The notes under the pieces are model-generated. The model was not told where the DNA came from, did not search any database, and saw only the letters and a list, made by a program, of their open reading frames with translations. Positions 1 to 64,000 of a DNA stretch of 64,000 bases are shown piece by piece (position 1 is the first letter of the stretch; the number at the start of each line of letters is the position of its first letter). Origin of the DNA: Schizochytrium sp. TIO01. Its lineage: Eukaryota; Protista; Bigyra: Labyrinthulomycetes. The stretch lies in contig SMSO01000031.1 of the NCBI GenBank assembly GCA_004764695.1, forward strand, positions 1,836,436-1,900,435, written 5' to 3'. The position numbers and the translations under genes were made by a program.

Positions 1-328
1 GAGAAACGTGAAAAAGAAAAAAATGAGAGAAAAAATGGGGCGTCGCGTCTCGAAACTTCCACCTACAAGCAAGTTTCAAAGCTATAGCTTGTCAGGGGTG
101 GGCCTTTCATACTCAGTAAAGTACCACAGTCCACATCTGTACTCGAAACGCTTCAAAACTTGAAAGCTAGTTGCTTTTGTTAGCTTCCAGGAACTAGCTG
201 GCCGTTCGGCAACGACAAGCAGGAGCAGGTAACAGGAGGGGGCCATCATGAAATGTAAACGCGTTTCGTTTCAAGTCAGTCCTCGTCCTCCCTAACCCTG
301 CGCGAACCAGGGACTTGCTGCAGACAAG

Positions 329-369
329 CAAGCAAGTAAACAAGCAAGTAAACAAGCAAGTAAACAAGC
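329..369. repeat. 12-bp tandem repeat (CAAGCAAGTAAA) x3.4
   Basis: Units at 329, 341 and 353 plus a partial unit at 365, read directly. Confidence 0.9.
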
Positions 370-3300
370 CTCATACGCAGATGCTGGGTCTCTACTTATC
401 AGCCCGCAGCACTTCGCCAGCTAATCGTATATTGAGCTCTTTGCGCTCCAAACTTACACATTAGATATCCAAATAAATAAACATCAGCTTTTAAATATAT
501 AATTTAAAGAACTTTCTTTTTCTTTTCCTTTTATTATCATTATCAATTTATATTTTCTAACTAATGAAAATACTACATATATATAATTAACATAACAATA
601 TACATAGGAATTCCACTATCTAACTATAATAGTTACACTTTTACAAAAGTAGGTACTAATAGGTACAAGTGCTACGTGGAATAATATATATAATAGACCT
701 ACTTTCAAATTGAAAAGAGGCTTCAGACCCAGGACCCAGGCTTATAACCCTGCTCATATTGATACGATCTAGGCAACTCCCGGGTCACCGGAGCCTGGTC
801 CAGGCGGTACATTGGTCTTAATGGAAGCTAGCCACCAATTGCTTAGTATGGAGATAGTTGAAACTCGTCTGTGGTATGACGATGATGTATTTAAATTAAA
901 AACTTAATAACAACATCAATATATATGTATATAATTATAAACTATGAATGGGCAGCTAGATTTCCTCCATATGTGGAGAACAGAAGAAGAGGCGGCGCAG
1001 AGCTTTCAAGCTCGAAAGCGAAGTGGGCCGTCTTTAATCTCTTCATGTCTTCCTCCATCACACCGCGTTTAAAGAAAGAACTCTTTCGCGTTACCCTCGC
1101 ACAGACAGCTGTCCAGATTCAATGGAACTAACGGGGTTTGAAGGCACTTCCTTCCACCACGTTCTATCTTTGGGTAATCCTTGATCCGGCAGGCGTCCCT
1201 CCTCCTTCTCTGAGAGAAAGCTTAACCTGTCTATCTATGGTCGTCGATCCGGAATTGAATTGCGTACTCCGTGCCTGAAAGAAGGAACTGCACCGGACTT
1301 CTGCGACGGTCGCGCAGATCTCCAAACTCCGTAGCGTCTGCGGCTCTTCATCAGCAGCTTCGATCCTTCACAAAGGCCTCCTTCGCTCAACCAATCAGGC
1401 ATTCCAACCTTTGCGAGGGATTCTCTGAAAATCGATCGTTCTGTTGTTGCCAAAACTGAAGATGTTGATTGATACAGAACAGCCTTATGTCTTTTTGCGT
1501 TAGTATATATATATTATAAGAGCTACTTAAAAATAAAATAAAAATCATTTGAATTAATAACAAACAATCTATTCATTACATCAATAACGATATTTAATAA
1601 AAACTTTTGTTTTTTAAAATAATGAACATAAAGAAAAGAAAAAAAGACGTGTATATGTAAGTATATATGATCAATGGGACAGAAAGTTCGCTGTGGCGGT
1701 GAACGTGGTCCTGAAAGTGCTGTCCAGCTTGTATTGCTGGTGCTTAACGAGCTCTCGATGCATTTATGGGACCAAATATGAAGCTGGAGCTAGCATTCAT
1801 CTATTGCCTGCCACACCCCTTTCCGCGTCTTTGCATTACCATTAAGCTGCACTTTTGTGCAGAGCTTCTTTTGCCTTTTTTCTCTCGCCTTCTTTTTAAA
1901 AGTCGTGGTATGTGTTCTGAAGGATGAACGAAAAGCCTGGTACGACAAGGCAATAGTTGGCGCTGCTGCTACTTTTTGATACAGATCGAAGCGTAGGGAG
2001 GGCGTTTCGATCGTACGAGAGCGCGGAAGATAGCTGGAGTACACAGACTTCTAAAAGTACAAGAACGAGTTTAGACATCCGACCCTCGCTTGAGAAGTTC
2101 AACGCCCGGGACTTTGTTAACTGTACTGACTGATGATCCAAAATCTATCAAAAGCAGCTGCCATCAGCCAAAGCTAACTAGCTGGATAATCAAGAAACAC
2201 ACCCCAGTTGTCCAGAAACGCCGACTTTGATCTAGTCTAGTCCTACATTTCAATTTAAGTTGCTTCCTCGCCACGAAGAGCGGGTGTTTCTCGAATTTGC
2301 TGCTATTTTGTCTCGCTTCGAGTTCTTCACAAATGATCACAAATGATCGACTTACAAGCGAACACACGGAGGGTCTTGCGAACGAAGAGCGATAACTCCT
2401 GCGGCTTCGAAGAAAAGTACCGCGGAGGCTTGGAGACGGCACTCTTTTCGGCTGCGAAGTCCGCCTGATGAGCCGGCGTCTTTTGGAGTCTCGCGTGCAT
2501 CGCGTGGCGGCAGAGCTGACTTCGATCTTTCGTCTCGCAAGGCTGGAGACAAATGAGCTAGCAGCTTCGGGCTCGAGGCGCTGTGGGGAAGGTAGCAAGC
2601 TGAAGGCTTCTCCCGTAGCTTGAGAGACACGAGAGGGCGAAACGAGTCCATAAAACTTTGTGAAATTAGCTTTCCGAGTACACACGCTCATCAGGGCTGA
2701 CTTTTCCAAGGGAGTCTCGACCTTAAGCTCGTGCTTCGGCCCGGCGTGAGAGGCAGCAGGTAAGTTGCAGCGAGGCGCTTGATCGCTAACTCTCTCACTC
2801 TCACGCACTCGCTCGCTCGTTCTGCGATCGAGATATTGAGCTCAGAAGAGTACCGGTTCTAGGACAGGTGGGCTCAAGGCGAGCAGGTTTTGGTGCGCAA
2901 AGCTGTGGCTGGACGAGCTTCCAGGCTTGCTATAGCTCGAGGCTGAGTGTAGGACAACTTTTTTGTCTCTTCGTGGCTTTTGGGGCTTTTCTCAGGTTCT
3001 ATTTAGATTCTTTCCCTTTTTTTTTTTTCTTTTTTTTTTCTAGCTATCAATTCTTTTTTTCATTTTTGTTTTATTTCGAGTTCTTTTTGTTGAGTTAGAT
3101 GAGCCTAGGAAATAGGACTGATTGAAAGAAAAATGAAAGAATGCTCGCAGAAAGGTGTTCTCTGGTGTAACGTGAAATCTCCACAAAGTGATGATCAGGT
3201 CGACCGCCTTTTCTGCACCCCCTCGTAGCTTTTCAGGCCAGCTCTTCAGCTTCTTGAACAGCTTCTTCGATCTGCTGCAAATCATGCTACCAAGGTGTGA

Positions 3301-6013
3301 TAAAGTCTGACTGCGGCTGCTCCGAATCGTTGTTGAGCCTTACGTACAGCATTCCAGGTGAGAGAGGTCACTGCCATTGTAGTCCCATGGTAGTTTGTAG
3401 AGATGCTTTTGACTTGGCGAAATTCTCGCATTCTTCTAATTTCCCGTTATGGTCTTTCGGAGCCTCTTAAAATTCATGCGAAAGCAGCAGCTTTCTCTTC
3501 AGGTTCAGAACCGTCGGCGAGAAGTCTGCTCTAGGCCATCCTCCTCGCATTCCATTTGATCTGACGCAACCTAAGGAACTTCCTGAACCGATCTTTGTCG
3601 TTTCTTCGCTAGGTTGACGACACCTGCACCGATTGGTCTCTCTGCATTATTAAGTGCCACTTCTGGCAGGGGTACTAAACAATCATATGATGGTGAGAAA
3701 CCGGCTCATTTGCAATATTTGCTAAATACTAGCCACCCACTACCAACCCAGTTCAAATCGCTTTTTTGAGGAATTGACCGGTAGCTAAACACTCAAAGCA
3801 CCATTTGATGACCTTGCAATGCTTAGATCATTGCTTTCCTCCCATAGCTGGGGACGAAGTTTTTACAAAGAACCCCTCCAGTGTGCTCAATAAAGGGTAG
3901 CTTGGCTTTAGTGGCCCTCGTAAGCCCACACCAAGTATCGCAACGTAATAGCTGTCAGGTTAAACTGCCTTGAAACCAGAACATAATTACGATTACAAGG
4001 GGAGACCCAAATATACAGGAAAATAATAAAGAAAACTGGAAAGTGAGTTTCTTGCCTCTGATTTGATTTACCCTTAGAAAAGAGCAAGGATAATTCAATC
4101 TTTTTGGACGCATGCTTATGCTTCAGGATAACTTAAAGCCATGAATAGAGGTGCAACATTTCATTACATACTCATCCAGTATTAGACAAAAGTAGAATAT
4201 TACATATATAATTAAAATTTAAAAAAATGTTTTTTAAGTTTTGGAATATTTAAAGTAGGAGTGCCAAGTTTGGAAGGAAAGTGAAAAAGTAGCGCGCGTG
4301 GACAACAGCGGAGATTTTTTGACGTTGTGATACACTTTATTTCATCCGCTTCCGATGCACCCGCTGTCTCTATAACAGTAACAGCCTGATTTAAAAGTTA
4401 CCATAATGTAGGCGCTGTTCTGTTGGCACATTGCAACGTTTAGTTTCATATTATAATAAAATGGGATTAATATTCATAAGCAATAAGAGAGCAAACAATG
4501 CCTTAGGTACCTGAAATGAAAAGTACCAAGTCCCCATTACTTCATTTCTTTTTTTTTTATTGACCTGCTCACTCGGCCAGTGTTGTACTTGGGCTGGCAT
4601 GCATTGATTGAATGGTCCGCTCAGGCTGCTGGTTTAGAAATCTATAAAACATGTTGACAACTTGAAGTTTGGAATGCTATATTTACTTTACAGCGCCACA
4701 TACTCTGAGTTCTTTCAAGTATCGCACCCATAATGGTTTGGAAATGTAGGTAGTTTCCGCACCTTGAAGGTAAGAGTAGCATCTATTTCGCATGCGGCTG
4801 ATGGCCTATGCTCCTCAAATGCGAGGCGACATTCTAGACTCGCGCCGTAAGACTTACACTGTAGCTTCTACCTGTGATTTGGCTGTGACAAACAGCTTTA
4901 CTAAATTAAGATACCTATTTACCCCAAAGTACCTGTACTCTACCTTTTCAGTAAAACAAATCCTCCCTCTGGCGTAGCTAATTTGCAATAGTAGGTAACA
5001 AGGTCTATCTTCGAAGACGAACGATGAAATTGGTTTATTTATCATATATTTAGGATTTCAAGTTTCCTGCAATCGGGGAACCAGAGCAACAGGATCGAGT
5101 TCTTGAGCAAGATATACGGCCATCTGGCTGTGCTGCCACGAGCAAGCAAAGCAGATCACCCCTCCCGTGTAATCTCACCTGCTGCACCCACGAAAGCAGC
5201 GTCCCTCGCAGCGTAGTATACTTAAAACTTCCTGCCGTTGCTCTTAGTGGTCCGTCTCTTCTCTACTGCTACCTGCACGCTGATGCATGCTTTATCTAAT
5301 GGGAATATTGGAGCACATCCTGTTCTTTATGAATGGTTGGTTATATACTTTTTAAAATAAGTTTTTTTAATGAAATGGAATATTTCTATTAGGCCTTATA
5401 TTAGGTAGCCCCTAGTTGCTTCCATAACCTTTTCCGTTGGGCCGCAAATGTGTTGTTTTCCAACTCGTGATTTTATTTTTAAAAGAAGATCCACAAAATT
5501 GACAGTTGCGAGACCTCAAACTGGCCCCACATGAGTCGACGCCAGGCACCAATCTATTCGCAAGGTGCCATTGAGCAATCTTATCGTATATGAAAATGAG
5601 ACAGTTTCAGTATGACGCCATTCGATGCTGAGCGACCTTCTGAAGAAATGAAAAAGGCAATCTTTCCAAGTCTCATTTGAATCTTCTAGAGAGGATGATA
5701 ATAATAGTCCATCCCTGCACGGCTACGCTCGAAAACATCTCTTATGAAATGCCGCTGATAGTGTCGAATCTAAAGCTCCGACGCAGACTATGGAATTTCT
5801 GATCTCTGACCATTAATAATATTGAAAATAAATTACTCTAATCTTACTAAAAGTTGACTTGCGCCAACTTTCTCTTCAAAGGACAGGAGCCTCTCTATCT
5901 GGAAAATAAACCTCAGGGCCGCAGCCCTATTTCAATCAGGGCTAACTTAAGATATAGATGGCCCTGCTCGATTGCAAGAACTATTTATTCAACTAGGCCT
6001 CTCAGCAGTTATC

Positions 6014-6134
6014 GATCCATCCACGAGTCCCAAAATGACTAATTTCCATTGAAATATTTAACAACACGGATTGATCCATCCACACTCCCAAAATGACTAA
6101 TTTTCATTGGAAAATTTAACAACACGGATTGATC
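6014..6134. repeat. ~59-bp imperfect tandem duplication (2 copies)
   Basis: GATCCATCCAC..TCCCAAAATGACTAATTT.CATTG..A.ATTTAACAACACGGATT starts at 6014 and again at 6073. Confidence 0.9.
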
Positions 6135-8065
6135 TTCTCAGTCCAACCTAATCCTTGTGTACGATTGAACAAGCTAAATGCAAAATCACGTGTCAATATT
6201 TCTGAAACTCTTAGTTTCTTTAATTTTTTACAGCACTGGTGAATCGCATTTCGAGCTAAAATGAAATTGTACGGAAAAAGTCTATGGTATGAATACATAT
6301 ACAAAAAGAAATGAATGATACGTATCTTATTTTTGAAGCGAGGCTAGTACATTTTATCTATTCGAAATAAGTAAATCTTGCTTAATCCCATCAAAATTTG
6401 AATACTGCATAGTTCATTTCATGTGAATACGAATTTAGAAATTGGCGTAAATTTTTATGACAACGCTCTATCTAAATTTAAGTATACGCATGTAAAATAC
6501 AAATATCTCTTATGCGGCACCTGGATTTCTAATAAGGGAGGAAACATTGACGTTTTGAAATACCAATATGCGTATAGTAACAAAACTCTTCAGGGAATCA
6601 GGATTCATAGTCCTTCAAAATCCATAATCTTCGCATTGTGTGGTTATAATTATTTTGGCCATTCTTAAAATCCTACGACAGAACGAGCTAAGGTGCATCT
6701 GCTTGCGGAAATCATATCTTTGCTTCACTGTATTTCTAGATGTGCTAATTTTCTGGTTCAAATGGGGCAGATTGACTTTCTAAGAAAATTCTCTTATTTG
6801 GGATGCGTTGTTGTGATTTTTACCTTACCTCGGCGGCTCATTTGCACCATACGCTTTGAAGAGAGAAGAGAATTCGAGTTGCTCAACGCAGTGGCTTCTT
6901 GAACAACTCAAGGTACAACTAGCTATTTGAAGCACATCTGTACAGCCAACAATCTTCGGCATTATACTTATGTCAACCCTCTGAGTCAACTCGGTGGCAA
7001 TCTGTGAGCAAGTTCTGGTTTTGGTCACATCTCAAGGGTATGTAAGTACCTAGTACTAGCTAATCCATCTGCCCAAGTGGTACCGTACCGCGTTGGTACG
7101 ATAACTCAGCGCACACATGATTTAGATGCAGCACACCAAGTATCCTGTTTTCTGAGATTGAAGACCGACCCTTGGTGCTTTGAGAAATACTTTCATGAGA
7201 AGGATACCTAACGCTCTAGCTTACTAAAGGTTTTACGTCCAACACCCTCGCGCGCGATATGAATGACACTCTTCTGCACGATTTCGTGGAGTTACCATTC
7301 CTACAATCATGTAAATCTTACACTCCTAGAACCACATATTCAGGTGCTAGTGAGGTGAGAGATAGATTGGAAAAACTATTAAAGCTATGAAGTGTTAACA
7401 ATGCGTAGGTATTACTATGACGTATAAGAAGCACCATAGGTCATTTGTATAGGAAAGAAAGCTTTATTCTCCATCTCAGGACCAGCTCGAACTCTCTCTG
7501 GTCATACCGTAAACGCATCCGCTCTGAGGACCGGCGGTGCATTTGCGGAGGCCTTTCCAAGTCTCAACGTCAACTCCAACACTGTCTCAAGTGCCTCCAC
7601 CACCACTGTTTGCTTGCAGCTCCACTTTTGCAAAGAGGCTCATCCACTCCACTTTATGGATGACTACCTAATTTGACGATTTCCTCCTTGAGCACGCTTC
7701 GAGCCACGTATCGTCCTGAAATATATTGAGTTGGCAGCAGGCCACTCTGCGGCAAGCCAGACTAGGGAACTGTGAAGACTTACGCTGCGCTTTCATTTCT
7801 TAAGACTAACTGGAGGCCTTCCCTCACTTGGTGTTTTCTTACCTCCCATCGGCATCGTCTTGCACGCGCCCATATCTATCCGCACCTTTTCGCCGTCTCT
7901 TACAAGTACGATTGCTTTAAAACTCTCGACAGACAGCTTTTACAGCGACGACAGTGTTTCGATCAAGACTCCCACAACTGATTTCGAGAGATAGCCCCAC
8001 CGTAGAGACCGAAGGGCTCTGCGCTTCAGACTTGGGACATTAGAGAACAAGATATCATTTCCGCC

Positions 8066-10228
8066 ATGACGACTCATGGGTTTTATAAAGAGGTGGCTCC
8101 TGAGGATCTTGCACGTGACATGAGCATTGGTCTCTCAGAACCTGTGTTGTGTCGAGATGGAGCGCAAATTCCGGGTCAGAGCATGCCCCCGGCGCACTCT
8201 GTACCTTCTGATTTTGTTGATGTCATAGGCGCAGACAGGCTTGTCACAGTGCTTCAGAACACTGAGGAGCGCGAGATTATCCTGCCTTTCGGTGAGTGGG
8301 TGGCATATCTTGATGACACAAATGCTCGCGCTGCATCAGAGCAGAAGGAGCTCAACATGGTTAGCTTTGATGTACGCCAAACAGCGCTTACAGACCTTGT
8401 GGAGCTCCCTGATTTTTGGCGCGACCAGGACCTAATTCGTATGCTCAACGAAGACCTGCATGACAATGGCCCACATATGGGTTCGCATAATCCTCCAAAT
8501 ACTGCTTTGCTTGGCTACGACGGCGGGGCCGCACATTCTGCTGCAACGTGGCGGCTTGAGATTGCAGCAGAGACAAACTTTCAGAGTACAATTGGGTTTG
8601 CACAACGCCTCAGCCAACAGGACAATTCAAAGCCCAGGGAACCTACCGCGCCACAGCAAACCCCTTTATTTTGCACAATGTGTACGTCAGGCTGCTATTC
8701 CGATTTCTTCATCCCGTACGGAGGCGCTGCAAGTTACTTTTATGTTGCTTCAGGCTCCATGTGGATTTACTTAGTCGAGCCGACACCCACAAACCTACAG
8801 AAGTATGAGCAGTGGGTAGCTACGGGCAATATGAAGTTTAAGTTCTTTGGCGATTTGGTCGAGCGCCACGAGAAGATGGAACTCGAAACCGGAGCCAGCG
8901 CATACATCCCTCCCGGTTGGATCATTGGTACATTCTGTCCAAATGATGCGATCGTTTTTGGCTCTAATATCCTTACGCCTAAAACTCTTCCTACCCACCT
9001 TGATACCTACGCCATGGAACGTCGTCTCGACGTACCATTGCGTTTTCGCTACCCTGGCTTTGAAGCGATCATGTTTCAGATCATCATGTGGCTTCGTGAT
9101 CGAGTCAAATCGTCAAATCTCGCAGATGATCTTGAGACATCCCAACATCAAGCAGATGACTATATGTTTCTCTTGCGTTCGATCCTGCTCTGGGTCCGCG
9201 AATATGACTACACATCTCAATACAGCCCACTCTGGCAGCTCGAGCAGGAACTGTACTTCTCACCTGAGTTGCGATCTGCCTTGCAGCAGCTAGACTCAAA
9301 CTTACACTTTTCACCTATGGGTCAGATTAATGACGAGTCTCGCGAGGCAATCTTCGTTCGGTCGTGGAAAAGCGCTGTTACTCGTGCAAACTCTACGAAC
9401 AACGCTGGCAATAATCATAACAATATCAGCAACAATCAAGGCGAATCTAATACTGCTGCCTCGCCGCTGGCTTTGCCACAACGGTCACCTCCCGAACCTT
9501 CGACGATTGATTTGGTGCGTGCCAAGGCAAGCCTTTTGAATGGTGATTATGAGTCTATCAAACATCTCATCCGTTCTAACTCCTCAGGCAATTACGCAAA
9601 CAACCCTCAAGCGGCAGCTGCAGCAGCAGCGGCGGCGGCAGCAGCAGCAGCAGGAGGAGGAGCAGGATACTTTCCTACTTCACAGAACTCACAACACTCT
9701 GCGGTATCTCCCACTATCCCCCCTGCTTACATTCTTCCCGCTGGAGCTGCCCCACGCCCTGATGACATGATTGCCATGGCTCAACAGGGTGGAGCTGCAG
9801 GTCTTCATCGTGTAAACGAACAGTTGCAATGTGATAAGTGTCTCGGCTATTTCAGCAAGAAGGGTCTTGGCCCACATCGGCGTTACTGCAAGGGTGAAAT
9901 GAAGAAAGACTATAGTCTTCATCGCCCGAAAATCAACATCGGTGCTGATGGAAGTGAATCTGTCAAGGTTCAGAGTGCCACTCATCGCTCTTCATGCCAT
10001 CGTTGTGGCAACCTCCGCAAAAAGGTGGTTTTGTGCCCGCGCTGCCCCAATATTTATTGCCGCAAGTGCAGTGAAAAGATGCGTGAGGAGCACGGTCCTG
10101 ACGTCTTTGAGACTGGGTGTCCTTTTTGTAAATCACTATGTTGTTGCCATGGCGAGCGCACTCGCAGCTGCCCTCGGAAGTACCACTGCTACAAGAAATG
10201 CCCCGTCTCATTGGCACCTGTTTCTTAA
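8066..10228 (+). CDS. JmjC-domain protein (KDM2/KDM7-like, Fe ligands lost) with C2HC finger and C-terminal 4CXXC-type Cys-rich zinc finger
   Basis: 720-aa ORF with ccgccATG start. LFCTMCTSGCYSDFFIPYGG..PTPTNLQKYEQW and YIPPGWIIGTFCP..FGSNIL follow the KDM2/KDM7 JmjC pattern. CDKC..H..YC finger; CHRCGNLRKK..CPRC..YCRKC..CPFC..CCC at the C-terminus. Confidence 0.85.
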   Translation: MTTHGFYKEVAPEDLARDMSIGLSEPVLCRDGAQIPGQSMPPAHSVPSDFVDVIGADRLVTVLQNTEEREIILPFGEWVAYLDDTNARAASEQKELNMVSFDVRQTALTDLVELPDFWRDQDLIRMLNEDLHDNGPHMGSHNPPNTALLGYDGGAAHSAATWRLEIAAETNFQSTIGFAQRLSQQDNSKPREPTAPQQTPLFCTMCTSGCYSDFFIPYGGAASYFYVASGSMWIYLVEPTPTNLQKYEQWVATGNMKFKFFGDLVERHEKMELETGASAYIPPGWIIGTFCPNDAIVFGSNILTPKTLPTHLDTYAMERRLDVPLRFRYPGFEAIMFQIIMWLRDRVKSSNLADDLETSQHQADDYMFLLRSILLWVREYDYTSQYSPLWQLEQELYFSPELRSALQQLDSNLHFSPMGQINDESREAIFVRSWKSAVTRANSTNNAGNNHNNISNNQGESNTAASPLALPQRSPPEPSTIDLVRAKASLLNGDYESIKHLIRSNSSGNYANNPQAAAAAAAAAAAAAAGGGAGYFPTSQNSQHSAVSPTIPPAYILPAGAAPRPDDMIAMAQQGGAAGLHRVNEQLQCDKCLGYFSKKGLGPHRRYCKGEMKKDYSLHRPKINIGADGSESVKVQSATHRSSCHRCGNLRKKVVLCPRCPNIYCRKCSEKMREEHGPDVFETGCPFCKSLCCCHGERTRSCPRKYHCYKKCPVSLAPVS

Positions 10229-10753
10229 TCATGTGTTGATGTTATCATCAGTCAGATTTTGCACTCCATCGCAACTTGTGAACAAAGTTGATACAAGGAA
10301 AAGTCGTGAAGCTCTCTTCATGCGCTGAAGCGATCACGTCCAAGCATATACTCTCTTGTGCTTCTGTGTATTCGCAGCAAGCCAACTTTAAGTTGTTATT
10401 CTTTCCTTCCTGCTTTCCATACAAACTGCCACTACCCCAAATTAAATTTGCACATACGAGGGCCTTCGGGTCCTCTATTTCGTTCAGAGAGAATGAACCC
10501 TGTACTGCAAGATTCTATTCAGAAAAAGAAAAAAACGAAACAAACAAAAAGTATATCTTTTCTTTGTTTGTTGTTTATCCGTAAGAAAATCATGGTGTCG
10601 CTTTAGAAAGATGCATTCTATAACTGTAAACCTCAGTCAAATTTTCATCATGAATATAAAGCTTTAGCGTCCCAAGAAGAATATGTTTTTGATATGATGA
10701 AACGATAATAATACTATAGTTAAAAGTACATACTTCAGACTCCTTTCCGTTAT

Positions 10754-12454
10754 CTAATTCGAGGATTCCACCTTCTTGTCCACGTCGCGGCCCCCACCCC
10801 ACATTGAGCTACGGCTTGTGTCAACACCATGACGCCGCCGCTTCGTCGGTTGCGCACGATCAGCATCTCGACTGCGTTTAATTGCCTTTTGCATGGCTCG
10901 AAGACGGTCATCACGTGTAGCTTCGCTTGTATCCCTGAGACGAATATCATCACGACCCTCCAAGGTATCATCATCCATATAAAACATGCCCTTTGATTGC
11001 TTTACATGTCGTGCGCTCGGATCTAGCACACCAACTTCTGTACTCACAGGCGCTTTTCGGAGTCCTTGTTTCACAAGCTCTGCATCCTCGGCTGCTCGCT
11101 CTTCGTCAGTGAGATTGCGTCGCCTCTCAGTTTCTTGAGCCTCCAGTTCGCGAGCTTGCGCCTGATCTTGAGCTCGTTTTAGCCGTTTCATCTCACGAAA
11201 CTCCCAGGCTTGGTATTCTGCTTCCTCATCCACGCCATCAGTATCATCAACCATGTTGTTTCGAGCATTATGTAATGACCTCTTCAGCTCGTTGACCTGA
11301 TTCTCGGCTTTTACAGCACTTTGACGGACAGCCTCTGTAATCTGTTCGCGTGTGCTTTTCTTCAGAGCTTTACGTGCCTCTTTGGCTAGAGCTTTCTCGC
11401 GTTCCTCTTCTGCAGCTCGCTTTGCTCTCTCATCGTCTAAAACGCGCCGGTTCTTTGGTACAAACACTGGACGAACCATGTGTTGATTCTGGGACCCAGC
11501 ACCTGCATCCCGAGAGTCTGAAGATGATCCTGATGAGGATGAAGATCCTGACGAAGACGACGAAGACGATGAAGATGACGAGTCAACCGATGCAGCATCA
11601 TCATTGTCAGAAGGCGCTCTGGTCATGCTAAATGTAGGCTCTTCCGCAACCTTATCAAGCTCTTGCTTTGGTACGTACTTCGCCTTGGCAACTTCCGCGC
11701 CAGGTCCTTCTTCATCGCTTGATGAATCTGAGGAGCTCGAGTTGTCAGAGCCATCTGATGCATCCTCGCGTCGCTTCCGAAGCAGTGCAAGACGTCTCCT
11801 CCTCGCTGCCGCTATGGCCTCCAAATCTTCTTCTTCAGTCACGCCACTGCTGTCTTTCCAGTCATCTGTTGCAATTTTCCGTGTAATTTCAACCTTTGGC
11901 AGCGCGATTATACGTCCAGGTTTCTTGACACCACCATCGCCACCATCGTGATCGTAGTTCTCATCGCTCCCACTTTCCTTAGCACCTGCACGAGCTGCCA
12001 AGAGTTTCTGCCTGATAAGTTCACGGCGCTTCGCGATAGAAGATTCATCACTCGCAGACCCTGCATTTGCTTGGCTTGTTGTAACATTAGATCTCGAGGG
12101 TTGCGATGGGACTCGCCTTGAAGTCGAGCTCGATTCCGAGTCGGAGCTAGATCTCGAGGTCGTACTAGCGCTATCATCGCTGGCGGATCTCTTGCGATTA
12201 TTTTTTTGCTGTTGCTGCTGTTTCTGGCGCTGCTCGCTTTCAAAGACGCGTGCGAGTGCGCCTCTTGCCACGCCGCGTCCTTTCGAAGGCTTGTGCTGTT
12301 GTTGGTCCTCCGCCACTCGAGGCGTGAATTTCGCCACCACTGCTGTCGCATCGCGGTCGTCGGTCAGCGCTGCAGGCCTTCCATCCTCGTCATTTGCTGC
12401 AAGTAGGCCATCCAGCAGCTCACGTCCTCCCACGGAGGCGCCTTGCCGCGCCAT
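10754..12454 (-). CDS. MFAP1: MFAP1/Spp381-like spliceosomal protein
   Basis: VRPVFVPKNRR and VDDTDGVDEEAEYQAWEFREMKRLKR..ETERRRNLTDEER match the MFAP1 core. First ATG is at 12454 (aaacaaATG); the ORF-track start is TTG. Confidence 0.85.
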   Translation of the reverse strand: MARQGASVGGRELLDGLLAANDEDGRPAALTDDRDATAVVAKFTPRVAEDQQQHKPSKGRGVARGALARVFESEQRQKQQQQQKNNRKRSASDDSASTTSRSSSDSESSSTSRRVPSQPSRSNVTTSQANAGSASDESSIAKRRELIRQKLLAARAGAKESGSDENYDHDGGDGGVKKPGRIIALPKVEITRKIATDDWKDSSGVTEEEDLEAIAAARRRRLALLRKRREDASDGSDNSSSSDSSSDEEGPGAEVAKAKYVPKQELDKVAEEPTFSMTRAPSDNDDAASVDSSSSSSSSSSSGSSSSSGSSSDSRDAGAGSQNQHMVRPVFVPKNRRVLDDERAKRAAEEEREKALAKEARKALKKSTREQITEAVRQSAVKAENQVNELKRSLHNARNNMVDDTDGVDEEAEYQAWEFREMKRLKRAQDQAQARELEAQETERRRNLTDEERAAEDAELVKQGLRKAPVSTEVGVLDPSARHVKQSKGMFYMDDDTLEGRDDIRLRDTSEATRDDRLRAMQKAIKRSRDADRAQPTKRRRHGVDTSRSSMWGGGRDVDKKVESSN

Positions 12455-13103
12455 TTGTTTTAAGTTTGGTCTCGATTTCGTCCTCAACTATAATTTTCTA
12501 TACAAATTCAACTCAAATTCGCCCAAAATCGTGAAAACGATGATCAATGCCCAAATCGAGGATATCATGAAATATACTATAATTCACTTACAAACCATTA
12601 TACTCCACTATACACTCCAATACTTCACTTTCGGGAGCACATTTTAAACTATTATGCATTGTACGCAATAGGCGAAGAGGATTCTCTACTTGTGGCAGTG
12701 AATTCTCCACTATAAACAAGATGATATAACAAGGATATATAACTTTGTTGTACAGTAAGTTGGAGCCATAAGTCACTTGTGGTGTCAGGGATTTACTCAC
12801 TTCTGTTCATAGGTTCCAAAGTACATGACGCAAATGATGAAGTTTTGACTCGTCGCACTGTCCTTCGATCCCTTCGATCCCTGTGGATGCTTGAATAAAG
12901 AAAGCGCCTAGGAACGCTCACGTTCTTTCAATTCGCTAAGTTATATATTCGGTGTATTATTTCTGGGCTCTTTGTTGACTTCCTAAATCGGAGTTAATCG
13001 TCTCCGTTCTATGTTTGTCTTTTATATGCGATTTAATTAATGCCTATTTCTGTTTCGAGTCGTTGTCGGCGCAAAGCCCGAACCTGCGGAGCAAGTAGTG
13101 ACC

Positions 13104-14274
13104 ATGAGCACCGATCGCATCCGCCTCTTGGGCGACAAAGGTAGGTAGTGACGACAGGCCTTGCAGCGGTGCCAACGTACCTGGTGCAGTGGCTGGATGG
13201 GGGATCCAAACTAGTTGTTGAAGACGGAGCTGCGTGTCTTCAAAGACCGTGAAACTGCGCCCGTGAGGCGATACCATCTGCGGTGGCTATGATAAGGGAA
13301 GAGGATGAAGGCATGAAGACTGACAGTTTTGTGCGAATTTGCTGGTCGAAATAATGCTTCGTGGGGGTTACTTTGATCTGATACCTAATGGGACGGATCA
13401 AATTTTAACGTGGACATTGATATTAATCACAATGCCACAACGATGATTATTTGAACTTTTTTCTGAATGGATTTCATGGATTTTGGGGACTGACCTCTTG
13501 GTTATCATTTGGAATGGAATCATCGATGTGCTTTCTATATTATGTGCATGTTGTGGTCTAATTGCTCATAATGGACGACAACTGGTCCACCTTCGCTGAT
13601 GCGGCGCACTATGTGACCTGCCTGTGTCATAAATTTTATGCATAGCCCTGCGAGAGATCTCTGTTAAAATCTCAAGCCCGACCTCTCCATCTGCACGCAA
13701 ACTTGCGGGTAGGCTTCGCAGCGTCTTGCATGAATGCCCTGGTTTTGGCCTTTCAGCACCTCAGATTGGCGTCAACGAGCGGATGTTTGTCATGGGAACG
13801 CCTAGAATGCCTGCCGGAAAGGAGCTTCCTTACTTGGGGAAGCAACGTCTCAAGATTGGTGGTAACTGGGGCATCCACCTCATGCCAGTAATCAACCCAG
13901 TAGTCCTCGAAACTTCTCTCGAGCTAGAGGCCTCTTATGAAAGTTGCTTGAGTTTACCAGGTGTTGCTGCGCTCGTACCCCGACACATCTGGATTGAGGT
14001 AGAGTTTAAGGATCTAGAGGGACAAAGCTACAAGCGCAGGCTGAGAAACCACCCAGCTCGCGTTTTTCAACACGAATTTGACCATCTTGAGGGTATTATG
14101 TTTACTGATCGAATTTTGGACACTACTGATATTGTAGCTGAAACTTATTTTGACGGTTTTCATGAAAATGGCGTTCCACTCTCTGAGATTGACGATCCGC
14201 GTGGTGCCCGAAACAACTCCCAGGAGTACCAGGAATACGAATTCGACCCCGACCTCATGCGAGAGTATGTCTAA
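13104..14274 (+). CDS. PDF: Peptide deformylase, 2 exons: join(13104..13140,13646..14274)
   Basis: Motifs GFGLSAPQIG, ESCLS and QHEFDH. Exon 1 MSTDRIRLLGDK ends at donor G|GTAGGT; acceptor CATAG|CC restores frame to give LLGDKALREIS, matching the GDPVLR-type N-terminal motif. Confidence 0.9.
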
Positions 14275-15533
14275 ATGCTTTCTCCTTGTCTTATTCCTCG
14301 TCGGAAAATTATTTGCCAGAGCCTTACCGTCTACTTACATAAAGCAGAGAGAAAGTACTGCACATAGGTCAGTGAAAGAGAAGGGGGTTCGCGAATAGTG
14401 CAGAGCTCTCACTTGATCTTTAAATAGTGTGGTCCTCTAGACAAAAGTCAAGCGCAGCAACGCAATTCTTCGTTGTGGTATTGAAGTTGCGTTGAACCCA
14501 ACGTTGAAGTTTAGTCTCTATTCTTATTTCTTGTAATCCATGGTCATATTTGGAACTTTATTTGCAACTCCAGTATGTTTTATTATTCATTTCTACCCAG
14601 AATCCAAAGTAAACAGGCGCCAAGTTTTACAGTCTACAAGATCTACAAATTTTTCTTATTTTAGCCAATATCGAGTTTTAAAATTGAATTGCGAGTATAA
14701 AAATTCGCAGTTTAATGACGAACCTGCTGCTTTGTCTATGATGTTGAAGTTGTTTTCTTCTAAATATACTTCTCTTTAGGTTGGAGGTAGTAGCTGATAT
14801 TGTCAGCTTTAACCTAGTCCAAATCGTTTCAAGCGTTACGCACCTCAGTATTTTGTTGCAGGGAATCTTAAGAATGGGAGGAAATCCGGCAAAATACCCA
14901 TTTGTAAGTACGCTTAGGTCACAAACGTCAACAATTTTTCTATCCAGAGAACTAACTATCTTTGGCCTGCCTCAAAGGTACTACTTCTAATCGAGTATCA
15001 TATATACAATAATTTATTTTTTTAAATCTCCAAAGCCCTGATTTAATTTGTTTTCTTCATACAGTTCTCCTTTTCATCGTCTTCTTTATCTCCCTCCTCT
15101 TCTTCAACTTCTGCTGAAAGATGAATCTGGTCAGCTAGAGGTTGACTATGAAAATGAAGGCAAGATGCTAGATAAAGGCTCTAAGGGGACTTTAGAAGGC
15201 ATGATAATTTGTGGATTATGAGTTAGAGATCTGCTGTCCATGCAATAAGGTTCCACGGTAGGCTGCATTATGTTGTAATTTGGAGACTAAGGTATATTTG
15301 AACTGCGTAAGACACAATTGACGGGGTTAACTTGTCTCTTTAACCATTAATTCGGGTCCCACCATTGGTTCTAGGAAAAGTGCATGCGCACTTTCGGCTC
15401 TTGACGTCTAAACCAGGCGGGTCTGACTGTCTAGTTCTATTCTATTGTAAGCATCTCTTCATGGTTCTTACAAGTTCATCAAAGTTAAGGTCAAGGTCCT
15501 CATCCGAGTCAACATACGAGGGAACTTGAGAAA

Positions 15534-16030
15534 AAGGATTATGAACTTGAGGACCAGGATTATGAACTTGAGGTCCAGGATTAAGAAATGAAGGGCCGGG
15601 ATTAAGAACTTGAGCAAAAGGATTATGAACTTGAGGACCAGGATTATGGAGGGCTGGGATTAAGAAGATGATAAAAAGGATTCTGAACTTGAGGACCAGG
15701 ATTCTGAACTTGAGGGACAGGATTAAGAACTTGAGGTCTAGGATTACGAACTTGAGGACCACCATGAGGAAGAACTTGAGGACCAGGATTAAGAACTTGA
15801 GGACCACCATGAGGAAGAACTTGAGGACCAGGATTAAGAACTTGAGGACCACCATGAGGAAGAACTTGAGGGCCAGGATTAAGAACGTGAGGGCCAGGAT
15901 TAAGGTCTTGAGGTCCAGGATTACGAACTTGAGGACCACCATGAGGAAGAACGTGAGGGCCAGGATTAAGAACTTGAGGTCCAGGATTACGAACTTGAGG
16001 ACCACCATGAGGAAGAACTTGAGGACCATC
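15534..16030. repeat. Coding minisatellite of mixed 21-nt (NPGPQVL) and 24-nt (PHGGPQVL) units
   Basis: Recurrent GAACTTGAGGACCAGGATT and GAACTTGAGGACCACCATGAGGAA units. Confidence 0.95.
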
Positions 16031-18850
16031 ATGATGAGAAATTAGAGGAGCACCATGAAGAGGAGGACGATGAAAACTAAAATCAGATTTAACAGTACCA
16101 GATGTAAAATGATGAGAATGAACATGGCGAGAATGAGGATGAAGAAGATGAGAAATACGTGGTTCATCTATATATACATCTTCATCTATATATACATCTT
16201 CATCTTCATCCCAGATAACTCGTTCATTCTCTTCATCTTCATCTTCATCTTCATCTTCATCTTCATCTTCATCTTCATCTTCATCTTCATCTTCATCTTC
16301 ATCTGCATTTGCATCTGAGCTGATCGAACGTTGCTGACTTGGCGAAAGACTGTCCAGTACCCTAACATTGATTTCCTTTACAAGCTGAATAAGCTTTTTG
16401 TCCCTACGAAGCGCTTCGGTAGCTCGCAAGAAACAAGCAGCGTCCTTTTTACGTATAGCCTTACGAAGAATATGTTTGTTATTGCATCGGAAGTCATAGT
16501 CAAAGTATACCATTTCAGCATCATTCCCCAGGCTCAAAATTTTCTTGAGAGAGGCTAATTGCCGTGGAGCAATCTCCCACGGCAGATTCCCTTCGATTAG
16601 CGTCTCATAAAGCTTAGTAGTGGGTCCACCGTGCTCCAATTCACGAGCGATATGAAAATCTACAGAGAGAAGTTCTTCTCCGTTGTTTTCAAGAGTTGAA
16701 AGAGAATCCAACGCTTCCAGAGCGCTGTAGATTGCCTTGATAGAGTCGAGGAGCCGCGAGCGTCGTGTGCAGTCTTCACTGCCCTCTTCTAAAAACGCCT
16801 TTAGTTCTTCTCGCGAGAGTCTACGCATCGTCTGGGAAAGGTCGTCAAAGAGCATGCCATTTCCGATTGTTTGGTAGAGAATCTCAGATAGAACAATGAG
16901 TTTGAGTTTCGACCAGAGCATCTCAGTGTCGATTTTGTTAGACTCTCCTTCTAGAGCTCCTTGAAGTTTGTATTTCATGGACTGAAGCGAAGTCTCCAGA
17001 ATAGTGTCTTCGAGGGTTTCGTATTTGCTATCTAACTCTTCACCGACTAGAGTCATCAGATGTGGAAAGCGACTGAGACGAAGCGGGAGTTCCGAGAAGA
17101 AAAGTTCGTCTAGTAATACATCCCGAACTATCTCCCAGATACTAGATGTAATACTGCGAAGGGTTTCAGATTTAAGATTTTCAAAAAAAAATCGGGACAG
17201 CTGCAACCTTTTGAGAAAAGGTGCTTTATTAGGTAGAGACTGAAGACTTGCAGGTTTATGAATATCGTCTAGTATTCCGAGCCAGTACGAAACTGAATTT
17301 TGCATAATATCCTCGAACCTCACTTGCAAACCCTTGACAATAGCATCTCCTGTGAGGCTTGACGGATCGCTTCCAAGTTCCCATACCTCGCTGAACAAGC
17401 CCTGAAGCTCATTTTTGCAGCGCTTCATCTCAGAACTCAACCATTTCTCTCGCATGTACTCTCTGAGCATATCGTCAAGGGAATGCAAAACTCCAGTGAT
17501 TCCATGACGCGTCGCATCAAAAGTGACGCCGTGTTTTGTTAGAGCTACCCTAAGTTCATCTCTTTCATGCTGAAAAGAGCTTCGTAGGCTTTCGACAGAG
17601 TCAGCTTCCAAGTCGCGATTGACGACTGGTACGACTGAGTGAATTAAAGCATCCTCAGGGACACGAATTGGATCTCGTTCTAGTCTAAGGCGTAGATCAC
17701 GGTCACCATGGTCGTCTACTTTGGTCAAAACAAGAATTGCTGGCTTCTTGGCTTCTTCGAGTATTTCCCAAATTGCATTGCTTCTTAAACTCTCACATCG
17801 AGCAGACACAACTGCCACGACTAAAACATGCGTTCTTTTAAGCACTCTGCGAGTAAGCGCCTCAGTTTGCTCACGGACAGATTTTGGGGCTGCAACGATT
17901 CCAGGTAGATCTACAAGATCAATTGTTGGGACATTTGGTGCGCGAATTTCAACCTGAATCTCATGTTCTGTGGCCACAGAGTAAGCACTGTCGAGCCCAT
18001 CATGTTCGGCTGCAATGAACTCCTGAATGAGGGTCGCCACTGTTGAAGAGAAGGGTTCATCGGTCTGATCACCTGTCGTACAGACTTGAGGAGGTAGTTC
18101 TCGAAGAGTTTCGCCTGACACAGTGTCCTTAAGGCGAATACAGACTAGGTTCTGGTGCCGATGGCACCGTAGCATGAGACGGATAGGCATACGAGTACAA
18201 AAGATGGAATTCCGAGGGAAAATATCGCGCATGGCAATACGCTCCAGCGTGGATGATTTGCCTTGGCTTTCTGTTCCACAGACAACAATCTCTGGGATGT
18301 CAAGCTCAAACTTGCCTCGAACTTTTAATGCGGCCATAATCAACCGTCCATAGGCAGCATCGGCATTACATAGTATTTCAGATATACCGCCATGTTGAGT
18401 TGTCTCAGTATGAAGAAAATCTTGAGGCCCAGTATTTGAGCTTAAGACAGAAGCACTGTCCCAGCTCTGTCTAAATGTCATTGCACTGTGATACACAGAA
18501 GCACTGTCCCAGCTCTGTATAGATGGCATTGCACTTTGATACACAGAAACACTATCCCAGCTCTGTATAGATGTCATTGCACTTTGATACCCTTGGCGAC
18601 GCGGCTCGGTTCGAATCGTCTCAAAAGCTTCTGTAAGACGACATAAATCGTAACTACCCTCTCTGCCTTCCCGAATCTTCTCCTTAGCCCGAGAATATGC
18701 TGCTTCAACTTTGGCATCCGTAGCAGAATTTCTTTCTATGCCGAGGATTTCGAATGCGTCAAGCCCAACAGGAACCCAGCCACTTGAGTCACTATCATCA
18801 TCACTCATTGTTACAGCCTTTCGCGTGCTATAGTAATTACGGCGCAACAT
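15644..18850 (-). CDS. Dynamin-superfamily GTPase with N-terminal J-like domain, DUF4116-like repeat, acidic tract and Pro/Gly/Gln repeat tail
   Basis: G1 VVCGTESQGKSS, G2 TRMP, G3 DLPG, G4 TKVD; GED-like end RRSRLLDSIKAIYSALEAL; DAFEILGI..AAY..EAFETI resembles J-domain helices. Confidence 0.88.
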   Translation of the reverse strand: MLRRNYYSTRKAVTMSDDDSDSSGWVPVGLDAFEILGIERNSATDAKVEAAYSRAKEKIREGREGSYDLCRLTEAFETIRTEPRRQGYQSAMTSIQSWDSVSVYQSAMPSIQSWDSASVYHSAMTFRQSWDSASVLSSNTGPQDFLHTETTQHGGISEILCNADAAYGRLIMAALKVRGKFELDIPEIVVCGTESQGKSSTLERIAMRDIFPRNSIFCTRMPIRLMLRCHRHQNLVCIRLKDTVSGETLRELPPQVCTTGDQTDEPFSSTVATLIQEFIAAEHDGLDSAYSVATEHEIQVEIRAPNVPTIDLVDLPGIVAAPKSVREQTEALTRRVLKRTHVLVVAVVSARCESLRSNAIWEILEEAKKPAILVLTKVDDHGDRDLRLRLERDPIRVPEDALIHSVVPVVNRDLEADSVESLRSSFQHERDELRVALTKHGVTFDATRHGITGVLHSLDDMLREYMREKWLSSEMKRCKNELQGLFSEVWELGSDPSSLTGDAIVKGLQVRFEDIMQNSVSYWLGILDDIHKPASLQSLPNKAPFLKRLQLSRFFFENLKSETLRSITSSIWEIVRDVLLDELFFSELPLRLSRFPHLMTLVGEELDSKYETLEDTILETSLQSMKYKLQGALEGESNKIDTEMLWSKLKLIVLSEILYQTIGNGMLFDDLSQTMRRLSREELKAFLEEGSEDCTRRSRLLDSIKAIYSALEALDSLSTLENNGEELLSVDFHIARELEHGGPTTKLYETLIEGNLPWEIAPRQLASLKKILSLGNDAEMVYFDYDFRCNNKHILRKAIRKKDAACFLRATEALRRDKKLIQLVKEINVRVLDSLSPSQQRSISSDANADEDEDEDEDEDEDEDEDEDEDEDEENERVIWDEDEDVYIDEDVYIDEPRISHLLHPHSRHVHSHHFTSGTVKSDFSFHRPPLHGAPLISHHDGPQVLPHGGPQVRNPGPQVLNPGPHVLPHGGPQVRNPGPQDLNPGPHVLNPGPQVLPHGGPQVLNPGPQVLPHGGPQVLNPGPQVLPHGGPQVRNPRPQVLNPVPQVQNPGPQVQNPFYHLLNPSPP
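16231..16303. repeat. (CTTCAT)12 microsatellite encoding a (DE)n tract
   Basis: Read directly; encodes DEDEDE on the minus strand. Confidence 0.95.
18447..18590. repeat. 48-nt coding tandem repeat x3 (YQSAMxSIQSWDSxSV)
   Basis: Three near-identical units between the J-like and GTPase domains. Confidence 0.92.
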
Positions 18851-19068
18851 AATTCAGGTTTGCTTACAATATTTCACGGTTGAACTTTTCTAATCTGAAG
18901 TCTTATACAGCAGCAAAGAAGTCCTGTGATTAGAGTTTATGAATAAAATGGATTCTCGAATTTCGCAACCATGATAAGCTTACTATTTGAACAATCCTAC
19001 TTTAAGTTTTAATATCCCATGATGCACTCACTAACTCACTCACTTCATCCATATTTCGACTCGAATCG

Positions 19069-19447
19069 GTTCTTCAGTTTATCAAAAAACAATGCGCAAC
19101 TATTCCGCTAGGGAATAAATCAATGCGTCTTCCAGTTCCAGGTCCACTTAAGAATACTGTTAGGTTAATCGTAGGGCTCTTAGGCGTGGGCGCTCTCAAG
19201 CACTAATCCAATTGATCCACCGAATTTAATTCATTACAATGGTAACTAAGAACCTGTTCTTCAGTTTATCATACAAAATGCACAACTATTCCGCTAGAGA
19301 ATAAATCAAGTTTTGCTTGCGTCTTCTAGTTCCAGGTCCACTTAATAATGTTGCTAGGTTAATTGTAGCGCTGTCAGGCATGGGCGCTCTTACATACTAA
19401 TCCAATCGATCTACCGAATCTAATTCAATACTTGGACAATGGTAACT
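19069..19447. repeat. ~185-bp diverged tandem duplication in the intergenic region upstream of the dynamin-like gene
   Basis: GTTCTTCAGTTTATCA..CAACTATTCCGCTAG..AGTTCCAGGTCCACTTAA..TGGGCGCTCT..ACAATGGTAACT occurs at ~19069-19247 and ~19256-19447. Confidence 0.9.
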
Positions 19448-19856
19448 TTAATCTGAGGTCTGATCCAAGTCAGGAATGCGTGTTTTGGTGATTATGGATG
19501 GCGACAATGTCAATTTCAACCTAATTGGTCCCCACAAGCTGGTATAATCCTCTTATTCGCATGTGAGCTGCGCTTTATTGTCAGATCTCCTCTTATCTCT
19601 GATGTTGTGAAAACGGCTAAAATGTATGTGGATCTTAATTTTCCTATGCAACTACTACCTCTTTCTGTTTCTCTTTTTTTTTTCTTCTTTCTTTTTTTCC
19701 ATGAAAAAGATCATGCTAATCAAAATGAAGCCAATCGCATGAACTTGAGCGCACATTCTCGTGGATGTTACGACTAGGCTATTTCTGCAAGAAACACTTA
19801 CTGGATCTGTCCGTACTTTCATCGAACACGAATACACATCAAGCCTGTTCGTGTAT

Positions 19857-21566
19857 ATGGATCAGAGATGGAGCATCGCAGCTGCAACTGGGTGTGGCCA
19901 CGATTCACGAGTTGTGGCTGGACCAGCAGCTCGAGATCTTGTCCTTGACGTTGCGAAGAGGCTCTTTGCAATCTCACAAACTTCTCGCGGACCGTTGGGA
20001 AAAGGTGTCTGGGTAGGAAACTCATCGAATGGTGTGAGGAGCAATTGCTCCTCCACGATTTTTGAGAAATGCACAGCTCTGCGAGAAGATCAAGGTGAAA
20101 GGAACGACCCTGTTTTAAGGGTAGCGCTGCAACTGCTCGCAGCTCAGGAGCGTTTCCATGGAGATGCTGGACTCTTAGCAGCGCAAATCGCTGGCTGCAT
20201 TATTATTGATGCGCACGAGAGAGACCTCTCACCTCAAGCTCTTCGAGTGGGACTCGAGTGGGCGCTTACACAATGTGCAGGCTTTCTTGAGCGCTGTCGA
20301 GGCAATTCTCCTCTGAGGAAAGATATACCTCTGAGTGACCGTGATTCTTTACTTTCACTGATTCAGTCCTCTTTGACGACCAAGCACGTAAGCATTGCAT
20401 GGAACCCATGTACGTCTGAATCAGAGCATATTGCGAAAGTTTTGCTAAAGGGTTTCCTAGCTTCCCTTAATGTAGATCGGCAAGGACAACTCACGTCCGG
20501 ACTCAAACTTGTGATGAGTCAGGGTTGCCCAATATTATCTTCGGAAGCTCTGCCAGGTCAGATCCTTCTGGATATTCCTTTGCCTCCTACAACATGGAAC
20601 CTCCTACAACAAAGCCAAGAAGGAGGAGGTGGAGATGTCATTCTCTTTAACACCTCTCTGATGTTAAACGGAGATGTAGAAGAAGTGGGGTTTTCCGTGG
20701 AAACTGAAGCTATTGAGAGCTCTGCATGGACGATTCGCGATGCGGAAGTCGATTTTTTGACCAAGCTTGCAGACCGTTTGTCCCATATTCCAAAAGCAAA
20801 GGTTCGCTACATCATCTCCCAAAAACTTATTCATCCTTGGCTTCGGATGCATTTACTAGATAAAGGAATTGCTGCAATTGAACGTATCTCAGCAGTTCAT
20901 CTTGCAGCCGTGCAGGAGCTCACCGGAGCCCATATCTTCGCATCCGCTATGTCTATTGTAAAAACCAAAAATACTATAGACCCAGGTCTTCTTGGCACAC
21001 TCTCGCGAGCTGAAGCATGGAGATCCGGGACTGGTAAACGCCTCTTGAGACTTTATGGCAATCCTCAAAAAGGAAAGAAAATTTCCACAGCTCTTCTATG
21101 TGCCCCTGACGAGCCCGCTGTAGATGAACTCCGCCATGTAGCAAATCGTTCAATCGTCATGCTGAAAGCATTTTTAAGGAAGCCCTTTCTGCTGGCCGGG
21201 GCTGGAGCCACCGAGTTTGCTCTTGCAGCTGACTTGAGACAGAGTTGCACACATACAGCGCCAAGTCGGGCCCACAAGATCGGAGCAGAGATCTTCGCAA
21301 GAGCTCTTGAATCCTCGGTTCAGGCCCTTCAGCCGATGCCTGTTTCGACCGGAGCTATTACAGGACTAGACGTTCTCGAAAACCTATCTTTACATCCTTT
21401 TTCTGGTTGGAACCCCAAAGAGGAAAAATCGATTGACCCTTGGTCTTGCGGAATTGTCGATTCAGGACCTGCCAAAATTTGCGCATTCCAACTTGCTGTA
21501 CAAACAGCAACTGTACTCTTTGGCTTGGGGTCCATAGTTCATGAGCAACTGCCCGAAGAAGTGTAA
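19857..21566 (+). CDS. MKKS: McKusick-Kaufman/BBS6 chaperonin-like protein
   Basis: TSRGPLGK, ERFHGDAGLLAA, SQKLIHPWL..GIAAIERI..LTGA and LAGAGATE match the divergent group II chaperonin MKKS pattern. First ATG is at 19857. Confidence 0.82.
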   Translation: MDQRWSIAAATGCGHDSRVVAGPAARDLVLDVAKRLFAISQTSRGPLGKGVWVGNSSNGVRSNCSSTIFEKCTALREDQGERNDPVLRVALQLLAAQERFHGDAGLLAAQIAGCIIIDAHERDLSPQALRVGLEWALTQCAGFLERCRGNSPLRKDIPLSDRDSLLSLIQSSLTTKHVSIAWNPCTSESEHIAKVLLKGFLASLNVDRQGQLTSGLKLVMSQGCPILSSEALPGQILLDIPLPPTTWNLLQQSQEGGGGDVILFNTSLMLNGDVEEVGFSVETEAIESSAWTIRDAEVDFLTKLADRLSHIPKAKVRYIISQKLIHPWLRMHLLDKGIAAIERISAVHLAAVQELTGAHIFASAMSIVKTKNTIDPGLLGTLSRAEAWRSGTGKRLLRLYGNPQKGKKISTALLCAPDEPAVDELRHVANRSIVMLKAFLRKPFLLAGAGATEFALAADLRQSCTHTAPSRAHKIGAEIFARALESSVQALQPMPVSTGAITGLDVLENLSLHPFSGWNPKEEKSIDPWSCGIVDSGPAKICAFQLAVQTATVLFGLGSIVHEQLPEEV

Positions 21567-21961
21567 CACATCGCCTTGCTAGAACTAAATCTCGGACTTT
21601 GATCATGCTCCTTTCTATGAACATGTCTTGAGTAACATATCGAAGTTCTCAAATACAAGCAATTAGTGTTGTTATCAAAGACTTACTCACACCTATTTGT
21701 ATCATTAAAGAATGAATGTTGATTATAAGTTTCAGACAGAATGAATACTTTGCTTACCATTTCGAAAAGTATTCTGTGAAAGAATACTTTATGATGATCT
21801 TTACTATAAAGACAGGGGTGTTCATCCATTTGTGTTATTTGTGTACCACGGTTGGCATGCCAATAGGCAATCCTGAAGATACAATGAGCAACGTTCTCAT
21901 TTTCCCAACTAGCAACGTATAGACTGATGTAAGACCAAACATCATCTTTTGAACAAACAAG

Positions 21962-24766
21962 TTACGAAGAGGCACCACTGGCTAGGATGGCAGCTGCTCC
22001 CGTACTCTTGAGAATGCTCTTCACCTTTGCAACAGCTTCGTCAGATGGTTCTCGCTGCATCAATGTCGTTGGCAATTTGAGAAGCAGGTTCAAATCTTCA
22101 GCAAGCCGTACAGCATTAGCCTCGCCGTCAACAGGTCCAAAAATTGCTGCAGCCATGCCATCAGCTTCAAGTTTATCTATCATGTGCTCCACAATTGAGG
22201 CAACCATGTCGAGAGCACAGGAGTGGCCTCCAAGAATTTTTTCTGCAAGATTTTTGAGGTCACCAAGGACAGTTGCCATTCGCTCAAAGTTCGGACTAAT
22301 TTGGGCAGGACCTGTGTCTCCGCGCTGTATGGAACTGTAGTTGAATTGACTCCATTGTACGACGTCTTCCAAGTATCGATTTGCGTTGCGAGTTACAAAA
22401 GCATCACACAGCATACGCCAAGGAGACTCTTCGTTATCCAGAGAGCGCACGCTTGAGAGGAAATCGCGTAACGCCTGCACACGACGTTTGAAAAGTTTCT
22501 CAAAGTTTTCTACTGCACGTACACTCAAGTCTGTCGATACGTACAACACATCGGCAATCATACCCAAGATTTGAGCGTTCGAGTAGGGCTCACTCATGAG
22601 GATTGTTACACAACGCTTTTCACGGTAGGAAAGTGGACGATCAATCTTGGAGCAGATACCACGGTATCCTTCTCCCCGGCGTGCTTGAGCGAAAACAAAT
22701 TCCTCAAACTTATCTCGAGATCCATCGAGTTTCGCAGACCAAGCACCAGCAGCATGTACAAGATTCTCCAAATAAGTTTTCAATACACCAATGATACCAT
22801 CAACAATGCGACCCTCAAGCGCTTCTGTTCGTGTTGCATAACTAGTCTTGTACACATTTTTGATACGGTCAAGAATTTTACCAACGACTGAATACGCCGC
22901 TTGACCACTTGATGTCAACGCAAGACCTGCTCCAGAATTAGCCATGCGACTTTCCACGCGGAGTCTTTCTGCCTGCCATGTTTCACGGCGAAGCTGGGTA
23001 CGCAGCGCTTTCTCAGAGCTTGCGAACAAGGAATCAACCACTGCGCGAATAGGGCCGCCAAGTTGACGAGCAACGACGAAACCAAGAACAACCTCCTCCT
23101 TTTCTAAACGACGGCAGAGAACCAGAGTCCACCGCAAGCATGTCCCAAGACTGCTCCACTGAGCGTCGCTCAGAGATATTGGGGAGCTGATGGGGTTCTT
23201 CTCTGACGGGAAAGGAATACCTTTCATGGCCAAGGCATTTAAATCATCCCCTAGCATGGTTTCACTTGTTTCCTCGTTACTTCCAGTTGCACCCTCCAGC
23301 TCTTCGCGTGACTGCTCTTGATAACCGGGGATGATGAAACGTACAAAGTTTGTGCAGAAACGCGTCACCTCTTCATGCGCCCAGACAACAAAAAGTGATT
23401 GTAAAGTGTCAGGAACGGTGCGTGCCCTTTTTTCATCCAAAGTAGCTAAAGTTGCCCTTTCCTTAGAGGGAAATTTACCACCGGCACCCTCTGCATGGTT
23501 TTTCGAAAAGAGAGCACAAAACTCGATGCTAGTCTCCAAGATTGCACCAAAGACGCCTTGTGCGAGCTCGATGATACATTGTTCCGGTTCTGTAGCAAGA
23601 GGCCCGTAAATCACTTCGTCCGAAATTTCTCGAATGAAGCGACGCCGTCCTCTCAGGTAGCCTCTGCAGGCAACCACTGGCTCGCCAAGGGCAGAGACGA
23701 GCTCCACAGGATGTCTACAATACTGAAGAGAGGATTCCGAATAATCAGCAAGTACCCGGCCGCCAAGACGGTGCTGATTCTTCTCCAAGAGTTGAAGAAG
23801 ATCGTCCAAGAACTCCTCGGCTTCCTCCTCAACAACACGGATTGCATAGTACAATGCCCATAACTTTTCATCTAACATATATGTGTCTACGTGCTCCCCG
23901 CGCTGGAGCTTGGCTTCCACCTGCACCTGGAATGCGTCCAAATCTACACTGCGCACGCGTTTGACAAGATCCACAGCTTCCTCAAAGGCCTCACGGTGTA
24001 GCAATAGTTGTAGCTTGTCAGGCGCTTCGATGAGCCAGGATAGAGCAAAAGACTCATCGCTATATAAAGATTGAACTTTCTTGAAACGAGAAGCCTCCAG
24101 TGAAGCCGCAAGGGCCTCTGCGTCGAGACGCTGCTCCACGCGATTACCTCCCCCGAGACTAGTGCGTGCACCCGAGATATCACTAAAGTTCCTTTGTGCC
24201 CCACTTGCTGAGGCTGCAGCAGTAGCAGCTGCGGCGGCGGCTGCACTCGACAATTTCACAAGCTTGCGACGCTCCTTTTCACGACGTTTAGCAACCTCCA
24301 GACGTTTCTCCTCAAATGTTCTCAAGCGCTCTAAATTGCTGGCAGCAACCTGAATACTTTGAAGAACAAATTCAGTTTTGCCGAGGCCTCTTCGCAGTTC
24401 TGAGAGACCTGCGTCCATCTTGCGAAGATCTTCCGCAGACTCGATGAATTTAGGGTAGTGTTTGAACACCATGCGCTGCAAATGGTCTGTTGCTTTGCCA
24501 CGATGCTCAAGCAATTGCATGCAAAAGGCCTTAGCTTGGGCTTCGGTATTCTGTTCGTAAAATGCTTGCGTAAACCGTTTGGCATCGAAGTCTGACCGGC
24601 TGAAAAGATCGAGCTCGTTATCGATCATTTCTCCAAATTCTTCTTTGCCCACTCGCATGCTTGTCCGAGGTGAAAACATTTTGTTTTGCACTCCTGAATT
24701 ACCCGTACTCGTATGTGATGGATCATCTTTGCCCGCGCCAAATCCTGCGCCTGTAGAAGAGCTCAT
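21962..24766 (-). CDS. EXO84: Exocyst subunit Exo84/EXOC8
   Basis: N-terminal Vps51-like coil FSRSDFDAKRF..LQRMVFKHYPKFIESAEDL; WLIEAPDKLQLLL..FEEAV marks the start of the Exo84 helical bundle. Confidence 0.8.
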   Translation of the reverse strand: MSSSTGAGFGAGKDDPSHTSTGNSGVQNKMFSPRTSMRVGKEEFGEMIDNELDLFSRSDFDAKRFTQAFYEQNTEAQAKAFCMQLLEHRGKATDHLQRMVFKHYPKFIESAEDLRKMDAGLSELRRGLGKTEFVLQSIQVAASNLERLRTFEEKRLEVAKRREKERRKLVKLSSAAAAAAATAAASASGAQRNFSDISGARTSLGGGNRVEQRLDAEALAASLEASRFKKVQSLYSDESFALSWLIEAPDKLQLLLHREAFEEAVDLVKRVRSVDLDAFQVQVEAKLQRGEHVDTYMLDEKLWALYYAIRVVEEEAEEFLDDLLQLLEKNQHRLGGRVLADYSESSLQYCRHPVELVSALGEPVVACRGYLRGRRRFIREISDEVIYGPLATEPEQCIIELAQGVFGAILETSIEFCALFSKNHAEGAGGKFPSKERATLATLDEKRARTVPDTLQSLFVVWAHEEVTRFCTNFVRFIIPGYQEQSREELEGATGSNEETSETMLGDDLNALAMKGIPFPSEKNPISSPISLSDAQWSSLGTCLRWTLVLCRRLEKEEVVLGFVVARQLGGPIRAVVDSLFASSEKALRTQLRRETWQAERLRVESRMANSGAGLALTSSGQAAYSVVGKILDRIKNVYKTSYATRTEALEGRIVDGIIGVLKTYLENLVHAAGAWSAKLDGSRDKFEEFVFAQARRGEGYRGICSKIDRPLSYREKRCVTILMSEPYSNAQILGMIADVLYVSTDLSVRAVENFEKLFKRRVQALRDFLSSVRSLDNEESPWRMLCDAFVTRNANRYLEDVVQWSQFNYSSIQRGDTGPAQISPNFERMATVLGDLKNLAEKILGGHSCALDMVASIVEHMIDKLEADGMAAAIFGPVDGEANAVRLAEDLNLLLKLPTTLMQREPSDEAVAKVKSILKSTGAAAILASGASS

Positions 24767-25406
24767 GATCGTCTGTGCTGTTGACTTTGTGTAGCTCTAT
24801 GTATCGTGCTTCTGTAGATTACCATACAGAAATGAACTTTGCGATCTGATGTCTCACCGAGTCTTGAGCCAACGTTGAGCTTCTCAATGCCTTAGCAACG
24901 TCCTGACCCCGAAGGCCCGTCTGTAAGGCCTTTCAGGACAGAAATCCACCGTGAACGGAGCTACCAATACAGGTCTGATCTGTGAAGACGCTGACTGACT
25001 GACTGACTGACTGACTTCGTCTATTATGCAAGATCGTCTTGAAGGAGCTGGGATATTTCGTTTGATAAATTCAAACAAATATTATAGTTGTTCTTACTTA
25101 CAAGCCTTGAAGCAGTATGAGGTCAGATGAAATCACGCGAAACCTTTTGAGGTACATTTGTATTCAGGAATAAATAGATCTCTTCTTCAGCGGGTAAATC
25201 ATACATAGCAGGCTCAGTGTACTTTTAAATATGACTTGCCTTGTGGCCACGGATGTGTTTTTTGCTGTTCTCATATATGCATATCCCTTCATCTTCAAGA
25301 TGGTTTAGTAAAGCATCAGTAAGTAAATGTGGCATGCAGAACTTTAATTGCATTGTTTTTTCTTCATAAAATCCTGGCATCAATTAAAAAAACATTAATT
25401 TATAGC

Positions 25407-28400
25407 TTACAAAGTCGCGGGGCCGAAGAGTAGCGCACGAGCCATCGCTGCGGAATCATGTATGAGCTCTGCATGAAGACCAATGAGCGCAAGCTTTGGC
25501 AGACTTGCTGTCTTTATAGCCAGGTTTTTGCCAACATTAATAGGAGAGAAGTATGCTTGGTCTTCCTGGAACATAGACTGCTTGGAATTGCTAAGTTTAT
25601 GTTTGCATTTGGCAAATATGCAGAATCGCTTGTACATGGAGTATTGGCAAGTAGCAACCATATCTATAAAGTCAAGTTCTGCCTTTTTTGAATTCGACTT
25701 CTTGACAGGTCGACCTATAATTGGTCGTTGTGCGCCCGCTACTGCTGGCTGATTGATCACTTCTCCAAGGGAAGAAGCTTGAAATTCTACTTTGGAGTTC
25801 TCAGACAATGCAGTCAGTTCCGCAAGCCTAGCAACGTCCCTCTTGTTATGCATACCAAGTAGAAGCAAGGCCATGGGCCCATCTATAAATAAGTGGCCTT
25901 GCCCCGAGCCGTCATCAACAATCATGGCCGCCTTTGCCATAAGTTCAAAATTATCCTCACCAGATCGAGCAACACAATCTTTGGGACAGAGGAGTTTACC
26001 GTTCATGCCCCAACCACAGACCTTGCACCGACGTTCTACCAGTGCAAAAGTAACTTGCACAACTGAGCTCATTATACAGACAAATTCTATTTTTTTTCCG
26101 TTTTCAAGGCCTCTTCGGAGAATGTCAGATAACAAATCAATTTTGATATCTTTAAGAGGCTTGATTGCCGGCAGATCCTCGTTGACTGAGATGACATCTT
26201 TGACAATAATATTCGACGCAGTTGTCACTCGACAATAGATACTTTGTCCCTTCGAGATAAGCTCAGGATTGTATATTCGCAGTCTTGACCCAATCCGTAA
26301 CGACCCAGGAGGCATGTGCAGACGAGAGACATCTGTAATATAAACTCCAATGACAGCAGGACTTTGTACATCGCGCAACTCGATGAAAATACCTGTGCAA
26401 CGATCTAACAATGGTGGAACTCTCCCTTCTACATTGGATTTAAGTGGTAAACTTTGTGGCTGACGTTGCTCGCGCAAAGATACACTGGTTACAATACCTT
26501 CCATGGCCCAGAGAGTACGGGCGCTAGAACTCCGACGGAACACCTGTTCAATTCTTTGTGGAGCATCGAATGTGAACCCAGACTCGGTGTGCTTTCTCCA
26601 AAATACATCACGCATTGCACTCACTACCGTTGTGTCGAGCTGTTCAAAGCGAGTTTCATTATTTGCATTATATAAACTTGAAGTCTCGCGAGCCATACCG
26701 GCCACTTTTTGGTTTGAAATGTTGACAATGCGATATCCTTGTCCAACGCATAAAAGATTCCAAAACTGAGGAAAACCATCTTTACTTGTGCACACAAGGC
26801 TCATATATCCTAGTTTCTCAGACCAAAATTTCAGTGAGACTTCCACAAGGCCCAAATCGTGGGTGCGACGACACGGCAAGGTGAGTGACACAAGAAGACC
26901 AACAATGATAATTGAGGAATACGATGCCCCCTTGGTTGTGGCGGAGTTAGATTCGTCTTGCTTTGTTTCATTCTGGACCTGAGGTGGTATGGATTGTGGG
27001 ATATCAAAGCCTCTTACCTTCATATCTAATCGCATAATAGACGAGGCCTCAAGATAAAGTCGGAGCACGGTATCCCTGTGAGTTTGACCTTCAACATATT
27101 GATCTTCCCACAGTAAAGGGGATCTCGGTGTATGTCGCGTCATTTTAATATTGTCTTGTGCGCGAACATGCAAGGCCTCTACAATAATCCTGCACTTCGA
27201 AAGAATAAGGGGAATAGGCGTTGAGCTTTTGGCCTCAGCAACAATCTTGGCAAGACTAGGACAAGGTCTAACTTCAATTGAACCAGTACGATCTCGAAAC
27301 GATAATTGACCTGTCTTCACTGATGTTCCAAGCCATCCAACAATTGCGACCGGCTGACCAGAAAGGGCAAGTTCTTCGCCACTCAGGCTTGCGAAATAAT
27401 TTTCACCTTGCATAGTCGCAAGTCCAAAGGTCGATTCAGGTAGTTTCCTGAGCCCGTGCTTTCTTACGAAAGAAATTGCCTGGGTTTTCAGAAATTGTAT
27501 AGAAGGTAAACTTGGCAAATATGAAGGTTTGGCAACGGCGTGACCACTTACAATTTGAGCCTGGCCACCCATTCCCAAAGGGTTCTCTAAAAGCATAAAC
27601 TCGTCCCATACATCTCGAGCAAACGGTTGGTCCTCTGAGTTGCTTGCTTCAGGTTTGAAACTCTTGGCGATGCTCATCAGTAAGTCTTTTGTTTTTTCAA
27701 AGAGAGACAGACGTTGTAGTGCTTGTGGTGTTGCGTGATGAGCGATTTGGATGAGACTTTCTAAAAACCAAAAGGCAGTCAGTGCATCTAAGTTACGAGG
27801 CATCAATTCTTGCTGTGTAGGACTCATACGAAGGCACATATCTCGTCGTCTCGCCGTTCCCTTTGGATCAGCACTCTTTGAGAGTTCGGGTGAAATAGTA
27901 TCTTGCTCAATGTGAGAGTTTATAGGAAAAGGTGCAAAATGTATAATCGACGTTGAACTTCGCATGGTCAAAACAAACCCTTCAAATTTTCCGTGAAAAT
28001 ACAAACGGAAGATATTGTCAAAACGCACAATAGAACCCACACGCAGCCCGCGACCTCCACGTGGAGGTGGTACATGCGTCATAAATATTTTGGTGATTCC
28101 GTCAAGCTCAAGCACAAAGGCTCCCACCCGACGAGTAACTGTACCTACATAAGAACATTCCCGTGCAAGTTGAACAGAATTTGGGGCAGGCATAGGTGGA
28201 CGCAAGCACCAAGTTTGGGTACTGTCAGCTCCGCGCGGAATCAGAGAAATCTGTGACCACTTTCTCACCACAAAATACGCTTGTGCGCGTGATCCTCCGG
28301 CAATATGTTGAACAAAAGGTCTTTCAAGGATGTCGTGGTCTCGTATGGTGACCTTGTCACCTGGAGCCAGAACAGAACCAAGAAACTCCATGCCATTTTT

Positions 28401-29396
28401 GAGCAAGAGAAAATGTTGTCGCTGTTCTTCCCTTCCCTCATTCTCTATAGCCTGGACGAGTAAATACGGCGGATGTACATGGTCGGCCTGGATAATTGGG
28501 CTGACTGCAGCAACTCTCCATGTGAATCTGCAATTTTGAGACCCATCTACCTGAAGATCTGAAGGACTCCACTCTTGCGGCGAGCCTCCACTTACAATAA
28601 TTTCGGTAACCTCTAGATAGTACCCATGCAGGATGCATGCGTCCTCCATCGACCGAGCTGGGTATTCTGCCCAGGTGTAGCGCCCCCCGTCATTCTCAAT
28701 ATGCTTGGCGCCTCCGACCAAGCCTGCCTCCGGTTTCGGCTGCCATAACTTCTTCACGGAAAATGCAGTTACAATCACCGGAAGATTAGATCGAACTCCC
28801 TGCTGGTGCACCAACGTGCTGCGAGCTCGCTCGCTAAGCACAATTGGGAGTCCCCTTTGCCCTTTTATATCTTTAGTAAGTAGTTTGCGCATTTTTCTGT
28901 CTTCGCACGCTATCGTAGACATGTCTTTCAGCACCAGCGGCGAACCTTCTCGCAAAGGCCCACACGAGAGCACCCCTGCAAGTATGCATTCAAGTTGATT
29001 CTTACATAACATTATAGCCTTCATTATTGGTAAAAATCGATTTTGATTCGCATCTCCACTACGTATTTGGAGCTCATTTGCATTTCTACAGTGCTCTGGA
29101 GTTCTACTTCCGCGCGAATGTGAGACATTGCGATGATCCAACTCCTTTACAGGTTTTGTAGCAAGTCGTGCCAAAGAAGCTGCCTCCCAGGCAATATACT
29201 TGCGCACAAGTCTCAGAATCTCATCATCATCTGTAGCTTCAACTTTCCTGCGTTTCCTTGCGCTTGATCCGTCCAGACCTTCTTCAAGAGGACCTTCACC
29301 GTCACAGCGCTCTCGACTCGGACTCGATGTTGATACGTTAACGAGCTGCCGCACCGTCTCCAGACAGGACTTCTCTGCTCCAGAGGTCACTTGCAT
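25407..29396 (-). CDS. CTC1: CST complex subunit CTC1-like multi-OB-fold protein
   Basis: 1329 aa; SYVGTVT..LELDG..RGLRVGSIVRFDNI, LSFRDRTGSI, CKVC..C zinc ribbon and IVDDGSGQ match CTC1 OB-fold motifs. Confidence 0.75.
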   Translation of the reverse strand: MQVTSGAEKSCLETVRQLVNVSTSSPSRERCDGEGPLEEGLDGSSARKRRKVEATDDDEILRLVRKYIAWEAASLARLATKPVKELDHRNVSHSRGSRTPEHCRNANELQIRSGDANQNRFLPIMKAIMLCKNQLECILAGVLSCGPLREGSPLVLKDMSTIACEDRKMRKLLTKDIKGQRGLPIVLSERARSTLVHQQGVRSNLPVIVTAFSVKKLWQPKPEAGLVGGAKHIENDGGRYTWAEYPARSMEDACILHGYYLEVTEIIVSGGSPQEWSPSDLQVDGSQNCRFTWRVAAVSPIIQADHVHPPYLLVQAIENEGREEQRQHFLLLKNGMEFLGSVLAPGDKVTIRDHDILERPFVQHIAGGSRAQAYFVVRKWSQISLIPRGADSTQTWCLRPPMPAPNSVQLARECSYVGTVTRRVGAFVLELDGITKIFMTHVPPPRGGRGLRVGSIVRFDNIFRLYFHGKFEGFVLTMRSSTSIIHFAPFPINSHIEQDTISPELSKSADPKGTARRRDMCLRMSPTQQELMPRNLDALTAFWFLESLIQIAHHATPQALQRLSLFEKTKDLLMSIAKSFKPEASNSEDQPFARDVWDEFMLLENPLGMGGQAQIVSGHAVAKPSYLPSLPSIQFLKTQAISFVRKHGLRKLPESTFGLATMQGENYFASLSGEELALSGQPVAIVGWLGTSVKTGQLSFRDRTGSIEVRPCPSLAKIVAEAKSSTPIPLILSKCRIIVEALHVRAQDNIKMTRHTPRSPLLWEDQYVEGQTHRDTVLRLYLEASSIMRLDMKVRGFDIPQSIPPQVQNETKQDESNSATTKGASYSSIIIVGLLVSLTLPCRRTHDLGLVEVSLKFWSEKLGYMSLVCTSKDGFPQFWNLLCVGQGYRIVNISNQKVAGMARETSSLYNANNETRFEQLDTTVVSAMRDVFWRKHTESGFTFDAPQRIEQVFRRSSSARTLWAMEGIVTSVSLREQRQPQSLPLKSNVEGRVPPLLDRCTGIFIELRDVQSPAVIGVYITDVSRLHMPPGSLRIGSRLRIYNPELISKGQSIYCRVTTASNIIVKDVISVNEDLPAIKPLKDIKIDLLSDILRRGLENGKKIEFVCIMSSVVQVTFALVERRCKVCGWGMNGKLLCPKDCVARSGEDNFELMAKAAMIVDDGSGQGHLFIDGPMALLLLGMHNKRDVARLAELTALSENSKVEFQASSLGEVINQPAVAGAQRPIIGRPVKKSNSKKAELDFIDMVATCQYSMYKRFCIFAKCKHKLSNSKQSMFQEDQAYFSPINVGKNLAIKTASLPKLALIGLHAELIHDSAAMARALLFGPATL

Positions 29397-30722
29397 CAGC
29401 CCGGGGTCTTCGCAAGAGTTATCTCAGGCTACCCGGGCGATGCTTAGAGTCGTTCTCCGCTCAAGTTGGTCTTGGTTGCGTCTTTTCATGAAATCATTCT
29501 CACGTTGCTGGTTATGAGATTACTATGAATTATACCATCTTCGTCATTGCATAATTAAATGACTATCATTGAAAGACTTGCAGAACTCAGCTTGCAAAGG
29601 TTGCAACTCACGCCAGGGAGAGACGCAACCTTCTAGACGCCAACGATGCACAGGCCACAACCTGGTGGCTGGTGCTCAAGTTCAAGGTGTTCATTTATAG
29701 AAAAAACCAATCAGGGAGTTCATTCATCTTGCAATCTGAAGAATGGCCTCAAATTAGTTCCCGTTCCGTTACGGTTCTGCAATGGTTCTACACTACCTCA
29801 ACCTTGAAGATCGTACCAGGATGCTATGTTAAGCTGGCTCCTTCGTCTTTAGCCACGAGCTCTCTAGCTTGAGCCTAATGACGTGTTTCCCCACTCAACC
29901 CAGAGCGTCTGGAGAGTGGCCAATGACACCCTTTCGTCAAATGATTCATTAGTAAAGATACGAAGAGCTTCCAGTACCTAGGTCCTCCTTATCGTTCCAG
30001 CTGTTCTGTTCTTTTCTTTTCTTTCCTCTTCTTTTCCCAGATTGTTCTTTCCCTTACGAGGAGTTGCTTTCATAACACCGATCTGAGGTCCCGTGCGGTT
30101 CGTGTACGAAAACGATGGCTACGATCGTGGTCCTGTCGTGCTTAAAGCTCGCCACACTCGCTGGATTCCAGTCAGAAGAAGTCGGTCAAGCTCGCTCAAA
30201 CTTATGTGCGTCGATAACAGCGATCGTGGCAGTACCTGGAGAATTTAATTCCACAGTTCAACAACTCATGGATGTAGTCGAGAGTGCTTTTCTGGCTGTA
30301 CCGAATCCCTAAGAGTATACGCTAGATGAGCCCTAGTCACGCTTTGTATTGTAGAAAGAATTTGTGCTGGAAAATGATGTTTTCATCCATCACTGGGTTT
30401 TAATATGAGCGGGGACCCCTAGGAAGGTTCTAAGGTTTGGCATAGGAGGTACGCGGTTTTGGAGCAATTACCGAAAGCGTATGGAAAGTTGTTTTTCCGA
30501 AGAAGTTCTTTTGAGAAGGAATCAATCATTTTCAAGATACATATCTGTCGGAGCTGTGCTTGGAGACTCCGCAAACCCGAAACTCGAGGCGGAAGACTCG
30601 GAGCCACGGGGATTTGCGAAGAACCTTATATATCGAGAGCAATTGCTGCTGCCTCTGTGCGAAAGCAGAACAGGTAAACGCTGCTATCTTTTTGATTCCT
30701 ACATCAAGTCAAGTTGGCCATC

Positions 30723-32027
30723 ATGACCGCCATGGAAGACCTCTTTGGTGAAGAGCTCATTGCGAAGGATGGCTCTCGCGTTAAGACCCGCGACGTGACC
30801 AAAAAGGTCATGGCAATCTATGCCAGCAGCGCCACCTGCGGTCCCTGCCGTCTTTTCACGCCAATGTTGGCAAAGTTGTACGAAAAGTTGAACAAGGATG
30901 GCAAGGAGCTCGAAATTATCTTCTTGTCTGCAGACGATGAGAAGGATGGATTTGACGAGTGCTACGCCAAAATGCCTTGGCTCGCGGTGCCTTTTGACGA
31001 TGAGGATCGTAAGATCAGCCTCATGAAGAAGATCAAGCTTCGCGCTGTCCCGACCTTGGTCTTCTTTGACGGTGAGTCTGGCGAGATGTACAATATGAAT
31101 GGTCGCGAGGCGATTGCCGCCGACGAGGAGGGCGAGAACTACCCCTGGACTCCCCCCTCACTTAAGGAGTGCCTTGGATCTAGCTTCATCAATGGTGATG
31201 GAGAAGAGGTCACTCTGGAGGACTTGAAGGGCAAGTACATTACGCTCTACTTCTCAGCCCAGTGGTGTCCTCCGTGCCACATGTTCACGCCTGTATTGAT
31301 CAAGCTGTACAAGAAACTCAAGGAAGAAGGAAAGCCTTGGGAGGTTATCTTCCTCTCGTCTGATCGTGATCAGGGGGCCTTTGAAGAGTACTTCGCCAGC
31401 ATGCCTTGGCTCAGTGTGCCCTTCGAAGACCGGGGACGCAAGCAGAAGCTGAGCACTTACTTTGATGTTGAGGGCATCCCCACAGCTATCATGCTCGACC
31501 CTGAGCTTAATGTGATCAACAAGGGCCTCCGTGGCTACATTGATGAGGACCAGGATGAAGGCAAGAACTTTCCATGGGAACCCAAGCCTGTGCTTACCCT
31601 CACTCAGGGTGCTGGAGAAATCAACGACATGCCCAACTTGGTCGTGCTCATGGAGCAGGAGGGTGACAACACCCAGGCCCAGTTTGAGACTATCCTCACG
31701 CAGATCTCTGAAAGCCATGCCGAGAAGGTCAAGTCAGAGAACAAGCCCCCCATGCAGTTCCTTGTGGCCAACCCCGGCGATATGCTTGTGTCTCGTGTGC
31801 GTTCGCTTTGTGGTCTCGCCTCCGCAAAGGATGAGTTCCGAACCCTTTGTAACGGTGATATGTGCATGAGGCTCCATGCCTCCACCGCTGTCATTATCCT
31901 CGATATCCCTGATCAGGGTGGCTTTTATGAGCTCGAAGGTGAGCTCACGAAGGAGAACATTGTCGACTTTTATGAAAAGTTCATCAAGGGTGAACTCAAG
32001 TCTTCGCGCAAGCAGCTTGGTGCATAA
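30723..32027 (+). CDS. NXN: Nucleoredoxin/tryparedoxin-like protein with two thioredoxin domains
   Basis: YASSATCGPC and YFSAQWCPPC active sites, repeated MPWLAVPF/MPWLSVPF and YPW/FPW motifs, third inactive Trx-like domain containing CNGDMC. First ATG is at 30723. Confidence 0.9.
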   Translation: MTAMEDLFGEELIAKDGSRVKTRDVTKKVMAIYASSATCGPCRLFTPMLAKLYEKLNKDGKELEIIFLSADDEKDGFDECYAKMPWLAVPFDDEDRKISLMKKIKLRAVPTLVFFDGESGEMYNMNGREAIAADEEGENYPWTPPSLKECLGSSFINGDGEEVTLEDLKGKYITLYFSAQWCPPCHMFTPVLIKLYKKLKEEGKPWEVIFLSSDRDQGAFEEYFASMPWLSVPFEDRGRKQKLSTYFDVEGIPTAIMLDPELNVINKGLRGYIDEDQDEGKNFPWEPKPVLTLTQGAGEINDMPNLVVLMEQEGDNTQAQFETILTQISESHAEKVKSENKPPMQFLVANPGDMLVSRVRSLCGLASAKDEFRTLCNGDMCMRLHASTAVIILDIPDQGGFYELEGELTKENIVDFYEKFIKGELKSSRKQLGA

Positions 32028-32656
32028 TCGTTGATAGCCAGCTGAAATATCAGCTGTCTTCTCTCTCTTTTTTTTTTCTCTTTTCATTCATCTGCAGACT
32101 TGAATGGGTTTCTTATCATACCATTGGACTAATCCGACAATGTTACCATGGTATGTGTTTTCAAAGTTTTAAATAAACAACAATAAAGGTAAGCACAAAA
32201 GCAAAGCAGAAACTGCTTCTGGCTACAATGGGAATGCATGGAAACTTTGCGTTCCACTGCTTTTAATCCACACGCTTTTTTACTTTTGGATTTTAATTGA
32301 TGTTGCTTCGAGCTTTATGTTATAAGTTGAACACTTTAAAAAATAATTAAAAATCACCAGACAACATAAATTTTACTGTATACTTGGACCATTCTCAAGC
32401 TCTTGTCATCTTCAGAATATGCGAGAATTTGCGCTCATTTGTCACCCTTTTGCAAGTGCAACTAACTACCAATTCTCTAGCAAAGAAAGGAAAAAAAGAT
32501 ACAATAACCATGTGTAAAACTATAAAAGGGGAAGGACACTATGCATCTGTCTCGACAACGGACATTTCAATTTGTATATAATAATGGTTATCTACGGCTA
32601 TTCGCAAAGAGTATATGAGTGCTATTTTAGAACTGGCTGTGTGATTTCCTGCATGA

Positions 32657-33844
32657 ATGGGAAATGGCTACGCAAAGCCCAACATCTATTTAGCAAACGG
32701 CAAAATACCTTGCTGGCAGACGCTAGGCAGGGATAAGGAGCAAAACTTCACAAACTTCAACACAGCGCTGATTAAAAGCGACTGTGAGATGCCACACAAC
32801 CTTGACAACACATCCGGCAAAACAGGTGCTATAAACAATGGTGGATCGGCCCTCGATCTCTTTGGGAGTGTCGCAAAGCGTGTTCCGGACAACCTTCTGG
32901 ACAACCTCAATGTGCAGCGTCTCAGTGCCCCTGCATCTAGAGAAATGCGGGAAGCGTGTATCGCCCGGGATGCTGGCTTAGAAGACGTTGGAGCTGTCTG
33001 TCGTCTGTTTACACGATGTGTGATTAAGACCGTCGCACGGACGAAAACTCAACGTAAATTTCGTGCTTGTATTATTGGTGCTGGAGTGATGGCGCATAGA
33101 ATTGCCCGAATGATGCTTGAATCAGGTGATTTGCAGCCTAATGAACTGATGATGTACTCTCGACATTCACAACTGCGTGACTTGCCCGAGCAAGTTTATT
33201 ATGCAAACTCCTTGGAAGATGCAATTGTTGAATGCGCGCCACGCATAATTTTTATTGCTTGCACATACGGCCAATTTGAACGCTTAGCAGTCTTGATGAA
33301 GCCTATGCTAAAACCAACACATGTGGTTTGTATTCTTGTTCTTGGCATTAGTGCATCCAAGGCAGCGCGCTTGTTGGGCATCGATAGTCCAGTGCGGATC
33401 ATTTCCTCCCGACATTATACCCCAAACGCACATGTAGGTTGCTCATGTACTGTAGCGAGAGGAAACGAAACAGCTGAGGAGAAGTGCGGTGAAAGGCAAG
33501 CTCATAATTGTGCAATATCTGAAGACGATGAGTTTGAAGATGATGGCATTGGAACGCAGGCATCAAGGGGGGGTGGAATGCGCAGGTGGTCTGCATTTGA
33601 TCATCACCAGAGTTTTGTACATCCACGGCACGCTCGACAGGAGCTTGCAGAGGCTATGTCAGCACTACGTGACGCCTGCATTCAGCAAGCAATTGCTCTT
33701 GGTCTAACTCCAGAGCGTGCTGTGGAGGCTTGTGACACTGTCCTTTCTGGTCCGGGTATGGCGCAGTCTACCCGTGCGTTACTCTTTGTTCAGGAACCGC
33801 GTTCGCGTGCAAAGCTTTTGCCCACCGCTAGTGCATACTTTTGA
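32657..33844 (+). CDS. NOXRED1-like / pyrroline-5-carboxylate reductase-like Rossmann protein
   Basis: ACIIGAGVMAHRIA..LMMYSR..IIFIAC Rossmann fold without a recognisable P5CR dimerisation domain. The true start may be ATG 32789. Confidence 0.6.
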   Translation: MGNGYAKPNIYLANGKIPCWQTLGRDKEQNFTNFNTALIKSDCEMPHNLDNTSGKTGAINNGGSALDLFGSVAKRVPDNLLDNLNVQRLSAPASREMREACIARDAGLEDVGAVCRLFTRCVIKTVARTKTQRKFRACIIGAGVMAHRIARMMLESGDLQPNELMMYSRHSQLRDLPEQVYYANSLEDAIVECAPRIIFIACTYGQFERLAVLMKPMLKPTHVVCILVLGISASKAARLLGIDSPVRIISSRHYTPNAHVGCSCTVARGNETAEEKCGERQAHNCAISEDDEFEDDGIGTQASRGGGMRRWSAFDHHQSFVHPRHARQELAEAMSALRDACIQQAIALGLTPERAVEACDTVLSGPGMAQSTRALLFVQEPRSRAKLLPTASAYF

Positions 33845-34246
33845 AACTTAGGAAAAGTACTATTAGGAATGTAAGATATACTAGATACTCATGAATGATC
33901 CTTTGTAGCAGCTGAAACACCTGCTTCTCAGAATCAGTTTATTGTCATTTACCCATTCTGGAATTTGCTACATAGAAATGTTTGAGAAAGAGCTCAAACA
34001 TATTTACGATCACAGAGCTGCTCTGACAGGTGTATACAAAGCTGTGGGCGTGAGCGTTGGTGCATCTATGCAGCTGATCATTGTAGCCTTTCTTCGATAT
34101 GTTTTGTGATAGTGTATGAACGGCAAACAAGGGATCTTGAAAAGAATAAGGTGAGGTCTTGTGTCCATTATCAGGTTTAACATTGGCTTGTATAAATTTA
34201 TGAAGAAGGGGGACGTACTTGTGAGATAGCAAACAAACAACAGAAC

Positions 34247-35306
34247 TTAGTGAGTTGCTGCGGGGGCGCTGTCTAGCTTAAACACCTTGAAGACAATTTT
34301 CTGGATTTGTTCATAAGTGAGGAACTGGAAGGCAGCAGTAAGCACGGTCTGCCAGAGTTTAGCCTCCATGCCCTTGAACCATCCCATGACACCGTGGGTC
34401 TTGGCGATTTTTTGCAGCACATCGACCGTGCTGGTGTAGTTACGCTCTTGCGGATTAGTGTTGCCACGATCAGCACGAAGGCGGCTCTGAGCAATTTGCA
34501 GCGGGTAGGTCACAATCGTGGCCACTGCCTTGGCAATAGCACCAATGATGAAAAACTGCACAGCAGTGATGGCCTTACCGCGCTTTTCTAGTACAGTGCG
34601 CAGGCGCTCGTAGACACTGAATTGGATGCTCGGGTTCGAGACCAAAATCAGCGAAGGGCCCATACCTTTCCAGAGTGCACCCACGCCCTCCTCCTTCGCA
34701 ATGCGGTACAGGCAGTCAGCAACACCCGTGTACGGCTTACGATCATCATTGGCTCCGCTCTTGCCAGATTGCACGGTGAGGCGAGTACCAGCGACCCAAA
34801 GCGGTGTGGTCGCCAAAACGTTAATGATACCTGCAGCGCTGGCAATCACAAGATTTGTGATGGGGTCAATGGCTGCCTTGGGGTTCTCCGCAATCAGCTT
34901 CTTGTATATGCTCTTGAAAGCGTTGTATGTGTAAAAGTACACAAAGTTCGAGGCTCCGAGGGAGACCACCTGTACATTTTCACATGGTCGGCATGACCAT
35001 TCTGTCAGTTATTACGATTCTCCCATGCTGCTAACATTCAATCACATGCGCATTTGCAGTTTAACTTACTGAGCTCCACCAGCCCTGGTACAGAGCCTGA
35101 ATGCCCTCCTCCTCAGCAATAACTTTGGCCACCTTGAATGGGCTCGCTGCCTTGAGGTGCTCGTCGATCTGGAGCTTCATACGGATAATGTTAAGGGGGT
35201 AGAATACAGTAATGGCACTCATACCACCCGCCATGCCACTCGTGGCATGCACGAGGTTCACATAGGTGAAAACCTCATTCTTGATGTCTGTTGCGAGGGC
35301 CGTCAT
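34247..35306 (-). CDS. SLC25A17: Peroxisomal carrier PMP34/SLC25A17-like, 2 exons: complement(join(34247..34969,35070..35306)), 319 aa
   Basis: Three carrier repeats (YPLNIIRMKLQ, TPLWVAGTRL, YPLQIAQSRL), plus SNFVYFYTY and LVSNPSIQF. 100-nt intron with GTAAGT donor and TACAG acceptor, phase 0. Confidence 0.9.
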
Positions 35307-36468
35307 TTCCCAGAGTCCTTTGTTCAATCAGCCTTCACAAGTCCAAAGTCCACGCACGTCAGTGATCCTCACTATATCCTGAGTTCATACATTGATTCAA
35401 TCATAAGACTCTTCCCACTGAGGCCAAGAGTGCTCCAAAGCCTCGGGCTCTGCAGCTTGCATCCACGAGCACTACCCCAGTCTTCGTCGCCAAACCTACC
35501 CCAAACCAAGAAGCCTTCCTCCTCGCAGCTCGAGAGACGAAGTATGCAGAGTTCTCGTCGTAGTTCGAGGTCTGGCGCAATCAGTTTGGAATCACATTCC
35601 TTCCTTCACTCAATCATTCATTCACTCATCTATTCATTCTTTCAATTTTTTGACAATTAATTTTACTCATTTATTCATTTCTTCCTTCCTTTTCATCTAT
35701 GCACTCTTATGCCATTCCTAGCGCCACATTCTTTCTTTGTAAGAAAGATAAACCTTTTTCAATAACCTTCACGTCATTGACTTACCTTAAAAATTGTTTA
35801 GTTTAGCACCAGCCCTAACAGCTCCTGTATACAAACAGTAATATTCGCACCCATACGTAAACCTCAAATTAAAAATTGTAATACGTATGCAAATTAGTAC
35901 AAGAAAAGGATACCAGGCGGGCGTTGTAATGCAGAAATCGGGTGACACCTGTGGATTCTGAAGACAGGACTAAGCTGAGGGTCCAGAACTGGTTCAAGGC
36001 TGTGCCAAGGGCTCAGAGTGAGAGGTCTTAGTCTTGATTTGTACGAAGCTAGCTGGGGGGGAGCGTACAGCTCGAAAGATGTCAATTCTGAAACTAGCCT
36101 GCCAGATCAGGCGGGTCCGCGGGAAGTACACAGGGACTTTTAGTTCTTCTGAGAGACTAGGGGGGTAATGGGCGATTCTTCGTAGTCAATGTGCCTGCCG
36201 CTATTCTTGGGCGTGGGAGAGGAGGAAATGATTGTGGATTTTTGGGATCGATTCTTCTTCTTTGGATGTATGTCTGCGGAGATGATAATGATGATAAATC
36301 GCGTGAGGAAGAGGATAACAGGAATGCACCCGCTGAGGGCGACGGAGACACAAGCAGGAGTTGGTTTGCCTTCTCTGCAGATCGATTCAAGAGGGTGAAC
36401 ATCCCTTTGGGGTTCTGCGCTGCAGAGACTGATCCGTGAGGAATCACACTAAACTCAGAGGATCGGCG

Positions 36469-38127
36469 ATGGAGCAACAAAGCTTGCTTGAACAAGATCG
36501 CGACGAAGTCTTCAAGCAGCAAGCTTTATCATTAAATCATGCGGATGGATATGCTGGCAACCATGAAGAGAGCCGACGAATGGTTATTCTCAGGTCAAGA
36601 GCTAACCCAGGCTCTGAAAGAGCTGCTCGACAAAAACAAGAAGAACGGAGTCGCCGAAGGCGGCGTGAGAATGCAAGCTTTTCACGTGCCAAGATTGGGG
36701 AAATGACTTTATTTGAAGCACTCACACTGCAGCCTCGAGAGAATAATGAATATAGGGATAGCAGTGAGGAGGAGGATGACGAATCAGTACCTATTCCATT
36801 GGTCGTGAAGAGTAAAGAAATTCGAGCTCTCGTCTCGGAAAAAAGATTGCGTGAATACCCGTACTTTCAAAGACTTCTCGATGGACCATGGACAGCCGAA
36901 GGCGATGCTGTTCTTGATTTTCCAAGCATACGTATGCTCGACGCATTCTGGCTCGTGCTATGTTGTGCAGTGAGCCCATTGGAGAACCCTGTTAAAAGTG
37001 TCCCGCTTGGGTTCCATAACTGCATCCAAGTTCATTCTGCCGCTTGCATGATTGGACACACTGCACTTATGGATCACACAGAAGAATTCATTATAGCAAA
37101 TCTTACTGAAAACGTTTTCTTTCGTGCTTTTCGCATGGCAGAGCACTTTCACCGGCAGGAATTGAAAAGAGGACTCTTCCGTTGGCTCTGCTATTCAGGG
37201 AGGCTGCATCGTAAAGCAAGCACCCAGGAAGACGGATCGGTACCTTCAATGTATATTAGTGCAGATGGTAACTATTTGATCTGTAATGGGCAAAATCTGG
37301 TCAGCACACAATTCTACGATATTCTGAAGTTAGAAATTGGTCGCAAAAGGCCTTATTTTATTCCTTGGCCAACAGCTCCTTCTTCACTTCAGTTCAAACT
37401 TGAATTCGATAAACATGGAGCATATGCTTGTCACCTCGAACGCAGACGTGTTTCAGGACCTATACATAATTCAACACATTTTATATTGAGGAGTGAGGCC
37501 TCTAATGAAATCATTATGGCAGCTTGCCACATCGAAGGCTCAAGCGAATTTACTTTTGCCTCCTCCTATCCGTCCTCCTTTGCTCGGACTGATCCTGATT
37601 TTCTCGGGTACATTGAGTGCAACTTTCTAGGGACAACATTCATTATATATGACCATGGTATAAAGGCTCAGGACCCCGCGGCACTGGCTTTTCCTGAATT
37701 AGTTCAAGGCGAGCACGGGGCTATCATATACCAGCCAAATGTTTTGGGACGTGTGCCAAATTCAATGACGGTTCTAGCACCAGATCGTCGTAGAGATCTC
37801 CCTCCAGGACCTAGCCTTGTAAAGAGATATGAATCAAGCTCCTTGGACGGGATCTTTCAACTGCATACAGTAAAACCCATCTGGAATGAGTCGACACAGA
37901 CCTGGAAAATGGACTTCGGAGGTCGTGTTGAAACTGCAAGTAAGAAAAACTTCAAATTGCAACGCGTCAATGGGCCTAACATTCAAGATCCTTCCAAGGA
38001 TTGGCTCATGCTTTTTGGAAAGGTTTCGAAACACCGTTTTAGCCTGGACTTTAAGTATCCTCTTACAGTGGTCCAAGCAATGAGTATTGCTATGACAACC
38101 TTTGCAGACAAGCTCCTGGTATGCTAA
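36469..38127 (+). CDS. BTB/BACK-like plus Tubby C-terminal domain protein
   Basis: Tubby motifs NFLGTTFIIYDHG, YQPNVLG, KPIWNE..WKMDFGGRVETASKKNFKL, FGKV..FSLDFKYPL and FADKL. Upstream LREYPYFQRLLDGPW..NCIQVHSAACMI..LMDHTEEFI resembles BTB-BACK. Start is uncertain. Confidence 0.85.
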   Translation: MEQQSLLEQDRDEVFKQQALSLNHADGYAGNHEESRRMVILRSRANPGSERAARQKQEERSRRRRRENASFSRAKIGEMTLFEALTLQPRENNEYRDSSEEEDDESVPIPLVVKSKEIRALVSEKRLREYPYFQRLLDGPWTAEGDAVLDFPSIRMLDAFWLVLCCAVSPLENPVKSVPLGFHNCIQVHSAACMIGHTALMDHTEEFIIANLTENVFFRAFRMAEHFHRQELKRGLFRWLCYSGRLHRKASTQEDGSVPSMYISADGNYLICNGQNLVSTQFYDILKLEIGRKRPYFIPWPTAPSSLQFKLEFDKHGAYACHLERRRVSGPIHNSTHFILRSEASNEIIMAACHIEGSSEFTFASSYPSSFARTDPDFLGYIECNFLGTTFIIYDHGIKAQDPAALAFPELVQGEHGAIIYQPNVLGRVPNSMTVLAPDRRRDLPPGPSLVKRYESSSLDGIFQLHTVKPIWNESTQTWKMDFGGRVETASKKNFKLQRVNGPNIQDPSKDWLMLFGKVSKHRFSLDFKYPLTVVQAMSIAMTTFADKLLVC

Positions 38128-38290
38128 ATCATAATCCTAAATGACTGTATCCCTGGCAGGTTGTCTGTTGTAAATTTTTTACTCGATGATTTTATTATAA
38201 CTTTATTGCTGTTCAATTCCAATTGTATGGTAAACTATTTTCTTCTGTCTTTAGAAATAAGCGCTACATATCCTGAGGTCTCTTCTTGGC

Positions 38291-39820
38291 CTACATGCGT
38301 GCGTGTCTTTTGATTGCAAGCTTTGTCATTTGTTGCTCCATTATGAGCGTAGCACCAGCAGGAATAACATAAGCTTTAACGTTCGAAGCTAAGGGCTCAA
38401 TGCGACGTCCTACTGAGCGAGAATCAAGGCTGTTACCACCAAAGATATGAGTGGTTTCTGATACGCAATATTCATAGATATAGCCCACCTCGGCCTTCAG
38501 GCCACAGATGATGTCTCCAAGGTTTTCATTAGCTTGCTCACGGGTCATCGTATTCACTTGATAAACAATGGATTCCATCCAAGCGTGCGTTTGTTCCACG
38601 CGGGTTGCCATGCGTGCAAGCTTAGCCTTGATCATATCATGCTCTGAAAGACGCTTGCCAAAGGTCTTGCGCTTCATGGCAAATTTAAAGCACTCCTCCA
38701 CACATATTCGTGAGAGGCGATTACAAAGGGTCGATAGATACAGACGCTCATGGTTCAAGTTATGCATGAGCTGACGAAAACCCTTGTTGAGGTTGTCCCT
38801 CCCACCGATAATGCATTCAGCGGGTACTCGAACATTGTCAAACTCAATGTATGAAGTTGAGGCGATTACAGCACGATCACCAAGACCAAGCTTACGCACA
38901 GAAATGCCCGGCAACGTCATGTCAACAAGGATTAGTGTAGTTCCAGCTTGAGCTGAGACACTCATGTCAGTTCTACAGGCAAGCACAATGAAATCAGCAT
39001 ACCCTGCATTTGTTATCCATTTCTTAACACCATCGATACGAAGTGTACGTCCGTTATCCTCAAAGACTGCACTAGTTTGAAGCGAGGCGACATCACTTCC
39101 AGCGTTCGGTTCAGACATCCCAAGAGCAATGAACTTACGCCCCATGAGTACATCGGGCGCGCACGTTCGGCGCTGCTCTTCAGTACCGTATGCCATGATT
39201 GCAGAAAGGGCAATCGCAGGGCCATTCGTAATTGCGGCCATGACATAGCCGTTCCCACAGCGTGTGAGTTCATCGTAAAGAATAAACTCATGAAACGCAT
39301 CAAATTCATCCACCTCTGGGACGGCTGCATCAAGATACGCTCGAGGAAATTTGTCTGCGCCCGTCATAAGCGCTAAAAAGCCTTGTCGGCCCATTTCCTC
39401 CGTAATCTTAGCAGGTGGCCGTTTCTCTAGCTCCCATTCTTCCATACTTGGAATGAGCATTTCATTTACAAATTTTCGCACGCGGGCACGAAAATCAATA
39501 TGGGTTTGCTTGTAGTACGGCGAGTTGAAGCGCAAGGTCCAGATCGGTTCACTGAATGGTACGACTCCTTGGGTAGCCGCGTACCCTTGCAGCTTGCCAA
39601 CACGAAGACGATCTCCGTACTTTCGGAGGACTCCATCATGATGGTACAGTTGGAATTGTTCCGTACCATCCTTACCTGCAAACTTTGCCAACAGTTGCTT
39701 GCCGCCAGGATGCATCGGGATGAATTTAGATACATCATACACGTCACCTTCTACAATCACCCATGCGTCGTCCTCGGTGCAATGTTTTGCCACCTCCTCT
39801 CGTGTGACCTCACGCAGCAT
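38291..39820 (-). CDS. Cytochrome b5-acyl-CoA dehydrogenase fusion (LCAD-type)
   Basis: EVAKHCTEDDAWVIV..VYDVSKF..HPGG (b5); MSEPNAGSD, GVKKWITN, LNHER, RKTFGKRL and HIFGG (ACAD). C-terminus is ARM. Confidence 0.93.
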   Translation of the reverse strand: MLREVTREEVAKHCTEDDAWVIVEGDVYDVSKFIPMHPGGKQLLAKFAGKDGTEQFQLYHHDGVLRKYGDRLRVGKLQGYAATQGVVPFSEPIWTLRFNSPYYKQTHIDFRARVRKFVNEMLIPSMEEWELEKRPPAKITEEMGRQGFLALMTGADKFPRAYLDAAVPEVDEFDAFHEFILYDELTRCGNGYVMAAITNGPAIALSAIMAYGTEEQRRTCAPDVLMGRKFIALGMSEPNAGSDVASLQTSAVFEDNGRTLRIDGVKKWITNAGYADFIVLACRTDMSVSAQAGTTLILVDMTLPGISVRKLGLGDRAVIASTSYIEFDNVRVPAECIIGGRDNLNKGFRQLMHNLNHERLYLSTLCNRLSRICVEECFKFAMKRKTFGKRLSEHDMIKAKLARMATRVEQTHAWMESIVYQVNTMTREQANENLGDIICGLKAEVGYIYEYCVSETTHIFGGNSLDSRSVGRRIEPLASNVKAYVIPAGATLIMEQQMTKLAIKRHARM

Positions 39821-40592
39821 CTTTGTTTTTGCAAAGGGCTACTACAACGAAGTGAACGCTTGGCTTGCCCTTAGGGTGTATCAATGTTGGAGTATCTGTG
39901 TAAACCCTTTCGGGGTTTGTACGAGAAGAATTGGATACAGACAGGCAGGTTTCAACTTTTATTGACGTTCTAGTGTTGCCAAGGTACGCTTTCCTTTGCT
40001 CACGGGGCGGACTTAGCACGAAGCTGTCTGGTGTCATTTAGACCGTCACGCACAATACCCCTCCTTTTTTCTTGACGTTGCCCACACCCAGCGGACTGAA
40101 ACTTTCCGCACCTGATTCCCAAAATGATCAGTCAATAGATTGCATAAAAAACTATCTATGACGCAACGTTATAACAATGCATAAAGCAACAGGAGGGTTG
40201 CAATAACTCGCATTCATGCCACCCAGTCAGCAGCAATCTAACTATCAAGATCTTTGGACGATATCGTCTTCAAGTTAGTGATTTCCTGACAAGTCCGTAA
40301 GTAAAAATAAACTTTTAAAATGTTAAAACAAAAATGATATGGAAAAGATAAGGTGTGTATTATGGCTTGGGTCGTACATGACCATCCATCATCGTGCACG
40401 ATAAAGCTTGAAACGGTTCTATGCTATAAATTCCTGCTGTGATAGTCTCCGTTCATAGAAAAATCGCCAACAATAAGCCAAAGGGAAGCCGTGGAGCACA
40501 TTCCAAGCGCAATTGTTCTGGCAACTGTGTAGATGCTAGCGCCGAGGACTTGTTCGTAGTTTTTACAACATATACTAGATATAGGAGGCAGC

Positions 40593-42410
40593 ATGGACAT
40601 TCTTCGTGAGGCAGCAGCACGCAAGGCGCAGAGCGCTAAGAAATACTCAGATGATATTCATGCCCGATGGAAAACACAAAGTAAACACAGCTCGAAGGAT
40701 TCGGCCCTTGGGTGCATATCCCGCAAGCCGAGCGTGAAAAAGCGCCGAAAGGACTTTTGGAGAAGCCAAATTGTCGCAGCGCAGCTTGTCAAAGCTACAG
40801 ATGTACCCTTCGAAGCTATTATGTGGCTCGCAGACCAAAAGTCTGACCGAGTAACTTCTCAGAACTTGAATCTTTCTCCCGAAGACATTTGCTCACCAGT
40901 ACAAAGAAAGCTTTTTGATGATGTAAACAAGCTATTGGAGAGTGAATCTGCAATGCAGGCCACGGAGCAGGTTCTCCGCACTGGTATTGCCCCGGCTTGT
41001 TGGTATGCATGGCTCGCTTTGGAAAAGTTTCGTACATCTTACTATTACGTGGAGGATGATGTTTGTTCTACAAATGATGGACGGGATGTGGAGGCCCGGA
41101 AGGAAGCAATGGTACTAGCGCAGCTCTTTTGCGATCAAGGCTCTCCTTTCTTTGTTCCTGTTGGAACCGAGATCAGGGAGACAATCCATAGAGTATTACA
41201 TTCTACCCCAGAACATGTTGACATTGGACGAAAACTGTTTCTCGGTATGCAGGGCAAAATTATGGTTGAGATGGAGCGCTTTCTCATGGAGGATTTTCTC
41301 AGCTGGCCAAGGCTACAACAAACAGCACAAGCAGAGGGCGCTGTGGTGCTCGGTCACATGTCGTTGGCAGAAATCCTCTCTTCACCTACAGCACAGAAGA
41401 CTTTTGCTTCATATCTCGCAGGGAAAGACCCCTTGTCCCATTCACTTTTAGTATGGTTGAGTGGTCAGTCGAGTAGCTCTCGAGCTGCAGCGCTTTCTGA
41501 AAGTCAAGTACTACGAACGGAATTAGCAAGGATTGCAAGCCAAGAACTGGTAAGCGCAGCTGCCAAGAATGAGCGCGAGAACAGCTTACGTGAATTAGAG
41601 AACCACATCTTCTTCTATCTTCGCGATCGCCACATGACAGACTTTATGTGGACAGAACAGTATCTGCAGTGCGTGAGTCAACTAACAGGTATTGCTTATC
41701 CTCTCCTTAGTGAAGCCAGTTTAAAATCGGGAGAAGCTATTTTAGAAGCAACAGCTACCGAGTGTAAGCAGGACGAACGATTTGAGGTCTCTGAGCAAGC
41801 TGTTTCCGAGAGTGCCTTGGACGGATCATCTGTTCTCTCTGCTCACAGCAAAGCAGGGCGGCCTAGTGTTGTCAGGCGTCTAACTGGTTCGATTCGGCGT
41901 AATGCTTCTAAGGGTGCCCGTAAGATTGGCCTTGCGCTCCCTCCTCAAACTCAGGAATTGCGTCTCAAGGTGAAAATATCTGCCACCCCCAGAGAATGGC
42001 GATACGCACAACGCTGTTGTTGTGAGACCACTCCAAGGAAAATGGAAGCCTGTGTCTCATCAAGTGTAGCTGTAACGGGGCCAACCCAATATGTTGTGCT
42101 TGGTCTTGAAGGTGTGATGCAACACCCACGGCTTCGTCTTGTGTTCAAAGCTTATCTTTGCGAAACTTTCAGGCCAACTGATCAGTATGCCATGGAGCTG
42201 TTGCGTGCCTTGAAGGCTTTACGCACATCCACATCTATGACGCCAGACGTAGTTGTTCAGCACACTCTTCCTATTCTAAAGCAATATGTAGATGATGACT
42301 TCCTCTTTACTGCCTCAACGGATGAGTTAAATCGAGTCTGTACGAATATCTTTGCTAGGAAATACATGCCTTTGATCTCTGCTTTAGCTCAAGTGCCTCA
42401 GGCGTTCTAA
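40593..42410 (+). CDS. Protein with divergent RGS-like domains
   Basis: AWLALEKFR..FCDQGSPFFVPV..IRETI..LFLGMQGKIMVEME..DFL fits an RGS fold; further RGS-like starts at SLAEILSSP..FASYL and LEGVMQHP..FKAYL. Confidence 0.6.
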   Translation: MDILREAAARKAQSAKKYSDDIHARWKTQSKHSSKDSALGCISRKPSVKKRRKDFWRSQIVAAQLVKATDVPFEAIMWLADQKSDRVTSQNLNLSPEDICSPVQRKLFDDVNKLLESESAMQATEQVLRTGIAPACWYAWLALEKFRTSYYYVEDDVCSTNDGRDVEARKEAMVLAQLFCDQGSPFFVPVGTEIRETIHRVLHSTPEHVDIGRKLFLGMQGKIMVEMERFLMEDFLSWPRLQQTAQAEGAVVLGHMSLAEILSSPTAQKTFASYLAGKDPLSHSLLVWLSGQSSSSRAAALSESQVLRTELARIASQELVSAAAKNERENSLRELENHIFFYLRDRHMTDFMWTEQYLQCVSQLTGIAYPLLSEASLKSGEAILEATATECKQDERFEVSEQAVSESALDGSSVLSAHSKAGRPSVVRRLTGSIRRNASKGARKIGLALPPQTQELRLKVKISATPREWRYAQRCCCETTPRKMEACVSSSVAVTGPTQYVVLGLEGVMQHPRLRLVFKAYLCETFRPTDQYAMELLRALKALRTSTSMTPDVVVQHTLPILKQYVDDDFLFTASTDELNRVCTNIFARKYMPLISALAQVPQAF

Positions 42411-42961
42411 TACAACTTTTCTTTCTTTTTGAAATGAAAACCAATGAAAATTGGTTCTTTGCAATATATTGTTCAATCTATATTGTATCAATACCAGATC
42501 ATCGATTAACAAATCCTTTTGTACTCTCCTCGATCTAGATTTAGATTTAATTTAAAACCAATTTAAGCAACACAACATTTTGTACCACTTCTTTTGGTGG
42601 GCAAGTACTTCTTGTTCTTCAGTTAAGGCACGTAATACATCCAGCATACTCGATTGATTTATCTTTATTTTGCCTTGAAAGCTGATCGGCAAAATCTGCA
42701 ATTTCCCATATAAATTATATACTTGCTAGCGTGCGGTACGCGGCATGAAAACTTATTTACAAGCTCTCTAAGTTCAACAATACAATTAAATGAAATGGTT
42801 TCGTTGCGAAAATAGGATTGAATGAAGATTTAATTTTATAAATTCAAATTTCCAAAAACAAAGGGGTCGCTTTTGGAAAAGCTAAGTAGTCATCTTAAAT
42901 GATTGTTCAGATACAGCAAAAATTGAGAAAGCATGACAACGACAGGTATGAACGTAGAAAA

Positions 42962-45322
42962 CTAGCCCGAATTTGATTTTTTCAAGTAATAAGCACCACT
43001 TGAAACCTCCAAAATTTCGTCCTTGACGAGCTTATCGAGAAAGGCTTCTAGCTCATTAATGTTTTTCTCATACTTGTGCTCACCTGTTGAGACAAACATT
43101 TTCAGCATATTATGGATTCTCTCCAGTGGCAGAGCATCGTAGTTATTAAGCATACCTCTTACGAAAGACTCGTACACCTTCATCTCCTCAGCAAGTTGAG
43201 CGTCCGCAGAAACAGCACGATCGGCGTCATCATCTTCACCGCCGCCATCATTTCCGCCCTCGTGTTCGTCAGAAAGGCTCTCAACCGCGTGATAAATTAC
43301 CTTTTCACCAGGCGAGCGCTCAGAGCGCACCACGCCAGCATTGACCCAAAATGACATTCGCTTTCTTACAGTATCTGCATCAACATCAATGGCTTTAGCA
43401 AGGTCAGAAAGTGTCCAAGTTTCCTGGTCAGCAAAATGTAAAACAAGGTTTGCCAGCATCGGAGACACAGTGAAGGTCTTTGTTTGATTGTCGTCAAACT
43501 CAAGCTCCAAGGAAACCATACCGAGATTAGATTTCCAGTTGAGCTGACGCGGATTCTTCAGGACAGCATATTCGTGTGCAATGGCCTCCATGCGTTTGTT
43601 GATGACCGGGTGTGGTTTGATATCATCACCATGAAGAGTTGGCCAGAATTGTTTGGAGATGATTGTCGCCTCCATAGCCTCAAGTTCGATTCTATCTGAG
43701 CTGTCGTCACTCGATGCCATCGATCGTTGGGACTTGTTCGCCAATGTGTTCTTAATGTTGCTGTTGATACGCTTGGACTCTTCAATATCCTTGACCATGA
43801 TTTCACAGCTTGTCATGGAGCTCTCGCCAAAACGAAGTTTCAAGAGCTCAAGGTTACGCACTTCGCGTTCAGCATCAAACTCCAGAGAAGACAGAAGCTT
43901 GTCAGCTAGCATCAAACGGTATTCGTTTACAAAAAGCTCCTTGGAGCCGTAGATATGCACAAGCATACCAAGAATGTCATTGGATCGGCGACTGCGCGAT
44001 GTCTTACGGGGGTCTGCTTCGATAGGGTCTGGAGTCCAGTCTTCTGGGTCAGCTGTTTCCTCAGGGTCTTCATCGTCACTTTCGTCGTAATTATGGGTAA
44101 TGGGCCTGATCTCCGTCTCTCGAAGCTCCTCAAAAAGCTCAGAGTTTCCATCATCAGTGAGACTAGTGACGATACAGCGTACTGTGTCTTCTCGTTTTCT
44201 AAGGTAGGACTTGATCGGCTCGCTAATAGCTTCGAGCAGCACTCCACTGGTATCGACAAGCCGCAACGCTTTGATGGTTGAAATGTACACGTCGAGAATT
44301 TGCGCCGTGTTGGCGCCAGGGTGCAGAAGTCGAGAGGCAAAAGCCTGCCTGAGACTAATAACAAGGTCACGATGCTGATGTGTACGTGCAAGGCAGTCTT
44401 TAAGATCCATCAGCGCTGGTGAGCTATCGGGGAACTCACGGATGATATCAAATACTTCAGTCATGCGCAGGTCACAAAGCGTTTCGAACACGTGAAATTC
44501 AAGTCGTGTGCGGTACTGTGCAAACTTCTCCTTGCAAACATTTTTATCAGCTATGCAGCCCTCAAGAAGCTCCCTTAGCCACGAGAGTGCCACTGAGTCT
44601 AGCCATGCGCTCACACGTCCTAAGAGATGTTCCTCAAACTTCCCCTTGCACACCCTTGTGATATTTCGCTCCGTCTCCTGGCACAGTGTATCCGACAGCG
44701 GCTCCTCAATAAGTTGGAACCATTCCAGCTCTCCCATCTGCTGGCCAAACTCCTCCAGCGGCATTAGATTCTGCACTACCGTGTCTACGTCCATGTCATC
44801 TTCATCCTCATCTTCGTCATCTACATCTTCTTCTTCGTCATCTTCGCTATCCTCAGCATCTCGAGCCTTCTGGTCTCTCTGATGCTTTGCCAGTGCTCGT
44901 CCCAAGTATACGTGTACGCGCCTCCTGAACTTCTTCAGTTGAGCCGCGTCGCCGAGCAGCAGGACGTTATTGAACCTCGACCTCACCGCTGCACAGCAGG
45001 AAGTACTGCTTTGAGCTGCCTCGCAGCGTTTCGCAGCCGAGTCAAATGCGCGTGCAATCCGAAGCAGCGGTCGGAGCGTATCGCTCGCGATTTCCATGCA
45101 CGCGCCCACGTCGCAGGCGTCTGTTTTCAGGGCACTCGCAAAGGCCTCTACAGAAGGGCGCAACCGTCGAGACTCCATCTCTACCAGTAGCCATTCTTGC
45201 AGTAGTGGTGCGAGGTGGCGGTCTGTTAGGACGGCATCGAGGGCGGATTCAAGGTGCTCGCCCGAACTAGACCCGTCCAGGTGCTGGGAGCACGCATCCA
45301 GACACGCTGTCCACGCGGACAT
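42962..45322 (-). CDS. ANAPC2: Anaphase-promoting complex subunit 2
   Basis: FDIIREFPDS, RLLHPGANT, YLRKREDTVRCIV, WTPDPIEA, ELFVNEYRLMLADKLL, LELLKLRFG and LERIHNMLKMF. First ATG is at 45322. Confidence 0.96.
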   Translation of the reverse strand: MSAWTACLDACSQHLDGSSSGEHLESALDAVLTDRHLAPLLQEWLLVEMESRRLRPSVEAFASALKTDACDVGACMEIASDTLRPLLRIARAFDSAAKRCEAAQSSTSCCAAVRSRFNNVLLLGDAAQLKKFRRRVHVYLGRALAKHQRDQKARDAEDSEDDEEEDVDDEDEDEDDMDVDTVVQNLMPLEEFGQQMGELEWFQLIEEPLSDTLCQETERNITRVCKGKFEEHLLGRVSAWLDSVALSWLRELLEGCIADKNVCKEKFAQYRTRLEFHVFETLCDLRMTEVFDIIREFPDSSPALMDLKDCLARTHQHRDLVISLRQAFASRLLHPGANTAQILDVYISTIKALRLVDTSGVLLEAISEPIKSYLRKREDTVRCIVTSLTDDGNSELFEELRETEIRPITHNYDESDDEDPEETADPEDWTPDPIEADPRKTSRSRRSNDILGMLVHIYGSKELFVNEYRLMLADKLLSSLEFDAEREVRNLELLKLRFGESSMTSCEIMVKDIEESKRINSNIKNTLANKSQRSMASSDDSSDRIELEAMEATIISKQFWPTLHGDDIKPHPVINKRMEAIAHEYAVLKNPRQLNWKSNLGMVSLELEFDDNQTKTFTVSPMLANLVLHFADQETWTLSDLAKAIDVDADTVRKRMSFWVNAGVVRSERSPGEKVIYHAVESLSDEHEGGNDGGGEDDDADRAVSADAQLAEEMKVYESFVRGMLNNYDALPLERIHNMLKMFVSTGEHKYEKNINELEAFLDKLVKDEILEVSSGAYYLKKSNSG

Positions 45323-45844
45323 GGCGCCCCGCTTCGTGGAGCTTTGATTTCTGTTTGTCTGCAAGAGCTACAAGGGCAGTGAAAAGCGTCTGATTTTATC
45401 AGACGAAATTTTAAGAGCGTTTTTACTAATTTTTATTCTCTTTTCTCTTTCTCTTTTTCTCACTTTCGAAAAGCATGATCAAAAAACTTTACCTGAAATA
45501 GAAAATCGAGACAGCTTAAAGCACACAGGCCTCATCCCTGTCGAGCAGTCATTGCAGCCCAGACACGACTCGAAGACAGCATCGAGCAGAACAAAGAACC
45601 TCTGCAGGGTCCTGTTTGTGATACATGAAAGTTGGTTCTTTAGAACGCGTTGTGCGTCTAAAGTGTACATGCCTTATGCACCAGTACAGCTAAGTAGCTG
45701 ATCTAGCTAGGCATTAGCGATAATAACGCTCGAAGAAGGCGTGCAAAAAGTTGACCTTACGATCAAACCTCGATTGCCGAGTCCCTGTGGGCAACCACTG
45801 GCTCGAGCAGCGCCGCGAGCTGGCTTGGCCTGGCTCGCTAGAGG

Positions 45845-46513
45845 ATGACGGAAACGGCGGATGCGGCTTTCGTGTACCGCGTGGCCGGGTTCTCTTCGTG
45901 TCCGTACTACACGAAGGCAACGCAACATGCGGAGTATGTGAGAGATCAGGTCCGTGAGCAGAACTTATCTGACGTGGATAATTTTGATGTATACACGCTG
46001 GAGTTTCCCACCAGAGATGGTTTTTTTCAGTGGCTTGATGACCACCGGCAGGAGATTAAAGCTCCCGAAAGCCACCGCTCAAGCCCTGCGATTTGGCGCG
46101 AGGCGCGAGGTGGGACGACGACTTTTGTTGGTGGTCTCGACAAATTATCTATGGACATTGAAGTGCAGACCGGCGGGCGTACTTGGCCCACCTCAGGAGT
46201 GCAGCTGACCAACAACGTCGGTCGTGTGGTGATCTCCAAGGTTATGCTGGCGCTAGCCTTCATATACGCGGTTGTACTCCTCATATTTAACTCACCGAAG
46301 GAGTATCGCTGGTACATCTCCACACCAATTACCATCGCAGTTGTCGTATATGGACAGCTTGTAGTCTCTGCATGAGTACTCAACACGCTCAAGGCAAATC
46401 TTCTTTCTGGGAAGATTCAACCCAAGATGCTCTTACGCGTCATTGGGCTTATTGTACTTGGGCGTGCAGTCGGTTTTGCGGTTGCTTACGTATTTGTGCA
46501 CTGGATACCGTAG
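45845..46513 (+). CDS. Putative selenoprotein: glutaredoxin-like domain plus three-helix membrane domain, Sec at TGA 46373-46375 (222 aa)
   Basis: AGFSSCPYY, HRSSPAIW and FVGGLDKL indicate a Grx fold. The frame stays open for 45 codons past TGA, including a hydrophobic helix, to TAG 46511-46513. SECIS-like element downstream. Confidence 0.8.
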
Positions 46514-46768
46514 AGGAATTTGTTTCCTTTCCTCTCTCTTTCTTCGAAATCTCTCGCGGCACGGCAAATGATTCCGTTTGACATTGAGGTGTTCTTTGTT
46601 AACATGAGATATTGCTTCTCTTCGAATAATAGGCACAATGACACGATCCATTTTTTATGCCTTGAACATTTTGAGGAACCACCAGCGAAAAGCTGCTGAG
46701 TATCTATCTACCAAGCAAAGAAAATTGCACTTTGCTTAGTCCTGGTGCAAACTATAGAGTTAAAATCT

Positions 46769-46834
46769 AGCCCTGATGACGGTCTACCCCAAAATTCTGA
46801 TTGATGGAAAGGGGTCAACTACCCGAAGTGGGTT
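46769..46834 (+). promoter_or_regulatory. Eukaryotic SECIS element (type II) in the 3' UTR
   Basis: Helix I AGCCC/GGGTT; core ATGA(46776)-C opposite CGAA(46824); helix II GGT..CCCC/GGGG..ACC; unpaired AAA 11 nt after ATGA; apical mini-stem TTCT/GGAA. Folded by eye. Confidence 0.8.
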
Positions 46835-47216
46835 CAGTCAATATTCTTTCTTACTTTTAAGAAGACTAATAGCATATTTATATAGCCTACATCATGATTT
46901 TTTATTTTATATCTAAAACAAGACCATCATGAACACTCGTTTCTCCCAAATGTTTTTAAAATGCAAGCTTCCTTTTTTTTCTTCATAGTTAAAACACAGA
47001 AAGATAGTTGCAAATTTAGACAAGAAGATTGTCAGGATTCATTCATAACTTAAGAGAAATATATACTCAAAAAGGAGCTCTGCTTCTACTGTCATACGAG
47101 AGAGGATAAGTTGGACTACATAAAGCGATTGAAGTTGGACTGTGCTTAAACTCTGCTCAAAGGCCACTGTAAGCATATACATGACCATAGATATCAGTGG
47201 CACTAGAGTTGTCCGA

Positions 47217-48848
47217 TCATAGGCGGGCTGCCTGGCCTACGTACTCAACGCGGTAGTCCTGGGTGAGGTCAGGTGCTTGCGCAAGCATACGGTAATACGT
47301 CAAAGTGCTTTCTGGCCAAAGAGAAAAGGGCTTGCCCTCCTTGTTTAGATACCAAGAGCCACAGTCTTTGGTCCAAACACGCTTATCGAAACTCTTCCAC
47401 ACCCAGTCATAGTACTTGGCAAGGACATCCGGCTTGACTTCAACACGGTCAATACCCTGGTCAATGGCTTGCGAGAGCATGCGTGCGGTATACAGAGCCT
47501 GGGACTCAACCATTGCGATAATGGAGTTGTGACCAAGACCTGTGTTTGGACCCAACAACATAAATGAGTTCGGACAATCTACAATCGAGGTACCAAGGTA
47601 TGCTTCGACGGCCTTTTCGTTGATGTCTGAGCCAGTCAAACTAAACCCATTTGCGCCTGCGAGCTTTGCATTGCCAATGCAGCCAACTTTAAAGCCTGTC
47701 GCGTAGACAATCACGTCAGCCTCGTGCTTGACACCACTTGCATCAACTACACCGTCAGCTTCCACGTGTCCAAGCCCATGTGCAACGAGCTCTACGTTAT
47801 CTCGCATCAATGTAGGCAAATACTCATCAGTACGGCAAATGCGCTTGCAGCCGACATTAAATTTGGGTACGCACTTTTCAATGAGATCGGGGCGGCCTTT
47901 GAGGCACTTGAGCATCTCCCCACGAATTAAGTGCTGTGCCATTGTCTGGGCTGGGCCAGACCTATCGAAGACGCCAAGCAGAAAGTTTGCCTCCATCATC
48001 ATGTAAATAGATCCACGGTGGGCTAGCTCGGCTCCGGGGACATGCTCAAAAATCCATTTTTGCCAGTCAGAGTACTTCTCCGCAGGAAGGACAGCCATCG
48101 CGCGAGGGGAGATCCAATTTGGAGTACGCTGCAGAATTGTGAGTTTTTTAGCTTGGCGAGCTAACTCTGGCGCTGCCTGGACTGCGCTGGCCGCAGACCC
48201 AATCATGACTACGTTTTTGCCACGAAAGTCATAACCGTCACGCCACTCAGCAGTGTGGAACGAATCCCCCTGAAAATCTTCAATACCAGGTGCATTGGGG
48301 AAGTTTGGATAGTGAAGAGCGCCGATACAGTTAATCATGAAGCGTGGCGAGAGACTTGTGCCATCGTTAAAATTCATGTGCCAGCGGTGGTTCGCTTCGT
48401 CCCAAGTTGCTGATTCGAGAGCTGTATTGAACCGGATGTGGCGACGCAGGTCATACTTTTCTACAACATGGAGCAAATACTCGTGAATTTCCTTTTGCGG
48501 TGCATATGGTTCTGACCAGTCCATTTTACGTTCAAAGCTAAACGAATACAAATGTGCTGGGACATCGCATGCTGCACCAAAGTATCGGTTCAGGAACCAT
48601 GTTCCACCAATATCGGACTCTTTCTCGACAATGGTGAACGGAATTCCTTTTTCTTTGAGTTTAATGCCCATGCAAATGCCAGAAATGCCACAGCCAATGA
48701 TCACCACATCCTCCGGATCCAGTCTCAAAGCTCTGTTCAAAGCAACTTCGCTCCGAGCAGCACGATTCCACGCATTTTGTGCTGATGCCAGCGCTCCGAC
48801 GCTCACAGCTGCTGCTGCGCCCAGCACCACCTTACTCTGCCTATCCAT
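47217..48848 (-). CDS. Baeyer-Villiger/flavin-containing monooxygenase with PTS1-like C-terminus
   Basis: IIGCGISG, GGTWFLNRYFGAACDVP, BVMO fingerprint FQGDSFHTAEW, IGSAASAVQ and ATGF; ends ARL. Start is 48848 or upstream ATG 49043. Confidence 0.93.
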   Translation of the reverse strand: MDRQSKVVLGAAAAVSVGALASAQNAWNRAARSEVALNRALRLDPEDVVIIGCGISGICMGIKLKEKGIPFTIVEKESDIGGTWFLNRYFGAACDVPAHLYSFSFERKMDWSEPYAPQKEIHEYLLHVVEKYDLRRHIRFNTALESATWDEANHRWHMNFNDGTSLSPRFMINCIGALHYPNFPNAPGIEDFQGDSFHTAEWRDGYDFRGKNVVMIGSAASAVQAAPELARQAKKLTILQRTPNWISPRAMAVLPAEKYSDWQKWIFEHVPGAELAHRGSIYMMMEANFLLGVFDRSGPAQTMAQHLIRGEMLKCLKGRPDLIEKCVPKFNVGCKRICRTDEYLPTLMRDNVELVAHGLGHVEADGVVDASGVKHEADVIVYATGFKVGCIGNAKLAGANGFSLTGSDINEKAVEAYLGTSIVDCPNSFMLLGPNTGLGHNSIIAMVESQALYTARMLSQAIDQGIDRVEVKPDVLAKYYDWVWKSFDKRVWTKDCGSWYLNKEGKPFSLWPESTLTYYRMLAQAPDLTQDYRVEYVGQAARL

Positions 48849-50196
48849 ATTGCAAGAGTGTCCTTCCTGTCCTGTCTGCCGGCTCGTGTTTCTTCTTGCC
48901 CAGTTTTCAATCTTGCTGACAGTATCTTCTTCTTGCGTTACGCTCTTGCTGTTGTCAGCGCTCTCGGGAACCTGACAGCTTTCTTCAATTCGGTTTTGCC
49001 AGGCTTCTTCGCTATCTAGATCGTCATGAACTGTGCATTGCATTTCCCTTCCCCTAATGTTCTCCCTTTATCTATAGAGTCCTCTTAAATGCCTATGGGT
49101 AGGAGGACTCTTTTGACTACTTATAATTTTCCTTCGTCTTTATTTTGATCTCTTGTCCCATAATTCTTCAATTTAAAGCCGGCTATAGCGTGAGCAGTGC
49201 TCAGTTCCCAACCTCTATTCTACCCAGCGCTCTCTATATCTCCTTCTCATTTCCCGTTTCCATTTCTATCGCAATCCGTCGTCATCTATTGCAGCTTTCC
49301 GTCCTTTAAATGAAGAAAGGTACTAGTATATCTGTTAATAGTAGTAGGTAGGACTCGCTAGTTCCAGCACTTAATAGCTTTACCTGTTATCGCACATTTC
49401 GTTGCACAGCGATACATTGCAACTCATGTTGCTAACAAATTGGAGCTCTTGTTCGCGCATCGTGACGACCATCGAGCCCGCATAACAAACCTCGGCAATG
49501 CTGATAACGTCCCAGGGGTTACATTGTTTAAACGATGCGCAATCTCGCGTGACCTGCGAGACCCTCCGCAAGAACCCTGTAGCGCATTCATCGCCTTCCG
49601 AACCCTAATTTTCTTAGGAGTTATCACTAGACGGGACTAGCAGCCGGACCGGTTCTTGAGCTGAGAACATTATGACTGCACGACACCCGTGTAAGCTTTA
49701 AGAATAGCAACTTGCCAGAGGCTGCTTCAGCTTAGGTTATAGCAGCTTGAAGAGTGGAGGATGCGCTAAACTTTGATGGCGGCAGCGAGCTGCTGTTTGT
49801 GGCTTGAATACTGTGCTTTTAGGAATAATGGTGAAGGACATCAAGAGCAACTGCTAGCTAGGAAGTTCACACGCCCAGACATAAATCCATTCATTTGCTT
49901 GCATGCAAGCAAATCATTCGCACTTTTATCACCTAAAAACAAAATTGGTACGTTGCGAGGCAGAAAGTCTTAGACTCAGGTATAGGAGAGAGACAAAGGG
50001 TTTAGGGGAAACCTTGTACCTATTTGAAAGTAGAAAGGGCTCCTGTGTATAGCGCATCGCTTCGACGCTACAGGGTCAGGACTGCATGTACCGTCCAATC
50101 TTGGTGCAGCAAGTGCGCACAGGGGCAGGTGTTGGCAGTAGGTAATAGTATTATTTGTTATGTTACGCTGCAAAATCATTCAGGTAGATGTACTAT

Positions 50197-51834
50197 TTAG
50201 CGAAACGCTGGAGACCAAGGGATTGCACCAAGCGATACAGCTTTGCTCTCCACATCTCGGAGGATGTGCACATTTTGTACCAGAGACGGATGATTCTTGT
50301 CCTCAAGAGTACATATCTCAAACGCATGACGATGGAGTAATTTAGAGGTAGCAAGGAAGGCGTCAATGTCATCGATTTGAGGAGCCCGCCGTAAAGAAAG
50401 CTCGCTGGCTTTGTGAACTGCAGCCTCATGCCGAACACGAGCTGCACGTTGCTTCTTGGATAGGGTTGTTGTCTTACGCACACTATTCGCGGCCATGAGT
50501 TTCCATCGCTCAATTCTTGCAAAGCGGAAGTCAAACACAACAGACTGCATATCATGGAATGACATGGTTTGGTCAGCTGGATCCACTTTGACATTTTCGA
50601 ACAAGGCAATAACTTCCTCTCGGGTAATTTGCTTGTCACGACGAATCTGAGGGTCTACTTGCTTGATGACGTCAATTACCTCGTCGGGACTGAGTAATTG
50701 ATCTTGGATATATATAAAGAGCATGTCCGAGGTATTAATCTGCCCAATCATGGTGTTGATTTCGTGCTTGGAGACCACATGCTCACCTTTAAGACCCGAC
50801 TCAAGCTTGCTCTCTGAATTTAGAGGGCCATACTCGCCAAATACAAGAAGTCGCCCAGTTGACCAAGGATGCTGTTGATCTGCAGGGAAGACGAAGTCTA
50901 AAAGATCCTCCAATCGTACTCGACCTGATTTTGTACTTCGCATTTTTCGCTGGGAACTCTTTGCATTGGTTTTGTCGCCACACATACGAAAATCAAGCAA
51001 TCCGCTATGCAATGGCGGCGGGGCAAAGAAAACTTCTTGCATGAGCCCAACACACGCCGCACATCGGGCATAGACAAACTCAGGAGCTTTCGGAGGCTGG
51101 GTCTCTGATTTTTCTTCATCATCTTTGCTTTCATCCTCGTCGTCTGATACTTTCTTTTCCTCGTCATTGTGAGCACTAGATTCATCATTTTTTGAAGATG
51201 GGGGTACAAGAAGATCTGCTAGGGCTTCATCATCTTGGAAGGCTTGTACAAGGACCTGCGCGGCATCACTGCCAAGCAGACTAACAACAACAATCTCTGC
51301 ACCGACATGGCCTCCAAAGATTCCTTTGGCTAGTGATTCTACTTTTGCATTGCGCTGAGCTTGAGCTCTTTCGAGCTTTTTCTGAAGAGCAAGTTCCTCT
51401 TCTCTTCGTGCAACTTCAAGCATTTCTTCACGGTCTGCTTCCTTAGATTCTTTTGATGAAAAAGTAGACCGTGCAGTCCCAGGCTTGCTTTGGTTGGTCT
51501 TCTCGCTACGCGCTGACTTTGGTGGAGACTTGCTACCCTTACTCACGTTGCTTCGTGCAGAGTTCTTTGGCGATTCGTTTGGTACAACCTCATCTTGCTT
51601 CGCTTGTTTCTTTTCTGAAAGTTCAAGATCCGAAATCATGCGATCTGCAATTTGCAAAGCCTCTTCCCAGTCCAGGTCACGTTCGGCTCTTTGTTTTACA
51701 ATGAGTCCATGCCTTTGCTCCAGACCTTTCAATATCTCTTCTTCATGTCCACGTGCCCTTTCGCTGCAAAAACATAATACTGTGCGCGACACACGCTCTT
51801 CTTCCTCGTCTGTTGCAGTCTTGGATTCCGCCAT
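50197..51834 (-). CDS. Uncharacterised protein with a degenerate NDP-kinase-like N-terminal domain and an EF-hand-like C-terminal segment
   Basis: 545-aa ORF. RTVLCF..EEILKGL..GLIVKQ..LDWEEA and IVVVSLLGSDAA echo the NDK fold, split by a K/S-rich insert. ITREEVIALF..DQTMSFHDM is EF-hand-like. Confidence 0.5.
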   Translation of the reverse strand: MAESKTATDEEEERVSRTVLCFCSERARGHEEEILKGLEQRHGLIVKQRAERDLDWEEALQIADRMISDLELSEKKQAKQDEVVPNESPKNSARSNVSKGSKSPPKSARSEKTNQSKPGTARSTFSSKESKEADREEMLEVARREEELALQKKLERAQAQRNAKVESLAKGIFGGHVGAEIVVVSLLGSDAAQVLVQAFQDDEALADLLVPPSSKNDESSAHNDEEKKVSDDEDESKDDEEKSETQPPKAPEFVYARCAACVGLMQEVFFAPPPLHSGLLDFRMCGDKTNAKSSQRKMRSTKSGRVRLEDLLDFVFPADQQHPWSTGRLLVFGEYGPLNSESKLESGLKGEHVVSKHEINTMIGQINTSDMLFIYIQDQLLSPDEVIDVIKQVDPQIRRDKQITREEVIALFENVKVDPADQTMSFHDMQSVVFDFRFARIERWKLMAANSVRKTTTLSKKQRAARVRHEAAVHKASELSLRRAPQIDDIDAFLATSKLLHRHAFEICTLEDKNHPSLVQNVHILRDVESKAVSLGAIPWSPAFR

Positions 51835-52847
51835 CTCGTTGCACCTAATTTATCCCTCTCCAGGTTTACAAATCTGAAAAGGGCTCTGTTGAAACTAAGT
51901 CAGTCCTTTGTACAATTTTTGCCTATCTCCTTGTGGCCCTGGAGCCTTCACACGCTTGCCTCGAAGCGCTTTGATCGATTCCGAGCCTCATTTCTTCGCC
52001 GCTCCAGGTTTCTCCGCGCCGTGCACACCGGGGGCGCGCGCACCCACGATCCGGAACAAACTCAGAACTAAATCAGAACTGACAAGGAGCTGTGTTCTGT
52101 TCTGCAGTATCTACGACATAAAGAACGACATCGGTTTATTGTTTACGATTTATTATTCATTTCCCTTTTCTTTAAAGTTTCTTTTCACTTTTCGTTTCTT
52201 TCTGTTCATTTCTTGGGGGCGAACAAATTAAGAATAAGAACAACGGAGCAGGCAAACTGGCCTCGCTGGGACCTAGACCGCCACTGCGAGCTTCTACAAT
52301 TGGCAGCGGCGCTCTTCTCTTGATTGGGGAAGACCTCTGCTACTACTGACCTTCTCTTGAGCTAGTACCATCCGCTCCAAGCCTCGTTGGAGCTCCTAGT
52401 GTTGGCATTGCTGCTTCTGCATCTGCTTCTTCTTCGTCGTCGTGGTCGTGGTCGTGGTCGTGGTCGTCGTGGTCGACGTCTTCGTCTTCTTTCCTTGCTG
52501 CTGATAACATTATTTCACTTCATATTTTTCCGCAAGAACTCCTCAACTGGTTCTTGAACTTCTCCTGCACGTTGGATCTAGCGCAAGTTTGGTGCAAAAT
52601 CTAAAGTTACCTGGTGACGTCAAAAGGTCTCCTTAGATCTTCTGTGTCTATATTTAAGCAGTGCATGCACACAGTCTCGCAGACATTCCGGAGCGACCAA
52701 AGTTGAACTCTTTTACGCCATTTTGATCGTTTGTCGTTCCAACTAATTGATCAGCGCTTTTTTAAAAGATCGAGCACAAGTTTGATAAGATATCTCTATC
52801 AGTCTTCTACTCTCTCAAGTGGTGGGCGCTGTTGAAGCCGGAGGAGG

Positions 52848-55800
52848 ATGCGCCGAGGTGACTGTGCAGGCAAACTATATGTGCGCATCCTCGGCGGGTA
52901 TCTTAATGACACAAATGAAGATCTGCGATCGATCGATTGCTGTGTGGAGCTTGAAGATCAAATGGTACCAGCAACTCTATCTGGCAGAAAGCTTACTGAC
53001 ACACAAGTACCTTGGCGTCAAGAACACCTTTATTTAAAATCTGAAGCCACACATGGACCAGACCGATGGTGGTTTGGGAGCTTGGCAAGCTCATGTGAAG
53101 CAGGCGCAACCTGTGCTGACCCATCAAGATGCTCAAAGTGTACACAGACTTTCTCGGTTCCCGCAACAAATGCGTCTTCGGAGGCACCTAAATCAAACAC
53201 CAAGAGTAAGGGTGGGGCATTAGTGAAGGAAAATCTCCTGGTCCGTATTGTACGAAAAAACCAAGAGTTCTGGCGCACAGGACACAAGTCAGGTAGCGGC
53301 GAATCTCTACAAGGTCCTTCCGAACAAAGTGATGATAATCATATGCAAAACATTGATTTAGTATTCTGCGCACGAGAGTACGGACTAGATGTTAACGATT
53401 TTTTCGGGCGGCTACCAGTTACTTTCCGAATTTGGCAGGAGGGAACCAAGGTTCATGCAAACGAGCCTTATGGTGCGGGCGACCGTCTGTTATTGCGAAA
53501 TAGAGACTCGAGCAAGGGAATCAAACTATCAACTCACAAGAGGAAGACCTCAGAAGACCTCTTGTCAACGAATTTGCTTCTAGGGTCTGGCTCTGCGCGG
53601 TTGGCTGGTGATTCTCTCTCCATGGACTTATCACCAGCATCTTCCTCCCGGTCTTCGTCTCGCTCTACAAATACTTGTGAACGCCGTCTACAGGTAGTGC
53701 GATTGACCGGGGCAGATGGAGGTGTAGCAGGCTGTCTCCTTGTAGACATGCAGTTTGTGCCAATGCGTTCGAAAGACCAAGGTCCTGGGATTAAATTGCA
53801 CCGTGTGATCGAAATGGGTCAAGTGAAGTTGGTCGAGATGATGCTTGGAGCTCTTCGCCGTAAAGCGCAAGCCCTGGCCTTAACTTGGCGGGACCCAGAT
53901 TACGATAATATGAATACGTACGAGCTTGCAGCGCGCAGAGGCCAGACGCGTGTCTTGCAAACTCTTCTTGATAGTACGAACTCAAGTGCGTGGAATTCGT
54001 GGATTAATTCAACCCCAAAGGCTGGCCTCACTGCCCTACATATGGCAGTCCTGGGCAACAGTGCAATGGCCGCGCAGTCGCTTTTGGACCATGCTCGTAA
54101 GCAAGAATTGACTTCTAGCTTGTTTGACTCAGGTACCTTTGACTCTTTCTCAGAGACATTCGGCTTGGAAAGGCATCGTAATTTGACTTCAAATATCACC
54201 TCTCCAATGTTGAACGCCAAGGATGAGAATGGCCGAACCCCGTTTGCACTTGCCTGTACGCTCCAGCAACCTGAGGATCCGATGCTTGTAGTCCTGAGCT
54301 TGGCTCAACTTGGTGCTGATGTTGCAGCAGTAGATAACGAAGGAAACACGCCACTAATGTTGGCTATTCAGGCAGACCAAACGGATGTTGCCTGTGCCCT
54401 TCTAGACATGACGGAGGAAGGTCCACCCGGTGTGACAATCAGTAGAGCATGCCCCAATATGGCTAACCTCCAGGGAATGCAGCCACTACACGTGGCAGCT
54501 GAGAAGGGCAACCTTGTTGTCGTCAAGGCGTTGCTAGAGGCAGGCGCCCTGGCAGCCCGTCGTACGAGCACTGGATCAACGCCGTTACACTTTGCCGTGC
54601 GCAATGGCCATTTGGAGGTTGCTAAAGCCTTGATTGAGTGGCCTGCAATATATGCCCAACGTGAAGACGATCGATATGAGCAAGACCAACAGGAACGCCG
54701 AAGTCTTTTTAATACACGCAGGTCTTCATCTGCAACAGATACCCAAGATTCCACCATTCAAGCTCAGATTGATGCCGATGCTTCGTTAGCAGCGGTAGTC
54801 GCTGCAATGGAACAAAATAACTTTTCGCGTTTCCCAGGCTACTATGATGTGAATGGCTTCGAAAGTGGTGCCACTAGTGGTGCAAATACATTTGGTCAGA
54901 GTGCATATGCTCGTTTGATGCGGCAACGCCATGAACCTTTTTCTGTGTCTGATATGCCACCATCTCCAGATGACCCAAGGATGCATGCTCGCTTTGGAAG
55001 CGAGAACATGACAGCCATTGCACAGGATGATTCAGGCAGCAGGTTTCAGACGTTACGGCGTGCCAAGAACCGTTTTTCTCAGTTGTTAGGTCGGATTCGT
55101 CAGCGCAAAGCAAAATACCCTGAGCAATCCGTGAGTGCTGATCCAAACAGCTTTGTCAATACGCAAGGGGTTACAAATTTGAATAATCTCCCAGATAATC
55201 TCCGTGAGGATCATGTGAATCGTGCAGATGATCGCAATGCCTCTAACAGCCCTCACGTTTCGGAAATTCCGCGAGGTGCTTCAGATATTCCCTCTCCAGC
55301 TGTGGCAGGTAATCTGATTGAGACTGTGCTGCTGGGCACAAACACCAATGATATCACATCAGATCAACACGACTCTGATGCTGACACTGTGATCGAGGTA
55401 GATGATGATAATGCTGCTTCTGGAGATGAGGAAGATGGTGGCAATGGGGAGTTCCAACGCTATCGAAGCAATGCAAGGAATGGTCTTGGAATCTCCGCGG
55501 GGGAAGAGGAAGATTCCAATAGTGTTACTGATATGAACGGCGAGGATTTGCTTTCTCCTGCCTTGGCACGTCCAGACACATTTGGAGGAGTTGCCAACAT
55601 CAAAGAGGAAAGCGTCAGATTTATGGGAATCAGTCGACAAGAGGCGTTGGCTCATCGTGACCCTGGACTCGAAAGTGTTGAGTGGTCAACTTGGCTTACA
55701 CCTCTTCAAATTGCAGAACAAGCAGGTCACAGTGATGTTTACAAATACCTCACTGAGCTGATTATGGATAGCCATGCACGTAATAATACTAGTACGGGTG

Positions 55801-55861
55801 CTTCGTCTCCGCCTGATGCTCTAAAGGAAGAGCCAAGCCCTGTACCAACGTTAGATCGAGA

Positions 55862-55892
<31 letters not shown>

Positions 55893-56282
55893 AGTGCCGA
55901 TGAAGACTTTGAAAATGATGGTGGGAGTGAATTAGAAGAAAATAAGAATGAAGAGGTACAACAAGGGCACACTCTAGTAGATGGCAATAAAAGCAGGAAC
56001 AGGTATGAAAGCACTGGCATGGAGAACAACAAAACCGGCCTTTTAAGTCATAAAGAGGAAAGTGAGACTACTGTCACAGCCGACCAAGGTCCGAGCATTT
56101 CAATGAAAGCGGGGCCTGAACATAACTTAAAGGTAATCACAAAGAAGTTTGCAGCCAATGAAGCTGATAGTGATGATGGTTATCAATCAGATAATAGCTC
56201 TCTCGTGGCTGGTCCAATTGAGACAGAAATTGGCACCGATGAATACTATGATTATCCTTTCATTGATGCAGATGCTAGGTAA
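52848..56282 (+). CDS. Ankyrin-repeat protein with N-terminal C2-like domain and acidic disordered tail
   Basis: Ankyrin motifs GLTALHMA, GRTPFALA, GNTPLMLA, GMQPLHVA, GSTPLHFA and LTPLQIA. GKLYVRILGG..CCVEL and GCLLVDMQF resemble C2 strands. Confidence 0.85.
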
Positions 56283-56747
56283 GCTTCAGTTATTACATCA
56301 GTTTGACTTTGAGACGACAACAACGAGACGTCTTTATTTCCCTCCAGAAACATGAAAACGGCACCAGCAACAGTGGCGGCAACAAGAGAAAAAAACAAAG
56401 ATGAACGGGTAGCAGCGCATTGAAGTGGGCAAGTTGGAAAGAATATGGCATGCCATTCTGGTGCTCCTTCTTACACTCAGCTATTGTAGAGGCCCTTGTC
56501 GGCGCCTTTCTCTGATAATGTATACATACAAAAAAAATAACTATCAATTTCATGTAGTTTGTCTATCTCTACATTATATTCCTTCGGTTTAGTAGCTTTG
56601 CTTTGTCAACTGAGCTGAACCTCTCTACATATGTGTATAAATGTATATATATCTAAAATGTTTATTCACATGGGAGGACATGTTGAAATGATCAAGATGA
56701 CACGCTTTCAGTCACCCTTCAACGGACGGCCGTCTCACAATGGGCTC

Positions 56748-57306
56748 TTACCTTGTTCTGCTAACCAGGGCATCAAGGTGGATGTCGAATAAGTCACATT
56801 TGATTACTTGGTCGAGTTCGTAGAACGGGTTTTTGAGAACATAGTCCGCATAGAGTTCATAAACACTCCGCAGGAAGGTTTCAAGATCTTTGGCTCCAGG
56901 ATCAGCAGTTACGAAAAATTTAATACCGGTCAAAGTTTGAAAGCAGTGGAGGCAAAATGAATCTGCCTGCAGCACCTCAATACCGCTAGACCCAGGCACC
57001 GGCGAGATCTGTGCTGCAATTGCGTACAGCGAGTGGAAGGTTGAGGCAAGACGCAGCGTGTCGTTTCCGCCGAGTCTTGATGTGGCCGAAAACGACTGTT
57101 CATTTTTAATCAATTTCCGCAAATAAACCTCAGGAAAGCGGTTTTGAGAACAGTAACAATATGTCATTGTGAGGACAGAAAGCAGAATAGCGTCAGGTAA
57201 TTTGTTACAGGCAACAATAAAGCAAGACTGAAGATACACTTCATCAACCTACCTTGTGAAACACCAATCCTCCTGCCTTGTTGACAATAAAGAGGTTCAA
57301 AAGCAT
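56748..57306 (-). CDS. TRAPPC4: TRAPP subunit Trs23/TRAPPC4, 2 exons: complement(join(56748..57095,57253..57306)), 133 aa
   Basis: Exon 1 MLLNLFIVNKAGGLVFHK then donor GTAGGT; acceptor AACAG; exon 2 has LRLASTFHSL, FQTLTGIKF and YADYVLKNPFY. Confidence 0.95.
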
Positions 57307-57986
57307 CGTTTCCTACGCTAGTTGGATCTCTGTCGCAGCAGAGGCTGTCTACTTTTGTGCTCTTCCACGTTTTTGCTCGACGCCAAGGTCAGATCGCTAC
57401 GGAGGCTGCTACTGACGATCCACTATGCACAAATCGTATACTTCAGACTTTCGTGCTAACCCGAGCAGGCTATACACGAACGAGACTTTGCCACAAATGG
57501 GTCTTTGGTACAGCCCCTTTAATTGTATTCGCGAGCTGGCTTCGAGAGCGCCAGCGCCAGCTGAGTAGACGGCAAATATAGAGTTTGGTGGTAAAGTAAT
57601 CGATGATAATATTAATCTTTCAATCTGTAGGTTATTGTTCTCAATGTTCCACGACTATACTCTCTTGGAATCAAGGTAAGATTATGGGTTAACTTGGAAT
57701 ACGTGCTGCCTATTGAGGCGTTACGACCGATGATAAGTATTCGCAGCAACTGCTAGTGCACTTGCCTGGTTGAGCATAAATGTAGTCGAGAATTCTCAAA
57801 ACTTCAGATCATAAGTGGTGTAGTAATATTTTTCTATTGGTGTAAATTCTAGTGATAGTCGCAACGCGACTAAAAATTTTAATATTGATAATGCAGCGCA
57901 GCTCACAAAGACAAATGCGTGCTGCGCGAAATGTGAAAATTGGCCTTGCAAGCTCATGATTAGATTAGAGAGGAGCTCTCATTTAC

Positions 57987-60956
57987 TTACTTGGAAGCAA
58001 AGGCTTTGGCAAACTCAGGGACAGGGGTCTTGCAATCAATGGGCTCTTTCTTAGGAAGGTGGATTTTGTACGCATATGCGTGAAGGTCAAGTCCTTCAGT
58101 GCTCATTTGGATGGGCTTAAAGGCAACGTTGAGACCCTGAGTGCAGGCGACACAGAGTGCCTTAGCGGCAGCATCACGGAACTTATCCTCGTCGTCTTCC
58201 ATCACCTCGATGTTCTGAAGGTCCTTCACAACATTCGCATCAGGGTCGGCTTGGTCAGCGCGAATCAAGGTAAGGTTACCGTCTTTGCCGTAGTTCGGGT
58301 CGTTACAGATGGGGTGTCCAAGAAGTGCAAGGTGAAGACGAAGCTGATGAGTGCGTCCAGTAGCAGGCTCGCACTGAAGCAAAGTAGAGTCGGAGGCCTC
58401 ATCGTAGCCCAAAACACGAAATCGGCTCAGCGAAGGTTTCGCGTCCTCAGGGCAGCTTGCGATATCCTCAGGCTTGACATATTCCCAAACTCCGTTGCCA
58501 GCATCAGCGCAACGCAGCGGCCAGCTAACCTCGACAACGTCGGAGTTGCGTCCAGGGAGATCTTCAAGATCAAGGAGATCAACCTCCTCAGACTTGCGAA
58601 TGTACACGCCAGGTGCCGGAAGATCCATGGCGGTAAGGTACTTATCAGCCTCTCCACCCTCGAGACCTGACTTCGAGGATCCCTCGGGTTTCTTTCCGAC
58701 TTCTTCAGCCTTCTCAATCGCAGCCTTCGCAGCTTCAAGATCTCCAAGCTTAGCTACATGAGCCTGAATAGATTCTTGATCTTGCGGAAACCTGCCATGG
58801 ACTCGAGCAAGATAAGCCTTTTGAATCTTACCAGCAGAACTTGCATCTTTAGACTCTTTGTTGCGACGCATCATGGCATCGGAGACCTCAGCTGCAGTTT
58901 CGCGGTTCTTGCAGATGATAACGAGGCCGGAGGTGACGCGGTCGAGGCGGTGGGCAGGGTACAGGTCGGTGAGGTTGCGCTCGGTAGCGAGGATGAATGT
59001 AAGTGAGTTACGGCGGAAGGATCCCGACGGGTGAACACTGACAGATGCAGGTTTATTCACAAAGACAAATTCATCGTTCTCCATAATGATCATATCGTTT
59101 GCAGAGAGGTACTGGACATCCGGCTCGTGGCGGTGAACGCAGTTGTCGATACGGTCCTTGCTCTTAAGTTCGTAATCCGGTGTCACCTTCTCGCCGTTGA
59201 CACGGATAAGGCCGAACTCGATGGCTTTCTTGTAGTACTCAACAGGATGGGTTGAGAACTCTGCTGAGTAAACATCAAGGAGTTTGCGTCCAAGCCAGCG
59301 TTGTTTGGTGTGGGTATGGTACTCATACAAGTAAGGCTTCACGTGGCGCAAAGTCTTGCCAGTCTTAGGGTCCTCCACCTTTTCGTATTCAACGTCAGCA
59401 AACTCGCTCTGAGTTTCTGTACGGAATCGTTTGGTATTTTTGTCATTCGCAGAAGTCGTGCCATTATCCACAGTATCGTTCTCCTCGCGAGACCTCTTGG
59501 TGTTGCCAGCCTTACGCTGGCGAGCAATCTTGCGAACAGTTTCCTCAAAGTCAGGCTCATTCATCTGCTCCAGAGAGCGATACGGGTTCTCGTACTTTTC
59601 ACTCTGGAAGCCAGTGCACTTACCATCACAGAGGATGTCCACGTCGCTAAAACTGCGTCCCATAGACTCCAAAAGGTCCACAGGGCCGAGCAATCCACAC
59701 GAGCGGCACCTTGGGTTTGTGTTCCACTTTGCACGCTGTTTTTGCTTACGCTTGTTGAGCTTTTCTGCGGCAGCAATAGATGCTTTGTCTGTGAGTTCCG
59801 GAGCGGCAGCGGCTTCAGCAGCTTCACGAGCTTTGCGGTCCTCCTTGAATTTCTTTGTGCGATCCATGTTGCGACGAATGGAACGGCGAATGTTGGAACC
59901 AACAAGGCACTCGTCCCAGCACTTTTGCATGTTCTCTACGATCTTATCAAGCTCCTCGTCGGAGAACTTGTCCAGAAATGGTTCGTAGGCACCCTGGAGA
60001 AACTTGTGCCTGTCACAGTAATACACGCCCATAAGTTTGGCTCGGCAATCATTACAGACCAGAATTGTGCAACGGCATACAGCACAGACGCGATCTTTAC
60101 TGATATCTTCGGTGAGACCTTCGCAGTTAAAGCACTTGCCGACCACAACAGCTCCTTCGGGTTTCTGCAAGGCTCTTGAGTCGAAGACGAAGTTGCTGCC
60201 CTTAAAGTATCCGTTTGAGCCAAACTCCTCGAGGTATCTGTGAATTCCTCCACTCAACTGGCTCACATCTTCGCAGCCCTTATCGCGAAGGTAAGCGGAT
60301 GCCTTTTCACAGCGGATTCCACCTGTGCAGTACATGAGGACCTTTTTGTCCTTCCAGCTGCCTACATTTTTGGCGGCGTATTCTGGGACCCATTGAGCAT
60401 AGGTGTGCGTGCACGGGTTAATAGCCTCTTGCTTGCCATCGGGGGCCATGAAGCGTCCAGTCTTAAACTCACAGTCGTTCCGAACGTCAAGTACGATGAG
60501 TTCCTTGTCGCCTTCCTTAGTTTCGGACTCCCAGTACTTTTTCAGAGTCTCGTGAAAGTCCTTGGGGGAGAGATGAACACCACCTTTACCAGCGTCAATG
60601 AGCTCTTTGGGAATCATGTGGCCCGTGGAGCAGATCTCGGACTTGATCTTGATGACCATGTCAGGAAAGGGCTGGAGTTCGGATGTGTCGAGTTTAAAGT
60701 CGATCTCCTTACCCTTGAACGGCTCAAGGTCCATGAGTCCTTTGCAGAACTCTTCGACACCTTCAGGTCCCTTGCTGGCCAGGTTGCCATTGATGCCTTC
60801 GCTGGCAAGGAGCACACGACCCGACAAATTCAGGCGCTCAGCAGTGTCCTTGATCCATTCTTGCACGGTTTCGAGTTGGGACTTGCCGTCTTTGCCTGTG
60901 CCAGCCTCCTTGCTGATATCCACGTACTTGTAGAACAAGAGGATTGTGTACGACAT
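57987..60956 (-). CDS. Fusion of a TrhO/YceA/TSTD2-type rhodanese protein with an S4-RluA family (Pus8/Pus9/RPUSD2-like) pseudouridine synthase
   Basis: ILLFYKYV, GRVLLASEGING, LDVRN, MYCTGGIRCEKAS and FKGSNFVFDSR; then KPYLYEY..KQRWLGR, HRHEP, VNKPASVSVHPSG, HRLDRVTSG and TGRTHQLRLHL, all in one uninterrupted 989-aa ORF. Confidence 0.92.
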   Translation of the reverse strand: MSYTILLFYKYVDISKEAGTGKDGKSQLETVQEWIKDTAERLNLSGRVLLASEGINGNLASKGPEGVEEFCKGLMDLEPFKGKEIDFKLDTSELQPFPDMVIKIKSEICSTGHMIPKELIDAGKGGVHLSPKDFHETLKKYWESETKEGDKELIVLDVRNDCEFKTGRFMAPDGKQEAINPCTHTYAQWVPEYAAKNVGSWKDKKVLMYCTGGIRCEKASAYLRDKGCEDVSQLSGGIHRYLEEFGSNGYFKGSNFVFDSRALQKPEGAVVVGKCFNCEGLTEDISKDRVCAVCRCTILVCNDCRAKLMGVYYCDRHKFLQGAYEPFLDKFSDEELDKIVENMQKCWDECLVGSNIRRSIRRNMDRTKKFKEDRKAREAAEAAAAPELTDKASIAAAEKLNKRKQKQRAKWNTNPRCRSCGLLGPVDLLESMGRSFSDVDILCDGKCTGFQSEKYENPYRSLEQMNEPDFEETVRKIARQRKAGNTKRSREENDTVDNGTTSANDKNTKRFRTETQSEFADVEYEKVEDPKTGKTLRHVKPYLYEYHTHTKQRWLGRKLLDVYSAEFSTHPVEYYKKAIEFGLIRVNGEKVTPDYELKSKDRIDNCVHRHEPDVQYLSANDMIIMENDEFVFVNKPASVSVHPSGSFRRNSLTFILATERNLTDLYPAHRLDRVTSGLVIICKNRETAAEVSDAMMRRNKESKDASSAGKIQKAYLARVHGRFPQDQESIQAHVAKLGDLEAAKAAIEKAEEVGKKPEGSSKSGLEGGEADKYLTAMDLPAPGVYIRKSEEVDLLDLEDLPGRNSDVVEVSWPLRCADAGNGVWEYVKPEDIASCPEDAKPSLSRFRVLGYDEASDSTLLQCEPATGRTHQLRLHLALLGHPICNDPNYGKDGNLTLIRADQADPDANVVKDLQNIEVMEDDEDKFRDAAAKALCVACTQGLNVAFKPIQMSTEGLDLHAYAYKIHLPKKEPIDCKTPVPEFAKAFASK

Positions 60957-61994
60957 GATTGCGATTTCGTGATGTATAAGTCGCCGATCGCAAGTCGCTC
61001 TTGAGTTCTCCTCCTAATCCAGTCAGGCAAGAGCACTTTCGCCTCGCCCAAGAAGTTCTTTTGGGTCTGCTTGGACTGCCTTTTATCGTAGCAGTATTAC
61101 TGCTCTCTTAATATTCCTTCTTTGCCAGCGCGTAGCCAACCACTGCGTCCTTACCAACCGAAGCTTCAAAAACTCCGCCGTCTTGACGTCTTTCGCGCCC
61201 AAACCAAGGCAGGCCCTTCCGCCTGTGCCTGCTCCAGACTCCCGTGGTCTGCCCGCCAGGATGCACGCTCCTGGCCGAGACCTTTGGCGTGGCAATGCTG
61301 TTTTGACTTGGAGCAGGACCACCTGCTGGTGGCCACGCGAATTGCTATTTCATTTCTTGTTAAACACTCTCACTAACATATAGAAAGAAAGAAGGCCATA
61401 CTAGGCCCATTACAATTGCTGCAATTGTACAGGGTGCGCGCTGTATAACCTACTATATGCAGGCGTATAACCCACTTGTCTCAAGGCTATACTCTACAGT
61501 ATGAGCCCATTAAACTGACTTCCAAGGGATATATATACATGCCCATGTAGTGTTGCTACGCTTAGTAGTGCCTAGTAGATAGCAAAAGGTACCTAGGTAT
61601 CATGGTAGTAAGTGCCTAGGTAGAGGTCGTCTTAGTACTAGTACTAGCAGCAAGGGGTACTATTAGGCCTTTTAAAGCTTTCTCTCCGAGTGATCAAAGG
61701 GGCCTAATCTACAGTGGCGGCGATGGGAAAAAACCAAACTTCAGGTCATGATCCGATAAAAGGTGCTTGAGCAGGAGTCGCTCAGTACAAGTGCTGGTGT
61801 AATTCAAAAGGGAAATTTGGTGGCGCTTAAGGGCGCAAATTTTAAGGATATGGTTGGCTGTTGTTAAAATTTTGGTGCTATGCCAGTTCGAATGCAGAAA
61901 GATTAGAATTGCCACATCTCCTTGTGCAAATGATTAAATTTCACATAACTTCGGTACCGGACTTCTTTAGCGATTCCCCTGCTACACATACCCC

Positions 61995-61997
61995 AAA

Positions 61998-62048
<51 letters not shown>

Positions 62049-62050
62049 AT
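61995..62050. repeat. (AAAT)14 microsatellite
   Basis: Read directly. Confidence 0.95.
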
Positions 62051-62569
62051 ACATGCGGAAAGTAAACCTCAAGTTTGGTGAAGTCATGATTTATTTCTTT
62101 AGTGCGAGTGCGAATGTTCTGTCCCATGACATCGATGATGATAATGATGATGATTTTCCAGGCTCCATCCATCAAGTTGTCGTTGTGTGTAACGTTTATT
62201 TTCTGCCAGAGTATACTTTACATGACGGTACTATTAATGCTATGCTTGAATGATTTAAAAGCCTAAAGTTTTGTCTATTCCAGTGGATGTAATTTCCAAT
62301 GTAATATTCTTCACGTTAGCTTTTCTTATTTTTTTATCTTATTTTTTTTACAAACCTTTATCATCTTATTATGTTTCTTTGCTAAGCGCAAATTGAAATT
62401 CTTCGCCTAGAAGAACGCTGATCGTTTTTTTTTGTTTTGGAATGATAATAGTTTATCTTTCTTCACGCTGGTCGTTATTCGCTCAATGAAGATTATACTC
62501 TAGCAGACGAGAATTTCATGTTTATTTCTATACATACATATATAGAGAGAGAGATATCAAAGAAGGTTT

Positions 62570-62665
62570 AGAAAAGAAAAGAAAAGAAAAGAAAAGAAAA
62601 GAAAAGAAAAGAAAAGAAAAGAAAAGAAAAGAAAAGAAAAGAAAAGAAAAGAAAAGAAAAGAAAA
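62570..62665. repeat. (GAAAA)n microsatellite, ~19 units
   Basis: Read directly. Confidence 0.95.
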
Positions 62666-63799
62666 GAGAAGAGAAGACACATTGTAATGTGCAAAGACAT
62701 TCAACATTTTCAAAGCCGTATCATGGTAAATATACGATTTTTATTTTTAAAATGTTATTATTTAAAAAAAAAAAGAAAAAAAAAAAGGAGAACATAGTTA
62801 TTTGTTTTATAATTTTTATCTATATTTATTTAAAACTAAACTATAATAATAATAAAACTAAATTAGAAACATCATCCCTCATTAGAGTTTCTAGGTGCCT
62901 ACCTACACACAAACACGTAGGCAGAATACATTATAGAGCATGATTTGTTTATTGCTTGCAGCCTCTAGAGGTATCGTATCCAACTATTACCCCAGGAGTT
63001 AGTTAACCGTGTAGTCTATCTATCTAAAACTAATAATAACCAAATGGTGCGCCTAAGCGAGGGTAGTCTCATACTAGCTAGCTATTGCCTCTATGTGGAT
63101 ACAATGTTTGACTTCAGTTTATCATGCATAACATTGGCTCTACAAATTACAATCCTTCAGCCACTCGCTCTGCCGGTGCCTGCAACTGGTTTCATCTCCA
63201 GTCAATTAAAAACTGCCGTTTCTCAACCTCAGGGAGCCTCTTGACAGGGCTCTGACCTGCTTCAAGCTAGAGTCTACCCAGCTGTGTACGGAGACATTGC
63301 AAAATTGCAAAGCCGTCCACATTACCCGGAAAGAAAAGAAAGAACAGAATGCGAACAAGTTACGAAGAACAGCAGTTTATTGTCAACATAGGTTAATACA
63401 GCATATGAGCGCTTGCCTTCTTTACATCCGCCCTGGCCAGACAGCCAACTTATGCATCATGTCAACCCCAAGGTCTGTTAATTAGAAATGCATGACTTGT
63501 TCTATTATTACGATTATTTTCCTACTTTTAAGTTTTTATAAATATACAATTTCTTTTCGAGGTACTAGTCGGGCTATTCTTGATGCTGTAGTAGTTTTAT
63601 GTCTTGTAAGTATTTTATTACTATAGGTAGGTTGGTTCTTTGTTTCTTTACTTATTTATTTCTTCATTTCTTCACTCATTTCTTCATTCATTTCTTCATT
63701 CTATACACTATAGGGGTATGTAGGATATAAAGAGATACTTAAATATACTAAAAACACTACCTGTACCTACCTAAAACTGCCTCCGTTTTAAAAGTCTAC

Positions 63800-63869
63800 T
63801 TATTATTATTATGATTATGATTATTATGATTATGATTATTATGATTATGATTATGATTATTATTATTAT
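63800..63869. repeat. Compound (ATT)/(ATTATG) microsatellite
   Basis: Read directly. Confidence 0.93.
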
Positions 63870-64000
63870 CAAATAGTAAAAATAGACTTCAAAATAGGCT
63901 GATTTTAGAGAATGGAGATGAAAAGCGCCAAGATGTTTATCGTCTCTCCCAGGAAGCTTGCACATTCTACGACACAAATGCGCAGTGTGCCTGCCCGATC

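Follow-up and report, generated by a model that had tools for sequence, protein, structure and literature searches.

The gene at positions 45845-46513 (plus strand) of a 64,000-nucleotide stretch of the Schizochytrium sp. TIO01 genome, hereafter the window, very probably encodes a 222-residue selenoprotein in which an in-frame UGA specifies selenocysteine (Sec, U177) by means of a SECIS element at 46767-46837. It most likely represents an undescribed selenoprotein family, set apart from the known family MSP by sequence motif and architecture. A first-pass annotation based on the letters of the window alone had proposed a hidden membrane selenoprotein of 222 residues that standard annotation truncates, and this proposal is upheld by a stop column common to diverse homologs, a conserved tail beyond the UGA, a SECIS core, transcript-like contigs and the Sec machinery of the genome.

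Re-reading of the sequence placed the start codon, the in-frame TGA and the terminal TAG at 45845, 46373-46375 and 46511-46513, respectively, as had been claimed. The first coding part (45845-46372, residues 1-176) opens with the ATG at 45845 and corresponds to the annotated 176-codon ORF, which has the C-terminus ..VVYGQLVVSA and is followed directly by the TGA at 46373-46375, taken here as U177 on the basis of the frame, the homologs and the contigs. Beyond this codon the frame remains open for 45 codons, reading VLNTLKANLLSGKIQPKMLLRVIGLIVLGRAVGFAVAYVFVHWIP, up to the TAG; this second coding part (46376-46513, residues 178-222 together with the TAG) is delineated by alignment to the tail of a homolog, by its GC and codon pattern and by hydropathy. 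A GC content of 0.48 with a coding-like codon-position pattern (0.62/0.33/0.49) persists to the TAG, and the drop to 0.37-0.41 comes after the TAG and not at the TGA. The chance of encountering 45 open codons past a stop in random sequence is about 11% ((61/64)^45), and neither the open frame alone nor a SECIS-like hairpin alone exceeds chance. It is the comparative evidence, together with a lineage-specific SECIS core, that takes the case beyond chance.

Shared end of the homologs and the conserved tail beyond the UGA

An exhaustive phmmer search recovered 17 relatives, to which a profile search added only P0042; the sole named homolog is from the thraustochytrid Hondaea fermentalgiana (P0002), while the exact 176-residue protein is already on record from JGI and MMETSP. 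Nine lineages, namely the window protein, Hondaea P0002, P0003, P0004/P0019, P0008, P0013, P0042, P0015 and P0017, stop at a single shared column of the alignment, in most cases as Q-x5-stop within a hydrophobic helix. They include all relatives that possess the membrane part; P0006 ends one residue before this column. The relatives in this set show 23-54% identity to the window protein. The 26 residues preceding the stop are the best-conserved part of the protein, with 81% identity between the window protein and its Hondaea counterpart as against 53% overall. Such an exact common end, in a helix that lacks a polar cap, is not expected of a natural C-terminus, and ends at a common column are instead the pattern left by gene callers that truncate a selenoprotein at its UGA.

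Examined at the protein level, the Sec column is thus occupied by a stop in nine lineages and read through as W in a single copy, and neither the phmmer nor the profile searches yielded a homolog with Cys at this position. The copy that is read through, P0037 (JGI, 225 residues), belongs to the 90% cluster of P0013 and is identical to P0036, P0038 and P0039 up to the point where these siblings stop, after which it continues with a W and 49 further residues. The simplest explanation for this W would be a TGA translated with a genetic code that assigns it to Trp; hence, the identity of the stop codon in the homologs, which are available as proteins, rests on the P0037 read-through.

The P0037 tail could be aligned with the 45-residue tail of the window protein over 38 columns, with LLSGK and VFV..IP in common. 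The alignment has a score of 47, as opposed to 20.9±4.1 for shuffled sequences, and none of 2000 shuffles reached 47. The window and P0037 lineages share only about 25% identity outside the tail, and the conservation of the tail, as judged from this alignment, at least equals that of the rest of the protein. Among further searches, a metagenome scan with P0008 and a word search using the P0037 tail returned no match, a metagenome scan with P0037 gave a single contig end covering the first 61 residues, and the ESM Atlas offered nothing above 0.9, with leads below 0.9 only.

Transcript-like contigs and genomic neighborhood

Logan contigs from three studies, whose underlying runs are only guessed to be RNA, were placed on the region. 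Transcript-like contigs start at 45776 (X4 and X5) or 45823 (X10) and end at 46887 (X5) or 46980 (X10), with X10 covering 45823-46980 (1160 nt), X5 covering 45776-46887 (1143 nt) and X4 running from 45776 onward; the 5' and 3' UTRs are accordingly delimited as 45776-45844 and 46514-46980 on the plus strand. None of the contigs provides depth upstream, between 45500 and 45775. The transcript-like contigs are colinear across 46373-46375, show no joints, carry the TGA unchanged and include the SECIS-like element, and the TGA is also identical in the genome assemblies. These limits match a single unspliced mRNA containing the SECIS element, with the caveat on the runs applying equally here. The first-pass annotation had called for a transcript that is unspliced across 46373 and extends to 46834, and for reads in which the TGA is not replaced by TGG, TGC or TGT: the contigs of all three studies bear out both, reaching as far as 46887 or 46980, insofar as the runs are RNA.

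The strain differences seen comprise four substitutions (46788 C>T, 46843 A>G, 46866 C>A, 47069 A>C) and an inserted GC behind 46631. They are confined to the 3' UTR, with none among the 669 coding bases, the extension included. Contig X5 additionally carries 31 loose letters ahead of 45776 that match nothing in the window and could stem from an upstream exon, a chimera or an adapter; no AG precedes 45776. On the downstream side lies a convergent FMO-like gene (47217-49043, minus strand), with the two 3' ends being about 35-130 nt apart, and X4 (3547 nt) spans both this gene and the selenoprotein gene. The upstream neighbor (42962-45364, minus strand) is an intron-less gene for an 800-residue homolog of the APC/C subunit 2, ANAPC2, with an acidic D/E-rich insert.

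A SECIS-like element of the type used by the genome

The first-pass annotation had noted a SECIS-like element about 260 nt after the TAG. Such an element is indeed present on the plus strand at 46767-46837, 263 nt past the TAG, and its AUGA, AAAA and GA signatures as well as helix I could be read; it is assigned on the strength of its fold and the match of its core to the genome's own SECIS elements. Helix I is formed by pairing of 46767-46773 with 46830-46837, and is followed by the 5' core UG-AUGA-CG (AUGA at 46776-46779) and the 3' core C-GA (GA at 46825-46826). The AAAA at 46791-46794, situated 11-14 nt past the AUGA, precedes a small apical stem, and helix II consists of 3+5 bp around an internal loop. 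One of the strain differences, 46788 C>T, converts a C-G pair of helix II to U-G.

A scan of the genome located further SECIS elements at L009:2284-2344, L012:2224-2293, L013:1134-1200 (minus strand) and L018:2181-2228. Those of GPx, SelT and SelH, which served as controls, lie 232, 253 and 328 nt past the stop codon, respectively, and have a UG-AUGA-CG core with AAA 14 nt downstream; the core UGAUGACG is identical in the candidate and in all three controls, and the SelK element has CGAUGACG (CG-AUGA-CG). The C-GA 3' core of the candidate resembles those of GPx and SelT. The SECIS elements of this genome have in common a core that is specific to the lineage, (U/C)G-AUGA-CG; AAA follows at about 14 nt, and the elements are situated 230-330 nt past the stop. 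A SECIS candidate near an Rdx gene (L011, minus strand, 336) folded unconvincingly and was left uncounted.

The specificity of this core was gauged on both strands of the window (128 kb). The core 8-mer occurs at five sites, the four others being devoid of structure or inside coding sequence. Structured AUGACG motifs number two, which translates to an expectation of about 0.01 in a 700-nt UTR. Another hairpin-bearing TGATGACG site (25917, minus strand) was set aside as coding sequence, being located within a 1329-residue ORF. On generic energy the candidate is unremarkable: an AUGA..AA..GA hairpin of equal or better energy is found about once per 10 kb in the window, the candidate ranks 12th of 118 by energy in 2x64 kb, and its helix II is weak (-8.9 kcal/mol versus -14.7 to -35.9 for the three controls). 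The Rfam model SECIS_1 found no match in the region, in the whole genome or at the GPx, SelT and SelH control loci. Its silence is uninformative because the model also misses the three genuine elements of the genome.

Selenocysteine machinery and other selenoproteins of the genome

The genome assembly searched comprises 64 Mb in 37 contigs, with the window corresponding to G000:C30:1836436-1900435. It contains a tRNA-Sec (70 bits, anticodon tca), SepSecS, selenophosphate synthetase (SPS) and an eEFSec with the eukaryote-specific domains euk_SelB_III and eEFSec_4th. The presence of tRNA-Sec and eEFSec, on which the first-pass annotation had made its proposal depend, was therefore confirmed, and from these matches the machinery is complete-looking. 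In three classical selenoprotein genes a TGA occupies the catalytic position, namely those for GPx (NVATT-U-G), SelT (C-T-S-U) and SelH (C-K-S-U), and SelK is encoded by a separate gene (L018).

Some of the matches have features of their own. The SPS match (L020, G000:C36:4255747-4256697) lies in a 647-residue open frame, about twice the usual length of SelD, and may represent a fusion; its locus shares a contig with the tRNA-Sec gene, the two being about 31 kb apart. A third GPx-like match (L010, G000:C13:4969500-4969694) covers model positions 1-64 only and has an internal TAA, which could reflect an intron or a broken copy.

Domain architecture of the predicted protein

The N-terminal part of the protein (about residues 9-105, nucleotides 45869-46159) was identified as a glutaredoxin (Grx)-like thioredoxin-fold domain from its fold, profile matches and conserved columns. 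It contains the single Cys of the protein, C19, in the motif CPYY (codon 45899-45901), a cis-Pro motif SSP (P81; TSP-like in the family) and FVGG, which holds G96 and G97. The motifs singled out by the first-pass annotation in proposing a Grx-like N-terminus, i.e. CPYY, SP and FVGG, are all present and conserved, and the fold and profile matches agree with it. Columns conserved throughout the family comprise C19, P81, G96, G97, the TGG of a TGGRxW linker, R155, P161 and Q171. As a stand-in for the full-length window protein we used an AlphaFold model of P0037, which has W at the Sec column. In this model the N-terminal domain has a pLDDT above 90, two confident helices end at the W/Sec column and the tail is of low confidence.

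Foldseek searches returned thioredoxins or glutaredoxins as all of the top matches. The most significant profile matches were to the N-terminal domain of MDH1B, the 'putative malate dehydrogenase 1B' of radial spoke 3 of cilia, in two axoneme structures (PDB 9fqr and 9d2f; E=1.8e-9 and 3e-8, with about 95 residues aligned); Foldseek aligned the same domain with an rmsd of 3.4-3.6 Å and 23-24% identity. Profile matches to PDB glutaredoxins were marginal (E=0.004-0.03). Pfam searches with the head, with the tail and with 16 members returned no family, Glutaredoxin included; a match to DUF6132 (E=0.18) was dismissed. Taken at the level of predicted structure and profile similarity, the head is a thioredoxin/glutaredoxin fold homologous to the MDH1B N-terminal domain, with which it has AG..CP(Y/F)Y.KA, H.(T/S)SP.(I/V)W and GG in common. 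In the axonemal MDH1B this domain is fused to a soluble body resembling a dehydrogenase, whereas in the window protein its fusion partner is a Sec-bearing membrane hairpin. With E=0.11, the family profile also reaches the N-terminus of PPIL6 (PDB 8j07_S), a hint that the MDH1B-type Grx-like head belongs to a broader and as yet unnamed family of domains in ciliary proteins. A weak paralog of the head is encoded elsewhere in the genome (L007:1291-1812; G000:C33, approximately 4570371-4570892), with 31% identity over residues 15-108 (E=0.03). This 173-residue ORF has an N-terminal hydrophobic anchor and the motifs CEYT, HTTSPVIF and FLGGVDQL, and is without the Sec-bearing membrane hairpin.

The head is followed by two helices predicted by hydropathy to be transmembrane: the first, approximately V128-F148 (46226-46288), corresponds to the helix at 125-145 in the P0037 model, and the second, approximately Y157-A176 (46313-46372), which bears the conserved P161 and Q171, runs straight into the UGA. 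Beyond the single Sec comes the LLSGK stretch and then a third predicted helix, approximately M195-V218 (46427-46498); in this, hydropathy concurs with the earlier suggestion that the post-TGA frame completes a third helix. The window protein has no signal peptide. Positive charges are concentrated ahead of helix 1 and past the Sec, and by the positive-inside rule this distribution indicates that the head and the Sec are on the same face of the membrane, probably the cytosolic one.

Relationship to known selenoprotein families

The first-pass annotation had likened the membrane part to the membrane selenoprotein (MSP) family, which is known from Ostreococcus, Chlamydomonas, Volvox and Dictyostelium (Lobanov et al. 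2007, PMC2375036). MSPs possess an invariant LVG(S/A)-U-CWP in the first membrane helix (supplementary alignment, PMC2375036), followed by about 150 residues past the Sec with conserved Cys motifs and further helices; they have no Trx domain, and the Dictyostelium protein contains two Sec (PMC2375036). In common with them, the window protein is predicted to be a small multi-pass protist membrane selenoprotein whose Sec is located in or at a hydrophobic helix, and it comes from a family found almost only in the Sec form. In contrast, it has VVSA-U-VLN in place of U-CWP, 45 Cys-free residues past the Sec, and a Grx-like domain ahead of the membrane part. As it departs from MSPs both in the U-CWP motif and in the Cys-containing region of about 150 residues, and as no V-G-[ST]-U-C-W-P site is present in the whole genome, it is not a member of MSP. 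The earlier comparison is thereby reduced to a short local resemblance, of ..LVGS-U-....SL(T/S)G in MSP to ..(V/I)G(S/A)-U-....LLSGK in the window family, read by eye from the text of the alignment.

The protein resembles the CPYC class of glutaredoxins in its thioredoxin fold, the first Cys of CPY(C), the cis-Pro (TSP, akin to TVP) and a GG(C)DD-like motif, with some of its relatives carrying IGGCDDL; unlike in that class, the second active-site residue is Tyr or Phe, i.e. it is of the monothiol type. Algal GRX selenoproteins reportedly carry their Sec inside the active-site motif, whereas that of the window protein is 158 residues away from this motif, at the membrane. SELENOK and SELENOS, too, are small selenoproteins anchored in the membrane, and their Sec faces the cytosol, as is predicted for the window protein. 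They differ from it in that they span the membrane once, carry the Sec close to the end of a disordered C-terminal tail and lack a redox domain, and the window protein shows no sequence similarity to them. A survey of 42 algal selenoprotein families, which include GRX and MSP (Jiang et al. 2020, PMC7539508), describes nothing with the architecture of the window protein in its text. Our literature searches brought up no description of the family, nor of any thraustochytrid selenoproteome.

Competing interpretations of the in-frame UGA

The TGA could be a true stop, with a 176-residue protein ending in a membrane helix and both the open codons and the SECIS-like motif being coincidental. Such coincidences are individually not far-fetched, given the roughly one-in-nine chance of the open frame, the frequency of generic hairpins and the weak helix II of the candidate, and all database gene calls but one do end at this column. 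We nevertheless consider this reading unlikely: it does not account for a tail conserved between lineages that have only about 25% identity elsewhere, for the genome-specific UGAUGACG core, whose distance to the stop is that of the control genes, for the nine lineages ending at an identical column in mid-helix, precisely where conservation peaks, or for a fall in GC that comes at the TAG and not at the TGA.

The conserved tail attests to continued translation, as opposed to a particular inserted residue, and would be equally compatible with a near-cognate tRNA inserting Trp, Cys or Arg at the UGA to generate an extended isoform, as the W of P0037 might literally be taken to indicate. This is very unlikely, considering that the 3' UTR harbors a SECIS element of the genome's own type, that the organism has a Sec system and other selenoproteins, and that eight other lineages keep the stop and have not drifted to a sense codon, as would be expected if Sec is required. 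The least probable interpretation is that the TGA is spliced out, an assembly error or a strain polymorphism (TGG/TGC). Nothing was found in its favor except nearby GT and AG dinucleotides, and over 46373-46375 three transcript-like contigs from different studies agree exactly, and colinearly, with the genome assemblies. An intron over the TGA was rejected on the basis of these colinear contigs. Decoding of the UGA as Sec hence remains the best explanation.

Proposed mechanism and implications

If the UGA is decoded as Sec, the Grx-like head of the MDH1B N-terminal type would lie on the cytosolic side, connected by the conserved TGGRxW linker to a helical hairpin in the membrane. The Sec would be positioned exactly at the end of helix 2, on the same face as the head, with the LLSGK stretch and the third helix following it. 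Sec177, at the membrane surface, could then be the residue that reacts with a membrane-associated oxidant or substrate. Cys19 might resolve the oxidized Sec177 by forming a selenenylsulfide with it, and the Cys19-Sec177 pair might be recycled by glutathione that the Grx-like domain binds. Such a Cys-Sec relay is plausible, and fits a protein whose only Cys and only Sec are predicted to be on the same side of the membrane. More speculatively, the window protein might be the founding example of a family in which a membrane-surface Sec and a head Cys form a glutathione-driven couple whose substrates would be found in the membrane, lipid hydroperoxides for example, a GPx4-like job performed with unrelated parts, and might be distant kin of the Sec helix of MSP; we put this forward tentatively, as a possibility that is rather less likely to hold than to fail.

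To our knowledge, new eukaryotic selenoprotein families are rare, and almost all of those we know of carry the Sec either within a soluble redox motif or on a flexible tail. On the Sec reading, every copy of the present family in the databases would be truncated or, in the one case of P0037, mistranslated as Trp. With the core UGAUGACG at 230-330 nt past the stop, a SECIS descriptor is gained for a lineage whose elements are all missed by Rfam SECIS_1. A Sec that closes a membrane helix, paired with a single Cys of the Grx-like head, would constitute a simple, testable two-residue redox design, and through it the orphan N-terminal domain of the MDH1B/PPIL6 type gains a possible redox context. 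If the distant kinship with MSP is true, the window protein would also provide the first functional clue for that family.
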